Assembly (NCBI GenBank): GCA_947458835.1
Contig: CANHBC010000003.1
Location: forward strand, 1-55,054
Length of the DNA: 55,054 nucleotides
Source of the DNA: Betaproteobacteria bacterium
GTDB taxonomy: Bacteria; Pseudomonadota; Gammaproteobacteria; Burkholderiales; CAIKXV01
Direction: 5' to 3'
Shown here: positions 1-55,054 of the stretch, in pieces
Position numbering within the stretch: position 1 is the first letter of the stretch
How the letters are laid out: each line of letters opens with the position of its first letter
The notes under the pieces: model-generated
Database searches by the model: none
What the model was told of the DNA's origin: nothing
Seen by the model: the letters and a program-made list of their open reading frames with translations, nothing else
Program-made: the position numbers and the translations under genes

Positions 1-925
1 CTTCGGTGTCGACCGGTCTGCGCACCCACGGCCCGCCGTCGGTGCCGAACGCCGCGGCCTGCAGCAGTTGGCGCACGGCGCGGCGGGCTGCACCGTGGCG
101 GCGCAAGTCGCTGCGTTCGTGGGTGGTCGTGCCGCCATCGTCGGCGCCGCCTCGCCGTTCGACCATCGGCCAGCGTGCGACGATGCGTCGTACCTCCGCC
201 ATCAGGTCGGGGTCGGCATGCAGCGGGTCGGTGTCCTGCCCCTCGTCACCCTGGTTGCCGTGGTTGCCGAGCAGGCGGTCGGCACCGTCGGCGTCGAGCG
301 CTACGGCCATCGGGTCCAGCAGTGCGAACAGGTCTGCCGTGGTGGCGCTTGCATCATCGTACAGGCGGCGGTGCACGTCGCCCAGCGCACCTGGCGCGTA
401 GCGTGCAGCAGCGGGCCATCCGGCTGGCGGGCCGATCAGGCTCCAGAGCCCCTCGGGGGCCGCACCAGCCGAGAAGAACGAGGTGAACTCGACGTCCGGA
501 TGCAGCCGGCACAGTTGCGCGTTGATGACGCAGTCGAAGGCCCAGTTGGCCGCCAGGCTGGGGCGCTGGTACATCCGGGTGTGGCCGAGCAGCACGTGGT
601 AGAGCTCGTGCATCACCAGCATCGACAGGTGTGCGTCGGTGCGGCAGCGCTGCGCGACGAACGCGGGGTTGATCAGCATCCGCGAGCACGCACCGACGGT
701 CACCGCCGCAGTGGGCACGGCATCGGTGGCCTCGATCGAGAGCAACTGCAGCAGCTTGCCGAACGCCGGGTGGCGCAACGGCACGCACTGCCGGATGCGG
801 TCGGCGAGCAGTCGCTGCTCGAGCGAAGAGAGCGGGGCGGTGGTGGTTGGGGTGGCGGCGGAGGTGGAGGTTGAGGTGGTGTCCCCGGTGGGCTCCCCGG
901 CGGGCAGTGCGACGGCGTGCGTCAT
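1..925 (-). CDS. DUF2201-like HEXXH metallopeptidase (MoxR-associated; C-terminal vWA expected outside window), 3'-truncated by window edge
   Basis: Not in ORF track. Manual translation from ATG 925 is open to position 1: MTHAVALP...VPTAAVT...MLINPAFVAQRC...LVMHELYHVLLGH...ANWAFDCVIN. Start overlaps the upstream stop (ATGA). Confidence 0.8.
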   Translation of the reverse strand, partial: MTHAVALPAGEPTGDTTSTSTSAATPTTTAPLSSLEQRLLADRIRQCVPLRHPAFGKLLQLLSIEATDAVPTAAVTVGACSRMLINPAFVAQRCRTDAHLSMLVMHELYHVLLGHTRMYQRPSLAANWAFDCVINAQLCRLHPDVEFTSFFSAGAAPEGLWSLIGPPAGWPAAARYAPGALGDVHRRLYDDASATTADLFALLDPMAVALDADGADRLLGNHGNQGDEGQDTDPLHADPDLMAEVRRIVARWPMVERRGGADDGGTTTHERSDLRRHGAARRAVRQLLQAAAFGTDGGPWVRRPVDTE

Positions 926-1731
926 GAGCGGGCTTTCCTCTTCGAGCGGATGGTGGTCGTGACGGGCTGCACCTGGCCGGGCTGCACCGGCAGCCAGATC
1001 TCCCAGGTGCCCGACGGGGTGGCGCCGCTCCAGAGATCGAGCAGGTTCGAAAGCGCCGGCGCCGCATCGCGCAGGAACACCGGCCCGCGGATGGCGGAGA
1101 CCAGACGCGCGGCGAGCAGCGGACAAGCGACGCCCTTCGGTGCGTCGGGCGCCTTTCGTCGGTCGGTGCCGGTGGCAATGTCGCTGCCGAAGGGAATGAC
1201 GAAGGCCACGCGCGGCACCCACTTCGGCCACTCGATCGATTCGAGCCGGGCGGTGAGCTCTTGCACCAGCGCGCCTTCCGGCAGCGGCATCACCCGGTCG
1301 AACTCGCGCCGCGCCGCGCGGCGGGACGCGTCCGGACCATGGGCTCGTCCTGACTGCCGCGCGATGGCGACCAGTGCGCGGGCCAGTCCGAGGGGCGCGG
1401 TCAGGCGCCGCGATGCGAAGGTCATGCGCAGGTGGGCACACAAGGCCGTCGGCAGTTCGACATGAGCCACGCAGAGCGCGTTGGACAGCAACTTGCCGCC
1501 GCCGGGCCCCACGGGTACCGGGCGCGGGGCCTGGGGGGTGGCGTCGCGGCTGGTGGTCGATGGCTCGCAGCTTGCCTGCGACCCTGACGCGCTTGACGCA
1601 ACTCGCGGCAGCGTCAGGGGGCAGCGAACCTGCGCCGCGGACGGGCTCTGCGCCAGCCTCGGCAGCGTCACGGTCGAGCGCGGCGGCGCGCTCATGTTCG
1701 CAAGGGTCGGGGAAGGCGATTCAGGCTGCAT
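922..1731 (-). CDS. Hypothetical protein, middle gene of the MoxR operon
   Basis: 269-aa ORF overlapping both neighbours on the same strand; no motif recognised. Confidence 0.6.
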   Translation of the reverse strand: MQPESPSPTLANMSAPPRSTVTLPRLAQSPSAAQVRCPLTLPRVASSASGSQASCEPSTTSRDATPQAPRPVPVGPGGGKLLSNALCVAHVELPTALCAHLRMTFASRRLTAPLGLARALVAIARQSGRAHGPDASRRAARREFDRVMPLPEGALVQELTARLESIEWPKWVPRVAFVIPFGSDIATGTDRRKAPDAPKGVACPLLAARLVSAIRGPVFLRDAAPALSNLLDLWSGATPSGTWEIWLPVQPGQVQPVTTTIRSKRKARS

Positions 1732-3298
1732 GGTCGTCCGCGAGGTCGAGGTGGGCGCGCAGTGACGACTGCTGGCGCGTCAGCAACGCCGGTTCGGATG
1801 TGCCGTCGTCGTGCGCGTAGAGCGCCGCGCCGAGGTTGCCCAGTGCGACCTGGGCGGGGTCGCCGGTGTCGAGCGCTTCCATCGCGGCGACCAGCTCGTT
1901 GAAGCCGGCGATACGACTGCGCGGGACCTCGTGCCGCAGGTTCGGCCGCTCTTCGAACGACACCTGCGACGTGAACGGCTCGGCGAGCAGTTCCAGCGTC
2001 GTCGCGTCGACGCAGTCCAGCTCGACGAGCGCCGGCAGCAACGTCTGCGCCAGGATCCAGCGCGCCTGCTTTTCCTGCGAAGCCAGGGCGTCGGTCACGA
2101 GCAGCGACATCGTGTGCCGCTCGACCCGACCGGGGCTCGTCTTCAGGACATCCAGCGCCAGGCCGACGCGCCGCACCGGGTGCACCTCATCGAGGATGCG
2201 TGCCAGCGTGGCGTCGCCTTGCGCCAGCGATGCCGCGTCGACCGCCTGCCGGTGGATGGAAGCGACGAGCCCGGCATCGACGGGCTTGCCCTGCGCCCGG
2301 TGCGGCAACGAGTAGCGGAGCGCAACGAGGGCGGTGTCGGCGATCGTACTGCGCTCGGCGCCCGGGTCTTCTTCGCCGCCCGCGTTGCCCGGGCCGTTCG
2401 CGTGGGTCACGTTGACTACGTTGCACTCCCCGAGCGTCATGCGCGCGCCGTGCACGGCCGCGATGTTGGCTGCCAGCATGGCAGCGCGTCGCCCGGAGAT
2501 CGCCAGCCCCGCCTGGCGCAGCGGCACCACCAGCGCCGACGTGTAGGCCGTGATCCATTCGCCGTGCAGCGCCGCGCAGAGCGCGGTGGCGTGCCCGCAC
2601 CGGACCACCAGTGCGGGTACGTCGATCGCCTTGGCCTCCGGGTGGACCGGGCCGAGGCCGCTGCGGATCACGCAGCGGCGCGCTTCGGGCGACAGATCGT
2701 CCAGGGCCGGCAGGTGCAGCACGAAGCCGAACCGGTCCGCCAGCGCGGGGTCGAGCGGGAGCGATCCGACATAGACGTCCAGCTCATCGGGTGCGTCCGG
2801 CGCCGCCGGCGGGTTCATCGCCGCCCAGCGGTAACGCAGTCCGTCCAGCGCGATGCCCTGCACGCGCTTCTCGTGGACGATCGAGAAGAGCTTGTTCTGC
2901 ACCTCGGGCCGGCAGCGGCTGATCTCGTCGAGGAAGACACTCTGCGCGCCCCAGAGCGTGGCCGGCGTGCGCAGGTAGCGCAGGCCATCGCCGTCCGGGA
3001 CGGGGAAGCCCACCAGGTCGTCGAAGGAGATCAGGCTGGCGTTGTAGTGACGGTGCTCGAGCCGCAGCGCGACGGCCAGCCGCTCGAGCAGCGCGCTCTT
3101 CGCGCTGCCGTGCGGCCCGATCAGAAGCATCGGCGTCTCGGACGCCAGCGCCGCCAGCACCGGCGCGTCGAGGTGCGACAGACCGTGAAGGCCGAGACTG
3201 GAGAGCAACCCCGTCGCACGAGTCGATACCGCGACTGTCGTTGCGACGGGTACCGCCGGCTCGCCGGCGTTTTCACCACGAGATGTGCGTTGCTTCAA
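1721..3298 (-). CDS. MoxR-family AAA+ ATPase with long C-terminal extension
   Basis: Walker A GPHGSAKS, Walker B VFLDEISR, AAMNP, LDPALADRF. TTG 3298 follows an AGGAGCAGGAG RBS. Confidence 0.88.
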   Translation of the reverse strand: MKQRTSRGENAGEPAVPVATTVAVSTRATGLLSSLGLHGLSHLDAPVLAALASETPMLLIGPHGSAKSALLERLAVALRLEHRHYNASLISFDDLVGFPVPDGDGLRYLRTPATLWGAQSVFLDEISRCRPEVQNKLFSIVHEKRVQGIALDGLRYRWAAMNPPAAPDAPDELDVYVGSLPLDPALADRFGFVLHLPALDDLSPEARRCVIRSGLGPVHPEAKAIDVPALVVRCGHATALCAALHGEWITAYTSALVVPLRQAGLAISGRRAAMLAANIAAVHGARMTLGECNVVNVTHANGPGNAGGEEDPGAERSTIADTALVALRYSLPHRAQGKPVDAGLVASIHRQAVDAASLAQGDATLARILDEVHPVRRVGLALDVLKTSPGRVERHTMSLLVTDALASQEKQARWILAQTLLPALVELDCVDATTLELLAEPFTSQVSFEERPNLRHEVPRSRIAGFNELVAAMEALDTGDPAQVALGNLGAALYAHDDGTSEPALLTRQQSSLRAHLDLADDHAA

Positions 3299-3627
3299 GC
3301 TCCTGCTCCTCACCGTCCACGCGAGTGGCGCAGGCGGCACCGGACGGAGCAGGGCGCAGCCGACGCTTTAGCAGCATTTGTGGATCGCCCTGCAAGTTGT
3401 CGATCAACTCGGCGATTGAAAATGAAACGGCCCTCGAGAACGAGGGCCGCCTGCCTGCTGTTGTTGCGCTTGCCCCGAAGGACTGCGCCTCATCCCCGAT
3501 CTGGTCGGGTACCACCTTGCCGCAGGACGGCAGGTTGGCGACAGGCAGGCGGCCTGCGCTCTTGATGACATGATGAGGTTACTACGGAGTGGTTTTGGGT
3601 GCAATGGGGTGGTGTCGGGAAGAGTCG

Positions 3628-4056
3628 TTACAACACAGGTAGCCGTTTCCATCCATAGCGCCGCGCTGCCTCGAGCGTCGCGTTCCAGTCCAGGACCCGC
3701 CACGTCCCGTCGCCCTGGGGTAGCGCATTGAGCGGGCCGCGCCGGGCGATGACGCCGGCGCATGCTGCAGCCATCCGCTTCGCTGCGTTGTGCCAGAACG
3801 TCGCCTCCGGCAGTACCGGCTCGCGGCCGTGCAGGCAGTCGATGTCGATCCACCTCGTGTCGGTCACGGTGTCAAAACACGATCCCGGATCGTCTGGCAG
3901 ACGCGTCGGCAGTGGTCCGAGGTCTATGACGCGACGCGCAAACGCCCCGTCGTTTTCGCCAGGAAGACGCGGCGCCCAACCCGCGGGGATCGGTGATCGA
4001 GCGAAAGCGTCGTCTCTCGCGTCTTCCATTGGACCGCCCTTCCGATCGAAGCTCAC
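3628..4056 (-). CDS. Small ParB/Srx-like protein
   Basis: C-terminal PLNALPQGDGTWRVLDWNATLEAARRYGWKRLPV resembles the ParB-N core. GTG start overlaps the regulator stop (GTGA). Confidence 0.5.
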   Translation of the reverse strand: MSFDRKGGPMEDARDDAFARSPIPAGWAPRLPGENDGAFARRVIDLGPLPTRLPDDPGSCFDTVTDTRWIDIDCLHGREPVLPEATFWHNAAKRMAAACAGVIARRGPLNALPQGDGTWRVLDWNATLEAARRYGWKRLPVL

Positions 4057-4724
4057 GCCCGCGGCCCCCGAAACAACTGCGCCGGCCGAAACGCGCCCAC
4101 CCGGAACTCCCCCTCCACCGGCACCAGCAGGTCCCGGTCCGACAGCCGTCGCCGGAAGCTCGACTTGTCGAGCGGGTGGCCTAGCACATGCTCGCAGAAC
4201 GATTGCAGTTCACCGAGCGTGAACGCTTCCGGCAGGCAGCCGAACGGCAGGTCCAGCACGTCGATGTCAGCGCGCATCGCACGCACTGCCTTGTCGACGA
4301 GCGTCGCGTGGTCGAAGGCCAGCGGCGCCGCGATCGCCTCGTCCACGCTGCGCCACGCGAGTGCTTCGATGCGCTTGCCGGCGCTGAAGTCGGGCGCGTC
4401 GGCCGGGACCAGCCCCCGATAGACGACGCTCAGTGCCCAGGGCGCACGCGGATCGCGCTGGGGCCCGCCCACCGCGCACAGCTGGCGCAGCAGCGGCAGC
4501 GGTGCGCCCAGGCGCTCGGTCGCCACGCGCTGTGCGGCGGCGTCGAGCGAGGCGTCGAGATCCACCCGCAGCACCCCGCCGGGCAGCGCCCAGCGCCCGG
4601 CATGCGGCGCCTCGGCGCGTCGGGCGAGCAGGACCTGCAGCGTGCCCTCGCGCACCGCGAAGACTGCGAACTCGAGTCGGGTGAAAGGCATCGGATGGAT
4701 TGAGGGAGTAGGCGTGGCAGCCAT
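4053..4724 (-). CDS. nrtR: NrtR-family Nudix + winged-helix transcriptional regulator
   Basis: LQVLLARR...WALPGG, degenerate Nudix box, RDPR, LAFDH, then wHTH FTLGELQ...LDKSSFRRRL...RPAQLF. Start uncertain (4691/4724/4754). Confidence 0.85.
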   Translation of the reverse strand: MAATPTPSIHPMPFTRLEFAVFAVREGTLQVLLARRAEAPHAGRWALPGGVLRVDLDASLDAAAQRVATERLGAPLPLLRQLCAVGGPQRDPRAPWALSVVYRGLVPADAPDFSAGKRIEALAWRSVDEAIAAPLAFDHATLVDKAVRAMRADIDVLDLPFGCLPEAFTLGELQSFCEHVLGHPLDKSSFRRRLSDRDLLVPVEGEFRVGAFRPAQLFRGPRA

Positions 4725-4745
4725 GCTGTGTGGACCGAAAGTTGA

Positions 4746-4800
4746 TAGTTGCATCGTACACCTAAGATATGCATACTGTGTTCGTTGCTAAATGCAACTA
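4746..4800. promoter_or_regulatory. Two 19-bp palindromic operators (TAGTTGCA-N3-TGCAACTA-like) in the divergent promoter
   Basis: TAGTTGCATCGTACACCTA (4746-4764) and TCGTTGCTAAATGCAACTA (4782-4800) in an AT-rich spacer, next to the AGGAGG RBS at 4801. Confidence 0.7.
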
Positions 4801-4811
4801 AGGAGGCTCGA

Positions 4812-5780
4812 TTGAATGCTTACGATGTGATCGGCGACATCCACGGCTATGCCGCACCGCTCGAGGCGCTGCTGGGGCGGATGGGCTACGTCCCGAATGG
4901 GAAGGGCTGGCGCGCGCCGGTCGGGCGCAAGGCCGTCTTCGTTGGCGACCTGGTCGACCGGGGTCCCGAGCAGGTGCGGGTTGTGGAACTGGTGCGGTCG
5001 ATGGTCGACGACGGACAGGCGGTGTGTGTGCTCGGCAACCACGAGTACAGCGCGATCGGCTGGGTGACCCGGCGGCTGGGGCCCGACGGGAAGCCCGTCG
5101 GCGAAGGCAAACGCTTGGATGAGTTGCCGCCGGAGGCGTGGTTGAAGAAGCACACGGCACGGAACCTGGACAACCACGCCGAGTTTCTGAAGCAGGTGGA
5201 GGAGGGGTCCGATCTGCACAAGGACATGATCCGGTGGTTCCGCACGCTACCGGTCGCGCTGGACCTCGGTGGCATCCGCGTCGCCCACGCCTGGTGGAAC
5301 GACACGTTCGTCCGGCGTCTGGACGAGCGCCTGCGCAACGGTCTTGACGACGCGTTCCTGCAGGTCGCGGGCGTGAGAGGGTCACCGGAGTGGCTGGCGA
5401 TGGAAGGCGTGACCAAGGGGCTGGAGGCGAAACTGCCTGATGGCGTGACCTTCGTCGACCACGGCGGGGTCGTGCGGCCTGAGGTACGTCTGCGCTGGTG
5501 GTTGCCCAAGGGCAGCAGCTGGCGCGCGGCAGCCTTCGTCTCGGACGAAGCGCGCGAGCGGCTGTGCGACCGCACGCCAGTACCCGACTGCGACGGCTTC
5601 GGCGAGGTCGAGGGCGCACCGGTGTTCATCGGCCACTACTGGATGGACGGGCCGCGTACGCCGCAGTCGTCGAAGGTCGCCTGCTGCGACTACTCGGTGC
5701 CGAGGTCGGGTCGGATGGTGGCGTATCGGTGGGATGGGGAGGCGGAACTCAGTTCAGCCAACTTCGTGGAGGCGAGGTGA
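4812..5780 (+). CDS. Calcineurin-like metallophosphoesterase (ApaH/PrpE-like)
   Basis: Motifs GDIHG, GDLVDRG, GNHE, GHYW. TTG start after AGGAGG. Confidence 0.88.
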   Translation: MNAYDVIGDIHGYAAPLEALLGRMGYVPNGKGWRAPVGRKAVFVGDLVDRGPEQVRVVELVRSMVDDGQAVCVLGNHEYSAIGWVTRRLGPDGKPVGEGKRLDELPPEAWLKKHTARNLDNHAEFLKQVEEGSDLHKDMIRWFRTLPVALDLGGIRVAHAWWNDTFVRRLDERLRNGLDDAFLQVAGVRGSPEWLAMEGVTKGLEAKLPDGVTFVDHGGVVRPEVRLRWWLPKGSSWRAAAFVSDEARERLCDRTPVPDCDGFGEVEGAPVFIGHYWMDGPRTPQSSKVACCDYSVPRSGRMVAYRWDGEAELSSANFVEAR

Positions 5781-6313
5781 TGCCTGTCGATGATGCTCTG
5801 GATGTTTCGCGCGGGGGCGCATCGGTGGTCGGTGCCGTTTTTGAAAGCCCCGTCGAGCGGGCGGTTGTCATCGCACTGCACGCGCACCGCGGACAGGTCG
5901 ACAAGGCGGGTGCACCGTACGTGCTCCACCCGCTGCGCATGATGGCGAGGATGACCGACGATGACTCGCGCATGGCCGCCGTGCTGCACGACGTTGTCGA
6001 GGATAGCCCCGGCTGGACCTTCGAACGGCTGCGCGCGGAGGGAATCCCCGATGCGGTCGTCGAGGCGGTTGCCTTCCTCACGAAGCGCCCCGAAGAGGAA
6101 GGCGACTACGAGGCGTTCATCCGACGCGCCGCGCGCAATCCGATCGCATGCCGCGTGAAGGTTGCGGATCTGGAGGACAACATGGATCTGTCGAGGATTG
6201 CCGCGCCGGGGGAGCGGGACTTTCGGTGGGTCGAGAAGTACCGGAAGGCGAAGGTGTTGTTGGAGCAGTTGGGTGACCGTGTGCCGGCTTCGAAGGATGC
6301 CTCGGACCACTGA
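5780..6313 (+). CDS. Stand-alone HD hydrolase, Mesh1/SpoT (small alarmone hydrolase)-like
   Basis: AHRGQVDKAGAPYVLHP, AAVLHDVVED, VKVADLEDN. TGATG coupling to the upstream gene. Confidence 0.85.
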   Translation: MPVDDALDVSRGGASVVGAVFESPVERAVVIALHAHRGQVDKAGAPYVLHPLRMMARMTDDDSRMAAVLHDVVEDSPGWTFERLRAEGIPDAVVEAVAFLTKRPEEEGDYEAFIRRAARNPIACRVKVADLEDNMDLSRIAAPGERDFRWVEKYRKAKVLLEQLGDRVPASKDASDH

Positions 6314-6319
6314 GAAATG

Positions 6320-7135
6320 TCAGTAGCCTGCAAGTGGCGGCAAGTCGCGCGCCAGCCCTGCGTCGGTACTCGGCGTCATGAGCAATGCGGCAAGACTTTC
6401 GGCTAGTGCCACAGTCACCTGTCCCCACTCCCCGCGCGAGCCATACTTTGAAGGATGCCCAACCATCAGGAGAGGCGTCGTTCTGCCAACGCACTCGACC
6501 AGCGCGTCTGCGCGGCGAAAGATCTGAGCGGGCGAGCGACCGTTTGGCGTGAACACCGCGTTTGCCTGACTTTCAGTGATCGTACCGGGCGCGCAGTGAA
6601 GCTTCGTGAACAGGCTGTATGCCGTGCTGGAGATCAACAGGATTGCACGTGGCTGGACGGCAGTGATGATTCGCGACAGGAATGGTTTCGCCTCCAGCGC
6701 CGCCTGCCGCGGATCCATGCTGAGCGACTGCGTGTCGCGGGAGCGGCGAAAAATGACGTTGGTCATCGGCACCTGCCGGATGATGTCTACAGAGCGGGTG
6801 TCGAGTGCAGCCGATAGAAGATCGTACAGGGGCCGCGCGAGCGAATATCTCGGATCATTCCGGAAGCGGGGAATGTCATGCTCCCAGTTCTCAAAGAAGC
6901 TCGAAGACGCTGCCAGGCTCGGGCCATTCTCGGCGCCGCCTGGATTCTGCCCCAGGACAAGCAGGGGGGATGGATCGATCCGGGAGTAGAAGATCTTGTA
7001 TTGGCCGGGGGTGGAAAAGCCGGTGACCGCACGATAGTCACGGTCGATCTCTTGCATCAACGCAGGCGTTGCGTCGAGGTCGGATGAATTCGTCGCACCA
7101 GGGCCGGAGGCCTGCTGAAACTCGATCTTTTGCAT
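6320..7135 (-). CDS. Uracil-DNA glycosylase-fold protein
   Basis: LLVLGQNPGG, TNVIFRRS, VGHPS match UDG-superfamily motif order. Confidence 0.65.
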   Translation of the reverse strand: MQKIEFQQASGPGATNSSDLDATPALMQEIDRDYRAVTGFSTPGQYKIFYSRIDPSPLLVLGQNPGGAENGPSLAASSSFFENWEHDIPRFRNDPRYSLARPLYDLLSAALDTRSVDIIRQVPMTNVIFRRSRDTQSLSMDPRQAALEAKPFLSRIITAVQPRAILLISSTAYSLFTKLHCAPGTITESQANAVFTPNGRSPAQIFRRADALVECVGRTTPLLMVGHPSKYGSRGEWGQVTVALAESLAALLMTPSTDAGLARDLPPLAGY

Positions 7136-7137
7136 GT

Positions 7138-7398
7138 TCAGTGCCCCTGTCGAATGACGGTGATGACTTCATCGGTCGCCGGATCGACGACGATGGCCGT
7201 GTTCATGAAGCGGCTCATCTGCTTCACGACGGTCGGGCCGACACCGCGCCCCAGTGCCCGTCGCGCTCGCTTGTCGAAGACGACGCGCTCTGCCGCATGC
7301 GAGGATTGGCGGGTGCCGTAAGCCAGAAGCCAATCCACGATCAACGGTGGAATACAGCGTTGCTGGGCTCGGACCTGTGCATGTCGCGTGAGAGTCAT
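7138..7398 (-). CDS. DUF4258-like small protein
   Basis: MTLTRHAQVRAQQRCIP...EVITVI pattern; overlaps the upstream stop. Confidence 0.65.
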   Translation of the reverse strand: MTLTRHAQVRAQQRCIPPLIVDWLLAYGTRQSSHAAERVVFDKRARRALGRGVGPTVVKQMSRFMNTAIVVDPATDEVITVIRQGH

Positions 7399-8201
7399 TT
7401 CTGCTTTACTTTTCCAGAGAGCTTCGAGGCGGCGGAGCTCCTTCGCTCGATAGCAGAGTCCGGCAAGTAACAGTTGAGGCCGGTCAGTTCGTCGTCCTCG
7501 AGCAGCATGCCGAAGGGCGTGAAGTAGTAAGGGCCCTCCAGCAGGGGAGCTTTGTCTGCTCCGTCACTCTCTGTGCCGCATTCCAGGCATTCCACGTAGA
7601 GCTTCTGAAGAAGTGCGCGGTAGGGTTGCAGAGGATCGAACACGACCGTCGCGATCCGTCCGAGCGGGGCGAATGCGCGATCGATGTCGTCCGTTTCGGC
7701 ATCGAATTGCGTCGCCTGGAGGTTCTTGACCAGCGTGCGCACGTGGTCCGGGCCCATTTGCGTGACGAGCACCTGGTTACTCGGACTGATGGGCTGATCG
7801 GGGATCATGAAGAAGTGATCGTGGAGGAACTCGGTCGACGCACCGAGGAGCATGAGAAGCCGGTTGAGCAGGCACTCGCGCGGGATATTCTTCTCCGTGC
7901 AGACCTCTTCCAGCAGTTGCGCCACGGAAGGGTCCAGGGCCAGTGAGATCTGGCTGGAGCCGTCCACTCCCGCGAACAGACTCTTGAGCTTGATCTCCAG
8001 GTAGCGGCGGGCTTCCGGGCTGTTGGTTACGGTCAGCTCCTCGCGGATGCGAGGAAGTTCCTTCGCCAATGCTCGGGTGATAAGGCCGTCGCGCCTTATG
8101 CAGGCGGCATCCGACCGCTCGTTAAGGGCGTCGAGGATGGGTTGCCAGACGCGGAGGGTGATCTTTGCGCGAGGGGCGATTGCTGGTTGCTTGGTAGCCA
8201 T
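7395..8201 (-). CDS. Hypothetical protein with two ribbon-helix-helix-like segments
   Basis: KITLRVWQPILDALNERSDAACIRRDGLITRAL and QISLALDPSVAQLLEEVCTEKNIPRECLLNRLL. Confidence 0.6.
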   Translation of the reverse strand: MATKQPAIAPRAKITLRVWQPILDALNERSDAACIRRDGLITRALAKELPRIREELTVTNSPEARRYLEIKLKSLFAGVDGSSQISLALDPSVAQLLEEVCTEKNIPRECLLNRLLMLLGASTEFLHDHFFMIPDQPISPSNQVLVTQMGPDHVRTLVKNLQATQFDAETDDIDRAFAPLGRIATVVFDPLQPYRALLQKLYVECLECGTESDGADKAPLLEGPYYFTPFGMLLEDDELTGLNCYLPDSAIERRSSAASKLSGKVKQK

Positions 8202-8210
8202 GACCAAAGA

Positions 8211-8228
8211 CTAAGGCAAAATCCTTAG
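8211..8228. promoter_or_regulatory. Palindrome CTAAGG-N6-CCTTAG, candidate autoregulatory operator
   Basis: CTAAGGCAAAATCCTTAG immediately upstream of the RHH-like gene. Confidence 0.4.
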
Positions 8229-8372
8229 AAATGCAAGGCGCACGGAATAACCGCTCGCATCAACCTCGGGAATCGTTATTACAAGGGCGTTTCATGGCGG
8301 CGCGTTGCGATCGATGACCGGCTACGTTCTTCTCTCTTCCGGTTGTCGCGTATTCCCGAAAAGGTATAGGCT

Positions 8373-8528
8373 GTGCCCGAGGGTCATGAATCCAGGCCGC
8401 TCTTCTGGATCGCCAGCAGCAAGAGGGACCTGATGGCATTGCCGCTCCGCGTGCGGAGGTTCTTCGGTCACGCATTGGACTTCGCGCAACATGCAGAGGA
8501 GTTGCGACATGGCAAGGCGCGTCATTGA
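8373..8528 (+). pseudogene. Internally deleted RelE/Gp49-like toxin remnant
   Basis: 51-codon ORF MPEGHESRPLFWIASSKRDLMALPLRVRRFFGHALDFAQ|HAEELRHGKARH: N-terminus joined to a short tail. Preceded by imperfect palindrome TATTCCCGAAAAGGTATA. Confidence 0.7.
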
Positions 8529-8844
8529 TGGCATCGAGGTCGAACGTGGTTCGGGCAACGTCTTTGCCGACCTGGGCCTGCCGGATGCGGAGAAGCTCAA
8601 GATCAAATCGGGGCTGGTGATCGAGATTACCCGGGCAGTGCGTCGCCTCGGGCTCACGCAGGAAGATGCGGGTCGCCGCATGGGCATCCCGCAGCCGAAA
8701 GTGTCCGGTTTGATGCGTGGCGATTTCGCCAATCTGTCCGAGCGCAAGCTGATGGATTGCCTGAACCGACTAGGCTATGACATCGAGATACGCGTACGGC
8801 GCACGGCTGATCCGGTCGGGCAGTTGAAGTTGGCGATTGCGTGA
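8509..8844 (+). CDS. XRE-family HTH antitoxin (HigA-like)
   Basis: GSGNVFADLGLPDAE...LTQEDAGRRMGIPQPKVSGLMRG...LGYDIEI. Confidence 0.88.
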   Translation: MARRVIDGIEVERGSGNVFADLGLPDAEKLKIKSGLVIEITRAVRRLGLTQEDAGRRMGIPQPKVSGLMRGDFANLSERKLMDCLNRLGYDIEIRVRRTADPVGQLKLAIA

Positions 8845-8974
8845 CGCGTCGGTGACGCGATTGCGCTCGACGCGTTACCGTAAGCGGTGACACGGTGGCT
8901 GGTGAGGTTCGCTTGACCGCAGCCGATAATGTTCACCCTCGACAACAACTGCGAACTGCGTTTCCGCAGGTACG

Positions 8975-9991
8975 CTACTGCGGCTTGATGTTGGCGACCT
9001 CCGCGACCTGGCGCCACATCGCGATCTCCTTGCGTACCCGGGCTTCGAACTCCTCCGGGGTATTGCCGACAGGCTCGCCACCGATCTCCAGCATGCGCTG
9101 CCGGATATCGGGCTGTTGCAGGACGGCCGCCACATCGTTGCGGATACGCTGCACCAGTTCGCGCGCGGCCCCTTTCGGCGCCATCAGGCCGAACCAGGAG
9201 ACGGACTCGAAGCCTGGGAGACCGTCGGCGATCACGGGTGCCTCGGGAAAGAGCACGGAAGGCGTGAGCGATCCGACGCCGATGATCCTCGCCCGCCCCG
9301 ACTTGACGGCCGACTGCACCGAACTGATCGCAGCGATCGCAAGTGGGATGTGGCCGCCCAGCAGGTCGGTCATCAACGGCCCCGCACCCTTGTAGGGAAT
9401 GGGTTCCACGCTCACCTTGGCCAGCATGTTGAAGTTGTAGGTCGCCAGCGGCGAGCCGGTGTTGCCCATGTTCATCTGCTTGGGGCGGGCTTTGGCCAGG
9501 GCGATCAGTTCGCGGGCATTGCGCACGGGCAGCGACGGATGCGCGACGATCGCATGCGGCGAGATCGTCACGAGCGTGATCGGCACCAGATCGGTGTGTG
9601 GATCGTAGGGAAGCTTCGCGTAGGTGATCGGCGCGTTGGTGAAGAGATTCGACGTGAGCAGCAGGGTATGGCCGTCGGGGGCGCTCTTCGCGACCAGATC
9701 GGTACCGATGACCGTGCCCGCGCCCGGGCGGGGATCGAGCACGATCTGCTGCTTCCACCGTTCGGTGAGCGCCGGCATGATGATCCGCGCATTCGCATCG
9801 CTGCTTCCCCCGACTGCGAAGGGGATCACCAGTCGAATCGGTTTGGCGGGGAAAGCCTGGGAGAATGCCGAGCCCGTCGCAAGTAGCAACAGTCCGGAGA
9901 CGCATCCGATGGCTGATGAACGCAACTGTGATCGGCTGCACGGATCGACCGACGCCGCCACCGCTCCTCGTCCCGTAACGCGCTCGATCAT
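8975..9991 (-). CDS. Bug/TctC tripartite tricarboxylate transporter solute-binding protein
   Basis: FPAKPIRLVIPFAVGGSSD, PGAGTVIG, IPYKGAGP. Start uncertain. Confidence 0.9.
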   Translation of the reverse strand: MIERVTGRGAVAASVDPCSRSQLRSSAIGCVSGLLLLATGSAFSQAFPAKPIRLVIPFAVGGSSDANARIIMPALTERWKQQIVLDPRPGAGTVIGTDLVAKSAPDGHTLLLTSNLFTNAPITYAKLPYDPHTDLVPITLVTISPHAIVAHPSLPVRNARELIALAKARPKQMNMGNTGSPLATYNFNMLAKVSVEPIPYKGAGPLMTDLLGGHIPLAIAAISSVQSAVKSGRARIIGVGSLTPSVLFPEAPVIADGLPGFESVSWFGLMAPKGAARELVQRIRNDVAAVLQQPDIRQRMLEIGGEPVGNTPEEFEARVRKEIAMWRQVAEVANIKPQ

Positions 9992-10191
9992 GCGAGTCGT
10001 CCCTATTGTTGGTCTGGTCTGGCGCTTCGACTGCAAGAGCGCGCGATCGGCCACCGTTTTTTACACAGTACCACATGGTGAGCGGGAGCTTGTTGCAGGG
10101 ACGTTCGTGGAGGCATCGTTACCAACGTCGCTGCATCAAGGCACGCAGGGGGATCTATTTCTTAACATCTACATCAGGCGCCGGAGGCCCG

Positions 10192-10457
10192 ATGAACACG
10201 AAGGCGGCAAAGCTTTTCACCAATGGCGGCAGTCAGGCCGTGCGGTTGCCCGCCGAGTTCCGCTTCACTGTAGCCGACGAGGTCTATGTCCGCCGGGACG
10301 CATCACTGGTGAAGTGATTCTTTCCGGCAAGCCCGCCGATGCCGACTGGGCCGGGTTTTTGGCGCTTCGCCACAGCACCGAACTGCGAAACGAGTGGCTG
10401 GGCACCCGACCGCTGAACGAACCGCTGCGTTCCCGCGTGCTGTCCGAGGATGATTGA
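10192..10457 (+). pseudogene. vapB: VapB (AbrB/MazE-type) antitoxin, frameshifted
   Basis: MNTKAAKLFTNGGSQAVRLPAEFRF...VRRD continues as ITGEVILSGKP...W in another frame (shift near 10300). Confidence 0.8.
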
Positions 10458-10600
10458 CCTTGCTGTAGATGCTCGACGCCGACAGCGTCAGCTACCTGAT
10501 CCGTGGGACCTGCCCCGCGCTCGACCCGGTGCTCGTGACGAACAACACGCGTCATTTCTCGAGGATTCCGGCCTTGCGGGTCGAGAACTGGACGACTGAC
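10454..10600 (+). pseudogene. vapC: VapC PIN toxin remnant (stop codon plus internal deletion)
   Basis: TTG-TLL-TAG-MLDADSVSYLIRG fused almost directly to the C-terminal LVTNNTRHFSRIPALRVENW. Confidence 0.8.
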
Positions 10601-10768
10601 TCCCTCGCGCCCGGATGCCAGGGCCGGGTTGTCGATCGAGGATTGGACGGGGCCGGTGCGATCGCTCTGGCGATGCCTGTCGCAAGCTGAGGGCGCAAGT
10701 CGAAGCGCACTGGTTCGAAACTTGCTGCAGGTCCCTGACCCATTCGGCAATGCAAAGCGGACAGCACC

Positions 10769-11530
10769 ATGAACGCAGCACCCACCCTGCTCGTGACCGG
10801 CGGCGGTATCGGTATCGGTCGCGCCACTGCACTCGCCTTCGCGCGTGCGGGCTACCACGTGGTCGTCACCGACGTCCTTGAGACGGAAGGCCGCGCGGTC
10901 GCCGAATCGATTGTCGCTGCCGGCGGCAGCGCCACCTTCATGGCGATGGACGTGCGCGACACCGGCCGTGTCGATGCGGTCGTCGCGCAGGTCTGCGCGG
11001 CGCGCGGCGCGATCGACGCGCTGGTGCTCAATGCGGGCATCGCGCGCAAGGTGCCGCTCCCTGAACTCACCGACGAGCACTGGGACCACACGGTCGACAT
11101 CGACCTGAAGGGCATGTTCCGCGTGGCCCGCGCCGCGCTGCCCGCGATGCGAACGCGCGGCGCGGGCGCCATCGTCTGCCTGACCTCGCTGATGGGCGTG
11201 GCCTGGGGATGGACCGAGCATGTGCACTACTCGGCGGCCAAGTCCGGCGTGATCGGTCTCATGCGCGGCCTCGCCGCCGAGGTGGCGACCGACGGCGTGC
11301 GCGTGAACGCCGTATCGCCCGGGTACGTGCGCACCGCGCAGCTGCTCTCCGCTGAACACTCGCTTGGCCCCGAGGGGGTGGAGCAGGCGGCCGCGCGCGT
11401 GCCGCTCGGACGGGTCGGTGAACCGGAGGACATCGCCGAGGTGATCCTGTTCCTGGCCTCCGATGGCGCGCGCTATGTCACCGGCCAGGTGCTGGTCGCC
11501 GACGGCGGGCTGTCGATCTGCCCGCAGTAG
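10769..11530 (+). CDS. SDR-family oxidoreductase
   Basis: TGGGIGIG, NAG, YSAAK. Confidence 0.92.
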   Translation: MNAAPTLLVTGGGIGIGRATALAFARAGYHVVVTDVLETEGRAVAESIVAAGGSATFMAMDVRDTGRVDAVVAQVCAARGAIDALVLNAGIARKVPLPELTDEHWDHTVDIDLKGMFRVARAALPAMRTRGAGAIVCLTSLMGVAWGWTEHVHYSAAKSGVIGLMRGLAAEVATDGVRVNAVSPGYVRTAQLLSAEHSLGPEGVEQAAARVPLGRVGEPEDIAEVILFLASDGARYVTGQVLVADGGLSICPQ

Positions 11531-11717
11531 CCGACGGTACGCGTGCACTGCGGAGGAGCGCGCCCATGGTGCTTCTGCACCAGCAGGGCGCGTGAACGGC
11601 GTCGATACGCCCTTCAAGTCGTGGCACGGACATTGCTCATGTGCCCTGTAGTCCGCGAATCACTTCTTTCGGCTGTTCCTTCCCGCGCATCCCGCGCGGA
11701 TCTGTCAGGAGTCCTCC

Positions 11718-12893
11718 ATGAAGCTTCGATCCGTCCACGCCCTGCTGACTTCGGCCAGTCTGGCGCTTGTCCTGGGCGCTGCGCCCGCACTCGCCAACAA
11801 GCCGTGTATCGGCGCTTCGCTGCCGATCACCGGCCCCACCGCATGGGCTGCCGACTCGATCCGCATGGGGGCGGAAGTCGCGATCGCCGAGATCAATGCG
11901 AAGGGTGGCGTCCTGGGGCAGCGCCTGAGCTTCGTCGCCTATGACGATGCCGGGCAGCCGCCGCGCGGCGTGGACAACGCCCGGCGCATCGCCGAGTCCG
12001 ACGGCTGCATCGCGATGTTCGGGGGCTGGCACTCCGGCGTCGCGCTCGCGGTGGTCGAGCCGGTGCATGACGCACGCATTCCGTACATCGCGGTGATCTC
12101 CGCGGGCACGCGCATCACCGAGAACGACCGCAAGCCCAACTACATGTTCCGAGTGTCGATGTTCGACCGCTGGCAGGCGCTGGCACTGGTGCGCAAGAGC
12201 AAGGAAGTCACGAAGACCGGCAACATCGGCGTGCTCTACGAAGACACCGGCTGGGGGCAGGGTGCCGTGCCTGACCTCAAGGCCAGCGCCAGCGCCGAGA
12301 GCGCGAAGATCGTCGGCTTCGAGGTCTTCAAATGGGACGATCGCGACATGACCGCCCAGCTGATCCGCCTGCGCGATGCCAAGGTCGACACCATCATCCT
12401 CTACTCGCGCGATCTCGAAGCCAACCAGATCCTGCGCTCGATGCAGCGGATCAACTACTCCGCGCGCATCGTTTCGGCCTGGGGCAACACCGGCACGCTG
12501 GGCGAACTCGCCGGTCCGCTCGCCAACGGGATGATCGTGCTGCAGACCTTCACCTGGGCGGGCGACCTGCGGCCGCAGCAGAAGCGGGTGCTCGATTCGA
12601 TCATGAGCCGCTACAAGCTCAAGTCGCCCGACGACATCAAGCACGGCTCGGGAGCGGCGAACGCGTATGACGCGGTCTATATCCTGGCCGAGGCGATCCG
12701 CACCGCTGGCGCCTACGACCGCACCCGCGTGCGCGACGCGCTGTACAAGGTCACGCACGAGGGCATCGTGCAGCGCTATGCGCCGGCCTTCACGCCGGAG
12801 CGCCACAATGCGATCCTGCCTGAAAACTACGTCTGGACTGCGTGGCACAACGGTCGGATCCTGCCGATCGCCCAGACGCCGTACGGCAAGTAA
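11718..12893 (+). CDS. Branched-chain amino acid-type ABC substrate-binding protein
   Basis: Signal peptide, IGASLPITG, EINAKGGVLG, YDAVYILA. Confidence 0.9.
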   Translation: MKLRSVHALLTSASLALVLGAAPALANKPCIGASLPITGPTAWAADSIRMGAEVAIAEINAKGGVLGQRLSFVAYDDAGQPPRGVDNARRIAESDGCIAMFGGWHSGVALAVVEPVHDARIPYIAVISAGTRITENDRKPNYMFRVSMFDRWQALALVRKSKEVTKTGNIGVLYEDTGWGQGAVPDLKASASAESAKIVGFEVFKWDDRDMTAQLIRLRDAKVDTIILYSRDLEANQILRSMQRINYSARIVSAWGNTGTLGELAGPLANGMIVLQTFTWAGDLRPQQKRVLDSIMSRYKLKSPDDIKHGSGAANAYDAVYILAEAIRTAGAYDRTRVRDALYKVTHEGIVQRYAPAFTPERHNAILPENYVWTAWHNGRILPIAQTPYGK

Positions 12894-12962
12894 GGACCTG
12901 CTCGTGCCCGCCCGCCAGGTCCGGTCTGTCCGGCCCTGGCGGGTGGCACGCGCGCTCGCGCC

Positions 12963-13838
12963 ATGACCGCCTTCGTCCAGTACACGCTCTCCGGCCTCGT
13001 GATCGGAGGGCTCTATGCGATCGTCGCCCTCGGCTTCTACATCATGTGGTCGGCCGTGCGGGCGGTGAACTTCGCCCACGGCGATACCCTGATGCTGGGC
13101 TCGGTGCTGGCCATCGCGCTGATGTGGGCGGGGGTGCCCCTGCTCGTCGGCATCCCCCTGGCGATCGCTGCCTCCGCCGGGTTCGGCCTGCTCATCGAAC
13201 GCATCGCGGTGCGACCGCTCAACCACGGACCCTCCTCGGTTGGCTGGATGCTGTCGACGATCGCGATCGGCCTGATGCTGGAGGCGTTCGTGACCATCAC
13301 CTTCGGCGCCGACCCGCGTTCGCTGCCTTCCCCACTGATGGGTGCACCGATCTCGATCGCAGGTGCGGGCATCTTCCCGCACGAGTTGCTGGTGCCGGTG
13401 GCCGCGGTCGCGCTGCTCGCGCTGCTCGACTGGTTCTATCGCGCGACGATGCTCGGCCGGGCCATGCGGGCGATCGCGCAGAAGCCGGTGGCCGCGGGCC
13501 TCATGGGCATCGACGTGCGCCGCATGGCGCTCATCTCATTCGCTGCCGCCTCCGCGCTGGGTGCCTTCGCCGGGATCCTCGCCGCGCCGATCATCCAGGT
13601 CTCGGCGACCATGGGGCTGCTGCTGGGGCTCAAGGGATTTCTGGTCGCGATCATCGCCGGGATGTCCAACGCGCGAGGCATCGTCATCACCGGGTTTGCC
13701 TACGGCGTGCTGGAGCGCTTCATCGAGGGCTTCGGGAACACCTCGCTGCGCGAGGTACTCGGCTTCGGCGTGATGATCCTGCTGCTGCTGATGTTCCCGA
13801 ACGGCCTGTTCGGACAGCGTGAAGTGAACAAGGTATGA
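12963..13838 (+). CDS. livH: LivH-type ABC permease
   Basis: VNFAHGD, LGRAMRAIAQ, hydrophobic. Confidence 0.88.
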   Translation: MTAFVQYTLSGLVIGGLYAIVALGFYIMWSAVRAVNFAHGDTLMLGSVLAIALMWAGVPLLVGIPLAIAASAGFGLLIERIAVRPLNHGPSSVGWMLSTIAIGLMLEAFVTITFGADPRSLPSPLMGAPISIAGAGIFPHELLVPVAAVALLALLDWFYRATMLGRAMRAIAQKPVAAGLMGIDVRRMALISFAAASALGAFAGILAAPIIQVSATMGLLLGLKGFLVAIIAGMSNARGIVITGFAYGVLERFIEGFGNTSLREVLGFGVMILLLLMFPNGLFGQREVNKV

Positions 13839-15655
13839 AGCCGAATCGGTTCACTGCAGGCGTGGCCCTCCCGGCCGTCGTGTTCGCGGTCGTGCTGGTC
13901 GCCATTCCCGAGCTGGTCAGCAACAGCTTCCAGCTGCGCGCGGTGATGCTGTTCCTCATCTACGCGCTGGTCGCGCTCGGGCTCAACCTGCTGGTCGGAC
14001 TGGTGAGCCTGGTGTCCCTCGGGCAGGCGGGCCTGTACGCGCTGGGGGCCTACACCGTGGCGATCCTCGCCACCCAGACCGGTGCCGGCTTCGTACTGGC
14101 CATGATGGGCGCGATCGCGGTCACGGCGGCCGCGGGCGTGGCGCTGTCCTATCCGACGGTGCGGGTGCGCGGCGTCTATCTGGCGGTGGTCACGATCGCC
14201 TTCGGCCTGATCGTCCAGAACGTGGCGATCGACTGGCGCACTCTGACCGGAGGCACGCTGGGCATCTCCAATGTCCCGCGGATCGACCTGGGCACCGGGC
14301 CGCTGAGCACGACCGGGCTGTACGGCCTGATAGCGGCCATCACGTTTGTCGGCTTCGTGCTTCACCACAACCTGATGCATTCGCGGATCGGCCGCGCGAT
14401 GCGCGCGGTCGCGCAATCGGAGACCGCCTCGCGCGCACTGGGTATCGACCCGACACGGCAACGCGTGCTGGCGTTCGTCCTGTCCTCGGTGTTTGCCGGC
14501 ATCGCGGGCGGGCTCTATGCCTACCTCAACCGCTACGTGAATCCGGACACGTTCAGTTTCTCCGACTCGATCCGCTTCCTGCTGATGGTGATCCTGGGTG
14601 GGTCCGGCACCACCTTTGGTCCGCTGATCGGCGCCGGCATCCTGACCTGGATCCCCAACCTGCTGCAGGCCTTCGGGAAGTGGCAGCTGTTCGTCTATGG
14701 CGCTCTCCTCGCCAGCGTGATCTTCTTTCTGCCCAAGGGCATCGCCGGGTCCGCGCGCGACCTGTGGCTGCGCTGGCGCGTGGGTCGCAACCAGTCCGTC
14801 CGTCAGGCGGATGCATGGCCCAAGCCCTCGCCGGGCGTCGATGCGCTGCTCGGCGTGCGCGCCACCGTCCGAGGGCCCGTGCTTCAGACGCGTGACCTGA
14901 CCATCCGCTTCGGAGGACTGTCCGCGGTTTCGGGTGTCACCGTCGACATCGAGCGCGCGACCGTGCACGCGATCATCGGCCCGAACGGTGCGGGCAAGAC
15001 CACGCTCCTCAACGCGCTGTCGGGTTTCTATGCACCCACCGAAGGACGCGTGACGCTGCTGCAGGACGAAGTCGGCGGTCGCTCGAGCGTGCAGATCGCG
15101 CGCGGTGGACTCACCCGCACCTTCCAGAACACCGAACTGTTCCCGGAGATGACGGTCGAGGAGAACGTACGGGTCGCCTTCCACGCGCGCAGCCGCTGCG
15201 GGTTCCTCTCCACCGTGTTGCGACTGCCGGCCTTCCACGCGGAAGAGCGCCTGCAGCGCGAACGCGCGGCGCTGCTGCTCGACTATGTCGGCCTTGCTGC
15301 CTACCGCGACGAGACCGCCGCGAACCTCGCCTTCGGGCACCAGCGGCGGCTGGAGATCGCGCGCGCACTCGCGCTGTCGCCGGAGATCCTCCTGCTCGAC
15401 GAACCTGCCGCGGGCCTGACGCATGCCGAGATCGATGAGCTGATCGCGCTGATCCGCGACCTGAAGCGCCTGGGGGTCACGGTGGTTCTGGTGGAGCACC
15501 ATGTGGACATGATCATGTCCGTCTCCGACCACGTGACCGTGCTCGATTACGGCGAGGTGATCGCCTCGGGCGCGCCGAGCGCCGTGCGCGAGGATCCACG
15601 GGTCATCGAGGCCTACTTCGGTGCCGGCACCGTACCCACGGGAGCTCACGCATGA
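13835..15655 (+). CDS. Fused LivM permease - LivG ATPase
   Basis: N-terminal TM segments (SLGQAG, GRAMRAVAQ), then GPNGAGKTT, LLLDEP. Confidence 0.9.
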   Translation: MKPNRFTAGVALPAVVFAVVLVAIPELVSNSFQLRAVMLFLIYALVALGLNLLVGLVSLVSLGQAGLYALGAYTVAILATQTGAGFVLAMMGAIAVTAAAGVALSYPTVRVRGVYLAVVTIAFGLIVQNVAIDWRTLTGGTLGISNVPRIDLGTGPLSTTGLYGLIAAITFVGFVLHHNLMHSRIGRAMRAVAQSETASRALGIDPTRQRVLAFVLSSVFAGIAGGLYAYLNRYVNPDTFSFSDSIRFLLMVILGGSGTTFGPLIGAGILTWIPNLLQAFGKWQLFVYGALLASVIFFLPKGIAGSARDLWLRWRVGRNQSVRQADAWPKPSPGVDALLGVRATVRGPVLQTRDLTIRFGGLSAVSGVTVDIERATVHAIIGPNGAGKTTLLNALSGFYAPTEGRVTLLQDEVGGRSSVQIARGGLTRTFQNTELFPEMTVEENVRVAFHARSRCGFLSTVLRLPAFHAEERLQRERAALLLDYVGLAAYRDETAANLAFGHQRRLEIARALALSPEILLLDEPAAGLTHAEIDELIALIRDLKRLGVTVVLVEHHVDMIMSVSDHVTVLDYGEVIASGAPSAVREDPRVIEAYFGAGTVPTGAHA

Positions 15656-16395
15656 ACCCGGCGACTGTCAGTCCGTCGCCTGCGCTGCTGAAGGTCACGG
15701 ACCTCGGGGTTTCCTACGGCCGGGTGCGCGCAGTGCAATCGGTCAGCCTGGAGGTGGGCGAGGGCGAGTTCGTCGCGATGATCGGCTCGAACGGCGCCGG
15801 GAAGTCCTCGACGATGAAGGCGATCTCCGGGGTGCTCGAGCCGGTGGCCGGACGCGTCGAGTTCAACGGCACGGACGTCACCGGGCAGCCTTCGCACCGC
15901 CTGGTTCGGCAGGGACTCGCCATGGTGCCCGAGGGGCGCCAGGTCTTCGCCGAGCAGTCGGTGGAGGACAACCTGCGACTGGGTGCCTTCGTGTTCTCGC
16001 GCACCCCGAAAGCGATCGACGAGGCAGTGGAGCGCGGCTTCGCGCTGTTTCCGCGACTCGCGGAGCGCCGCGCGCAGGCGGCTGGCTCGCTGTCGGGCGG
16101 GGAGCAGCAGATGCTCGCGATTGCCCGTGGCCTGGCTTCGCGGCCCCGCCTGCTCGTGATCGACGAACTTTCCCTCGGCCTTGCCCCCAGGGTGCTGGAC
16201 ATGCTGTTCCCGGTCCTGCAGCAACTCAACCGCGAAGGCCTCGCCATCCTGCTCGTCGAGCAGCTGGCCACGCAGGCACTCGCGGTATCCCATCGCGCCT
16301 ATGTGATGGAAACCGGTCGCGTGACCCTGCAGGGTAGCGCCCGAGCTCTTGCGCAGGATCCGGCCGTCCGTCAGGCCTACCTTGGCAGGCACTGA
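15652..16395 (+). CDS. livF: LivF-type ABC ATPase
   Basis: GSNGAGKSS, VPEGRQVF, LSGGEQQM. Confidence 0.9.
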   Translation: MNPATVSPSPALLKVTDLGVSYGRVRAVQSVSLEVGEGEFVAMIGSNGAGKSSTMKAISGVLEPVAGRVEFNGTDVTGQPSHRLVRQGLAMVPEGRQVFAEQSVEDNLRLGAFVFSRTPKAIDEAVERGFALFPRLAERRAQAAGSLSGGEQQMLAIARGLASRPRLLVIDELSLGLAPRVLDMLFPVLQQLNREGLAILLVEQLATQALAVSHRAYVMETGRVTLQGSARALAQDPAVRQAYLGRH

Positions 16396-16636
16396 CTCCC
16401 GCGCAGTGGCGCGCACCATCGGGCTGGCTGGCGTGCCAGCCCGGCAGCACAACGATCGCCGCTCCGGCTTCGCGCTGGCCCAGCGAAACATCCGATATCG
16501 CGGGTTCGCCCTCCGATCGAAGCCCTCGGGCGCCTGGCCCCTGCTCGACCTGCGCGGGGCTCCGTTCGAGTGGGTGAACCGGCATGACCTAGACAGGACC
16601 CTCTTCGATCCTGCAACCCTGCGCCGGGCAGGCCCT

Positions 16637-17248
16637 TCAGACCCAGTCTCCGAGTTCCCTCATCGGAATGTTGTGCGTCGGGCAGATCGGCGGTCCCAGG
16701 TGCAGGAAGCGCCGGGGTACGGTCACCTTGTAGCCGCACGTTGCGCACTCGGCCTTCGGCGGTGGCACGGAGGCCGGGCGACGATGGTCGGCCTTCAGCT
16801 TTCCGTGCGGATAGGGAGGTAGCCTCGCGAGGAGGGACTCCAGGCGGGTCTTCAGCGCGGGGCCTGCGCTGGCGCTGCGCATGGGCCCCTGCAGTCCGAT
16901 GGCCAACGCGATCTTCCGGAATGCCTTGCCGTGCCTGTGCTCGCAGTCATCCACGGCGTGGACCAGTTCGTGGGTCAGCGTATCGATGACTTCGTACGCA
17001 GTCCCCAGAGACGGCGAAATGAAGATGTGGTTCGTGTCGTCCGTCGCACTCTTCCGCGACCAGCACTGCCCGATGGCGCTGCTGCGCAGCCCGGTGCTTG
17101 CGTAGCCCACCGATGCCTTGACATCCGGAACGCGGTATCCGTGCGGGGTGAAGACCTCCTGGGCGAGCAGGTCGCTCGCGAGCAGCAACCACCCCTCGCG
17201 TGTCGCTTGCAGCGCGATCGTCTTCTTCGGTTTTTCGCTCGTCTCCAT
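16637..17248 (-). CDS. SprT-like zinc metalloprotease with C-terminal Zn finger
   Basis: HELVH...HGKAF and CATCGY...CPTH. ATG 17248 chosen; an upstream start is possible. Confidence 0.8.
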   Translation of the reverse strand: METSEKPKKTIALQATREGWLLLASDLLAQEVFTPHGYRVPDVKASVGYASTGLRSSAIGQCWSRKSATDDTNHIFISPSLGTAYEVIDTLTHELVHAVDDCEHRHGKAFRKIALAIGLQGPMRSASAGPALKTRLESLLARLPPYPHGKLKADHRRPASVPPPKAECATCGYKVTVPRRFLHLGPPICPTHNIPMRELGDWV

Positions 17249-17366
17249 GTCGTCCAGGTTCCGGGTGCGTATGCCGGTGCGTTCGATGTCTGCCGCGATC
17301 GCGCCCTCGCAGCCGAAGGTCGATCGATCAGGTCGCATCGGCAAACCCCTCATCATCGCTATCGGC

Positions 17367-17385
17367 TGGCTCAGGGGATGAGGCA
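17367..17385 (-). promoter_or_regulatory. TGnCTCA-N5-TGAGnCA box, candidate WYL regulator site
   Basis: Minus strand TGCCTCATCCCCTGAGCCA, then 9 nt, then GATGAT. Confidence 0.65.
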
Positions 17386-17595
17386 GCGGGCAGCCTTCGT
17401 TACGCGCGCCCCCGGTGCTTTCTGCGCCACTGCTCGACCCACGCACACAACGCATCTGAGGCGCCCTTGACATCATCCATGCAGCGGATGTGTCCGGCGC
17501 AGACCTTCTGGAGCGGATCCGTCTGAGCGGTGGGCTGCTGAGTCGAGCACCGTGTGCACCCGGTCCCACTCGACGGTGACCCACCGGGCGACCCG

Positions 17596-19023
17596 TCAGG
17601 CGTGCGCGGAGCAGCACTCGCGGTGGTTCGATGCGCCACCGTCGAGCCCGGAGTCTCCCCCCGTGCACCCTTTGTGCCCGAGCGCCGTGTCCCTGCGCAG
17701 GAACCGTGGCATCGCCGCCTCCTGCAACGCGTCGTACCGCGCCTCGCGCCGGGACACCAGCCGCGATCGCATGCGCGTCGCGATGTAGAGCGACTCCTTG
17801 CCGAACCAGCCCTTGTCCTGCTGCCGGGCGATCCGGCCGAGCGAGGCCAGCACCGCTTGCGGCCAGGGCTGGTCGGCGAAGCGGTCGCGGGCGCCGTCGA
17901 TCAGCCCCTGCGCCTGGTCCCAGTCGCCGGCACAGGCGGCATCGCGCGCCTGCTCAAGCAGGCGGCTTGCCTCGACTTCCGCATGCCGGGCGTGCACCAG
18001 CGGGTCTGCGGTCAGCGCGCCCCACGCCTGCGGCGACACTCTGTCGATCGAGAGCGTGGCCTCGGGGAAGGGTATCGGAGCGTGGTCCAGGCTCGTGGCG
18101 GTCACGCTGGCCTGAATCAAGGGCACGCCGGGCAGCGGCACGAAGCCGGCCGGGATCGACAGCTCGACCAGCGCCCAGGCTTCGGCGCCCCAGGCGACGT
18201 CCGGCAGGCTGACCGCCGGCGCGCCCAGGCGCGGCTCCATCGGGTAGTCGTTGAGCACCCTCATGCCCACGCCGGTGCAGGTCGCGATCGACAGCCGTAC
18301 CTGGCGGGCGTAGAGGCTGGAGATCAGGTCGAACTCCTCGGCGAAAGGCTCGAACAGGTCGGCGGTGTTCTCCCCGTAGTACGGATTGCCGCCGCCGGCG
18401 CGCGCCATCGTGGTCAGCAGCGACTCGTCGAATTCGCGCCCCAGCCCGTAGGTGGAGGTGGTGACACCGCGCGCGGCCGCGGCGGTACAGTGCGCGGCGA
18501 TAGCAGGCGTCTTCCCGCGGTCGCCCGTGCTTGCGTTGCCGTCGGTGAGCAGGATGATCCGCGCGATCGATGCCGATGCTGCGTCGGGTAGCAGCGAATC
18601 GGCACCGGTGGCCCAGCCGCCGTGAAGGCTGGTGTTGCCGCCGCCCTGGGCGAAGGCCCTGACGTGGTGCTGCGCGCTCTGGTCGCCCACCGGCCGGGCC
18701 GGGGCGAGCAGCGATGCCCGGTGGTCGAAGGTCACCATGGAGACGACGTCGGTCGGCTGCAGGCGACGGAAGAGGTCATGCGTGCAGCGTAACGCCTCGC
18801 TCAGGCGCTGGCTGTTCATCGCCCCGGACTGGTCGATCACCAGCGACAGGTGGAATGGCCGCCGCACCTGCGGGCGAGCCAGGTTGGCATCCGGTGCCTG
18901 CACTCGCACCAGCACCGCCAGGGTGTGGGCCTGCCCGCCGATCAGGGTGGGCTTGAGCGGCGTGAGGCTGACCTGCGCGGTGACGGCACGGGCGAGGATG
19001 TCGGGGTGACTGCTGGGGGACAT
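17596..19023 (-). CDS. vWA-domain protein (YfbK/CLCA-like) with variant MIDAS
   Basis: LSLVIDQSGAM, GGNTSLHGG, ILLTDGNA, TYGLG. GAGGAGG RBS. Confidence 0.88.
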   Translation of the reverse strand: MSPSSHPDILARAVTAQVSLTPLKPTLIGGQAHTLAVLVRVQAPDANLARPQVRRPFHLSLVIDQSGAMNSQRLSEALRCTHDLFRRLQPTDVVSMVTFDHRASLLAPARPVGDQSAQHHVRAFAQGGGNTSLHGGWATGADSLLPDAASASIARIILLTDGNASTGDRGKTPAIAAHCTAAAARGVTTSTYGLGREFDESLLTTMARAGGGNPYYGENTADLFEPFAEEFDLISSLYARQVRLSIATCTGVGMRVLNDYPMEPRLGAPAVSLPDVAWGAEAWALVELSIPAGFVPLPGVPLIQASVTATSLDHAPIPFPEATLSIDRVSPQAWGALTADPLVHARHAEVEASRLLEQARDAACAGDWDQAQGLIDGARDRFADQPWPQAVLASLGRIARQQDKGWFGKESLYIATRMRSRLVSRREARYDALQEAAMPRFLRRDTALGHKGCTGGDSGLDGGASNHRECCSAHA

Positions 19024-19065
19024 CGGGCCTCCTCATGCGTTGCACAGTGGAGCATGGCGTTCGGG

Positions 19066-19084
19066 AGGCTCATGGGGTGAGACA
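19066..19084 (-). promoter_or_regulatory. TGnCTCA-N5-TGAGnCA-like box, candidate WYL regulator site
   Basis: Minus strand TGTCTCACCCCATGAGCCT, then 9 nt, then CATGCT. Confidence 0.65.
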
Positions 19085-19176
19085 CTAATGATGAATAATA
19101 TGAATTACCACAATTAGCGAAATGATAGCCGCTATGTGGATTCGCTGCTAGCCTGTTTCCGGGAGGAGGGCTCATC

Positions 19177-20160
19177 ATGGATCGCACCGAAAGATTCCGA
19201 ACGATCACCCGCCTGGTCGGCCGGCCACAGGGCGCGTCGCTGCGGCAGCTGATGGACGCGCTGGAGGTCTCCCGCGCGACCCTGAATCGCGATCTCGAGT
19301 ACCTGCGCGACCGATTCAATGCACCGATTGAATGGAGCCGCGACGATGGCATCTACCGCCTGCAGGCGTCCGGTCCGAAGGGTCGGCGTTTCGAACTGCC
19401 CGGCCTGTGGTTCGACGAGCGCGAGATGCTCGCACTGCTCACGATGCAGCGGCTGGTAGGCGAATTGCAGCCGGGCCTGTTCTCGACGCAGATCAAGCCG
19501 CTGGCCGACCGGCTGCAGGCGCTGATCGGCGATGCGGGCCATCCGGCCAGGGAGATCAGCCGGCGGGTAAAGGTGCTTCCGATGGGTGTGCGGCACGCGA
19601 CGCTGGAGCATTTCGAGCGCGTCGCCAGCGCGCTGCTCGAGCGGCGGCGGCTGGTGATCCGCTACCGCAGTCGTGGTCGCGGGCAGGATACCGAGCGGGA
19701 AGTGTCGCCGCAGCGGTTGGTGCACTACCGCGACAACTGGTATCTCGACGCCTGGTGCCACCTGCGCGGAGACCTGCGCAAATTTTCGGTCGATGCGATC
19801 CACGCCGCGACCGTGCAGCGGACCAGGGCCGACGACCTACCCGAGGCCACACTCGACGAAGTGCTGTGGTCTGGCTACGGCATCTTCTCCGGAAAGGCGA
19901 CCAAGCTGGCGAAGCTGCGCTTCAGTGCCGAGCGCGCGCGTTGGGTTGCCTGCGAGGTGTGGCATCCGCAGCAGAAGGGCGCGTACCTTCCCGACGGGCG
20001 CTACGAACTTGAACTGCCGTACGCCAGCGAAATGGAGCTGGTGATGGACGTGATGAAGTACGGCGCGGAGTGCGAAGTGCTGGACCCGGCGGAACTGAGA
20101 CGGACGGTGAAGGAGCGTCTGGCGGAGGCGGGGAAGGTCTACGGGCGGGGCACCGGGTAA
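19177..20160 (+). CDS. HTH-WYL-WCX transcriptional regulator (YafY/PafB-like)
   Basis: LEVSRATLNRDLEYL HTH, REVSPQRLVHYRDNWYLDAWC, WHPQQ, YGAECEVLDP. Confidence 0.93.
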   Translation: MDRTERFRTITRLVGRPQGASLRQLMDALEVSRATLNRDLEYLRDRFNAPIEWSRDDGIYRLQASGPKGRRFELPGLWFDEREMLALLTMQRLVGELQPGLFSTQIKPLADRLQALIGDAGHPAREISRRVKVLPMGVRHATLEHFERVASALLERRRLVIRYRSRGRGQDTEREVSPQRLVHYRDNWYLDAWCHLRGDLRKFSVDAIHAATVQRTRADDLPEATLDEVLWSGYGIFSGKATKLAKLRFSAERARWVACEVWHPQQKGAYLPDGRYELELPYASEMELVMDVMKYGAECEVLDPAELRRTVKERLAEAGKVYGRGTG

Positions 20161-20254
20161 ACGCCCCGTCGAGCGTGATTTCCGAGCGGTCACCGCGCGA
20201 ATGATCTCCGGCTGAACGGACAGGCGTGGTGCCCGGTGGCGTTCCGTACAGCGT

Positions 20255-21244
20255 TCAGTTGGCCTTGATGCCGGCTGCCTTCACCACGCGGCCCCACTTC
20301 TCCATGTCCGCAGCCATGTAGGCACCGAACTGGGCTGGGGTCATCCGCAGCACCGTCGCGCCGTCGTTGTCGAGCTGCTTCCGGATCTCGGGCAACTCCT
20401 GCACCGCGGAGACTTCCCGGTGCAGGCGCTCGATGATGGCCGCCGGGATGCCGGCGGGCGCGAGCAGCCCGAACCAGTTCACCGTTTCGTAGTCGGGGAC
20501 GCCCGCTTCCGCGATCGGGGGCACGTCCGGCAGGATCGGGTTGCGCTGCAGGGATGCCACCCCCAGCGCGCGCAGCCGGCCGGCGCGCACGTGCGGCACG
20601 GTGGCCAGCAGGCCCCCGAACGTGAGGTTCGCATGCCCGGCGACGACATCGACGGTCGCAGCGCCTGCACCTTTGTAGGGCACGTGCAGCATGTCCACCT
20701 TCGCGGTGTAGCTGAACAGCTCGGCCGCGAGGTGGCTGACGCTGCCCACGCCCGCCGAGGCGTACTGCAGCTTGCCCGGATTCTTCCTGGCAAGGGCGAG
20801 CAGGTCCGCCACCGACCGGGCGGGCACGCCGGGATGCACCACCAGCACGACCGGGCTGCCCGCCACGATGGCCACCGGCGCGAACGACCGGATCGGGTCG
20901 AAACGGCCCTTGAGGTCGTACAGCCACGGACTGACCACGTGGGCCAGCGACGCCACCAGCAGCGTGTAGCCATCGCGCGCGGCATTGGCGGCCAGTTCGG
21001 TGCCGATGATGCCGCCGGCACCGGCGCGGTTGTCGACCACCATCTGCATGCCGAGGCGTTCGCTCATCGCCATCGCGACGATGCGACCGGTGACATCGCT
21101 GCCGCCGCCCGGCGGAAACGGGATGATCAGCCGGATGGGCTTGGCCGGATAGGCTTGCGCCACGGCCGTGCCGGCGCCTGCGGTTGCAAGTGCGAGTGCA
21201 GCTGCTCCGAGCATCGCTGCATGCAGCAGTGCGCGTGCCTTCAT
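20255..21244 (-). CDS. Bug/TctC solute-binding protein
   Basis: YPAKPIRLIIPFPPGGGSD, HVPYKG. Confidence 0.92.
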   Translation of the reverse strand: MKARALLHAAMLGAAALALATAGAGTAVAQAYPAKPIRLIIPFPPGGGSDVTGRIVAMAMSERLGMQMVVDNRAGAGGIIGTELAANAARDGYTLLVASLAHVVSPWLYDLKGRFDPIRSFAPVAIVAGSPVVLVVHPGVPARSVADLLALARKNPGKLQYASAGVGSVSHLAAELFSYTAKVDMLHVPYKGAGAATVDVVAGHANLTFGGLLATVPHVRAGRLRALGVASLQRNPILPDVPPIAEAGVPDYETVNWFGLLAPAGIPAAIIERLHREVSAVQELPEIRKQLDNDGATVLRMTPAQFGAYMAADMEKWGRVVKAAGIKAN

Positions 21245-21246
21245 GC

Positions 21247-22371
21247 TCAGGCGTCCTGCCACACGGAACGCGCGGTCTCGGCGAGCAGGCGCAGCTTCGC
21301 GAACTGCTGGTCGGCCGTCATTACCGTGTTGCCGACGTTGCCAGAGAAGCCGCACTGCGGGCTCAGGCACAGCCGGTCCATCGAGACGAACGCCGAGGCC
21401 TCCTGGATGCGCGCGCGCAGCATCTCCGGCTGCTCTAGGTCCGGCGACTTGGTCGTCACCAGGCCGAGCGCGACGGTCTTGTCCTCGGGCATGTACTTCA
21501 GTGCATCAATCGGACCCGCGCGCGGGCTGTCGAACTCGAGGAAGTAGAAGCGCGCGTTGAGCCGCCGGAACAGCTGGTCGGCCATGAACTCGTAGCCGGC
21601 ATCGGCCTGCCAGAAGCCGAGCCGGTTGCCACGGCAGACATGGATGCCGACGGTCATGCCCGCCGGTGCGGTGGCGATCACCGCGTTGATCACCTCGACA
21701 TAGGTCTCGACCAGCGTGCGCCAGTCTTCGCCGCGTCGTTCCAGCACCGCCCGGATTTCCGGGTCGCCGAACTTCACCAGTGACGTCTCGTCGATCTGCA
21801 GGTAGGTGCAGCCGGCCGCATGCAGCGCGGCGAACTCCTGGCGGTAGACCTCGATCACGTCGGCCCAGAAGCCGTCGAGCGAAGTGTACGCATCGCGCAG
21901 GATGGCATCGTTGCCGCCCATGAAGTGCAGCACGATCGGCGAGGGAACCGTCATCTTCGGCGTGCACTGCGTGATCGAACGCACGAATGCGAGGTGCTCG
22001 GCGAAGATCGGACCGGTCCAGCGCAGCGGCTTGTGGATGACGAGCTTCTCGACCGGGATGGTGTCGCCCTTGGCGTTGCGATGGACGAAGTCGCCCGGCT
22101 CCGCCTTCAGGCCGCCGGATCCGAGCGCCTTGCGGAAGAAATCGACGATGTAGTTCTGCCGGCGGAACTCGCCGTCGCTCACCACGCGCAGGCCGGCCGC
22201 CTCCTGCCGGGCGACGACTTCGCGGATCGCTTCGTCCTCGATGACACGCAGTTCGTCGTCCGACAGCAGGCGTTTGCGGCGCTGCTCGCGCGCTTCGATG
22301 AGATGGGCGGGCCGCAGCAGGCTGCCGACCTGGTCGGCGCGGAAGGGGGGGGAATGCGGAGCAGCGATCAT
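21247..22371 (-). CDS. Cobalamin-independent methionine synthase II-like (single-barrel MetE/YxjH type)
   Basis: RADQVGSLLRP, DGEFRR, YLQIDE, HVCRGN, LSPQCGF. Confidence 0.88.
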   Translation of the reverse strand: MIAAPHSPPFRADQVGSLLRPAHLIEAREQRRKRLLSDDELRVIEDEAIREVVARQEAAGLRVVSDGEFRRQNYIVDFFRKALGSGGLKAEPGDFVHRNAKGDTIPVEKLVIHKPLRWTGPIFAEHLAFVRSITQCTPKMTVPSPIVLHFMGGNDAILRDAYTSLDGFWADVIEVYRQEFAALHAAGCTYLQIDETSLVKFGDPEIRAVLERRGEDWRTLVETYVEVINAVIATAPAGMTVGIHVCRGNRLGFWQADAGYEFMADQLFRRLNARFYFLEFDSPRAGPIDALKYMPEDKTVALGLVTTKSPDLEQPEMLRARIQEASAFVSMDRLCLSPQCGFSGNVGNTVMTADQQFAKLRLLAETARSVWQDA

Positions 22372-22423
22372 GTTCTTGTCCCTGATATATGGAGGTTCTT
22401 GTCTTCGACCGCCCGGCTACGGC

Positions 22424-22945
22424 TCAGCGACCGGCCTTCGCTCGCCGGCGCTGCTCCGACATCCGAATCGCCGCCTCGATCGTGGCCGGATGCCGCGCAT
22501 GTGGCGTGCACATCCGGTGCGGCAGCGGCCTGATGCCGACGCGGTACAGGTCGAGCCGGTCGGCGTCCCAGCAGGCGATGATGGCCGGGTTCGACACCGT
22601 GTGCCCGTCGCTGTGCAGCCGCATGGCCTCGCACAGCTGCTCGAACTCGGTGGGCGACAGTTCGGTGATCGCGCCGTCGCGCCGCTGCCGGGTGGCGAAG
22701 TCCGCGGCGCGGTGCCCGTGCAGAGGGTCGCGGCCGTCGTCGTGGCGCTGGCTGTCGTGCAGGTACGCGAACCACGCGAGGATCGACGGATTCACGTCTG
22801 CGGCTCGCGCCAGCTGCTGGCCGTGGTACCAGACGCGGCTCCAGTGCGGCAGGCCGTGGATGCCGCCGCCGTAGTTGAGCCGGAACTGCGGCCGGACGAT
22901 GGCGAGAGCCTTGCGGATGATGTGGGTCGAGGGGGCGGCTGGCAT
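22424..22945 (-). CDS. HD-superfamily phosphohydrolase
   Basis: HGLPHWSRV, AYLHDSQR, DPLHGHRAA, CWDADRLDL. Confidence 0.82.
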   Translation of the reverse strand: MPAAPSTHIIRKALAIVRPQFRLNYGGGIHGLPHWSRVWYHGQQLARAADVNPSILAWFAYLHDSQRHDDGRDPLHGHRAADFATRQRRDGAITELSPTEFEQLCEAMRLHSDGHTVSNPAIIACWDADRLDLYRVGIRPLPHRMCTPHARHPATIEAAIRMSEQRRRAKAGR

Positions 22946-23057
22946 CGCTGGGACTTGTCGAAGCACGGTATGCTCTTCGATCGTACCTAAAGAACAGGCT
23001 GGCCGGGTGCAGACGTCGACGCCATCGGCGCGCACGACCGGCAGCGGAGGAGGACGG

Positions 23058-25822
<2,765 letters not shown>

Positions 25823-25826
<4 letters not shown>

Positions 25827-26851
25827 AATGCATCCATGCCCGAATCGTCGCCCGAATCGCCGCCCGAATCGCCGCCCGGCCGCCCGCCGCCGCAGTGGGC
25901 TGCTGCCTGCTGCCGCTCGCGGTGGCGGCGCAGGCACAGCCGGCGCCAGCCGATTACCCGGTGAAGTCGGTCCTGTTTATGGTCCCGCAGGCGGCCGGCG
26001 GCTCCACCGACACGCTCGCGCGCCTGATCGGCCAGCGCCTGGGCGATGCGCTCGGCGTGACGGTGGTGATCGAGAACCGTCCCGGCGCGAACGGCATCAT
26101 CGGCACCGAGGCCGCGCTCAAGGCTGCGCCTAATGGCGGTACGCTGATCGTCAGCGGCACCGGCATCATGGCGATCAATCCTTCCCTGTATCCGAAGCTG
26201 TCCTACGACCCTGTGCGCAACTTCGTGGCAGTGGCCAACTTCGGCTACTCGACCAGCGTGCTGGTCGCGCATCCGTCGCTGCCGGTGAAGACCATCGCCG
26301 ACGTGATCGCGCTGGCGAAGAAGAAACCCGGCGCGATCAAGTACGCCTCGGCTGGGGTGGGCAGCTCGCCGCACCTGTCGGCCGCGCTGTTCCAGCACCT
26401 GTCCGGCGTGGACATCCTGCATGTGCCGTACAAGGGCAGCACGCCGGGCGTGAGCGCCACCCTCACCGGCGAGACCGAGATCATGTTCACGGGCGTCGCT
26501 TCGGCGCTGTCGTTCATCAAGGCCGGGCGGCTGCGCGCGATCTCGATCAACGGGCCTCGGCGCAGCCCCGCGCTGCCGGCCGTGCCCACGGCGGGTGAAT
26601 CCGGCCTGCCCGGTTTCGAGGCGGACTTCTGGATCGGTCTGTTCGCACCGGCCGGCCTGCCGCGTCCGCTGGTCACGCGGCTCAACGCAGAGGTGAACCG
26701 TATCCTCAACGCCGACGGCATGCGCGAGCGGCTGGGCGAACTGGGCGTGGATGCGGTGCCGGGGACGCCGGAGCAGTTCGGCGAACTGCTCGCACGCGAC
26801 ATCGAGCGCTGGGCGAAGGCGGTGCGGGCCGCGGGGCTGAAGGGAGAGTGA
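25823..26851 (+). CDS. Bug/TctC solute-binding protein
   Basis: YPVKSVLFMVPQAAGGSTD, HVPYKG. ATGA overlap with acnA. Confidence 0.92.
25838..25878 (+). repeat. 12-bp tandem repeat (GCCCGAATCGYC x3.4) in signal-peptide region
   Basis: gcccgaatcgtc gcccgaatcgcc gcccgaatcgcc gcccg, encoding ARIV-ARIA-ARIA-AR. Confidence 0.85.
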
Positions 26852-27102
26852 TCGGCCAGGGCGCTCGCCGCCAGCCTGGCTGGTGGCGAGCGCCGGGACG
26901 GACAGGCGGGCCCGGCGCTCCGGGTGCCAGCCTGGGCTGCAGGTATGCAGCGAACGCCTTCGGGGGCCGCGGCCGACTGATCCAGTGCAACGGCGTTGGT
27001 GCGCGCCACGGTCTGTCGTCCTAGAATGCCGGGAAAGGTCGCCGCTCCTCGAGACCAGACGCCGAATCCATCGACGCCGTGGCGAGCGACCCGGGAGGAC
27101 GC

Positions 27103-28074
27103 ATGGATACCCTGTACCGTCGTTCGGTCGCCGCGCTCGCGATCGCCGTATTGCCGGTTGCTGCCCTCGCTCAAGGGTTTCCGGGCAAGCCGATGCGCAT
27201 GGTCGTGCCCACTGCACCGGGCGGATCCGCGGATATCATGGGTCGGCTGGTCGCTGACCACCTCAACAAGCGGCTCGGCCAGCCGGTCGTGGTCGACAAT
27301 CGCCCCGGCGCCGGCCAGACGATCGCCACGACGGCGGTGGCGCGTGGCGAACCGGATGGCCACACGCTGCTGCTGGTGACGGTGAGCTACGTCATCAACC
27401 CGGCGATCTATCCCAAGCTTCCCTACGACCCTGCTGCCGACCTCACTGGCGTGGCCATGGTCGGTCGGGGACCGTTGCTGCTGGCCGTGCACCCGTCACT
27501 GCCGGCGCGCTCGGTGAAGGAACTGGTCGCGCTCGGGCGCACGCGCACGAACCGGCTCGACTACGGCAGTGCCGGCAGCGGAACCATTCCGCACCTCGCC
27601 GGTGAGCTGTTCGCAAGCTACGCCAGGGTGCCGATGGTCCACGTGCCATACAAGGGCATTGCACCCGCGGTGGCCGGAGCGGTCGCGGGCGAGGTGCCGG
27701 TGGTGTTCTCCAGCACGCCGGCGGTGGTACCCATGGTGAAGGCGCAGCGGCTGCGCGCGCTGGCGGTCACCACGGCCACGCGCGCTGCGTTCATGCCGGA
27801 GCTGCCTACCGTCGTCGAGTCAGGGGTGCCCGGCTACGATGTCGCGACCTGGTGGGGCGTGCTGGCTCCGGCCAGGACGCCAGCGGCCATCGTGCAGCGG
27901 CTCAATGACGAGATCCGCAAGGCCATGGCCTCCGATGATGCGACCAGCGTCATCCTCGCCAACGGCGCTGCGCCGGAGCTGAACATGACGCCCGATCAGT
28001 TCAACGCGATGCTGCGCACCGAGATCGCGACCTGGAAGAAGATCGTCCAGGACCGCAGCATCAAGGCCGAGTGA
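27103..28074 (+). CDS. Bug/TctC solute-binding protein
   Basis: FPGKPMRMVVPTAPGGSAD, HVPYKG. GGGAGG RBS. Confidence 0.92.
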   Translation: MDTLYRRSVAALAIAVLPVAALAQGFPGKPMRMVVPTAPGGSADIMGRLVADHLNKRLGQPVVVDNRPGAGQTIATTAVARGEPDGHTLLLVTVSYVINPAIYPKLPYDPAADLTGVAMVGRGPLLLAVHPSLPARSVKELVALGRTRTNRLDYGSAGSGTIPHLAGELFASYARVPMVHVPYKGIAPAVAGAVAGEVPVVFSSTPAVVPMVKAQRLRALAVTTATRAAFMPELPTVVESGVPGYDVATWWGVLAPARTPAAIVQRLNDEIRKAMASDDATSVILANGAAPELNMTPDQFNAMLRTEIATWKKIVQDRSIKAE

Positions 28075-28978
28075 CCAGCCCCAGCGCTTCCAGCATGCGC
28101 TCGGTGAACGCGCGCTCATGGTCGAGGAAGGCGCCGAGCGCGGGGCCAGTCATGAAGTGGTCGGTCCAGTGGTGTGCCGCCAGTTCGTCCTGCCACCCGG
28201 CATGCCGTACCGCCTCGCCGAGCAGGCCCGTCCAGTAGTCGAGCGCATCCGGGCCGATGCTGGGCGCGGCCAGCACGCCGCGCCACTGTCCGATCACGCA
28301 CGGCACCGCGCACTCGGTCCATGTCGGCGCATCGGCGAACGCGCCCGACAGGCGCGCGGGCGAGGACACGACCAGCGTGCGCACCTGGCCAGCCTCGACC
28401 GCCCTGCGCGCGCTGACGGCGGAGACCACGCCCAGCTGCGCGTGGCCGGCGACCACGTCGTCCACGGCATGCGGCGCCGATTCGAACACGCGCAGCTGCA
28501 GCGCGCGCGGATCCCCGCCCAGGTGGTTCACGAGCTGCCCCATCGCGATGTGGCTGGTACTGCCGATGGCGGTAGCCAGCGCGATCGTCAGCGCGGCAGG
28601 GTCGGCCGACAGGCGGTCGAGCAGCGACATCGCATCCGGCAGGTCGCAATCGCTGCGCACGACGAAGGCCAGGTATTCGGTGAACAGGTTCGCTGCCGGG
28701 GTCAGGGCCGCATGGTCGATGTCGCTGGTGCCGAGGATGCGATTGCTCATCAGCGGCGGGGCGCTGATCGACAGCACATGCGGATCGCCCGCCCGCGCCC
28801 GCAAGGCGTTCCACGCATGCCCGCCACCGTTACCCGGCAGGTTGGTAAGACGGACCGGCACGTCGATGCGCCTGGCGGCCTCGAGGATGCGCACCAGCGT
28901 GCGCGCCGGACGGTCCTGGCCACCGCCGGGCGGTGTGCCGAGGATGAACTCGATGTCGCGGGAGGGACTCCAGGACAC
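28061..28978 (-). CDS. TctC-like protein apparently lacking a signal peptide
   Basis: GTG-SWSPSRDIEFILGTPPGGGQD, NLPGNGG, APTWTE, WRGVLA. Confidence 0.75.
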   Translation of the reverse strand: MSWSPSRDIEFILGTPPGGGQDRPARTLVRILEAARRIDVPVRLTNLPGNGGGHAWNALRARAGDPHVLSISAPPLMSNRILGTSDIDHAALTPAANLFTEYLAFVVRSDCDLPDAMSLLDRLSADPAALTIALATAIGSTSHIAMGQLVNHLGGDPRALQLRVFESAPHAVDDVVAGHAQLGVVSAVSARRAVEAGQVRTLVVSSPARLSGAFADAPTWTECAVPCVIGQWRGVLAAPSIGPDALDYWTGLLGEAVRHAGWQDELAAHHWTDHFMTGPALGAFLDHERAFTERMLEALGLVTRP

Positions 28979-28980
28979 GG

Positions 28981-29325
28981 CTAAACCCGCTTCAACCTTT
29001 CCAGCATCTTCTCGGGCGTGAACGGTACCGACCGCATGCGCACGCCCGTGGCATCGAAGATGGCGTTGGAGATCGCCGAGGGCACGACTGCCGCCGTCGG
29101 CTCGCCGGCACCCCAGGGAGCCTCGCGCAGCCGGTCGACCAGGGGCGCGCGCGACACGGACTGCCCTGCGGGGATCCACGCCCCGGAGTTCCAGGCGACC
29201 ACGTTCCCCCAGCTGTCGAGGGCGGCGGTGTATTCGATCAGCGTCGGCGGGCCCTTCGGATCCCAGACGTGCTCGTCGGCGCGGCTCCACTGCACGCGTA
29301 CCGGCAGCGCGAACGTGCGTGCCAT
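28981..29325 (-). pseudogene. Remnant of xanthine dehydrogenase/aldehyde oxidoreductase Mo-binding subunit
   Basis: PVRVQWSRADEHVWDPKGP (mid-protein) joined to the C-terminal GAGEP...AISNAIFDATGVRMRSVPFTP. Confidence 0.75.
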
Positions 29326-29533
29326 GTGCCTCCCCCCTCGCTGGTTTCCGCTCTGAACGGCGTATCCGCTGAGGAGCATACACCGTGCGTCATCGTAGGG
29401 CGGTGGCGACACGGCCGGGTCCTGTATGGACGCCTCGCCCGCGCCCGCAGCCACGGTGAATCCTGCTGTCACGAAAGCGTGATCTTCGCCTGCTAGAACA
29501 CGGCGATTCAGGATTTCACACAGGAGCAACTCG

Positions 29534-31735
29534 ATGGGCATCCACGATCCGCAGGCACGGCCGGACGCAGGAGGGCGCACGCCCGCGATCGATGAGGTCG
29601 TCGCGGAGCGGCTGGCGAACCCCGCACGTCGCGGAGTACTCGCCGGTGGCGCGGTCGCTGGCGCGCTGGCGCTGTTCTCCGGTGCAGCCGCAAGGCCTGC
29701 CATGGCAGCAGAGGCGCCACAGCGTGCCCGGCGTCGTCCGGCCCGGCTGGGCTTCAAGCCAGTGGCGCGCCATCGCAGCGACGTGCTGTCCGTGCCCGAG
29801 GGCTACACCGCCAGCGTGCTGTTCCGCCTCGGTGATCCGATGGCTGCAAACGTGCCGGCGTACCGCAACGACGGCACCGATCCGGCCGCGACGTTCGCGC
29901 ACCGGGCTGGCGATCATCACGACGCGATCGAGTATTTCGGGATCGGCGCCGACGGCCGGCCGGTACCCAGCAGCGAGCGTGGCCTCCTCGTGATGAACCA
30001 TGAGGCGATCACCGCGGTGTTCCTGCATCCGAACGGGCCATCGGTGGCCGGTACGGGGAATGCGCGGATGCGTACCTCGGCCGAGGAAGTGCTTCGCGAG
30101 TACTACGTGCACGGCGTGGCCGTGGTCGAAGTCGAGCGCGACGCGGCGGGCCGCTGGAGCTACCGCCAGGACTCACGCTTCAACCGTCGGGTGCACACCC
30201 TGACCGATGCTGCACTCAGCGGCCCGGCGGCCGGTACGCCCTACATGGTGACCCGGTATTCGCCCAACGGCACCCGCACCCGCGGTACGGTCAACAACTG
30301 TGCCCACGGGTGCACGCCCTGGAACACCTACCTCACCTGCGAGGAGAACTTCGCCAACTACTTCCGGCGCATCACGGCCGACGACGACCCGAAGCGCACC
30401 GCCAACGAGCGCGCGTCGTTCCGGCGCTACGGTATCGGTGGCATCGGCCGGGAGCTCTGGGCGACGGTCACCCCGGACACACCCGACGACCTCTACGGCC
30501 GCTGGAACGCCGAGGTGCGGGGTGCGAGTGCGGCCGAGGACTACCGCAACGTACCGAACACCTATGGCTGGGTGGTGGAGATAGACCCCTTCGACCCGAA
30601 CGCGGTACCGCGCAAGCGCACCGGACTGGGCCGCTTCGCGCACGAGGGGTGCTGGCTGGCGCCGGTGCGTGCCGGACGACCGCTGGTCTGGTACAGCGGC
30701 GACGACTCGCGCGGCGAGTACATCTACAAGTATGTCTCCGATGCACCGTGGGATCCGGCCGACGCCAGCCGGGGCATCGCCGCCGGCGACAAGTACCTCG
30801 ATGCCGGCAGGCTGTACGCCGCGCGCTTCAATGCCGACGGCACGGGTGAGTGGCTCGAACTTCGCCATGGCAGCGCGGCCATCAACGCCGCCAGCAAGGG
30901 CTATGCGTTCGCGGACCAGGCCGACGTGCTGATCAACGTGCGACTGGCCGCCGACGCGGTGGGTGCGACCCGGATGGATCGCCCGGAATGGGGCGCCGTG
31001 GACCCGCTCACCGGCGAGGTCTACATGACGCTCACCAACAACAGCGAAGCGATGCGCCCGCTGTCGGCGGTCGATGCAGCCAACCCGCGCCACTACAACG
31101 ACGCGCGCACCAACGGCTCCGCCCAGCGCGGCAATCCGAACGGCCACATCATCCGCTGGCAGGAGGCTCGCAACGATCCCGCGGCGGCAGCCTTCCGCTG
31201 GGATATCTACCTGTTCGGCGCGCGCGCCGGTTCGAACCCGGAGAACGTCAACCTCTCGGGGCTGACCGCTGACAACGACTTCTCCAGTCCGGACGGGCTC
31301 TGGTTCTCGCCAGCGACCAGCCTGTGCTGGATCCAGACCGACGACGGGGCCTATACCGATGTCACCAACTGCATGATGCTGGCGGCGATCCCGGGGCGCG
31401 TGGGCGATGGCGGCGAACAGGCGAGACGTACCGTCGTCAGTACCGACTCGAAGGGCGGCGTGCGCGAGGTGCAGACGTTCGTTGGTGCAGCGCCGGGTGA
31501 CCGGTTGCGGCGGTTCCTGGTCGGGCCGGTCCAGTGCGAGATCACCGGCGTCACCGAAACACCCGACGGACGCACGATGTTCGTCAACATCCAGCATCCG
31601 GGTGAGGACACCCGCATTGCCGACATCGGCAACCCTGCCGCCTGGCCGAGCCACTGGCCTGAGGGCGGTAGCGCACGTCCGCGCTCGGCGACCGTGGTCA
31701 TCACGCGCAACGACGGCGGGCAGATCGGCATCTGA
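29534..31735 (+). CDS. phoX: PhoX-family (DUF839) alkaline phosphatase, Tat-exported
   Basis: ARRGVL Tat motif, NHE, TVNNCA, TCEEN, GRFAHEG, MDRPEW, SPDGL, CEITG, NIQHPG. Confidence 0.93.
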   Translation: MGIHDPQARPDAGGRTPAIDEVVAERLANPARRGVLAGGAVAGALALFSGAAARPAMAAEAPQRARRRPARLGFKPVARHRSDVLSVPEGYTASVLFRLGDPMAANVPAYRNDGTDPAATFAHRAGDHHDAIEYFGIGADGRPVPSSERGLLVMNHEAITAVFLHPNGPSVAGTGNARMRTSAEEVLREYYVHGVAVVEVERDAAGRWSYRQDSRFNRRVHTLTDAALSGPAAGTPYMVTRYSPNGTRTRGTVNNCAHGCTPWNTYLTCEENFANYFRRITADDDPKRTANERASFRRYGIGGIGRELWATVTPDTPDDLYGRWNAEVRGASAAEDYRNVPNTYGWVVEIDPFDPNAVPRKRTGLGRFAHEGCWLAPVRAGRPLVWYSGDDSRGEYIYKYVSDAPWDPADASRGIAAGDKYLDAGRLYAARFNADGTGEWLELRHGSAAINAASKGYAFADQADVLINVRLAADAVGATRMDRPEWGAVDPLTGEVYMTLTNNSEAMRPLSAVDAANPRHYNDARTNGSAQRGNPNGHIIRWQEARNDPAAAAFRWDIYLFGARAGSNPENVNLSGLTADNDFSSPDGLWFSPATSLCWIQTDDGAYTDVTNCMMLAAIPGRVGDGGEQARRTVVSTDSKGGVREVQTFVGAAPGDRLRRFLVGPVQCEITGVTETPDGRTMFVNIQHPGEDTRIADIGNPAAWPSHWPEGGSARPRSATVVITRNDGGQIGI

Positions 31736-31766
31736 GCGCGGCCTTGCGCGGGTGGTCGTGGGGCGC

Positions 31767-32453
31767 ATGAGGCTGCGGCTCGCGCAGTGCCTGCTGCCGA
31801 TGGCAGCGGGCCTCGCGGCGGGCGGATGCTGGGCACAGGACGCACTGCGCGGCAAGCTGCTCTACCACGATGTCGGACGCCTCTCGGGTTCGGGCGTGAA
31901 CTGCATCGACTGCCACGGTGGCGTGCCAGGCGGATTGCACGGCATCGGCAGGGCGGCCGGCCGGCCGGAGGTGATCGAGGCGGCGATTGCTGCCATCCAC
32001 CAGATGGCGCCGCTTCGCGGCAGGCTAGGTCGGGCAGACCTGCTGGACCTGGCCGCCTACCTCGCCAGGCCCGACGTGCCCAGCCCGGACCTGCGTCCGG
32101 GAACGGTCGGGATCGATGGGGTCTTCGTGCGAGGCGAACGAGTCGCTTTCGAAGTCACGGTGGGCGGAACGGCTGCCGCGACCGTGCGTATCGTCAATGC
32201 GGGCACGATCGCGGTGCGACTGCGCTCGGGGCCGCGGATCGCCGGAGTGCATGCCGGGTTGTTCGATGTCACCGCGAGCGACTGCTCCGCGGGGCTCGAA
32301 CTTGCAGCCGGGCGCGCTTGCAGCATCGCCGTGACTTTTCGTGCAGCGGTGCCGACGGGTGGCTTGCGTAGCGCCAGCCTGGATGTCGGCCACGACTGGG
32401 TGGGTGGCGGTACCGCGCTGGCGCTGATCGGTCACGGGGTTCCCGTGCGCTGA
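31767..32453 (+). CDS. Secreted c-type cytochrome with C-terminal Ig-like (ASH/choice-of-anchor D-like) domain
   Basis: Signal peptide, CIDCH, DLAAYL, then TVRIVNAG...SDCSAGLELAAGRACSIAVTF. Confidence 0.72.
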   Translation: MRLRLAQCLLPMAAGLAAGGCWAQDALRGKLLYHDVGRLSGSGVNCIDCHGGVPGGLHGIGRAAGRPEVIEAAIAAIHQMAPLRGRLGRADLLDLAAYLARPDVPSPDLRPGTVGIDGVFVRGERVAFEVTVGGTAAATVRIVNAGTIAVRLRSGPRIAGVHAGLFDVTASDCSAGLELAAGRACSIAVTFRAAVPTGGLRSASLDVGHDWVGGGTALALIGHGVPVR

Positions 32454-32569
32454 GCGCCGGGCTTTCCGACCAGCCTCGCCGAGGTACGGCGCGCCGGGCT
32501 GGTGCATACTGCGCTGACATCGGCACTGGTCGATGGCCCGTCTCTTGCTTTGCGTCGGAGGTCCTTTCA

Positions 32570-33580
32570 ATGTCATCCAGACTGACCATGATGCTTCGAT
32601 TCCCGTCCTGTCCCGTCCGTATGTCTTCCGCCTCGGCACTTGGCGTGCTCTCCATTGTGGCCGCGGTCGCCCCGGCGCCCGCGGTCGCCCAGTCCTGGCC
32701 CGAAAAGCCGGTGCGCATCGTGGTGCCCTGGGCGCCCGGTGGCAGTACCGACATCGTCGGTCGCATGCTCGCCGCCGACCTCTCCAAGCGGTTCAGCCAG
32801 CAGGTGGTGATCGAGAACCGGGCGGGCGCGGGTTCGATCGTCGGGATGGAGTTCGTGGCTGCTGCGCCGCCCGATGGCTACACCTGGATGCTCACCTCCA
32901 CCGGCTACGGGTTCCTCATCCAGAAGGCCAAGGTCGACCTGGTCAACACGTTCGCACCAGTGGCGATGATCGGCACCAGCGACAGCGCGCTGGTGGTACA
33001 TCCGGCCTTCCCGGTGAACAACGTGAAGGAGCTCATCGCGATCGCTCGCAAGCGTCCCGGCGAGATCAACTTTGCGTCCTCGGGCATCGGGGGCTTCCCG
33101 CACCTGAATACCGAGTTGTTCATGCTGATGTCGAAGACACGGATGACCCACGTGCCGTTCAAGGGTGGCGGGCCGGCGCTCGCCGACAACGTCGCCGGCA
33201 ACTCACAGTTGCAGATCGGCTCACTGCCCGGCGCGCTGCCGTTCATCAAGAGCGGCCGGCTGCGGCTGGTCGCTATGGGCGGGCCGAAGCGCAACCCGGC
33301 CTTCCCGAACGTGCCGACGATCGACGAGTCCGGTCTGCCCGGCTACGAGTCGCAGATCTGGTTCGGCCTGTTCGCGCCGCGCGCGACGCCAGGGAACCTC
33401 ATCGGGCAGATGCACGCCGCGATCAATGCCGTGCTCGAGGCGCCGGACATGGCGCGTCGGCTCGACGAGCAGGGGGTGATGATCTCCCGCCGCACGACCG
33501 CCGAGTTCGCGAAACTGATGGATTCCGAGACCGCGAAGTGGGCAAGGGTGATCAAGGCGGCGAACGTCACCGGCGAGTGA
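32570..33580 (+). CDS. Bug/TctC solute-binding protein
   Basis: WPEKPVRIVVPWAPGGSTD, HVPFKGG. Confidence 0.92.
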   Translation: MSSRLTMMLRFPSCPVRMSSASALGVLSIVAAVAPAPAVAQSWPEKPVRIVVPWAPGGSTDIVGRMLAADLSKRFSQQVVIENRAGAGSIVGMEFVAAAPPDGYTWMLTSTGYGFLIQKAKVDLVNTFAPVAMIGTSDSALVVHPAFPVNNVKELIAIARKRPGEINFASSGIGGFPHLNTELFMLMSKTRMTHVPFKGGGPALADNVAGNSQLQIGSLPGALPFIKSGRLRLVAMGGPKRNPAFPNVPTIDESGLPGYESQIWFGLFAPRATPGNLIGQMHAAINAVLEAPDMARRLDEQGVMISRRTTAEFAKLMDSETAKWARVIKAANVTGE

Positions 33581-33616
33581 TCCGGGGCGGTGCCGTTCGA
33601 CCGTGGGGCGTTTGGG

Positions 33617-34171
33617 TCAGCCGGCAGAAACGCTCGGCAGCCGGACTGGTCCGCCGCGCACGGCCGTGATGCGCTGGACCATCGCCGGCTTGGGCGTGGT
33701 GGCCTCCCCCTGTTCGAAGGCGACCACGGCCAGCCCCGGGAACGCCTGCAGGAGTTCGCCCGGCCGCAGCAGGAAGTCCGGGTTGCTCGGCCGGCCGAAG
33801 CGTTCGTTGCCGAGCATGAAGGTCTCGTAGATCAGCAGTCCGCCATCGTCCAGAGCGCTGGCGATCACCGGGAACAGCGGACGATGCAGGTAGTGGGTGA
33901 CCACGATCGCCGCAAAGCGTCGGTTGCCCAGCGGCCAGGTGCTGCCATCCTCGAGGTCGGCCCGGATGAACTCGACGCCGGGCAGTTCGAGCGGTTGGCG
34001 GTCGACCGCCACGACCGGCAGTCCGCGCCCGGCGAACCATGAGGCGTGGCGGCCGCTGCCGCAGGCGAGGTCGAGGACCGGCCCCAGGGTGACCAGCGCG
34101 CCCCAGCGAGCTACCCAGGGGGACGGGTGGCTGGCACCGGAGAGGGTCGTGGCGGGGAGGATCGGTTGCAT
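33617..34171 (-). CDS. Class I SAM-dependent methyltransferase
   Basis: VLDLACGSGRH, YLHRPLF, LIYETF. Confidence 0.85.
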   Translation of the reverse strand: MQPILPATTLSGASHPSPWVARWGALVTLGPVLDLACGSGRHASWFAGRGLPVVAVDRQPLELPGVEFIRADLEDGSTWPLGNRRFAAIVVTHYLHRPLFPVIASALDDGGLLIYETFMLGNERFGRPSNPDFLLRPGELLQAFPGLAVVAFEQGEATTPKPAMVQRITAVRGGPVRLPSVSAG

Positions 34172-34272
34172 GTGTGAGGCTGCGTCTGGCCGGATCATAA
34201 ACCCGGCGGCGTTCCGCCCAGGTCGTTCGCATGCATCGCACCCTCCCGTGTCGAAGGGCACGCCAGAACGAA

Positions 34273-34302
34273 GAAAGGCGCCGCGTTTCCGCGGCGCCTT
34301 TC
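34273..34302 (-). terminator. Rho-independent terminator
   Basis: GAAAGGCGCCGCG-TTTC-CGCGGCGCCTTTC 13-bp stem just downstream of the minus-strand VPLPA gene. Confidence 0.8.
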
Positions 34303-34325
34303 GACGCTTCCGATGTCGCCCGGGA

Positions 34326-34904
34326 TCAGGCGGCAGCGCGCTTGCGACGCGAGATCACGCCGAGGCCGGCCATGCCTGACAGCATCAGCCACGCACCCGC
34401 CGGCAGCGGTACGACCGTCGCCCGCGTGTCGTAGAACGAGATGTGGGACAGGTCCCTGCCCTCGGGCGTGTTGAACGAGAACACCTGGCTGCCGCCGAAG
34501 TAGGTCGGGGTCAGTGAGTACACCAGGTATCCGTTGCCAGCCTTCGAGGCGAAGGCCGTGATGCCAGGGCCGGCCCCCTGCGGATCGTAGCGCCAGGTCC
34601 TGTTGACGGCGTCGATCGTGAACCAGGAAGCGAGGAGGCCCGGGAACACGCTCGTGTTGAGCTCGACGCCATTCGTAGCCAGCGAACCATCACTATTGAA
34701 GTCGAACTTGGCGATGATCGGCGACCCGTTGAGCTCACAACGCGAGAATCCGCCCTGGCAGTCGTTTCCAGGGAATACGTTGGTCGTCGACGAGAACGGG
34801 ACCAGGGTCGAGACCACGGCAGCTTGGGCGCGGTCAGCAATGCCACCCAGCGAAAGGGCCAGGGTGACGGCGGCGGCGAGTGAGGCCAGTTTGAACGATT
34901 TCAT
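34326..34904 (-). CDS. VPLPA-CTERM (PEP-CTERM variant) exosortase-target protein
   Basis: Signal peptide; C-terminal VVPLPAGAWLMLSGMAGLGVISRRKR. Confidence 0.9.
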   Translation of the reverse strand: MKSFKLASLAAAVTLALSLGGIADRAQAAVVSTLVPFSSTTNVFPGNDCQGGFSRCELNGSPIIAKFDFNSDGSLATNGVELNTSVFPGLLASWFTIDAVNRTWRYDPQGAGPGITAFASKAGNGYLVYSLTPTYFGGSQVFSFNTPEGRDLSHISFYDTRATVVPLPAGAWLMLSGMAGLGVISRRKRAAA

Positions 34905-35016
34905 GGGAATCCTCTGCGGCGGGTTGAAGGGGAAGAGGTTCTTCATCGAACTGGTCCGACGGGGTTGGTGGGTCGGCCAGCTGGTCAATGGATACTACGG
35001 ACGCTGCCTGCGCTTT

Positions 35017-35072
35017 GCGATAGTCCGAAAGTACCCATCGAGGGGGGCGTTTTAGTCCTTTCGGACTATCGC
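35017..35072. promoter_or_regulatory. TAGTCC-N4-GGACTA operator plus degenerate copy, forming a 15-bp inverted repeat
   Basis: GCGATAGTCCGAAAG (35017-35031) and CTTTCGGACTATCGC (35058-35072); palindrome TAGTCCTTTCGGACTA at 35053-35068. Confidence 0.7.
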
Positions 35073-35309
35073 CAGGGGCCGATCGGCCCATTTCCGCGCT
35101 CCGTCAACGCTCAACGGGCCGGTCCCGGCTGTCCGGCCCCCGCGGGCATGCCCGGTCGGTTCACGCCCTGGACGCAGGTTGCGAGGTGGCCGGTGATCGG
35201 CGCGGCAAGGACGATACGCGGTTGCCCGACCGGCTGTCGCAGGTGCCGATGGGGTTCCCGGGGATGGCCTTGCGGGGCGGGCAGGCCAGCCGCGGGATGG
35301 CTCTTCCGG

Positions 35310-35561
35310 CTAGCGGCGTGCGCCGCGTGCAGCACGCGCGCGCGCGCGTGTGCGGTACACCATCGAGTAGAACCCGGTGAACATCAGGATCGGCCAGAGG
35401 AAAAGGCTCACCGCGATCCACATCGTCCGCCCGTCCATCGGACCGCGCTCGCCGCCCTGGGCGCGTGTGGTGCTGCCCTCGCTGAACAGGTGGCGGTTCG
35501 AGTAGGTGGCCAGGCCGAACAGGGCTCCGACGACGAGGAAGGAAACGATCAGGGGATTCAT
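35310..35561 (-). CDS. Small membrane protein (2 TM)
   Basis: MNPLIVSFLVVGALFG...MWIAVSLFLWPILMFTG. GGAG RBS. Confidence 0.7.
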   Translation of the reverse strand: MNPLIVSFLVVGALFGLATYSNRHLFSEGSTTRAQGGERGPMDGRTMWIAVSLFLWPILMFTGFYSMVYRTRARARAARGARR

Positions 35562-35692
35562 GGGGACTCCGGTACGTGGGAGGTCCCAGTGTCCACATAT
35601 TCGGACAGGCGTACAACCGCTCATGGTTTACACCTGTCGACGAGCGGACCGTCGGTGGCCCGAGTGTGGCATCCGCGATACTGCGCCGGTGG

Positions 35693-36682
35693 TCACTCCA
35701 CCTTGATGTTCGCCGCCGCCACGATCTTCCGGAACTTCTCAACCTCGCTGCGGATATGTGCGTCGAACTGCTCGGGCGACAGCGGCGCCGGCTCGGCTCC
35801 GAGCGCGGCCAGCCGGGCCTTGATGTCGGGTAGCGCCATCGAGCGGACGATCTCCTGGTTCAGCTGGGCGACGATCGCGCGCGGCGTGCCGGCCGTGGTC
35901 AGGATGCCGAACCACGGATCGAACACGTAGCCCTTCACGCCGGACTCGCCGATGGTCGGCACGTCGGGCAGGGCGCTCGCACGGGCACCGGTCGTGGTGG
36001 CGATCGCCAGCAGCTTGCCGGTGTTGACCAGCGGGACCACGTTCAGGATCGGCGACAGGTTGAAGGTGATGGTGCCGGTCATGGCCGCGGTCATCGCCTC
36101 CGGGATGCCCTTGAACGGCACGTGCGTGACGTCGATGCCGGCGAGGTTCTTCATCAGTTCGCCGGCCAGGTGGTTGGCGCTGCCGATGCCGGGCGTGGAG
36201 TAGGTGAGGGTGCCCGGCTTCGCGCGGGCGAGGGCGATGATGTCCTTCACGGACCGGATGCCGGAGGCGGGCGATACGACCAGGATGCTGGGCACGTTGG
36301 CAAAGCGGGTGATGCCCGAGAAGTCCTTCAGCGTGTCGTAGGGCAGGCTCTTGTAGAGCGCGGCCGAGACTGCATGGCCGGCGGAGACCGACAGCAGTGT
36401 CTGTCCGTCGGGCGAGGCTTTCGCGACGATCTCGGCGGCGACGATGCCGCCGGCGCTGGGGCGGTTGTCGACGATCACCGGCTGGCCCCAGGCCTCGGTC
36501 ATCCGCTGGCCGGCGATGCGCGGCAGGAGGTCGGCGGTGCTGCCGGCGGAGAAGCCGACGAGGATGCGGATCGGCCGCTTCGGATAGTCGGGCGCGGGCT
36601 GGGCCTGCGCCTGCGCGGAGATCAGCGTGAGCGCGGCGAGCGCCGCGACAGTCATCGGGCACGACGGGGACACTCGCTTCAT
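35693..36682 (-). CDS. Bug/TctC solute-binding protein
   Basis: YPKRPIRILVGFSAGSTAD, HVPFKG. Confidence 0.92.
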   Translation of the reverse strand: MKRVSPSCPMTVAALAALTLISAQAQAQPAPDYPKRPIRILVGFSAGSTADLLPRIAGQRMTEAWGQPVIVDNRPSAGGIVAAEIVAKASPDGQTLLSVSAGHAVSAALYKSLPYDTLKDFSGITRFANVPSILVVSPASGIRSVKDIIALARAKPGTLTYSTPGIGSANHLAGELMKNLAGIDVTHVPFKGIPEAMTAAMTGTITFNLSPILNVVPLVNTGKLLAIATTTGARASALPDVPTIGESGVKGYVFDPWFGILTTAGTPRAIVAQLNQEIVRSMALPDIKARLAALGAEPAPLSPEQFDAHIRSEVEKFRKIVAAANIKVE

Positions 36683-36767
36683 GCAGGCGCTCCGGGCAAG
36701 GACCAGCCCGAAGCATAGACTGCCGCATCGCCGGCCGCCACCACGCCCGCCGGCGCAGTCCGCCCCC

Positions 36768-37622
36768 TCAGCCGGCAGGCTTGCGCGCCACCATCAGCCG
36801 GTAGCGCACCGCGCCGCACAGCTGCAGCAGTTCCAGCGTGCGCCCACCGATGTCGGCCTGTTCGCGCAGGTCAAGCCCGAGCAGGCCGAGCCAGGCCGCA
36901 CGTCGCTGCAGCCTGGCACGCAGCGCGCGCAGCTCGCCCGGTTCGCCGAGCAGGATCAACCCGGTCAGGTCGCGATCGTCGACCAGCTGCAGCCCGGTCG
37001 CTTCGATCGCCGCGCGCCAGTCTGCGGCAGGCGGTGCGACCGGGCAGCGCCACATGCGCTTGAACAGCGCGAGCTCCGACGCATCGGCTGGCGACAGCCC
37101 CGGCTCGGGCATGTCGTCGACGATCACGAGGTAGCCGCCGCGGTCCAGGTGGCCGGCCAGGTTGCCGATGCTGCGCGCCGGGTCGGGCGAATGGATCAGC
37201 GATTCGATCGCCACGACCAGGTCGAACGGCCCGGGCAACGCATCGTCGTAGCTGCGGCATTCGAAGCGCAGCTGCCCGGCGAGGCTGCGGCGCGAGGCTT
37301 CCGCACCCGCGCGGTCGACCTGCACCGGGCTGAGCGTGATGCCCAGCCAGTCGCCGCCGATCACCGGCTGCAGGTCGAAGGCGGTTGCACCGTAGCCGCA
37401 GCCGGCATCGAGTACGCGCGGGTGCGCTGGCAGCGACACCTGCTCGAGCATCAGCCGGTGCACCACCGACGCGCTCGGCGGGCCTCCCGCCGGGTCACGA
37501 AGCGCGCGATGGATCGGCTGCGTCTGGCTGCCGGTCTGTTCGCGCACCGCGCGCAGCGGCGCGAACCGGTCGAGCCAGGCGTAGTAGCGCGCGATGCGGC
37601 GGGCGTGGGACGTCATCGCCAT
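36768..37622 (-). CDS. SAM-dependent methyltransferase
   Basis: VLDAGCGYG, GITLSPVQ, FDLVVAIESLIH. Confidence 0.85.
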   Translation of the reverse strand: MAMTSHARRIARYYAWLDRFAPLRAVREQTGSQTQPIHRALRDPAGGPPSASVVHRLMLEQVSLPAHPRVLDAGCGYGATAFDLQPVIGGDWLGITLSPVQVDRAGAEASRRSLAGQLRFECRSYDDALPGPFDLVVAIESLIHSPDPARSIGNLAGHLDRGGYLVIVDDMPEPGLSPADASELALFKRMWRCPVAPPAADWRAAIEATGLQLVDDRDLTGLILLGEPGELRALRARLQRRAAWLGLLGLDLREQADIGGRTLELLQLCGAVRYRLMVARKPAG

Positions 37623-37655
37623 GGGTATGGAGGTCGGTTCGGGAAGTCCGGCACG

Positions 37656-37904
37656 CTAGTAGTGCGGTGGGACTTCCTCCCCCGGGTGGCCGGCCGGCGC
37701 GTCCGGGTCCGACATCGATTCGACCTGCCGGCGCAGTCGCAGCAGCTCGCGCGCGAGGGCCTCGAGCTGCTGCTGCTGGCGTGCGACGGTGCGGTTGAGC
37801 TCATCCACCAGGTCGTCGGTGAAGCTCGCCTTCACCTCGAGCGTGACCAGGCGTTCGTCCGTCCCCGTGCCCTCGGCACCCACGTCGGTTTGCGCGGTAC
37901 CCAT
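37656..37904 (-). CDS. slyX: SlyX family protein
   Basis: ERLVTLEVKASFTDDLVDELN...EEVPPHY. Confidence 0.9.
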   Translation of the reverse strand: MGTAQTDVGAEGTGTDERLVTLEVKASFTDDLVDELNRTVARQQQQLEALARELLRLRRQVESMSDPDAPAGHPGEEVPPHY

Positions 37905-38677
37905 CAGTGGTTGATGTAGCCGCCGTCGACGCAGATGTCCTCGCCCTGCAGGAAAGGCGGCGCGTCGGTGGCCAGGAAGAAAGCGACATCGGCGATCTCG
38001 CCGGGCTCGCCCAGCCGGCCGAGCGGCACGTACTGGCTGATCCGGCGGGCCATTTCCTCGGGTTCGGTACGCAGCCGATCCATCAGCGGCTGGGTCTTGA
38101 TCGGGCCCGGGCTGACCGAGTTGACCAGGATGTTGTGCTTGCCCAGTTCGTAGGCCATCGACTTGGTGAGGTGCAGCAGCGCGGCCTTGGTCAGGCCGTA
38201 GAGGGCGCGTTTGGCGTAGGTGACGTGTCCGAGCTGGCTGGCGATGTGGATGATGCGTCCGCCGCCCTGCGCCTTCATGATCGGCACCACGGCCTGGCTG
38301 GCGAAGAAGGGGGTGGCGATATTGACGTTGACCACGGCGTCGAACTGCGCCCGGGTGTAGTCGCCGAAGTCGAACGGTGCGCGGATGCCGGCGTTGTTCA
38401 CCAGCACGTCGATGCGGCCGAAACGCGCGTGCGCATCTGCGATCATCGCCTCCGCGTTGCCCGGGATCGACAGGTCGAAGATGCCGTATTCGATCCGACC
38501 CGCCTCGGGGAAGGCCCGACACTCGGCCTGCGCGGTCTCGAGCTGTTCCTTCGTGCCTTCGGCCACGAGGAATACCGACGCCCCGGCCTCGGCGAACCGC
38601 CTGGCGATGGTGTTGCCGATGCCGTGCTGGGTGGATGCGCCGGTCACGACGCAGAAGCGGCCCTTCATCGATGCCAT
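37904..38677 (-). CDS. SDR-family oxidoreductase
   Basis: TGASTQHGIG, NNAG, YGLTK. Confidence 0.9.
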   Translation of the reverse strand: MASMKGRFCVVTGASTQHGIGNTIARRFAEAGASVFLVAEGTKEQLETAQAECRAFPEAGRIEYGIFDLSIPGNAEAMIADAHARFGRIDVLVNNAGIRAPFDFGDYTRAQFDAVVNVNIATPFFASQAVVPIMKAQGGGRIIHIASQLGHVTYAKRALYGLTKAALLHLTKSMAYELGKHNILVNSVSPGPIKTQPLMDRLRTEPEEMARRISQYVPLGRLGEPGEIADVAFFLATDAPPFLQGEDICVDGGYINH

Positions 38678-38930
38678 GTTGTCTCCCTGGATCAGCGGGC
38701 CGCCACGAGTTCGCGCGTCCGGATTTCGACCTGCTCGTCGCGGGCTGCGCATTGGCACAGCCCGCGACGCTGCGCGAATGTAGCGCAATCGTCGACGGTG
38801 TCGAGGATCCGGAAGGCGGCCGGCTTCGCGACGGGGCCAGCGGCCCGTCCGGCGCTATCATCCATGGTCATCAGGGGCCGATGCACCGCAGCCCGCCAGA
38901 GGCGGCGGCCGGCCCCGCGGAGACACGCCC

Positions 38931-41078
38931 ATGGACGAACAGGCAAGAGCCTGGTGGCAGGGGCCCAACCGGGTCCTTCTGATCAACCTGCGCGAGGGCG
39001 ACGAGCCGCGCATCGACGCCGAGGCGCTGGTGGCCGACGCGAAGCGCTTCTCCGCGACGGCGTTCTGCATCAGCGGCGGGGGCATCGTCGCCTTCTACCA
39101 GACGAAGATCGACGGCCACCGGATCAGCAGCGGGCTCGACGGGCGCGACCTGCTCGCGGAGATCGTGCCGGTCGCGCATCGCGAAGGGCTGCACGTGCTG
39201 GCGCGCATCGACCCGAGCTGCGCGCCGAAGGTGCTGGCCGAGCGCCATCCCGAGTGGTTCACCCGCGACCGCGACGGCAACCTGTGCGAGGTCAGCGAGC
39301 ATTACGTGACCTGCCCGAGTGGCCCCTACTACCGCGAACGCATGGTCGAGGTGGTGACCGAGATCCTCACCCGCCACCCGGTGGACGGCATCTGGAACAA
39401 CGCCGGCAAGTTCGGCGCATGGGACACCACGGTCTGCTACTGCGACTCCTGCCGCACCTCGTTCCGGGCGTTCGCGGATGCGGACATCCCGCTCGAGGAG
39501 GACTGGGAGGACCCGACCTGGCGCCGGTTCAACGAATGGCGGTACCGGCAGATCGCAGACTGGGTCCGCCTGATGCACCGGGCGATCCATGCGGCCAACC
39601 CGGCCGCGATCTTCATCTCGGCGGTGCAGCTGATGGAATCGCTCGAGACGATCCAGATCGGCGGCTGGGACATCGACTACTGGCTCGATGGCCAGGACGT
39701 GCTGACCTTCGAGTGCCAGCGTCGCAATACCGCGCCGTGGTGGCCGGGCATCCAGGCGAAGTATCTCGCATCGCTGGGGCCGGACCGTCCGCGCTGGATG
39801 ACGGTCAGCTACTTCTATCCGTGGTGGCGTCTGTCCGCGACGCCCGAGGCGGAGAACCGCGCCTGGATCGCGCAGCAGTTCGCCAACGGGGTATCGAGCT
39901 GGCTGCACATCAACGGCGGCTACTCGCCGCTGTTCGATCGCCGCGCGCTGGAGCCCATGCGCGAGGTGTTCGCCCGGCTGGCGCGCTGGGAGCCGTACTT
40001 CGACGGTGCGCGCTCGGTGGCGCAGGTGGCGGTGGTGTTCTCCCGCCACACCCAGGACAACTACGGCCGTGGCAAGCCGGGGCCGCGCTACTTCGATCCG
40101 GTGCGTGGTACCTACTGCGCGCTGCAGGAGGCGCACATCCCGTTCGACATGCTCTCCGACAAGTTCGTCGATGCGGCGGCGCTCGCGCGCTACCGGGCGA
40201 TCGTGCTGCCCAACGCAGCCTGCCTGGCCGATGCGGTGGTCGATGCGCTGGTCGAGTACGTGAAGGGTGGCGGTGCCATCGTCTGCAGCTTCGAGACCGG
40301 TCGCTACGACATCGAGGGGCATCCGGTCGATCGGCCGGCGCTGGATGACCTGCTCGGCGCCCGGCGTACCGGCGTGCGGCGGGACCTGAAGTCGTCCTAC
40401 GCGAAGCTCGAACAGCGCGACGACCCGCTGCTCGATGGCATCGGCGACACCGATCTGCTGCCCAACGACGGAGCGCTGGTCGAGCTGGCGATGGAGCCCG
40501 GTGCGGCACGCGCGGTGCCGCTGACCTTGATCCCGCCGGTGATCGCGCACTCGGGCGCGACCATCAGCATCCCTGAGTACAGCGCGATCGGCAGCGGCAC
40601 CGACATCCCGGTGGCGCTGCGCGGCGGCTTCGGCGCCGGGCGGGTCGTGTACTTCGCCAACCAGGTCGACGCCCTGTTCTATCACTACGGGTTCCCGGAC
40701 CTGGGGCGCGTGCTGGCCAACGCGGTCTCCTGGGCGATCGGCGAGGCGCGCGAACTGCGCATCGACGCGCCCGACCATGTCGACTGCACGCACATGCGCC
40801 AGTCAATGTCGCGCGGGCGGCGTGACCTGGTGCACCTGGTGAACTTCCCGGTGGGCAAGCACCTCAATACCGGCTGGCGCCACCCGGGCACGTCGATCCA
40901 TCCGGTGTCCGACATCCGGGTGGCCCTGCGCTGCGCGGCGGGCGAGCGACTGCGCGCGGTGCGGCTGGCCTCCACGGGCGCCGTGCTCGCGCCGACCCTC
41001 GCCGATGGTTGGGCGGAGGTGCGGGTGGACCGGCTGGATGACCATGACATCGTCGTGTTCGAGTTCGAACAGACATGA
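38931..41078 (+). CDS. GHL6/GH42-like TIM-barrel hydrolase with beta-galactosidase trimerisation-like domain
   Basis: HPEW, VDGIW, CYCDSC, HIPFDML, YRAIVLPN, YVKGGG. No signal peptide. Confidence 0.75.
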   Translation: MDEQARAWWQGPNRVLLINLREGDEPRIDAEALVADAKRFSATAFCISGGGIVAFYQTKIDGHRISSGLDGRDLLAEIVPVAHREGLHVLARIDPSCAPKVLAERHPEWFTRDRDGNLCEVSEHYVTCPSGPYYRERMVEVVTEILTRHPVDGIWNNAGKFGAWDTTVCYCDSCRTSFRAFADADIPLEEDWEDPTWRRFNEWRYRQIADWVRLMHRAIHAANPAAIFISAVQLMESLETIQIGGWDIDYWLDGQDVLTFECQRRNTAPWWPGIQAKYLASLGPDRPRWMTVSYFYPWWRLSATPEAENRAWIAQQFANGVSSWLHINGGYSPLFDRRALEPMREVFARLARWEPYFDGARSVAQVAVVFSRHTQDNYGRGKPGPRYFDPVRGTYCALQEAHIPFDMLSDKFVDAAALARYRAIVLPNAACLADAVVDALVEYVKGGGAIVCSFETGRYDIEGHPVDRPALDDLLGARRTGVRRDLKSSYAKLEQRDDPLLDGIGDTDLLPNDGALVELAMEPGAARAVPLTLIPPVIAHSGATISIPEYSAIGSGTDIPVALRGGFGAGRVVYFANQVDALFYHYGFPDLGRVLANAVSWAIGEARELRIDAPDHVDCTHMRQSMSRGRRDLVHLVNFPVGKHLNTGWRHPGTSIHPVSDIRVALRCAAGERLRAVRLASTGAVLAPTLADGWAEVRVDRLDDHDIVVFEFEQT

Positions 41079-41104
41079 AGCAAAACCACTGGAGGAGTTC
41101 CCGG

Positions 41105-42121
41105 ATGAAGCAGCAGATGACATCGATGCCGGCCGCCTTCGCGGGCACCGGGACCGCACTGGCCGCCGCAGCCGTGGGCCTTGTCTCGGCCTGCGTGGCC
41201 GGGGACGCGCTTGCGCAGTCGGCCACCTATCCGACCCGGCCGATCCGCATGATCGTTCCGCTGCCTGCCGGCGGCCCCACCGACATTCTTGCGCGCCTGG
41301 TCGCGATGCCGCTGCAGGACCGTATCGGCCAGCCGGTGGTGGTCGACAACCGGCCCGGTGCCAGTGGCAACATCGGCGCCGAGATGGCCGCCCGGGCCGC
41401 ACCGGACGGCCACACGCTGTTCGCTGGCACCTCCGGGCCCCTCGCCAACAACGTGAGCCTGTTCACGAAGCTGCCGTTCGACCCGGTGCGTGACTTCGCG
41501 CCGATCGCACTGGTGGCCACCGCTCCGTTCGTGCTCGCGGTGAATCCGTCGGTGCCGGTCACCTCGGTCAAGGAGTTCATCGCCTATGCCAAGGCGCGCC
41601 CTGGCAAGCTCAACTACGGGGCGGTACCGGGCGCGGCGGCCCACCTGGCCACCGAGATGTTCCGCATGCTCTCGGGCATCGATGCGGTGCATGTGCCGTA
41701 CAAGGGGGCCGGTCCGGCCACCACCGACGTGATCTCCGGGCAGATCCAGTTCACCTTCGCATCGACGCCAGGGGCGATCCCGTTCGTCAAGACCGGCAAG
41801 CTGCGCGCGCTCGGCGTCACCAGCCCGAAGCGCGTGTCCGGCGCGCCCGACCTTCCGACCATCGCCGAAGGCGGCGGTCCCGCGATGTCGGCGCAGGTCT
41901 GGTACGGCGTGGTCGCCCCGGCACGCACCCCGCGTGAGATCGTGCAGCGCCTCTACAGCGAGATCGACCAGATCGTGAAGCAGCCTGCGACACGGGAGCG
42001 GATGTTGCAGAACGATTTCGAGCCGGCGATCATGGATCCGCAGGCTTTCGGCGCCTTCATCCGGTCGGAGATCGCGACCTGGGCCAAGGTGGTGAAGGCC
42101 GCAGGCATCAAGGCAGAGTGA
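41105..42121 (+). CDS. Bug/TctC solute-binding protein
   Basis: YPTRPIRMIVPLPAGGPTD, HVPYKG. GGAGGAG RBS before ATG 41105. Confidence 0.92.
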   Translation: MKQQMTSMPAAFAGTGTALAAAAVGLVSACVAGDALAQSATYPTRPIRMIVPLPAGGPTDILARLVAMPLQDRIGQPVVVDNRPGASGNIGAEMAARAAPDGHTLFAGTSGPLANNVSLFTKLPFDPVRDFAPIALVATAPFVLAVNPSVPVTSVKEFIAYAKARPGKLNYGAVPGAAAHLATEMFRMLSGIDAVHVPYKGAGPATTDVISGQIQFTFASTPGAIPFVKTGKLRALGVTSPKRVSGAPDLPTIAEGGGPAMSAQVWYGVVAPARTPREIVQRLYSEIDQIVKQPATRERMLQNDFEPAIMDPQAFGAFIRSEIATWAKVVKAAGIKAE

Positions 42122-42139
42122 CCGACAGGAATCTTCCCG

Positions 42140-42523
42140 ATGGGAATCAGCTGGCTCACCGTGCTGCAGGCGGTTCCGTGGTCCGACGTGCTCCGGAATG
42201 CGCCCAAGGTTGCCGACGGCGCGAAGAAGCTCTGGAGCAGCGTCGCAGGTCAGCAGGGGCAGGATGCGTCGGGTGAAGGCGGCATGGCCCATGCGACGGG
42301 CGCCACCTCGGCCGAGGCACTGCAGGTCCGCGTCGATTCGCTCGAGGCGACCGTCTCCGACCTGCACGGCCAGCTGCTCACCTCCGCCGAACTGATCCGC
42401 GAGCTGGCCGAGCAGAACACCCGGCTGGTCGAGCGGGTCGAACTCAACCGGGTGCGCGCTGTGCGGATGACGTGGGCGCTGGTTGCTGTGGCCACGCTGG
42501 CGGTGGCGGGGATCGTCTGGTAG
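42140..42523 (+). CDS. Hypothetical coiled-coil protein with C-terminal TM
   Basis: WLTVLQAVPWSDVL...ELIRELAEQN...hydrophobic tail. Confidence 0.7.
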   Translation: MGISWLTVLQAVPWSDVLRNAPKVADGAKKLWSSVAGQQGQDASGEGGMAHATGATSAEALQVRVDSLEATVSDLHGQLLTSAELIRELAEQNTRLVERVELNRVRAVRMTWALVAVATLAVAGIVW

Positions 42524-42535
42524 GACGTTCCCTGG

Positions 42536-43375
42536 TCAGCGCACGTTGTTGCGCAGCACCGCCAGCCAGGGCCGGCTGGGCGAGGGCTGCAGCAGGCCGT
42601 TGGCGTCGAGCTTCACGTCGGTCCAGGTCACCGCATCGCGCACGTTGCCGCCGATCGCACCAAGCAGGCGCGGTGCGATGCTGACCACGAGGTCGCAGTG
42701 GTAGGTGCCGCGGCTGTCGTCGCTGGCGAGCTGGGCGAAGGCGGTCACCGCCCCGGCGGTCCAGGCCCGCGTGGCACAGATCAGGTCACCCACGCGTGGC
42801 GGCTCCCGCGCCGCATCGAGTGCCTCGAAGCCGGTGCGGTCGGGGAAATCGTGCGCTCGCTTGATGTAGTCCCAGTGCCGGGCGCTGGGCAGGAACACCT
42901 CGCGCGGCACGCCGGCGGCATGCATCAGGAACGAGATGAACACCGCTGACCAGGGCACCATCGAGCCGTCCTTGAGCAGTGCGCGCTCGGCCGGGAATTC
43001 GCTGCCACGCAGCACCGACCAGTACATGAGCACCCGGCTGGTGTAGTCGGGCTCATGTTCGGTGCGCGGCTTGCCCGGGCCGGCCGTCTCTGGCCTGCCA
43101 AGGATGCGCCCGGCCGACTCGATGCGCGGCCGCCCCCAGAGTGTCCATTCCTGCAGCGCGAGGGTCACCAGCCGCTGGCGCCGGTCCTGGATCTCGACTG
43201 GCCGCGCACCGGCCACGGGTGGCTGTGCCGGACCTGAAGGCCGCGGCGGTGCCACGCTCGCACAGCCAGCCAGCAGCAGCAGCGCCACGATCGCCGAAGC
43301 AGCGGCCGCGCGCGGTGCCAATCGGGCAGGCCGTACGCACGGCCAGTACGGTGAGGACTCGGGGCGCGGCTTCAT
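42536..43375 (-). CDS. DUF2272-like lipoprotein (CHAP-related fold)
   Basis: Lipobox LLAGC, PWSAVFIS, GDLIC, HCDLVV, IGGNV. Confidence 0.75.
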   Translation of the reverse strand: MKPRPESSPYWPCVRPARLAPRAAAASAIVALLLLAGCASVAPPRPSGPAQPPVAGARPVEIQDRRQRLVTLALQEWTLWGRPRIESAGRILGRPETAGPGKPRTEHEPDYTSRVLMYWSVLRGSEFPAERALLKDGSMVPWSAVFISFLMHAAGVPREVFLPSARHWDYIKRAHDFPDRTGFEALDAAREPPRVGDLICATRAWTAGAVTAFAQLASDDSRGTYHCDLVVSIAPRLLGAIGGNVRDAVTWTDVKLDANGLLQPSPSRPWLAVLRNNVR

Positions 43376-43466
43376 CGCGGGCGAGTCTAGCATCCGCTCC
43401 GGCGCGGGCCGACGTGGCCGGCGCGTAGAATCGGCGCCTTTCCATCGCTTGTCCGCTGGAGTCCAG

Positions 43467-44273
43467 ATGGCCCGAATGTCCGGCAAGGTCGCCTTCCTCA
43501 CCGGTGCAGGTGCCGGCATCGCCCGCGCCACCGCGCGCGCCTTCGCCCGCGAGGGCGCGAAGGTCGCGCTGTTCGAACTCGACGAGGCGGCTGGCCGATC
43601 GGCCGAAGCGCAGATCCGGGCCGAGGGCGGCGAGGCACTGTTCATCCGCACCGACGTGACGCAGGACGCCCAGGTGAAGCATGCGGTCGAGCGTACGGTC
43701 GAGGCGTTCGGCCGGCTCGACGTGATCATGAACTGCGCCGGTGGATCCCTGCAGGAAGACCGTCCGGTGCACCTGATGGATATCGAAACCTGGCACCGTA
43801 CGATGGCCCTCAACCTGCTGCATCCGTTCCTGTGCTGCCGCTACGCGATCCCGCACATGATCGCAGCGGGTGGTGGTTCGATCATCAACTTCTCGTCCCA
43901 CCTGGGGCTGAAGGGATCGGAGAAGCCGGCCTATGCCGCGGCCAAGGGCGGCATCATGTCGTTCACGAAGACGCTGGCCGCGCAGTACGTCGCGCACAAC
44001 ATCCGGGCCAACGCCATCGCACCGGCGATCGTGCGGACCGAACGGTCGATCGCGCGCTGGGAGAACAAGGACTGGCTGTTCGCCGAAAACCCGTCCCCGG
44101 CCGCCCGGGCGCGCATCACGATGCAGAAGCTCTATCCGTTCTCGGTCGGCGAGCCCGAGCACATCGCGGCGATCGCGGTGTTCCTCGGCTCCGATGAATC
44201 GCGCATGGTGAACGGCACCACGATCGCGGCCGATGGCGGGCGGTCGAGCTACCTGAAGGTATCGGTGGACTGA
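43467..44273 (+). CDS. SDR-family oxidoreductase
   Basis: TGAGAGIA, YAAAK. Confidence 0.9.
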   Translation: MARMSGKVAFLTGAGAGIARATARAFAREGAKVALFELDEAAGRSAEAQIRAEGGEALFIRTDVTQDAQVKHAVERTVEAFGRLDVIMNCAGGSLQEDRPVHLMDIETWHRTMALNLLHPFLCCRYAIPHMIAAGGGSIINFSSHLGLKGSEKPAYAAAKGGIMSFTKTLAAQYVAHNIRANAIAPAIVRTERSIARWENKDWLFAENPSPAARARITMQKLYPFSVGEPEHIAAIAVFLGSDESRMVNGTTIAADGGRSSYLKVSVD

Positions 44274-44285
44274 CCAGCCGCCGGG

Positions 44286-45086
44286 TCAGCGCGACGGCAG
44301 CGCGACCCAGCGAGGTCCGGCATCGGTGCCCGCATCGGCCTCGATCGACCGGATCACGATCGCCTGTTCGAACACCGCCTCGATCGCCGCATGCACGGCC
44401 GGGTCGCCGGGGGTTCCGCTGGCTTGCACCCGGCCGCGGGCCATCACCACCAACTGGTCGGCGGCCAGCGCGAGCGTGAGGTCGTGCAGCACGGCCGCGA
44501 CGGCCGCCTGCTGCCGCACCAGGCCGCTGATGCAGCACAGGACGGCCCGCTGGTGCGGCGGATCGAGGTGGGTGGTCGGCTCGTCGAGCAGCACGACTGG
44601 TGCCTGCACCGCGAGCACCCGGGCCAGCAGCGCGCGCTGGCGCTCTCCGCCGGAGAGTTCGCCCAGCCGCCGATGTGCGAACGCGGTGCTGCCGGTCGCC
44701 TCCAGTGCCAGCTCGACGGCGCGCAGGTCCCGTGCGTCCGGGCTGCCGAAGAGTCCCTGGTGGGGCAGCCGGCCCAGGCCTACGATCGCGCGCACCGCGA
44801 GGTCGCCATCTGCCTCGCCCTGCTGCGCGAGCCATGCAACCTGGCGCGCACGCTCGCGCGCGGGCAGCGTAGCCAGGTGCATGCCGCCGACCTGCACCTG
44901 TCCGCGGTCGGGGCGGCGCAGGCCGGCGAGCACCGAAAGCAGCGTGCTCTTGCCTGCGCCGTTGGGCCCGACGATCGCGGTCCAGCGCCCGGGCTGCAGT
45001 TCGATCGACACGTCGTCGAGGACCGTCGCTGCGCCGAGCGTGACCCCGATGCCGGTGGCGACCATGGCCGGCGCGTTGGTGCTCAT
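44286..45086 (-). CDS. Cobalamin/Fe-siderophore ABC ATPase
   Basis: GPNGAGKST, LSGGERQR, LLDEPTTHLD. Confidence 0.88.
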   Translation of the reverse strand: MSTNAPAMVATGIGVTLGAATVLDDVSIELQPGRWTAIVGPNGAGKSTLLSVLAGLRRPDRGQVQVGGMHLATLPARERARQVAWLAQQGEADGDLAVRAIVGLGRLPHQGLFGSPDARDLRAVELALEATGSTAFAHRRLGELSGGERQRALLARVLAVQAPVVLLDEPTTHLDPPHQRAVLCCISGLVRQQAAVAAVLHDLTLALAADQLVVMARGRVQASGTPGDPAVHAAIEAVFEQAIVIRSIEADAGTDAGPRWVALPSR

Positions 45087-46105
45087 CCGCGGCTCCGGCG
45101 CAGCAGCAGCAGCAGGTAGAGGCCGCCCAGCACGGCGGTGAGCACGCCTACCGGCAACTCCTGCGGCGCGATCACGCTGCGTGCGGCAAGGTCCCCGGCC
45201 AGCAGCAGCACGCCCCCGGTCAGCGCCGAGAGCGCAAGCAGCGGTCCGTGCGCGACCGTCACGCAGCGGCGGACCAGGTGCGGCGCGACCAGGCCGACGA
45301 AGGCGATCAGGCCGACCTGTGCGACCGCTGCCCCGGTCGCCAGCGCCATCAGCGAGACCAGCAGCAGCCGCACCTGCGCGAGCGGCACGCCGAGGCTGGC
45401 CGCGCTGGCCTCGCCCAGGACCAGCGCATCGAGCGCACGCGACACGCGCAGCGCGATCGGCAGTGCCAGGGCCAGCACGGCTGCCAGCACACCTACGCCG
45501 TCCCACCCGAGAAAGCCGGTGGTGCCGAGCAGGAACACCTGCTTGCCGCGCAGCGCATCGGGAGAGACCAGCAGCACCAGTTCCGACACCGCGCCCAGCA
45601 GCACGCCGACCACCACGCCGCAGAGCAGCAGCGACATCGGCCGCGCGGCGCCACCGGCCAGCAGCAGGGTCAGCGCGACACCGCCCAGCGCCCCGGCGAA
45701 GGCGGCGCCGACCAGCCCGGCCTGCAGCAGCGCGCTGGCGGTCGCAAGCCCGATGGATGCCCCGGCGGCTCCACCGGCGGCGAGCACCAGCACCACGCCG
45801 AGACCTGCACCAGCCGCCGAGCCCAGCAGGTAGGGATCGGCCAGTGGATTGCGGAACAGTCCCTGTGCGATCGCGCCGGCCAGGCCGAGCAGGGCACCGG
45901 CCAGCCACGCCCCCGCCGAACGTGGCGCACGGATGTCGCGCACCAGGGTCCAGGCCTCGGACCAGGCGAGCGACCAGCCCTCGCTGCCGGCGGACAGGCC
46001 GGCCAGCAGCAGCGCCGCGGTGGCCGCGGCGAGCAGCATCGCCAGCACCGTGGCCGTCGGTCGCGCTGGCGCCATGTCGGGGCGGCCACCCGGCGCTTTG
46101 GTCAC
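45083..46105 (-). CDS. FecCD/BtuC-family permease
   Basis: QGLFRNPLADPYLLG, FVGLVAPH, ELPVG. Confidence 0.9.
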   Translation of the reverse strand: MTKAPGGRPDMAPARPTATVLAMLLAAATAALLLAGLSAGSEGWSLAWSEAWTLVRDIRAPRSAGAWLAGALLGLAGAIAQGLFRNPLADPYLLGSAAGAGLGVVLVLAAGGAAGASIGLATASALLQAGLVGAAFAGALGGVALTLLLAGGAARPMSLLLCGVVVGVLLGAVSELVLLVSPDALRGKQVFLLGTTGFLGWDGVGVLAAVLALALPIALRVSRALDALVLGEASAASLGVPLAQVRLLLVSLMALATGAAVAQVGLIAFVGLVAPHLVRRCVTVAHGPLLALSALTGGVLLLAGDLAARSVIAPQELPVGVLTAVLGGLYLLLLLRRSRG

Positions 46106-47043
46106 GGCTTGCCCCCGTCCAGTGCAGCGAGGCAGTCGGCCAGCCGCCCCGCAGCCTCGCCCAGCCTCGGGCCCGGCCGGACGAGCAGGTCGTACACCGC
46201 TGGCGCGAACGCGCAGGTACGGCGTTCGCGCAGCGCCACCAGGCTGGCCCAGCCCGGCCGCTTCGGCATGTCGCGCAACGCCTGTTCACTGGCGAGGATC
46301 ACGTGTGGCTGGGCACGCACGACGAACTCGGGGTTGAGCTTCGGGAATGGGCCCATCGAGGCCGGCACGATGTTGCCCATGCCGAGCCGGGACAGCACCT
46401 CGCCGACGAAGGAGCCATCTCCGGCGGCGTGTGGGGCCGAGGACACCTCGAAGTACACGCGCTGGCCGCGCAGCCGGGCCGGCACGCGCCGGGCGGCGGC
46501 ATCGATGCCGGCCGAGAGGCGGCGCCATTCCGCCTCGCCTGCGACCGGGTCGCCCAGTGCGGTGGCGATCGCTTCCAGCATCCGCCGGGTGTCGTCGAGC
46601 GTGTTCGGCTGCAGCGCGAGGACCGGGACGTGCAGCGCCTCCAGTCGGGCGAGCACGCGCGCCGAGGGCACGGCGAGCACGAGGTCGGGCTTCAGCGCGA
46701 CGATCCGTTCGACCTGTGCGTCTTCGAGGCCGCCCAGCCTGGGCAGCCGCTCGACCTGGGCCGGCCAGTTCGAGAAGCGGTCGACGCCGACCAGCCGGTC
46801 GCAGCCGCCGAGCGCGCAGACGGTCTCGGTCAGCGAGGGCGCGAGGCTGATGATGCGACGGGGCGGCACGGCGAGACGGACGGTGCGTCCGCGATCGTCG
46901 ATGATCGAGAGGGGCGCGTGGGCTGCGGCGTGCGTGGCCCCGGCCGTCGCCAGCGCAGCACCGACAGGGACTGCGAGCGCCGCGGCGGATACGGCGGCGC
47001 AGGCAAGCGCCGAGCATGCAATCCGCACGAGTGCCCTGTCCAT
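46102..47043 (-). CDS. BtuF-like helical-backbone periplasmic binding protein
   Basis: RIISLAPSLTETV, ERIVALKPDLV, RPGPRL. Confidence 0.88.
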   Translation of the reverse strand: MDRALVRIACSALACAAVSAAALAVPVGAALATAGATHAAAHAPLSIIDDRGRTVRLAVPPRRIISLAPSLTETVCALGGCDRLVGVDRFSNWPAQVERLPRLGGLEDAQVERIVALKPDLVLAVPSARVLARLEALHVPVLALQPNTLDDTRRMLEAIATALGDPVAGEAEWRRLSAGIDAAARRVPARLRGQRVYFEVSSAPHAAGDGSFVGEVLSRLGMGNIVPASMGPFPKLNPEFVVRAQPHVILASEQALRDMPKRPGWASLVALRERRTCAFAPAVYDLLVRPGPRLGEAAGRLADCLAALDGGKP

Positions 47044-47273
47044 GCCTGTCGTCCACCCACGCTGCAAGCTTGCCCCCTGTTCGGCAGGCCGGGTGTCCCG
47101 CAGCACCTGACGCGAGGCTAGGTTAACCTGCGCCCCCCGGCAGCGCAAACACGTGCGGCTGTCAGGCACCCTTCGGGCCCGGCCCGCTTTCCGTGGCGCC
47201 GACGATGGAACAACGAACGACGCATCGCGGCGTCATGGCGACGATGCACCCAGCGATGCACTAAGGAGGATGC

Positions 47274-48272
47274 ATGAACGCCCGGCAATCCCGTTTCCTG
47301 TCCCGCGGGTCGAGCGCGCCAGGCGCGTTCGCTGCGTCGCTGGCGCTGCTGGCCGCGCTGCCGGTGGCCGCACAGACCTATCCGTCCAGGCCGATCCGCA
47401 TGGTGATCCCGATCGCCGCCGGCGGCGGCACCGATGCGATGGGCCGGCTGATCGCGCAGCGGCTGGGTGAGCAGATGGGCGTGTCGGTGATCGTCGAGAA
47501 CCGTGCCGGTGCCGGCACGGTCATCGGTACCGAGATCGTCGCGCGCTCGCCGGGCGACGGCTACACGCTGATGACGGTGGCGCCCGAGTTCGTGATCAAC
47601 CCCGGGCTGGTGCGCAAGCTGCCCTACGATCCGATCCGCGACTTCGCGCCGATCACCCAGCTCACGTCGGGGCAGTACTACCTGTCCACGCATCCGTCAG
47701 TGCCAGTGCGCACGCTGAAGGAGTTCATTGCCCTGGCGCGGTCGCGCCCCGGCGAGGTGACCTTCGGCTCTTCCGGCAACGGCAGCGCCAACCACCTGGC
47801 CGGCGTGCTGTTCCAGCAGATGACCGGCACGAAGCTGGTCCACGTGCCGTACAAGGGGGCCGGACCCGCGGGCGCGGCGCTGATCGGCGGCCAGATCGAC
47901 TTCATGTTCAGCAACATCGCCTCGGCGATGCCCTACCTGAAGTCGGGCAAGCTGCGCGCAATCGCCGCCACCGGCGAGCGGCGGCCGGCGGTCACGCCCG
48001 AGGTGCCGACGGTCGCCGAGTCCGGCGTTCCCGGCTTCGTGGTGACCGGGTTCTTCCTGCTGCTCGCGCCGGGCAGCACGCCGCGCGAGATCGTCGGGCG
48101 GCTCAACGCAGAGGCGGTGAAGGCGCTGCAGACATCTTCGATGAAGGACACGCTCGCCACGCTCGGGCTCGAGCCGGTGGGCAGCACGCCGGAGGTCACG
48201 GGTGCGTTCATCAAGGCGGAGATCGCCAAGTGGACGCCGATCGTGCGCGCGGCCGGCGCGCAGACCGATTGA
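47274..48272 (+). CDS. Bug/TctC solute-binding protein
   Basis: YPSRPIRMVIPIAAGGGTD, HVPYKG. Confidence 0.92.
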   Translation: MNARQSRFLSRGSSAPGAFAASLALLAALPVAAQTYPSRPIRMVIPIAAGGGTDAMGRLIAQRLGEQMGVSVIVENRAGAGTVIGTEIVARSPGDGYTLMTVAPEFVINPGLVRKLPYDPIRDFAPITQLTSGQYYLSTHPSVPVRTLKEFIALARSRPGEVTFGSSGNGSANHLAGVLFQQMTGTKLVHVPYKGAGPAGAALIGGQIDFMFSNIASAMPYLKSGKLRAIAATGERRPAVTPEVPTVAESGVPGFVVTGFFLLLAPGSTPREIVGRLNAEAVKALQTSSMKDTLATLGLEPVGSTPEVTGAFIKAEIAKWTPIVRAAGAQTD

Positions 48273-48276
48273 GCGG

Positions 48277-49704
48277 GTGGTGATCGACGGCTCAGTCCCC
48301 GACGGCGTGCCTGTTCCAGCCGCCGCCACCGCTCGCCTCGCCCGCTTCGTCGCGCGGACCGACGCCTCGGCGATCCCCGAGCCGGTGCTGCATGCGGGCC
48401 GCCGCTGCCTGGTGAACCTGGTCGGGGTGAGCCTGCATGCGACGCGCGATCCGGCGCTGCCGGTGCTGCTCGATGTGCTCCAGGCCGAGGGTGGGCAACC
48501 GCGCGCGACGGTGATCGGCGGCCGCCGGCGCCTGCCGCTGCAGCAGGCGGCGCTCGCCAACGGCCTGCTCGCCCACCTGGACGACTTCGACGACACGTTC
48601 TTCCCGACCGTACTGCATCCATCGGCGCCGACGATCCCGGCTGCCCTGGCGGTGGCCGAGGACCAGCGTGCGAGTGGTCGCGACTTCCTCGCGGCGATGG
48701 TGCTCGGGCTGGAAGCGTGCTGCCGGGTCGCACTGTCGATCCAGCAGGTGCGCCACGGCGCGATCTGGCACATGACCGGGACCGCCGGCGTGTTCGGCAG
48801 CGCGGCAGCGGCCGGCCGGCTGCTCGGGCTGGACGCCGCAACGATGGCAGTCGCGTTCGGGCTGGCCGGTACCCAGGCCGGCGGACTGCGAGAGACCTTC
48901 GGCACGATGACCAAGGCCTTCCATCCGGCGCGTGCGGCGCAGTCGGGCCTGTTCGCGGCCCTGCTCGCGCAGCGTGGCTTCACCAGCACGTCGAGCATCC
49001 TCGAAGGGGCGCACGGGTTCGGCCAGGCGTTCGCCGCCGGTTCGTTCGATGCCGCCGCGCTCACCGAAGGCCTCGGTGAGCGCTGGCTGCTGATGGACAA
49101 CGCGCCCAAGCCCTACGCATCGGCGATCCTCAGCCACCCGATGGTCGATGCGATGCTCGCGCTGCGCACGCAGCCTGGCGTGTCGCCGGCGCAGGTGGTG
49201 CGCATCAGCGGACGGGTGAATCCGCTCGCGATCCGGCTGGAGAGCCGTCCCGAGCCCGCCGATGGCCTCGCCGCTCGCCTGTCGTTCCAGCATGCGATGG
49301 CGGCCGCGTTCGTGGATGGTGCCTGCCTGCCCGCGCAGTTCACCGATGCGCGGGTACACGATCCGGTGGTCGCCGGCGTGCGGCGGTTGATCGAGATGGC
49401 GCCAGACCCCGCGATACCGCAGCATGGTTGCGAGGTCGAACTGTCTCTGGCCGACGGGCGGGTGCTGTGCCAGCCGATCGAACATGCGACCGGGAGTCCG
49501 GTGCGCCCGGTGAGCGACGCGCAGCTGGAGGCGAAATTCCTCGCGCTGGCGGGCACCGTGCTACCGGCGACGCGGGCGCGGCGGCTGCTCGGCCGCCTCT
49601 GGCAGGTGGACGGGCTGCCGGATCTCGGCGTGCTGTTGCGGGCTTGTCGCACTCCACCGAAGCCGGTTGATGCAGCGGCCAGCGGCCAGGCAAGCGATGG
49701 CTGA
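48277..49704 (+). CDS. MmgE/PrpD family protein
   Basis: ANGLLAHLDDFDD, HPSAP, WHMTGT, KAFHP, KPY, GSP...KF. Start approximate. Confidence 0.88.
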   Translation: MVIDGSVPDGVPVPAAATARLARFVARTDASAIPEPVLHAGRRCLVNLVGVSLHATRDPALPVLLDVLQAEGGQPRATVIGGRRRLPLQQAALANGLLAHLDDFDDTFFPTVLHPSAPTIPAALAVAEDQRASGRDFLAAMVLGLEACCRVALSIQQVRHGAIWHMTGTAGVFGSAAAAGRLLGLDAATMAVAFGLAGTQAGGLRETFGTMTKAFHPARAAQSGLFAALLAQRGFTSTSSILEGAHGFGQAFAAGSFDAAALTEGLGERWLLMDNAPKPYASAILSHPMVDAMLALRTQPGVSPAQVVRISGRVNPLAIRLESRPEPADGLAARLSFQHAMAAAFVDGACLPAQFTDARVHDPVVAGVRRLIEMAPDPAIPQHGCEVELSLADGRVLCQPIEHATGSPVRPVSDAQLEAKFLALAGTVLPATRARRLLGRLWQVDGLPDLGVLLRACRTPPKPVDAAASGQASDG

Positions 49705-49768
49705 AATGACAAGCCCGGCGAAGCGGATCAGGGGGCGTTGCGCAATCGAGCCAGTCAGGTGCAATCCC

Positions 49769-49960
49769 ATGACCACTCTCGAATTGAAGCCGGACTTGCC
49801 GGATCGCCTGGCGCAGGCCGAGGCGTAGCGCGCGGAGATCGAGCGCTCTACCAGCCGTCCGCTGCTGGCAGGACTCGCTCGCATCCTGCAGCGCCGTAAG
49901 TTCGCCGACGTGATCGAGGCGTCAGGACTGTCAATCGAAGAACTGGTTCTGGGCCAGTAA
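49769..49960 (+). pseudogene. Collapsed antitoxin / PIN-family toxin remnant
   Basis: MTTLELKPDLPDRLAQAEA* then EIERSTSRPLLAGLARILQRRKFADVIEASGLSIEELVLGQ*, resembling the middle of PIN_3 toxins. Confidence 0.5.
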
Positions 49961-50414
49961 GCCGAGGCTGCCGGGCAGGAGGTCGCTGGCCTGATGAAGT
50001 GCCGGGCTCACCCCTGGCCCGATCGGCGCGCGCCGCTCGTCGAGCCAGAGCACGGACGGGACGAACACCCGCGCCGTGGCCATCATCTGCGGGAACGTAT
50101 CGATCCGCAGCACCTGCGCGCGGGCGCAGGCCGGCCTGGCTGAATGCCACGAACGGACCTGGGAGGCGCAGGCGGTCAGCAGGCTCGCTGCAAGAAGTGC
50201 GACGACACCGGAGAGGGGAGCGCGTGGTCAGCGTTTCGGTGGGGCGGCACGAGACGGAAGCGGATGCACGCGCGATTTCTCCACGCGATGGCTATCGTGG
50301 GCCCACGCAGGCGACCTCACAAGTGCGGCAGCGTCAATCCTCAAGCGCATGGACTCAGCTTTCCGGAAAAGCTGTCCGAACGCGTGGAGCCCGCTCCAGG
50401 CACCCGACGCAGCC

Positions 50415-50432
50415 TTGTCATCGGCCTGTCAC
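50415..50432 (+). promoter_or_regulatory. Pho box
   Basis: TTGTCAT-CGGC-CTGTCAC with 11-bp periodicity, 57 nt upstream of phoD. Confidence 0.78.
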
Positions 50433-50489
50433 GGCCTTGCCTCAGGACTGCGCTACGGTATGCGAAACGACCTGCTCTGGGAGCCGCCA

Positions 50490-52097
50490 ATGGACAGCAC
50501 GCGCCGCCACATCCTCAACCTCTCGCGCCGCGGCCTGCTGCGCGGCTCCGTCGCCGCCGCCGCGCTGGCGGCGATCCAACCCGCCACCGCTCCGCGTGTC
50601 TGGGCGCAGCCGGTTTTCACGCGCTATCCGTTCACCCTCGGCGTCGCCTCGGGCGATCCGCTGCCCGACGGGGTGGTGATCTGGACCCGGCTCGCACCCG
50701 AACCGCTGGCCGGTGGCGGCATGCCGCGGATGGCCGTCGAGGTGGTCTGGGAGGTCGCCGAGGATCCCGGTTTTGCCCGCATCGCGCAGCGCGGCACCGC
50801 GCTGGCCCGGCCCGAGCTGGGCCACTCCGTGCATGTCGAGGTCGGCGGACTGCAGCCGGGCCGTCCCTATCACTACCGCTTCCGCGTGGGGCGGGAGATC
50901 AGCCCGGTCGGCCGCACCCGCACCGCGCCCGCCCCCGATGCGGCACTCGCCCGGCTGCGCTTCGTCAATGCCGGCTGCCAGCACTACGAGCATGGCTTCT
51001 TCACCGCCTGGCGGCACATCGCCGAGGAGTCCGATCTCGACTTCGTCTTCCACTATGGCGACTACATTTACGAGTACCGCGCGCGGGGGAATCAGCCCGG
51101 GGGCGCGCCGGCGGTGCGCCAGCACCTGGGCGAGGAGATCTACACCCTGGACGACTATCGCAACCGATACGCGCTGTATCGGCTCGACCCCGATCTCGCC
51201 GCGGCACATGCGGCGCATCCCTTCCTGGTTTCCTTCGACGACCATGAGGTGGACAACAACTGGGCCGGCGAGATCAGCGAGGAGGACGGCTCGGCGCGCT
51301 TCCCCGTCTCGGTGCCGCCGGAGATCTTCGCGCTGCGCAAGCAGATCGCCTTCCAAGCCTGGTACGAGATGATGCCGCTCCGCCGCGCACAATTGCCACG
51401 CGGGCCGCAGATCCTCGCGCATCGGCGGCTGCGCTACGGCAGGCTCGCCGATATCCATGTGCTCGACACACGCGGCTACCGCACCGACCAGCCCTGCGGC
51501 GACGGCGTCGCGCAGGCCTGCGCCGAGGTCAAACGCGCGGATGCGACCATGCTGGGTGCTGAACAGGAAGCCTGGTTGCTGCGCAACCTCGAGGGTCGGC
51601 ACGCCACCTGGCAGGTGCTGGCGCAGCAGGTGATGGTCATGGAGCGTGACCTGGGCGACGATGTTCGCGGTCGCATGATCTCCATGGACAAGTGGGACGC
51701 GATGCCGGTGGCGCGCCAGCGCCTGCTGAACGGGGTGCGGCAGCGCAATGTCGGCAACCTCGTCGTGCTGACGGGCGATGTACACAACGCCTGGGCCGGC
51801 GAGGTACGCGCCAATGGCGGCGAGGGGCCGGCGCTGATGACCGAGTTCTGCGCGAGCTCCATCAGCTCCAATGGCGATGGCAGCGAGACACTGGCCGCGA
51901 CTCCGACGGTAATGCGGCGCAACCCGCACATCTCTTTCTTCAACAACCGCCGCGGCTATTGCCTGCATGAAGCGGGGCCGAAGCAGATGGCGGTGAGCTT
52001 CCGCGGGGTGGACTACGTGACGCGACCCGGCGCGCCGCTGGTGGACAAGGCCCGCTTCGTGGTGGAGGCCGGCCGCGCCACGATCGCCAGCGCCTGA
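50490..52097 (+). CDS. phoD: PhoD alkaline phosphatase, Tat-exported
   Basis: SRRGLL, FTLGVASGDP, GDYIYE, DDHEVDNN, LDTRGYR, LTGDVH. Confidence 0.94.
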   Translation: MDSTRRHILNLSRRGLLRGSVAAAALAAIQPATAPRVWAQPVFTRYPFTLGVASGDPLPDGVVIWTRLAPEPLAGGGMPRMAVEVVWEVAEDPGFARIAQRGTALARPELGHSVHVEVGGLQPGRPYHYRFRVGREISPVGRTRTAPAPDAALARLRFVNAGCQHYEHGFFTAWRHIAEESDLDFVFHYGDYIYEYRARGNQPGGAPAVRQHLGEEIYTLDDYRNRYALYRLDPDLAAAHAAHPFLVSFDDHEVDNNWAGEISEEDGSARFPVSVPPEIFALRKQIAFQAWYEMMPLRRAQLPRGPQILAHRRLRYGRLADIHVLDTRGYRTDQPCGDGVAQACAEVKRADATMLGAEQEAWLLRNLEGRHATWQVLAQQVMVMERDLGDDVRGRMISMDKWDAMPVARQRLLNGVRQRNVGNLVVLTGDVHNAWAGEVRANGGEGPALMTEFCASSISSNGDGSETLAATPTVMRRNPHISFFNNRRGYCLHEAGPKQMAVSFRGVDYVTRPGAPLVDKARFVVEAGRATIASA

Positions 52098-52270
52098 CGC
52101 AGGCCGCACCCGCCGACCGCCAACCCCAGGCGCTCGAGCGCTAGTCGGCCGCAGGAGACCTCGCGTCCAGGGTCGATGGTGGCCTGCGGTGGATCGGCGC
52201 GACGCTGGCGGGCTGCAGGCAGCAGCGCGTGGGGGCGGGCAGGGGTGTTTGAAAGTGCCGTTCGCGCGCG

Positions 52271-52333
52271 TTCCGCAAGGCCGAGATCGCGAAATGGGGC
52301 AGGGCGATCAAGGATGCGGGGATGCGGCAGTAG
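52271..52333 (+). pseudogene. Orphan C-terminal fragment of a Bug gene
   Basis: FRKAEIAKWGRAIKDAGMRQ* matches the C-termini of the intact Bug paralogs here. Confidence 0.55.
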
Positions 52334-52438
52334 CAGGCCGCCAGCGCCTGCGCTGGTTCCAGCACGCCGCATCAGCCCGGGATGTCACTGCTTGCCAGGC
52401 AACTTTCATCTTCAGGGGGCGCCAACTGTGATGGCTGT

Positions 52439-52454
52439 TAGTCCGAACGGACTA
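52439..52454 (+). promoter_or_regulatory. TAGTCC-N4-GGACTA operator
   Basis: TAGTCCGAACGGACTA, ~108 nt upstream of the second VPLPA-CTERM gene. Confidence 0.7.
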
Positions 52455-52561
52455 TGCCAGGCAATCGTTTGCTATTGAACCACTTGATGGGAACGATTAG
52501 CCTGAATTTACGAAGGACTGCGTCTTCTCTTTTCCATCTGAAAACTCTAGAAGGAGCTGGC

Positions 52562-53296
52562 ATGAAGAACTTCATGGGTCTTTCGCTGTTGGGAATCGGC
52601 CTCGGCGCTTCCGTGGCCGTTTCGGCCGCAACGATCGTGCCCGGAAGCGCGAACCCGAACCTTGCTGGACGAGCGGGCGGCTATACCTGCTGCTCGGGTG
52701 ACAGCGTACCGGGCCAGGCCGCCGTGCTGGTCAACGGGTTGTCTTTCGTCAGCGGGGACCGCCTGGCTTTCTCCGTGACCGGCTCCAGCTCGGTCGGCCC
52801 TGGCACCTCGACCGGCCTGAACCCGGGCGCGCCGGATGGCAGCGCTCCATTCTCGATGACCAACTACGGGGATGGGATCTCCGCCGCGCTGTCGGTCAGG
52901 GTTGACGCGTTGATGGGCGTCTTCCTCGGCGCAACCAGCCCGACCGGGGGCGTCACCCCGGCTCAGCTCGATTTCTCAACCGGGCTGGGGCTCGCTTTCA
53001 CCACGCTCAGCCCGCTGGTCGGACAGATGTTCTTCATCGGCGATGGACGCACCACACTCAACCTGGGTCCGAGCGCGGGTACAGAGCAGGCCTTTGTTGT
53101 TCCTGTCGGCGCAACGCGTCTTTTCCTGGGCTCCAGCGACGGCTTCGGCTGGTTCAATAACTCAGGAGACTTTACGGTGGACGCGAGAATTCTCGACGTC
53201 GGACCGACGGTCGTTCCGCTGCCCGCAGCCGCATGGCTTCTTCTCGGCGGTCTCGGCGTACTGGGCGGTGTCACGCGCCGTCGGGCATCGGCCTGA
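52562..53296 (+). CDS. VPLPA-CTERM exosortase-target protein
   Basis: AAGGAG RBS, signal peptide, C-terminal VVPLPAAAWLLLGGLGVLGGVTRRR. Confidence 0.9.
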   Translation: MKNFMGLSLLGIGLGASVAVSAATIVPGSANPNLAGRAGGYTCCSGDSVPGQAAVLVNGLSFVSGDRLAFSVTGSSSVGPGTSTGLNPGAPDGSAPFSMTNYGDGISAALSVRVDALMGVFLGATSPTGGVTPAQLDFSTGLGLAFTTLSPLVGQMFFIGDGRTTLNLGPSAGTEQAFVVPVGATRLFLGSSDGFGWFNNSGDFTVDARILDVGPTVVPLPAAAWLLLGGLGVLGGVTRRRASA

Positions 53297-53344
53297 TCGC
53301 AGCGTTGCGCCAGAACCGGACTGCAACTTGCGGCCCGGCGCCCG

Positions 53345-54239
53345 GGTAATCCCCCCGTTTTTCTTAGCCGTCAGAAGTAGCCCTGCGCGGCCATGGCCAG
53401 CCGCTGTTTCGGGGTGATGCAGCCCAAGACCATGTTCGGGCGTTCGTGATTGCAGGATCACATCCATCGCGTGGCGAAGCCCTGGACTTCATCGAGATCG
53501 TCGAACGGATACTGGGCCAGCCACTCGTAGCGTACGGTCCGGTTGAATCTCTCGACGTACGCGTTCCGCGGCGGCTTCCCAGGCGGGATGTATTCGATCT
53601 GGATCGAGCGCTTTGTGTCCCAAGCCTGTAGCGCTCCGCTGATGGATAGATGCGGTAGACCCGCTTGTGATTCCATCCGCAGCCTTTCACGTTTCGCAGG
53701 TACAGGAAGCTCAGGCCGAATCCCCAGTTGCGATTGTTCTCTGTGAGGCGGGCCAGCCAGTCGGCGATCTGGGCGTGATCCGCTTGCAGCTTGGGCTGGT
53801 AGCGATAGCAACTCTCACTGATCCGGAACGCCGCGCAGGCCAGCGTGATCGGTATCCCCTTCTCGGCGACCGCTCGAGCGGCCGTCTCACGTCGCTGAGA
53901 GGGCCTCGCCACTTTTTTGCGATGGCGCCTCCGCGACGACCTCCGCCTTGAGCTTCTCGTCCAGGTACCTCTTCTTCAGGCGCCGGTTCTCGTCCTCCAG
54001 TTCCTTCATACGGACCATCATGGACACGTCCATGCCGCCGAACTTCGCGCGCCACTTGTAGAACGTTGCGGTGCTCACGCCCGTCTCCCGGCAGAGCGCT
54101 GGAACCGCCTCGCCGCCTTCGGCGCGTTTCAACACTGCGATGATCTGGCTGTCGGTGAACCTGGACTTCTTCATGCAGAACGTCCTCCGCAGCGAGGAAA
54201 TTCTGCCTCTGGGCCCTACGGTTTTGCGGGGGGATTACC
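53345..54239 (-). mobile_element. IS3-family (IS407-like) insertion sequence with internally deleted orfB
   Basis: Terminal IRs GGTAATCCCCCCG, CCCG 4-bp flanking duplication, orfA MKKSRFTDSQII, A6G slip site, orfB pieces WNHKRVYRIY and PGKP..NAYVERFNRT. Total length only 895 bp. Confidence 0.9.
53887..54174 (-). CDS. IS3 transposase OrfA
   Basis: LCRETGVSTATFYKWRAKFGGM...ELEDENRRLK. Confidence 0.85.
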   Translation of the reverse strand: MKKSRFTDSQIIAVLKRAEGGEAVPALCRETGVSTATFYKWRAKFGGMDVSMMVRMKELEDENRRLKKRYLDEKLKAEVVAEAPSQKSGEALSAT

Positions 54240-54273
54240 CCCGGTCTGGCCAATACGATCGGCATCCTTGAGC

Positions 54274-54300
54274 TCATGTTTTCGTTTGATGTGCCGATAA
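54274..54300 (+). promoter_or_regulatory. Sigma-28 (FliA)-type promoter
   Basis: TCATGTTT-N11-GCCGATAA upstream of a chemoreceptor gene. Confidence 0.7.
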
Positions 54301-54389
54301 GCGACCCTGGACACCTTTCTGCAACGTTGCGCCGCCCTCAGACCCTTTGCGTCGCAAAGTCAAACCTCCAAAACGCAAGGAGTTGCACG

Positions 54390-55054
54390 ATGTTCGACCA
54401 CTTACCACTGAAGACGCGGCTGACCCTCACTTTCGCGGCCATCCTCGCACTCACTAGCGCGTTGATCGGTGTCGCCTTGTTCAACAACGCAAAGCTGCGC
54501 GATACCGTGCACTGGAATACGCACACCTACAAGGTACTGGCGGAGTCCAACAACATGCTGCTGAGCATGGTCAACATCGAGACCGGCCTGCGCGGCTTCG
54601 TCGCAGGTTCGAACGAGAAGTTCCTCGAGCCCTTCAACGCTGGCCAGCTGGCGTTCAGGGCCGCCTTCAATGCGGCGAAATCGCTGACTTCGGACAACCC
54701 GTCACAGCAGGGTCGCCTGGAGAAGTTGATGGGCAACCACACGCAGTTCATGGCGGTCGGCGATGCCCTGGTCGCGATGCGACGCGATGCCACGGCTGGC
54801 AAGGTGTCGGTGGGTGACCTGCTGCGCGAGTTCGGCGCCGGTAAGGACAAGGCTGCGATGGACGCCTTCCGGGGCCAGGTCGCCGAGTTTGCGAAGGCCG
54901 AACAGGATCTGCTGGTCGCGCGTTCGGCGGCGCTCGAGTCGACGATGTCGATCACGACTTACACGCTCCTGCTCGGCGGGCTGGCTCTGTTCGCCATGGC
55001 GACCACGTTCGGCTTGGTATTGGCGCGAAGCATCTTCCGGCAACTGGGCGCCGA
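54390..55054 (+). CDS. CHASE3-domain methyl-accepting chemotaxis protein, partial
   Basis: Not in ORF track. MFDHLPLKTRL-TM-WNTHTYKVL...NIETGLRGF...FLEPF...GKDKAAMDAFR...TM-IFRQLGA. AAGGAG RBS. Confidence 0.85.
   Translation, partial: MFDHLPLKTRLTLTFAAILALTSALIGVALFNNAKLRDTVHWNTHTYKVLAESNNMLLSMVNIETGLRGFVAGSNEKFLEPFNAGQLAFRAAFNAAKSLTSDNPSQQGRLEKLMGNHTQFMAVGDALVAMRRDATAGKVSVGDLLREFGAGKDKAAMDAFRGQVAEFAKAEQDLLVARSAALESTMSITTYTLLLGGLALFAMATTFGLVLARSIFRQLGA

Follow-up and report, generated by a model that had tools for sequence, protein, structure and literature searches.

Around an NrtR-family regulator at the start of contig CANHBC010000003.1 of a Betaproteobacteria bacterium (GenBank assembly GCA_947458835.1), genes with ParB-like, MoxR, metallopeptidase-like, phosphoesterase and alarmone hydrolase signatures are packed within 6313 bp of the 55,054-bp stretch analysed (the window). 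The question raised by this locus is whether the regulator controls all of these genes as one system. In the original prediction, NrtR was proposed to sense NAD+ breakdown and to induce nucleotide hydrolases together with a MoxR/HEXXH chaperone-protease arm. All of the predicted genes were found to be present based on family profiles, coordinates and GC3 phase (Table 1). We consider it probable (about 0.6) that the region consists of two separate units, Unit A (3628–6313) and Unit B (1–3573), and not of a single sensing-plus-protease system. Judged from sequence, Unit A would comprise a set of nucleotide hydrolases under NrtR repression, similar to defence modules predicted to sense ADP-ribose, and Unit B a SAM-riboswitch-controlled MoxR/VWA operon that ends in a second SAM synthetase.

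Table 1. Positions of the features of Units A and B in the window.
Feature	Position	Strand	Unit	Remarks
DUF2201_N ‘putative metallopeptidase’ with HELYH	2–925	-	B, gene 3	Cut; PF13203 28.4 bits
Orphan protein X, 269 aa	922–1731	-	B, gene 2	Coding frame backed by GC3 phase
MoxR-class AAA+ ATPase	1721–3340	-	B, gene 1	AAA_5 38 bits, bpMoxR 24.5 bits
Intrinsic terminator	3425–3452	-	B	12-bp stem then TTTCATTTTC, directly after the aptamer; terminator scan and sequence
SAM-I/IV riboswitch aptamer	3450–3573	-	B	5′ of MoxR; RF01725 44.9 bits (gathering score 41.1)
ParB/Srx-fold ORF, 142 aa	3628–4056	-	A	Same direction as nrtR
NrtR-family regulator (Nudix-like sensor and winged helix)	4053–4724	-	A	Alternative start 4754
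Predicted NrtR box 1, ATAGTTGCATCGTACACCTAA	4745–4765	.	A	Imperfect 21-bp palindrome; 25.4 bits, second-best site of the genome
Predicted NrtR box 2, TTCGTTGCTAAATGCAACTAA	4781–4801	.	A	33.5 bits, top-scoring site genome-wide
Metallophosphoesterase (MPE)	4812–5780	+	A	TTG start; Metallophos 47.6 bits
Aph1-type small alarmone hydrolase (HD domain)	5780–6313	+	A	7SMG match

Regulator, predicted operators and gene products of Unit A

The regulator, of which a single gene copy was found in the genome, matched the NrtR_WHD (PF21906, 62 bits) and NUDIX (PF00293, 41 bits) profiles and scored 152 bits with the NCBIfam NrtR model, not reaching its 400-bit equivalog cut-off. Its closest solved relatives were 3GZ5 (E 7.8e-29) and AraR 5BS6 (E 3.5e-28). 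The L-arabinose regulator AraR was as near as the S. oneidensis NrtR entry, which counts against the ADP-ribose reading, and NrtR-family sensors can bind other ligands. Sensing of ADP-ribose by this regulator is a plausible prediction.

The two arms of Unit A were separated by two 21-bp palindromes (TTAGTTGCA-N3-TGCAACTAA). The single inverted repeat described earlier at 4746–4754/4792–4800 turned out to be made up of the outer halves of these two separate palindromes. In a scan of the whole 3.76-Mb draft genome with a position weight matrix (PWM) made from 42 sites, boxes 1 and 2 were the only strong NrtR sites; the next-best site scored 14.2 bits, and no box was found upstream of MoxR. All 21 NrtR-MPE intergenic regions compared (the window, 19 loci and G007) showed the two-box layout with about 36 bp from start to start. 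In the window, the boxes flanked a -10-like hexamer, and box 2 overlapped the MPE ribosome-binding site (AAGGAGG at 4799). Unit A is thus predicted to be a self-contained NrtR regulon, in which NrtR would repress its own transcript (nrtR and the ParB/Srx-fold ORF) as well as the MPE-HD transcript. Binding of ADP-ribose or a close NAD-derived nucleotide by the Nudix-like domain would lift this repression.

Canonical NrtR regulons of NAD metabolism, as described in the available parts of Rodionov et al. (2008; PMC2330246; structure 3GZ5), share with Unit A the Nudix-like domain and winged helix, 21-bp palindromic operators and a divergent layout compatible with autoregulation. Unit A differs in that its targets are hydrolases and not NAD synthesis or salvage genes, in its operator core (TG-N7-CA / GT-N11-AC compared to GT-N7-AC) and in the lack of a further site in the host genome by PWM scan. 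The original prediction saw no NAD genes adjacent to the regulator, and scanning of the ORFs up to about 16.4 kb did not reveal any either.

The MPE was placed in the lambda-phosphatase/PrpE/ApaH/Pnkp-phosphatase branch, in an uncharacterised family that keeps all metal-binding motifs. NCBIfam scores for Pnkp (84 bits), PrpE (53 bits) and ApaH (41 bits) were all far under the cut-offs and covered just the N-terminal ~80 residues; overall, the likeness to these proteins was confined to the N-terminal 80–115 residues, which was counted against the proposed reading of Unit A. The search against PDB matched 4J6O (E 3.4e-20), and residues D9, H11, D46, N76, H77, H159 and H275 were invariant among 20 sequences. 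Its substrate may be a nucleotide resembling ADP-ribose or Ap4A, in which it would break a phosphoester or phosphoanhydride bond.

There is a one-base overlap between the ATG of the HD gene and the stop codon (TGA) of the MPE gene. The closest solved relative of its product was 7SMG, a ‘(p)ppApp hydrolase’ (E 7.8e-32), and in the 7SMG alignment it kept 6/6 Aph1 signature residues (D24, R96, D116, R119, K133 and Y134), as these are named in the accessible part of Ahmad et al. (2023; PMC10083569). Hydrolysis of (p)ppApp would be its predicted activity. The window protein thus shares the fold family and all signature residues with Aph1 enzymes as presented there, and differs in the absence of any recognised (p)ppApp synthetase toxin gene next to it and in its coupling to a metallophosphoesterase under a predicted NrtR operator, a context not found in the accessible text of that paper. 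An HD gene after MPE was found in 0/79 MPE loci outside the lineage of the host's genus, which counted against the proposed reading of Unit A. In its favour, the HD was found at about 93% identity on a contig from another study. The 35-codon HD remnants kept in G003 and G005 of the same genus point to MPE-HD as the older arrangement within the host genus.

The GTG start of the ParB/Srx-fold ORF overlaps the nrtR stop codon. Pfam gave no match to its product even at E ≤ 10. A family profile of 32 sequences matched Noc (E 4.8e-5) and SbnI (E 9.4e-4) in PDB, and the AF2 model (pLDDT 86.4) had only ParB/Srx-fold proteins as top Foldseek matches (probability 0.99–1.0, E 5e-3 or weaker). By profile and structure search, the ORF therefore has the same fold as the ParB/Srx superfamily (ParB, Noc, sulfiredoxin, SbnI and SerK). 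It differs from this superfamily in having no HTH or DNA-binding extension, in that the GERRxR-type nucleotide-binding motif corresponds to DGN(A/S)T in its family and to DWNAT in the window, and in that its relatives (293 at E ≤ 1e-3) are mainly internal domains of giant multi-domain proteins. The ParB-like domain is typical of such giant proteins with ADP-ribosyltransferase, lysozyme or RelA_SpoT domains. The HD was found in 0/149 other representatives with the ParB-like domain, a point against the proposed reading of Unit A. The protein would bind or modify a nucleotide. Since the window copy carries W at the nearly invariant G of the family motif (vLDGN.T..AA..GW..lPV), the ORF may also be inactive or a passenger.

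Distribution of Unit A and its ADP-ribose context

Neighbourhood comparison showed that the cluster of NrtR, ParB/Srx-like ORF, MPE and HD hydrolase holds outside the host genome too. The divergent NrtR-MPE pair with two conserved operators was present in 19 of the 80 MPE-anchored genome loci; a further locus, L040, contained both boxes yet no NrtR match. When NrtR was used as anchor, four genomes outside the genus had an NrtR at 59% identity or more. NrtR faces MPE across two conserved operators in two of these (G779 and G723). In G784, which belongs to a different family, the gene opposite the orthologous NrtR is an HD::ParB/Srx fusion ORF, and both boxes are present; neither arrangement was found in G801. 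Within the genus, the pair was kept in G003, G005, G006 and G007 and was partial in G002; G014 contained NrtR and MPE remnants only, and G013 and G009 contained MPE copies without adjacent NrtR. The ParB-like ORF was detected in none of 14 same-genus genomes by protein search, which was counted against it, and in G002, G003, G006 and G014 its slot was held by toxin-antitoxin genes. Transposases, integrases, primase and HipAB, as well as TumE, AbiE and reverse transcriptase, were found among the neighbours of Unit A. With its varying partner genes and toxin-antitoxin, transposase and integrase surroundings, Unit A behaves as accessory DNA.

The closest description of such a unit was found in the ‘ARG-centric’ systems proposed to act against viral ADP-ribosylation (Iyer, Burroughs, Anantharaman, Aravind 2022, Viruses 14:1977; PMC9503650), which are computational predictions themselves. 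For conflict systems, section 3.8 of that paper predicts Nudix-HTH regulators that sense ADP-ribose and induce phosphatases, either calcineurin-like ones or HD enzymes of alarmone type, and the component set of Unit A is precisely the one named there. Both have an NrtR-like Nudix-HTH negative regulator as proposed ADP-ribose sensor and a variable gene content, accreting between close genomes, in an island setting. A further likeness was seen on plasmid CP003092, where two boxes of the same motif, belonging to an NrtR with 47% identity, precede genes for a YbjN-like chaperone and an ADP-ribosylglycohydrolase (ARG) that this NrtR would control, with an MPE homologue 3.5 kb away. Besides, ARG genes were located within about 2 kb of MPE in four Thiocapsa loci, and of 21 more distant NrtR relatives (≤ 46% identity), seven had ARG and/or PARG beside them. 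In contrast to the ARG-centric systems, Unit A contains no rhodanese-phosphatase, its ParB/Srx-fold partner is not mentioned in PMC9503650, and neither the locus nor the host genome yielded an ARG homologue with three ARG queries, so that Unit A lacks the component by which the closest described system is defined.

Unit B, a candidate SAM-responsive operon

The SAM-I/IV aptamer and the terminator between the ParB-like ORF and MoxR were not part of the original prediction. The terminator was read as the expression platform of the riboswitch, and low SAM would lead to read-through into the operon. The MoxR, X and HEXXH genes were linked by overlapping stops and starts; the true start of MoxR is uncertain, as its GC3 support weakens beyond about position 3180. 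Protein X had no Pfam, NCBIfam or PADLOC match and no confident fold (Atlas model pLDDT 0.35), and its N-terminal NMSAPPR motif was present in 41/54 extracted orthologous ORFs.

Because the window starts at the contig end, the HEXXH gene is cut. Contig C229 of the same genome overlaps this end of the window at 97% identity and adds a VWA domain followed by a metK-like gene. There and in orthologues the DUF2201_N gene runs on into the VWA domain with DxSGS (VWA_CoxE 30.7 bits on C229); the HExxH and D-S-G motifs were invariant among 30 sequences. The presumed protease of the original prediction is thus a DUF2201_N/VWA partner of MoxR, with no sign of a protease. The MetK-like gene, also found 3′ of the VWA gene in G070, encodes a protein that retains the GHPDK and GGGAxSGKD motifs and is 27% identical to the product of the canonical metK of the same genome (on C136).

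The MoxR-X-VWA order recurred in 80 metagenome loci, with MetK-like directly after in 50/80; a MetK-like match was absent from L148 and L181, though both reach well beyond the VWA gene, which counted against the proposed operon. Of 28 tested metagenome loci, 20 had a SAM riboswitch ahead of MoxR and in its orientation (SAM-I/IV in 19, SAM-II in one), an aptamer occupied the same position in five related loci, and G070 had a SAM-II match below threshold (29 bits). On the opposite side, eight of the 28 had no riboswitch at the gathering score. Overall, these features suggest a separate SAM-responsive operon consisting of aptamer and terminator, MoxR, X, DUF2201_N/VWA and MetK-like genes. Like the MoxR/VWA pairs NorQ-NorD, RavA-ViaA and CoxD-CoxE, as far as covered by the sources available, Unit B combines a MoxR-class ATPase with a VWA protein with MIDAS-type DxSGS. 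It differs from these in the N-terminal DUF2201_N HExxH domain, the conserved orphan third protein X, the SAM riboswitch in front and the divergent SAM synthetase at the end. A literature search did not find DUF2201 together with MoxR, nor was ‘SAM riboswitch’ found in the accessible portions of the MoxR/VWA literature.

One module or two, and the role of Unit A

That Units A and B form one integrated module, in which NrtR senses NAD+ breakdown and induces both the hydrolases and a MoxR/X/HEXXH chaperone-protease arm, was judged quite improbable. The two units were adjacent in G000 and in G002, G003, G006 and G014 of the same genus, which counts against full independence. They were also adjacent in another order in L025, where MoxR was just 39% identical, and in both layouts Unit B lay 3′ of an NrtR-controlled unit and in the same direction. 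The terminator scan gave no match between the ParB-like ORF (3628) and the aptamer (3573), vWA chaperones are among the accessories of ARG-centric systems (PMC9503650), and of two DUF3293 genes one lies behind a second SAM-I/IV riboswitch, on C229, and the other adjoins an NrtR homologue in L201. Against this, neither NrtR nor a clear MPE was found in any of the 80 metagenome loci of Unit B or in G070, where Unit B adjoins cysS, gltX and phzF-like genes. Conversely, the NrtR-MPE pair of G005 had no Unit B within the 12 kb fetched, and only 2/80 MPE loci, one of them from the same genus, contained Unit B. MoxR has its own riboswitch, terminator and MetK-like partner, and no NrtR box upstream. 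Of the original prediction, the grouping of NrtR, ParB/Srx-like ORF, MPE and HD found support, and membership of the MoxR arm in it did not.

With Unit A taken as a separate unit, its role as nucleotide housekeeping, with NrtR tuning an Ap4A/ADP-ribose-type phosphohydrolase and an alarmone hydrolase to NAD turnover in stress or stationary phase, was considered unlikely. Within the same order, nadA is under the control of NrtR relatives in 4/21 loci (identity no higher than 46%), as is a PnuC/isochorismatase-type salvage context, and most Aph1 homologues are outside phage-associated contexts according to the accessible part of PMC10083569. PADLOC, proposed as a check of a defence role, returned no match for any of the nine proteins scanned. 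Small contigs from an RNA library matched nrtR and MPE at 95–98% identity, which is weak evidence because DNA carry-over is possible. The patchy spread of the unit, including the ParB-like ORF missing from its same-genus relatives and the remnants and solitary MPE copies among the same-genus contigs examined, argues against housekeeping, as do its mobile and toxin-antitoxin neighbours. So do the presence of the MPE family on 43 plasmid records and of HsdR, Mrr, NERD, GmrSD, HEPN and WYL genes beside distant MPE homologues. Least probable, and very much so, is that the ParB-like ORF and HD are functionally unconnected mobile-DNA passengers next to a two-gene NrtR-MPE cassette. Such an origin would agree with positions 3614–4065 being specific to G000, with toxin-antitoxin modules there in its relatives, with positions 5885–8253, where GC drops from about 0.70 to about 0.60, being an indel compared to G003 and G005, and with the ParB-like domain being typical of giant proteins. 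It is opposed by the fusion of HD and ParB/Srx-like domains directly under two NrtR boxes in G784, by the HD remnants in the genus and by the overlap of both genes with the preceding stop codon.

In the two-unit reading, the MoxR/VWA pair of Unit B may act on the divergent SAM synthetase, or on a different SAM-linked client, by maturing, activating or remodelling it. The NrtR-induced proteins of Unit A would remove adenine-nucleotide products, and the cassette would work like the predicted ARG-centric anti-ADP-ribosylation systems, minus the ADP-ribosylglycohydrolase.

Gene content and operon boundaries at the start of contig C3

The window comprises the first 55 kb of contig C3, one of 257 contigs of the draft genome G000. 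Its genes were identified from GC3 phase, ORF lists and family scans, and all genes named in the original prediction were found to be present. GC content was ~0.70 across the first 5 kb and ~0.60 at 6-10 kb. The original prediction had joined these genes into a single NrtR module for sensing plus a chaperone-protease, and had overlooked a riboswitch between the 142-aa ORF and the MoxR gene. Because of this RNA element the operon boundaries were redrawn, the adjacency of the genes having misled the first reading. The locus is described here as Unit A (3628-6313; a ParB/Srx-fold ORF and nrtR on one arm, and on the other a metallophosphoesterase gene, MPE, and an HD-domain hydrolase gene, HD) and Unit B (1-3573, running on into contig C229). 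The hairpin downstream of the riboswitch was at one stage considered as the end of the nrtR transcript; this was dropped, since the aptamer lies directly upstream of it.

Features identified at the start of contig C3 (window coordinates)
Feature	Position	Strand	Basis or remark
DUF2201_N/HExxH gene	2-925	-	cut by contig end
X, orphan 269-aa gene	922-1731	-	ORF list, GC3 phase
MoxR AAA+ gene	1721-3340	-	family scan
12-bp stem and T-rich tail, terminator	3425-3452	-	directly after riboswitch
SAM-I/IV riboswitch (predicted)	3450-3573	-	Rfam RF01725
142-aa ORF (predicted ParB/Srx fold)	3628-4056	-	ORF list
nrtR	4053-4724 (or 4754)	-	family scan
NrtR boxes 1 and 2 (putative)	4745-4765, 4781-4801	.	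21-bp palindromes
MPE, TTG start	4812-5780	+	AAGGAGG at 4799
HD-domain gene	5780-6313	+	ATG shares one base with MPE stop
UDG-superfamily gene	6320-7135	-	29.4 bits; in indel
86-aa ORF	7138-7398	-	weak DUF4258 match, E 0.03; in indel
Unknown 270-aa gene	7395-8207	-	in indel
51-aa ORF	8373-8528		looks like a truncated toxin partner; no Pfam match
HTH_37 antitoxin-like gene	8491-8844	+	90.6 bits; preceded by the 51-aa ORF only
TctC/Bug-family receptor gene	8975-10054	-	173 bits

Window positions 5885-8253 formed an indel compared to G003 and G005, two genomes of the same genus; this region had a lower GC content and included the 3′ part of the HD gene. The HTH_37 gene was also found directly upstream of an MPE paralogue in the same-genus genomes G013 and G007. 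The TctC/Bug-family gene has many paralogues of 66-70% identity in each genome of the genus, and beyond it, as far as ~16.4 kb, the genes are ordinary ones for SDR proteins and branched-chain amino-acid ABC transporters.

The NrtR cassette and its predicted operators

The regulator was composed of an N-terminal Nudix-like domain (PF00293, 41.4 bits) and a C-terminal winged helix (PF21906, 62 bits), and scored 152 bits with the NCBIfam NrtR equivalog model, below the cut-off of 400 bits. Its nearest solved relatives were 3GZ5 (E 7.8e-29), deposited as a MutT/nudix family protein and which we take to be NrtR of S. oneidensis, and AraR (E 3.5e-28), which binds L-arabinose and is as close to the window protein as 3GZ5. 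The original prediction had remarked on the lack of adjacent NAD genes, and the scan of ORFs to ~16 kb bore this out, so that the locus does not have the NAD synthesis or salvage regulon of the NrtR family.

Two 21-bp palindromes were found in all 21 NrtR-MPE intergenic regions compared (the window, 19 genome loci and the same-genus genome G007). They share the consensus TTAGTTGCA-N3-TGCAACTAA, start ~36 bp apart and enclose a -10-like hexamer. The inverted repeat noticed in the original prediction is real, but it is not a single element, as it consists of the outer halves of these two boxes. Operators of the NrtR family are described as 21-bp palindromes upstream of target genes in the available text of PMC2330246; the predicted boxes agree with this format, whereas their core departs from the GT-N7-AC quoted there. 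In a PWM scan of the whole 3.76 Mb draft genome box 1 scored 25.4 and box 2 33.5 bits, nothing further scored above 14.2 bits, and no box was found before MoxR or any NAD gene. Since no other strong box was present genome-wide, the putative targets of NrtR are on this evidence limited to two transcripts, its own and that of MPE-HD.

The best solved relative of the HD protein was 7SMG, a "(p)ppApp hydrolase" (E 7.8e-32). The Aph1 signature, given in the available text of PMC10083569 as the HD motif plus D24, R96, D116, R119, K133 and Y134, was kept at all six residues (D41, R116, D136, R139, K153 and Y154 in the window protein; 7SMG alignment). For MPE, the metal-binding motifs of the superfamily were invariant in 20 sequences. 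Its scores were all far below the cut-offs of the PrpE model (53 bits; cut-off 340) and of two ApaH models (41 and 23 bits; cut-offs 176 and 223), and the matches covered residues 3-83 only, which places it outside the ApaH/PrpE Ap4A hydrolase family as defined by a full-length match above cut-off. MPE also matched the Pnkp phosphatase 4J6O (E 3.4e-20), and its likeness to Pnkp, PrpE and ApaH was confined to the N-terminal 80-115 residues. With 1211 relatives at E<=1e-10, and being present on 43 plasmid records, the MPE family is uncharacterised but widespread.

Only three relatives of the 142-aa ORF were found by word-index search, compared to 293 at E<=1e-3 by full profile search, most of them internal domains in proteins of 600-5000 residues. 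Partner domains in the 18 relatives scanned were ddrB-ParB (two), ADP-ribosyltransferase (one), GH108 (one) and RelA_SpoT (three, one of them weak); BLASTP of HD, MPE and NrtR against 149 representatives of the ParB-like domain yielded no additional fusion. The family profile matched Noc in PDB (E 4.8e-5). An AF2 model built with four sequences was unusable (pLDDT 40.6), whereas 32 sequences gave a pLDDT of 86.4, and the top Foldseek matches of the AF2 model were all ParB, Noc, Srx, SbnI or SerK with probability 0.99-1.0, at E 5e-3 or weaker and a TM of ~0.4. Based on profile and model, the ORF is predicted to adopt a ParB/Srx fold. A protein atlas search pointed to ParB_N clusters (score 0.93), which is a lead only; neither this ORF nor X had a Pfam match at E<=10, and tblastn of the ORF against 50,697 phage records gave no match. 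The ParB-type CTP-binding motif GERRxR was absent from the family, which has DGN(A/S)T at the aligned position; the window protein has DWNAT, with W in place of a nearly invariant G.

In a set of 80 genome loci anchored on MPE (38-91% identity), NrtR was divergent to MPE in 19, including nearly all loci at ~46% identity or more, and one locus (L040) contained both boxes and no NrtR match. The sole trace of HD after MPE was a remnant of 35 codons at L023, a locus from the same genus, and Unit B lay near MPE at L023 and L025, two of the 80 loci. Neighbours of the NrtR-MPE pair at 17 loci were mixed (transposases, integrases, primase, HipAB and PhoX), with neither a NAD gene nor a common third gene among them.

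A second set was anchored on NrtR: 58 of 401 genomes of the order contained a homologue at E<=1e-20, and 30 loci were read. Outside the genus, NrtR at 59% identity or more was present in four genomes. It faces MPE in two of these (G779 and G723). In the third (G784) it faces a single fusion ORF, which combines an Aph1-like HD (66% identical) with a ParB/Srx-like domain (39%) and is preceded by both boxes. The fourth (G801) had toxin-antitoxin and Abi genes at this locus and only a weak HD-like match. The 21 NrtR relatives at 46% identity or less were found beside ARG (ADP-ribosylglycohydrolase) and/or PARG genes (seven), SPFH/Band_7 (six), nadA (four), TY-Chap3 with a DSP-type phosphatase (one), DUF3293 (one) or other genes (two). 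The grouping of NrtR, the ParB/Srx-like ORF, MPE and HD in the original prediction is thus backed by recurrence, common predicted operators and one gene fusion. At L195, L202, L205, L206, L208 and L209, NrtR homologues of 37-43% identity either diverge from SPFH/Band_7 genes or adjoin them; this target class was not found in the available text of the NrtR literature searched.

Among 14 genomes of the same genus, the NrtR-MPE pair was kept in G003, G005, G006 and G007 and partly in G002; only remnants were found in G014, and the MPE copies of G013 and G009 had no adjoining NrtR on the contigs examined. In G003 and G005 the first 35 HD codons were kept, followed by a jump to window position 8253. 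The 142-aa ORF was present in none of the 14 genomes, and its slot was filled by YefM/YoeB-like and MNT/HEPN-like modules in G002, G003, G006 and G014. Contigs from another study contained HD at ~93% identity, joined 6490->8278. Small contigs from an RNA library matched nrtR and MPE at 95-98% identity, a weak hint of their expression; uncovered stretches in sequencing runs X3-X5 and small shares in runs X6-X19 were left out of the evidence. In this genus the interval from the nrtR stop to the riboswitch is a hot spot for insertions, with cargo at L015 7826-9215, L017 1475-3165, L010 3421-4315 and L019 8252-9100; the YefM/YoeB-like and nucleotidyltransferase/HEPN-like pairs were named from translations, not by family scan.

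The MoxR/VWA/MetK-like operon and its predicted SAM control

The SAM-I/IV aptamer upstream of MoxR scored 44.9 bits (gathering score 41.1; Rfam RF01725), and together with the expression platform it constitutes a predicted riboswitch. Contig C229 was found to overlap the window start over 377 nt (97% identity; 94% at protein level). On C229 the HEXXH protein has a VWA domain at its end, and the next gene encodes a divergent SAM synthetase. MoxR (AAA_5, 38 bits) and the VWA protein (VWA_CoxE, 30.7 bits on C229) are encoded together as a MoxR-VWA pair. Solved MetKs aligned with the MetK-like protein along its whole length (E 5.6e-33), and the GHPDK and GGGAxSGKD motifs were kept; the genome also contains a canonical metK on contig C136, 27% identical to this protein. 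For X neither a Pfam family nor a fold was found, the protein atlas held no usable match and its own model had a pLDDT of 0.35; of the 54 ORFs extracted, some of them faultily, 41 contained an NMSAPP[R/K]-type motif. Window positions 843-914, at the junction of the X and HEXXH genes, are a variable stretch encoding a Thr/Ser/Ala/Pro-rich linker, which interrupts the DNA alignment to each genome of the same genus and corresponds to skips of 72-93 nt in metagenome contigs.

Four of 400 scored genomes in a sample of the class, G000 included, matched the HEXXH protein, and G070 was the sole clear match. Its gene order is MoxR, X-like, DUF2201_N/VWA and MetK-like, beside cysS, gltX and a phzF-like gene, with no NrtR or MPE at this locus; VWA_CoxE scored 25.7 bits, just below the cut-off of 26.4, and a SAM-II match was sub-threshold (29 bits; gathering score 36). 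Scanning metagenomes with the VWA protein as anchor yielded 80 loci (31-84% identity), throughout which the gene order was the same (tblastn). The MetK-like gene was immediately 3′ of the VWA gene in 50 of these; most remaining loci stop at or just beyond the VWA gene, and two (L148 and L181) extend further past it with no MetK-like match. At L124 (2273-4057) and L125 (10344-12128) the MetK-like frame comprised 594 residues compared to ~375-400 elsewhere, owing perhaps to an extended C-terminus or to a stop that was missed. A tblastn search of 72,556 plasmids with the VWA protein gave no match.

In 28 of the metagenome loci with upstream DNA, Rfam detected SAM-I/IV in 19 and SAM-II in one (L132), all upstream of the MoxR match and on the same strand, and no riboswitch at gathering score in eight; the aptamer was also present in five related genome loci. 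The occurrence of two riboswitch classes at one position argues that SAM control is selected. Complex prediction for the DUF2201_N/VWA protein (30-row alignment) and the MetK-like protein (26 rows) gave a score of 0.00 and no answer. Locus L087, considered as a link between MPE and a MetK-like gene, was rejected, since the gene there encodes a canonical MetK that scores 220 bits with the C-terminal domain model.

The MoxR/X/HEXXH arm, which the original prediction had assigned to the NrtR module, was thus shown to have its own predicted SAM riboswitch and a MetK paralogue, and NrtR was present in none of the 80 metagenome loci, where the MPE signal was a single 27% match. Judged from these sequence comparisons, Unit B is a separate operon under predicted SAM riboswitch control that does not need NrtR. 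The two units are adjacent in this genus and, rearranged, in L025, and in both layouts Unit B is downstream of Unit A and co-directional; coupling by read-through is therefore possible, and it could make expression of Unit B dependent on both signals.

The sole other SAM-I/IV riboswitch in the genome was found on C229 (2895-3463, - strand, 58.6 bits), preceding a gene for a 143-aa DUF3293 protein (66.9 bits) convergent with the MetK-like gene. A further DUF3293 gene was located at L201, two genes away from an NrtR homologue, and DUF3293 may be a link between the SAM and NrtR themes.

Closest described systems and proposed roles

The available text of PMC9503650 (section 3.8) predicts "ARG-centric" systems against viral ADP-ribosylation, composed of ARG, a Nudix-HTH or WYL repressor sensing ADP-ribose, nucleases, phosphatases (rhodanese-phosphatase, calcineurin-like, alarmone-type HD and HAD 5′-nucleotidase) and peptide-binding chaperones (vWA, SseB, TY-Chap and YbjN-like). 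Unit A shares with these the Nudix-HTH repressor (NrtR) and coupled phosphatases, as an overlapping gene pair of calcineurin-like MPE and alarmone-type HD. However, the core ARG has no counterpart in the locus: ADP_ribosyl_GH was not found by family scans, and tblastn with three ARG proteins detected nothing at E<=1e-4 in G000. A VWA protein adjoins Unit A, but within the separately regulated operon.

Parts of these systems were present near homologues of Unit A genes elsewhere. The conjugative plasmid CP003092 carries an NrtR of 47% identity that has two boxes of the same motif 36 bp apart and faces a YbjN-like gene and an ADP-ribosylglycohydrolase gene; a 45%-identical MPE homologue lies 3.5 kb off. 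Besides, four Thiocapsa loci in related genomes had ARG genes within ~2 kb of MPE, L041 had a YbjN-like ORF after MPE (E 0.0033), and a WYL-WCX regulator adjoins a distant MPE homologue in L055. Distant MPE homologues also adjoin LOG/SLOG, 5′-nucleotidase, HEPN, NERD, HsdR and Mrr, and are also found near GmrSD with cREC_REC. The PADLOC comparison suggested with the original prediction gave no real match for nine proteins (PADLOC-DB 2.0), the sole matches being two of AAA type to MoxR (E 0.003 and 0.01).

It is plausible that Unit A is an ADP-ribose-sensing conflict module, which has in part been anticipated in print as a prediction. In the literature searched, NrtR was found together with "ADP-ribosylglycohydrolase" in PMC9503650 only and not in combination with "metallophosphoesterase", and "ParB" and "Srx" are absent from the text of PMC9503650; NrtR-MPE-HD or ParB/Srx contexts may already stand in the datasets of PMC10083569, which cover the neighbourhoods of ~800 Aph homologues, or in the figures and supplements of PMC9503650. 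Within the same scope, DUF2201 was not found together with MoxR, nor "SAM riboswitch" in the MoxR/VWA literature, and a 2020 eLife paper on MoxR-vWA conflict systems contains neither "MetK" nor "riboswitch". No description was found of an operon with a SAM riboswitch (I/IV or II), MoxR, X (NMSAPPR), DUF2201_N/VWA and a MetK paralogue. That both the glycohydrolase-free NrtR cassette and the predicted SAM-riboswitch MoxR/MetK-paralogue back-up operon are new, with read-through between them possible, is a tentative reading, to which we give a probability of about 0.2.

In the mechanism that goes with this tentative reading, the Nudix-HTH sensor of Unit A would respond to a NAD-derived nucleotide and turn on interchangeable adenine-nucleotide erasers, namely the PrpE/Pnkp-like metallophosphoesterase, the Aph1 (p)ppApp hydrolase and the ParB/Srx-fold protein, which would act as a general antidote against attack by NADases, ADP-ribosyltransferases or (p)ppApp synthetases of phages or rival bacteria. 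Under the same reading Unit B would be a chaperone-assisted back-up SAM synthetase system induced by SAM starvation, possibly serving under attack on the housekeeping MetK or the SAM pool, for instance by phage SAM-degrading enzymes.

NrtR has a known role in regulating NAD synthesis, and the subfamily at 59% identity or more appears to serve nucleotide hydrolases, without NAD genes. Unit A would be a compact test case of three or four genes for the hypothesis that bacteria sense ADP-ribose freed in an attack and respond by clearing nucleotides; it offers a defined predicted operator, a candidate ligand, an uncharacterised MPE family and a new predicted ParB/Srx-type domain tied to an Aph1 hydrolase through gene fusion. 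Unit B would tie a MoxR/VWA remodelling pair to SAM homeostasis via two riboswitch classes. If this pair has the MetK paralogue as its client, MoxR would have a client of a new kind, and the function of the genes behind many SAM-I/IV riboswitches of environmental bacteria would, if this is true, be explained.

Follow-up and report, generated by a model that had tools for sequence, protein, structure and literature searches.

A conserved palindromic operator precedes SprT-like protease and vWA genes at a WYL-regulator locus of a Betaproteobacteria bacterium

The vWA gene and the SprT-like protease gene of a 55,054-nt stretch of DNA from a Betaproteobacteria bacterium (GCA_947458835.1, CANHBC010000003.1:1-55054; hereafter the window) are each preceded by an operator box, and sequence comparison supports the reading of the two boxes as copies of one conserved operator that keeps a fixed spacing to the -10 hexamer. 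The same comparison supports a tie between this operator and the clade of the WYL-domain regulator encoded beside it. We consider it fairly probable that, as a whole, the locus works as follows: a WYL activator of the DriD/DdaA type, triggered by ssDNA, would induce a SPRTN-like protease and a vWA protein that act on DNA-bound proteins.

The WYL-domain transcription factor (327 aa; 19177..20160, plus strand) has the domain order wHTH-WYL-WCX (Pfam HTH_11, 3.7e-05; WYL, 4.3e-24; WCX, 1.8e-16). Its gene is divergent from that of a 475-aa vWA protein (17596..19023, minus strand; Pfam VWA, 2.1e-11), which starts with the ATG at 19023 behind a GAGGAGG ribosome-binding site at 19034-19028. The SprT-like zinc metalloprotease gene, also on the minus strand, was first called at 16637..17338, the alternative ATG at 17338 giving 233 aa. 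As its homologues are about 190-215 aa long and their alignment with the window protein begins only at about residue 37, the start codon is probably the ATG at 17248, giving a protein of 203 aa (16637..17248) with HELVH at residues 93-97 and a C-terminal zinc ribbon. The flanking neighbours of the three genes are housekeeping genes (transport, metabolism), and the genome has two lexA genes.

Reading of the sequence and a pattern search located the 19-mer AGGCTCATGGGGTGAGACA at 19066-19084, in the region common to the divergent vWA and WYL genes (box 1; core GCTCA-TGGGG-TGAGA, 19068..19082, no strand assigned), and the 19-mer TGGCTCAGGGGATGAGGCA at 17367-17385, upstream of the SprT-like gene (box 2; core GCTCA-GGGGA-TGAGG, 17369..17383, no strand assigned). 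With the start codon at 17248, box 2 would therefore sit about 120 nt upstream of the coding sequence. On the minus strand, the 19-mers read TGTCTCACCCCATGAGCCT for box 1, with one mismatch to TGNCTCA-N5-TGAGNCA, and TGCCTCATCCCCTGAGCCA for box 2, with no mismatch. The -10-like hexamers CATGCT of the vWA promoter (19051..19056, minus strand) and GATGAT of the SprT-like promoter (17352..17357, minus strand) both begin 11 nt after the TGAGC of their box, which corresponds to a gap of 9 nt from the 19-mer. The preliminary description had claimed that the two genes share an operator with identical promoter geometry, and both parts of this claim held, each box being followed by 9 nt and then by a -10-like hexamer. 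Toward the WYL gene, the hexamer AATAAT (19094..19099, plus strand) lies 11 nt after the TGAGA of box 1 and marks a candidate autoregulated promoter; among 13 cases, the window and 12 homologue loci, 10 had a hexamer nAnnnT at that offset. Between 16400 and 20400, the search for sigma-70 promoters with a -35 element gave no match (0 canonical promoters).

A genome-wide motif scan, which the preliminary description had proposed, showed that the core CTCA-N5-TGAG is rare, with 10 occurrences in 3,761,512 bases (3.76 Mb), two of which lie in these two upstream regions, 1.7 kb apart. The composite of the core, 12 nt and nAnnnT occurred in 6 of 20 site orientations in the genome, compared with about 0.5 expected, and three of the six fall at this locus. 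When the genome was scanned with a position weight matrix (PWM) of the GCTCA-N5-TGAGC operator derived from 48 sites, box 1 (score 19.3) and box 2 (score 15.9) ranked third and fourth, and two further high-scoring boxes were present. For the top-scoring box (C87:17052), nAnnnT is missing from the expected offset in both directions, which counts against the activator reading.

Among related genomes, orthologues of box 1 were present in G003, G005, G006, G007 and G014, and box 2 was identical in 22 of 24 nt to the vWA box of G005. Of 76 eligible loci, 39 have the exact core in the 350 nt ahead of the SprT-like orthologue (two of the 39 within coding sequence), against a background of 0.09 per kb, or 0.03 per window searched. 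With a PWM score of at least 12 taken as presence, 55 of 76 Burkholderiales loci keep the 15-bp palindrome GCTCA-N5-TGAGC ahead of the SprT-like orthologue; the control windows had a box in 67 of 1707 cases (3.9%). A lack of conservation near orthologues, named earlier as a ground for refutation, was not observed. For loci outside the PWM training set, the box was found in 18 of 39, again compared with 67 of the 1707 control windows. In the 55 proximal boxes, the operator was followed by 11 nt and then nAnnnT, with A at 93% (13 nt after TGAGC) and T at 95% (17 nt after), and both the vWA and the SprT-like promoters of the window fit this fixed spacing.

The layout of regulator, protease and vWA gene with boxes is kept in many freshwater betaproteobacteria, and the nearest relatives have one box ahead of a vWA-SprT operon. 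The WYL-box-vWA pair also occurs in G003, G006 and G007, three more genomes of the genus. No SprT gene was found downstream of vWA in G003 and G007, where the flank carries other genes, or in G006, where only about 100 nt of contig follow vWA. Across the orthologue loci, vWA lies beside SprT in only 15 of 80, which counts against the proposed model. In relatives, the box also precedes cas3, recC, SNF2/DUF499 and DUF3293 genes, as well as a RelB antitoxin gene. Together with the two further high-scoring boxes of the genome, the first four of these speak against a closed mini-regulon of two promoters, as originally supposed, and to judge from the distribution of predicted boxes the regulon extends beyond this locus. 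Directly upstream of the WYL box, 9 of 80 orthologue loci have CTGT-N8-ACAG, which we take to be the LexA box of beta- and gammaproteobacteria, against a background of 6 sites in 696,790 nt. This neighbouring motif is the sole independent pointer to damage induction, and it gives a hint of it.

The closest solved structures to the WYL protein by sequence are PafBC (6sj9, 2.2e-17) and PafC (5.6e-12), whereas DriD chains matched only at E 0.11-0.17; the sequence is thus nearer PafBC/PafC, which counts against a DriD-type reading. Of 41 related genomes, 22 have homologues at E ≤ 1e-40. In 12 of 15 homologous WYL loci, which were found independently by protein search, the WYL gene has the box ahead of it. 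Of 80 SprT loci, 35 have a WYL gene no more than 4 kb away, and of the 35 with complete flanks, 19 do; all six SprT-positive related genomes have a WYL homologue. Of five genomes lacking a box at SprT, three nonetheless carry the WYL gene. We read the protein as a member of a putative new clade of activators that resemble DriD and control a small regulon.

The predicted structure of the SprT-like protein (pLDDT 88.5) supports a SPRTN/Wss1-like protease. The model has an HExxH zinc site and a further ligand on a minigluzincin fold, and H93, E94, H97 and H106 of this site, together with C168, C171 and C189, were invariant in 22 sequences. The top structural match was human SPRTN (6mdx_A; Z 8.3, rmsd 3.0, 96 residues, 21% identity), although a Z near 8 exceeds the structure-comparison tool's stated usual noise level by a moderate margin only; abylysin (Z 7.9) and Wss1 (5xbn_A, Z 6.8) were also matched. 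At the level of the fold, the likeness to SPRTN suggested in the preliminary description stands. The zinc ribbon (C168, C171, C189) matched the MCM zinc-finger region at a Z of only 3.8. Against the assignment, the protein scored 24.4 bits to Pfam PF10263, below the cut-off of 25.6. Most of its 683 homologues have a precomputed PF10263 hit, 37-77% of the members of Atlas clusters named SprT-like carry this domain, and the protein matched the phage family phrog_6361 at 4.8e-37.

The vWA model (pLDDT 83.9, pTM 0.83), which ends in a disordered C-terminal tail, is predicted to combine a beta-sandwich, a vWA domain and a helical domain in an ArnB/Sec23-24-like architecture. With Foldseek, it matched ArnB (8s05, 5e-21, TMq 0.62-0.64), 5a8j (1.6e-18), 4fx5 and Sec24 (about 1e-13). 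In the MIDAS motif, the window protein has D64-Q-S66-G-A68 (DQSGA), compared with DRSGS in 13 of 13 aligned homologues; T131 and D161 are retained, but the loss of one MIDAS serine counts against the proposed model.

On these data, several other explanations can be weighed. The WYL protein could be a BrxR/CapW-type repressor, with the box as a repressor operator and the vWA-protease pair as a defence or conflict module derepressed by phage, an explanation we find unlikely. Defence genes are the usual setting of WYL repressors, and the cas3, SNF2/DUF499/DUF3293 and RelB antitoxin genes behind the box in relatives would suit it, as would the frequency of the SprT-like family in phages (164 phage records, phrog_6361), the weak sequence matches of the WYL protein to CapW and BrxR (3e-4 to 0.05) and its match at 1e-36 to PADLOC WYL models, listed as Cas-associated signalling. 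Yet a repressor does not require the fixed 11-nt distance to the -10 hexamer that is kept in 55 promoters, and, with no complete sigma-70 promoter found from 16400 to 20400, there is no -35 element for it to compete with. The geometry equals that of the activator DriD, and the activator DdaA, as described in portions of PMC12392091, likewise controls Cas and RM genes. Moreover, neither the vWA nor the SprT-like protein matched a PADLOC model, and the neighbours are housekeeping genes. It is even less likely, in our estimate, that the regulation is as proposed while the protease serves in signalling, in the manner of IrrE, CapP or ImmA, and cleaves a repressor or the WYL protein instead of crosslinks. 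Such a role would fit a zinc metalloprotease whose zinc ribbon may bind DNA, and IrrE and CapP, which are ssDNA-activated going by the titles of the papers cited for them, did appear in Foldseek (3dti and 7t5t, ranks 25 and 37, E about 0.8-1.0). The best matches, however, were SPRTN (Foldseek probability 0.96; VIA Z 8.3) and Wss1 (Z 6.8) and not M78 peptidases, no gene for a small CapH/DdrO-like HTH substrate adjoins the protease gene, and the phage homologues lie within DNA replication and modification modules.

The remaining alternatives concern the box itself. That it is genuine and bound by a factor other than the neighbouring WYL protein is very improbable. The predicted binding comes from sequence comparison, in 37 of 80 SprT loci neither WYL nor vWA was matched within 4 kb, and no WYL homologue matching this query was found in two of five genomes with a strong box at the SprT promoter. 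These two genomes, however, are MAGs of unknown completeness, the box precedes 12 of 15 WYL homologue genes wherever they are located, and the operator has the shape of those of DdaA and DriD. Chance likeness of the two boxes could be entertained from the window alone, where the loose pattern with up to two mismatches is not enriched (3 matches vs 1.77 expected; 27 of 100 shuffles reach 3). The comparative data refute it, with a core that is rare genome-wide, conserved across genera and fixed in its spacing to the -10 hexamer, and we give it practically no weight.

Under the activator model, the 327-aa WYL protein would act as a homodimeric transcription activator of the DriD/DdaA type with the 15-bp palindrome GCTCA-N5-TGAGC as its predicted target. 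The box would cover the place of the -35 element, 11 nt upstream of the -10 hexamer (about -38 to -24), and the bound protein would recruit RNA polymerase to promoters without a -35 of their own. Box 1 would thus serve the vWA promoter leftward and probably the WYL gene itself rightward, and box 2 the SprT-like promoter. To go by DriD, DdaA and PafBC, the signal may be ssDNA that the WYL domain binds once DNA has been damaged or a phage has attacked. The SPRTN/Wss1-like protease and ArnB/Sec23-like vWA protein so induced would then act on proteins stuck on DNA, with the vWA protein as a possible docking partner for the zinc ribbon of the protease. A bolder version, which we offer tentatively and regard as unlikely, is that Burkholderiales and many phages possess a damage-induced counterpart of SPRTN/Wss1 that clears DNA-trapped proteins, under an ssDNA-sensing WYL switch, with LexA in some lineages, and with the vWA protein as an adaptor gripping the zinc ribbon.

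The operator shape and the spacing to the hexamer support a match to the WYL activators DdaA and DriD. DriD, the WYL activator of the SOS-independent damage response of Caulobacter crescentus, is likewise a 327-aa wHTH-WYL-WCX protein with a pseudo-palindromic 15-bp core; its sites extend over the -35 position with an invariable gap to the -10 hexamer, its promoters have no -35 of their own, as in the window, and a divergent bidirectional promoter at its own gene resembles box 1 (sections of PMC13004042). The DriD oligonucleotides given there, compared by eye, have the box, 11 nt and CAATCT or CAAGGT, the same spacing as here. The half-sites differ (CGAC.. in DriD, GCTCA here) and the sequence similarity is marginal (E 0.11-0.17). 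In place of vWA or SprT, the operon divergent from DriD carries genes for a TonB-dependent transporter and an unknown protein (PMC12340889), and reportedly DriD does not activate its own gene, whereas WYL autoregulation is a candidate here; 'SprT' and 'vWA' were absent from the DriD main texts searched. DdaA of Acinetobacter/Moraxellaceae has an operator of the same 5-N5-5 shape with an xxxCA-N5-TGxxx core; according to the operator descriptions in PMC12392091, DdaA binds CGWCA-N5-TGWCG and DriD binds CGAC-N7-GTCG. DdaA is an activator whose regulon mixes DNA-repair with Cas and RM defence genes (passages of PMC12392091 and PMC13010146), much as the box here precedes recC and cas3 in relatives. 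Its outer half-site bases and lineage differ, the likeness being known from operator and regulon descriptions, and it is described as having replaced SOS, whereas the window genome has its two lexA genes; SprT-like and vWA proteins are not named in its main texts (PMC12392091, PMC13010146). The actinobacterial PafBC, the best solved relative by sequence, is described as a WYL activator that responds to ssDNA and serves promoters lacking a -35. It works as a heterodimer or a fusion, and its binding to an asymmetric motif depends on RNA polymerase, whereas a single gene and a palindromic box are found here. BrxR and CapW, WYL repressors of defence systems, share the domain family, but the promoter geometry here fits an activator. 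In the literature searched, no published link of WYL with SprT and vWA was found. It has recently been recognised that ssDNA-sensing WYL activators (PafBC, DriD, DdaA) provide the bacterial DNA-damage response with a second route, and the locus appears to define a further WYL clade in freshwater Burkholderiales, with its own operator and DriD-like promoter geometry. As the operator is its own and the geometry is that of DriD, the activation mechanism solved for DriD may be general.

The most conserved targets of the predicted regulon are the SPRTN-like protease and the vWA protein, and to our knowledge neither has a known bacterial role. The window protease resembles SPRTN/Wss1, the eukaryotic proteases of DNA-protein crosslinks, in its HExxH motif and in a zinc-binding module after the protease domain, but it lacks PCNA, ubiquitin or p97 motifs, and its zinc ribbon is a separate C-terminal module. 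The tripartite beta-sandwich, vWA and helical architecture of the window vWA protein is common to ArnB and Sec23-24, at 16-17% identity. ArnB is an archaeal protein of motility control, phosphorylation-driven, with the zinc-ribbon/FHA partner ArnA, whereas no FHA protein or kinase adjoins the vWA gene here. ArnB binds the ArnA zinc-ribbon domain via its beta-sandwich and helical domains (excerpts of PMC12852372), and this contact might, by analogy, be a lead for docking of the protease zinc ribbon on the vWA protein. Phage 'SprT-like proteases' (phrog_6361) are full-length homologues with 30-43% identity; of the 164 phage records, 161 align over 80% or more of the query. The copy in Arthrobacter phage Soondubu is surrounded by genes for DNA polymerase, ligase, HNH endonuclease and methyltransferase, and no WYL or vWA context was seen in the one phage region examined. 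A 2026 review states, in the part bearing on this point, that there is no clear evidence of proteolytic DNA-protein-crosslink repair in bacteria (PMC13705206). With a SprT-like protease that is predicted to be damage-regulated, has a simple predicted promoter and is also retained in 164 sequenced phages, this question becomes directly testable, and, if the bolder version of the model is true, the locus would represent the first such pathway described in bacteria, as a counterpart of SPRTN and Wss1.

The WYL gene (19177-20160, plus strand), with HTH_11, WYL and WCX domains, is divergent from the vWA gene (17596-19023, minus strand), and downstream of the latter, on the same strand, lies the SprT-like gene, which ends at 16637. 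Because SprT-like homologues measure 190-215 aa and their alignment begins at about residue 37 of the long open reading frame (ORF), the start is likely the ATG at 17248, giving a protein of 203 aa. The genome (G000; G, C and L numbers denote genomes, contigs and extracted loci), of which the window is contig C3, is a 3.76 Mb draft with 68.9% GC in 257 contigs. As the flanks carry genes for a branched-chain amino-acid ABC transporter, TctC receptors and aconitase, and the GC3 values of the WYL, vWA and SprT-like genes (0.83-0.90) are similar to those of their neighbours, the locus is not in any obvious island.

The preliminary description had claimed that the vWA and SprT-like promoters have a common operator and identical geometry, and both points were confirmed. 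The 19-mers were found at 19066-19084 (containing box 1, 19068-19082) and 17367-17385 (containing box 2, 17369-17383), and on the minus strand a 9-nt gap separates each of them from a hexamer downstream, CATGCT ahead of the vWA gene and GATGAT ahead of the SprT-like gene. Counted from the conserved core, GCTCA-N5-TGAGC, both promoters read TGAGC, 11 nt and the hexamer, and the vWA promoter has the complete chain of box, hexamer, GAGGAGG and ATG. The existence of two boxes with equal hexamer spacing is thus confirmed. No canonical sigma-70 promoter was detected in 16400-20400. Within the window alone, a shuffle test gave no enrichment of the loose box pattern, whose third match was at 34373 with two mismatches. 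Genome-wide, just 10 occurrences of the core CTCA-N5-TGAG were counted. When the genome was ranked by a matrix built from 48 orthologous box sites, the two window boxes came third and fourth (19.3 and 15.9), the next score being 15.0. The top two boxes, C87:17052-17072 (25.0, L101) and C229:3612-3632 (21.9, L102), each lie close to a contig end. The C229 box is flanked by a DUF3293 ORF (minus strand) and a DUF3592-like ORF (plus strand), and in plus-strand orientation it has TATCTT at the set distance; the C87 box lacks a hexamer at that distance in both directions. Composite matches at C67:17303 and C89:7730 fall within long ORFs and were set aside as likely chance matches. The C67 match lies in a low-GC stretch (L147, G000:C67:15300-19688), where GC falls from about 0.70 to 0.45-0.57 from about position 800 onward and a weak box-like site is found within a 460-aa ORF; this low-GC part may be a foreign island.

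The conservation of the box was assessed at 80 Burkholderiales loci with SprT-like orthologues, from Limnohabitans, Polynucleobacter, Rhodoferax, other Comamonadaceae, Oxalobacteraceae and Methylophilaceae. The motif was conserved near the orthologues, with the exact core present within 350 nt upstream at 39 of the 76 eligible loci (two intra-coding cases were discounted), compared to a background of 0.03 per window, and the extended consensus was wrGGCTCA-N5-TGAGCCyw. At a matrix score of at least 12, a box was found at 55/76 loci, and at 18/39 of the loci outside the matrix-building set, while control windows from the same loci gave 67/1707 (3.9%). Many one-mismatch boxes had an intact promoter-proximal half-site. 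Counted from TGAGC of the 55 proximal boxes, the base 12 nt downstream was C or T in 89%, that at 13 was A in 93% and that at 17 was T in 95%, a conserved pattern that reads as a constant 11-nt gap and a predicted -10 hexamer, (C/T)AnnnT, and that fits both window promoters. From the hexamer spacing, the box is predicted to cover about -38 to -24, where a -35 element would otherwise be. Comparison across genera gives the operator and its promoter geometry strong support.

The tie between the box and the WYL protein was examined at WYL loci found by protein search of whole genomes and then inspected for boxes. A box scoring at least 11.5 was located upstream of the WYL gene in 12 of 15 homologue loci, at a distance of about 60-150 nt in 11 of them and about 300 nt in one. 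At box 1, AATAAT occurs on the plus strand after an equal gap, toward the WYL gene, and such a hexamer faces the WYL gene in 10/13 cases, so the box is probably part of a bidirectional promoter, and the regulator probably switches on its own gene. Within 4 kb of the SprT-like gene, a WYL gene was present at 35/80 loci and a vWA gene at 15/80; at the 35 loci with 4 kb available on both sides, these counts were 19 and 9. Among 41 related genomes, a WYL homologue (E <= 1e-40) was found in 22, a tally that includes G039, flagged as unpublished, and the SprT-like gene in six, all six of which also had the WYL gene; the genomes in the phyletic comparison of box and WYL gene were MAGs of uncertain completeness. 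Taken together, support for assigning the box to the WYL protein is good, though indirect. Some WYL homologues are read through one in-frame stop, TGA or TAG (G001:C12:14487-15461, G008:C437:916-1890, G031:C29 and G003:C235); these could be defective copies or faults of the assembly.

Within the genus, WYL-box-vWA is a stable unit. It was present in G003, G006 and G007 with no SprT-like gene found downstream; in G003 and G007 other genes occupy the flank after vWA, and the G006 contig runs out about 100 nt past vWA, so a SprT-like gene may still follow there. In G005 and G014, vWA and SprT-like genes form an operon behind a single box, and the vWA stop overlaps the SprT-like start (GTGA) at about 1810-1825 of the G005 locus (L008) and at the same place in the G014 locus (L009). 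The 347-nt vWA-SprT spacer with a second box occurs only in the present genome. This spacer had no similarity to the rest of the genome, and its sole match was a 24-nt stretch, 22/24 identical to the vWA box of G005, in which the second box matches.

The preliminary description had also depicted a mini-regulon. Boxes at both the vWA and SprT-like genes stood; confinement to these two genes did not, as boxes in relatives also precede other genes, namely those for an SNF2 helicase with DUF499 and DUF3293 genes (L123, G014:C16), cas3 (L130, G005:C25), recC (L125, G001:C1), a VIT-vWA gene with MerR adjoining the SprT-like gene (L010, G001:C23), a RelB antitoxin and a DUF1376 protein. DUF3293 adjoins a box in both G000 and G014. 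The strict box was counted 3-8 times per genome in five relatives, compared to 0-3 times for a reversed control. A second element was found at 9 of the 80 orthologue loci (L030, L032, L033, L035, L037, L038, L040, L065 and L099), where an exact CTGT-N8-ACAG, which we take to be the LexA box of beta- and gammaproteobacteria, is in a constant place about 20 nt upstream of the WYL box and some 98-100 nt ahead of the SprT-like gene's residue-46 anchor; the remaining locus sequence had 6 such sites in 696,790 nt. This arrangement suggests that in Limnohabitans-like lineages the protease gene answers to both LexA and WYL. The window had no CTGT-N8-ACAG site, and the genome contains two lexA genes over the TIGR00498 cut-off (G000:C91:15228-15815 and G000:C208:2937-3563).

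By motif, the SprT-like protein is a predicted Zn-finger protease, as had been proposed, with HELVH and a further invariant His followed by a C-terminal CxxC...CP zinc ribbon, and its Pfam score was slightly below the cut-off. The best match of its model (pLDDT 88.5) was human SPRTN (Foldseek probability 0.96, E 5e-3); VIA likewise gave SPRTN (Z 8.3, rmsd 3.0 over 96 residues), then abylysin (7.9) and Wss1 (6.8). A PDB sequence search with the protein gave no meaningful match, and PADLOC and NCBIfam had no family for the vWA or SprT-like protein. The SprT-like protein matched phrog_6361 (5e-37), and phage homologues amounted to 164 records, 161 of them full length, with 30-43% identity (for example PP978807.1 34899-35489 and NC_047876.1 31360-31956), from phages of Arthrobacter, Microbacterium, Streptomyces, Bordetella, Pseudomonas, Burkholderia and other hosts. 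In the one actinophage region inspected, the SprT-like gene lies among replication and DNA-modification genes. One Bordetella phage record annotates its homologue as 'antirestriction protein'. A protease domain of a related kind is present in the plasmid antirestriction protein ArdC.

The vWA model (pLDDT 83.9) has the beta-sandwich, vWA and helical architecture of ArnB and Sec23/24. Its MIDAS (residues 64-68) is DQSGA, compared to DRSGS in 13/13 aligned homologues. Residues 441-451 form a conserved C-terminal tail, F-L-R-(R/K)...G-(R/K)-G, and the disordered end after it is unique to this genome. According to PMC12852372, ArnB grips the zinc ribbon of ArnA via its beta-sandwich and helical domains, and this analogy suggests that the protease zinc ribbon could dock on vWA as ArnA does on ArnB. 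A complex prediction of vWA with the SprT-like protein scored 0.00 and was uninformative either way.

The response had been called undescribed, and the literature searched indeed held no account of a WYL-SprT-vWA system or of a GCTCA-N5-TGAGC operator. In their main texts, the DriD and DdaA papers searched mention neither 'SprT' nor 'vWA'; such genes could be in their supplementary regulon tables. According to a 2026 review (PMC13705206), there is no clear evidence that bacteria use proteolysis to repair DNA-protein crosslinks. The operon divergent from driD was considered as a vWA/SprT pair and ruled out, as its products are an unknown protein and a TonB-dependent transporter.

In operator shape, the box resembles those of the proven WYL activators DdaA, which binds CGWCA-N5-TGWCG, and DriD, which binds CGAC-N7-GTCG (PMC12392091 and PMC13010146). 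DriD sites overlap the -35 place at one constant distance from the -10 element, in promoters without a -35 element, and the oligos in the DriD Methods, read by eye, give the box, 11 nt and CAATCT at the operon divergent from driD, the same with CAAGGT at didA, and CAAGCC at bapE (DriD cryo-EM paper, PMC13004042). By this eye reading the box-to-hexamer spacing equals that of DriD, which is the strongest argument for an activator with DriD-type polymerase recruitment, and the WYL protein is likely an activator. By analogy with its relatives DriD, DdaA and PafBC, ssDNA would be the trigger, and an ssDNA or damage trigger is plausible. As the protein is nearer in sequence to PafBC (2e-17) than to DriD (E 0.1), we assign it to a new clade with a DriD- and DdaA-like mode of action and do not count it as a DriD orthologue. 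The genes preceded by the box in the relatives studied here combine repair and defence functions, and in this they resemble the DdaA regulon (PMC12392091).
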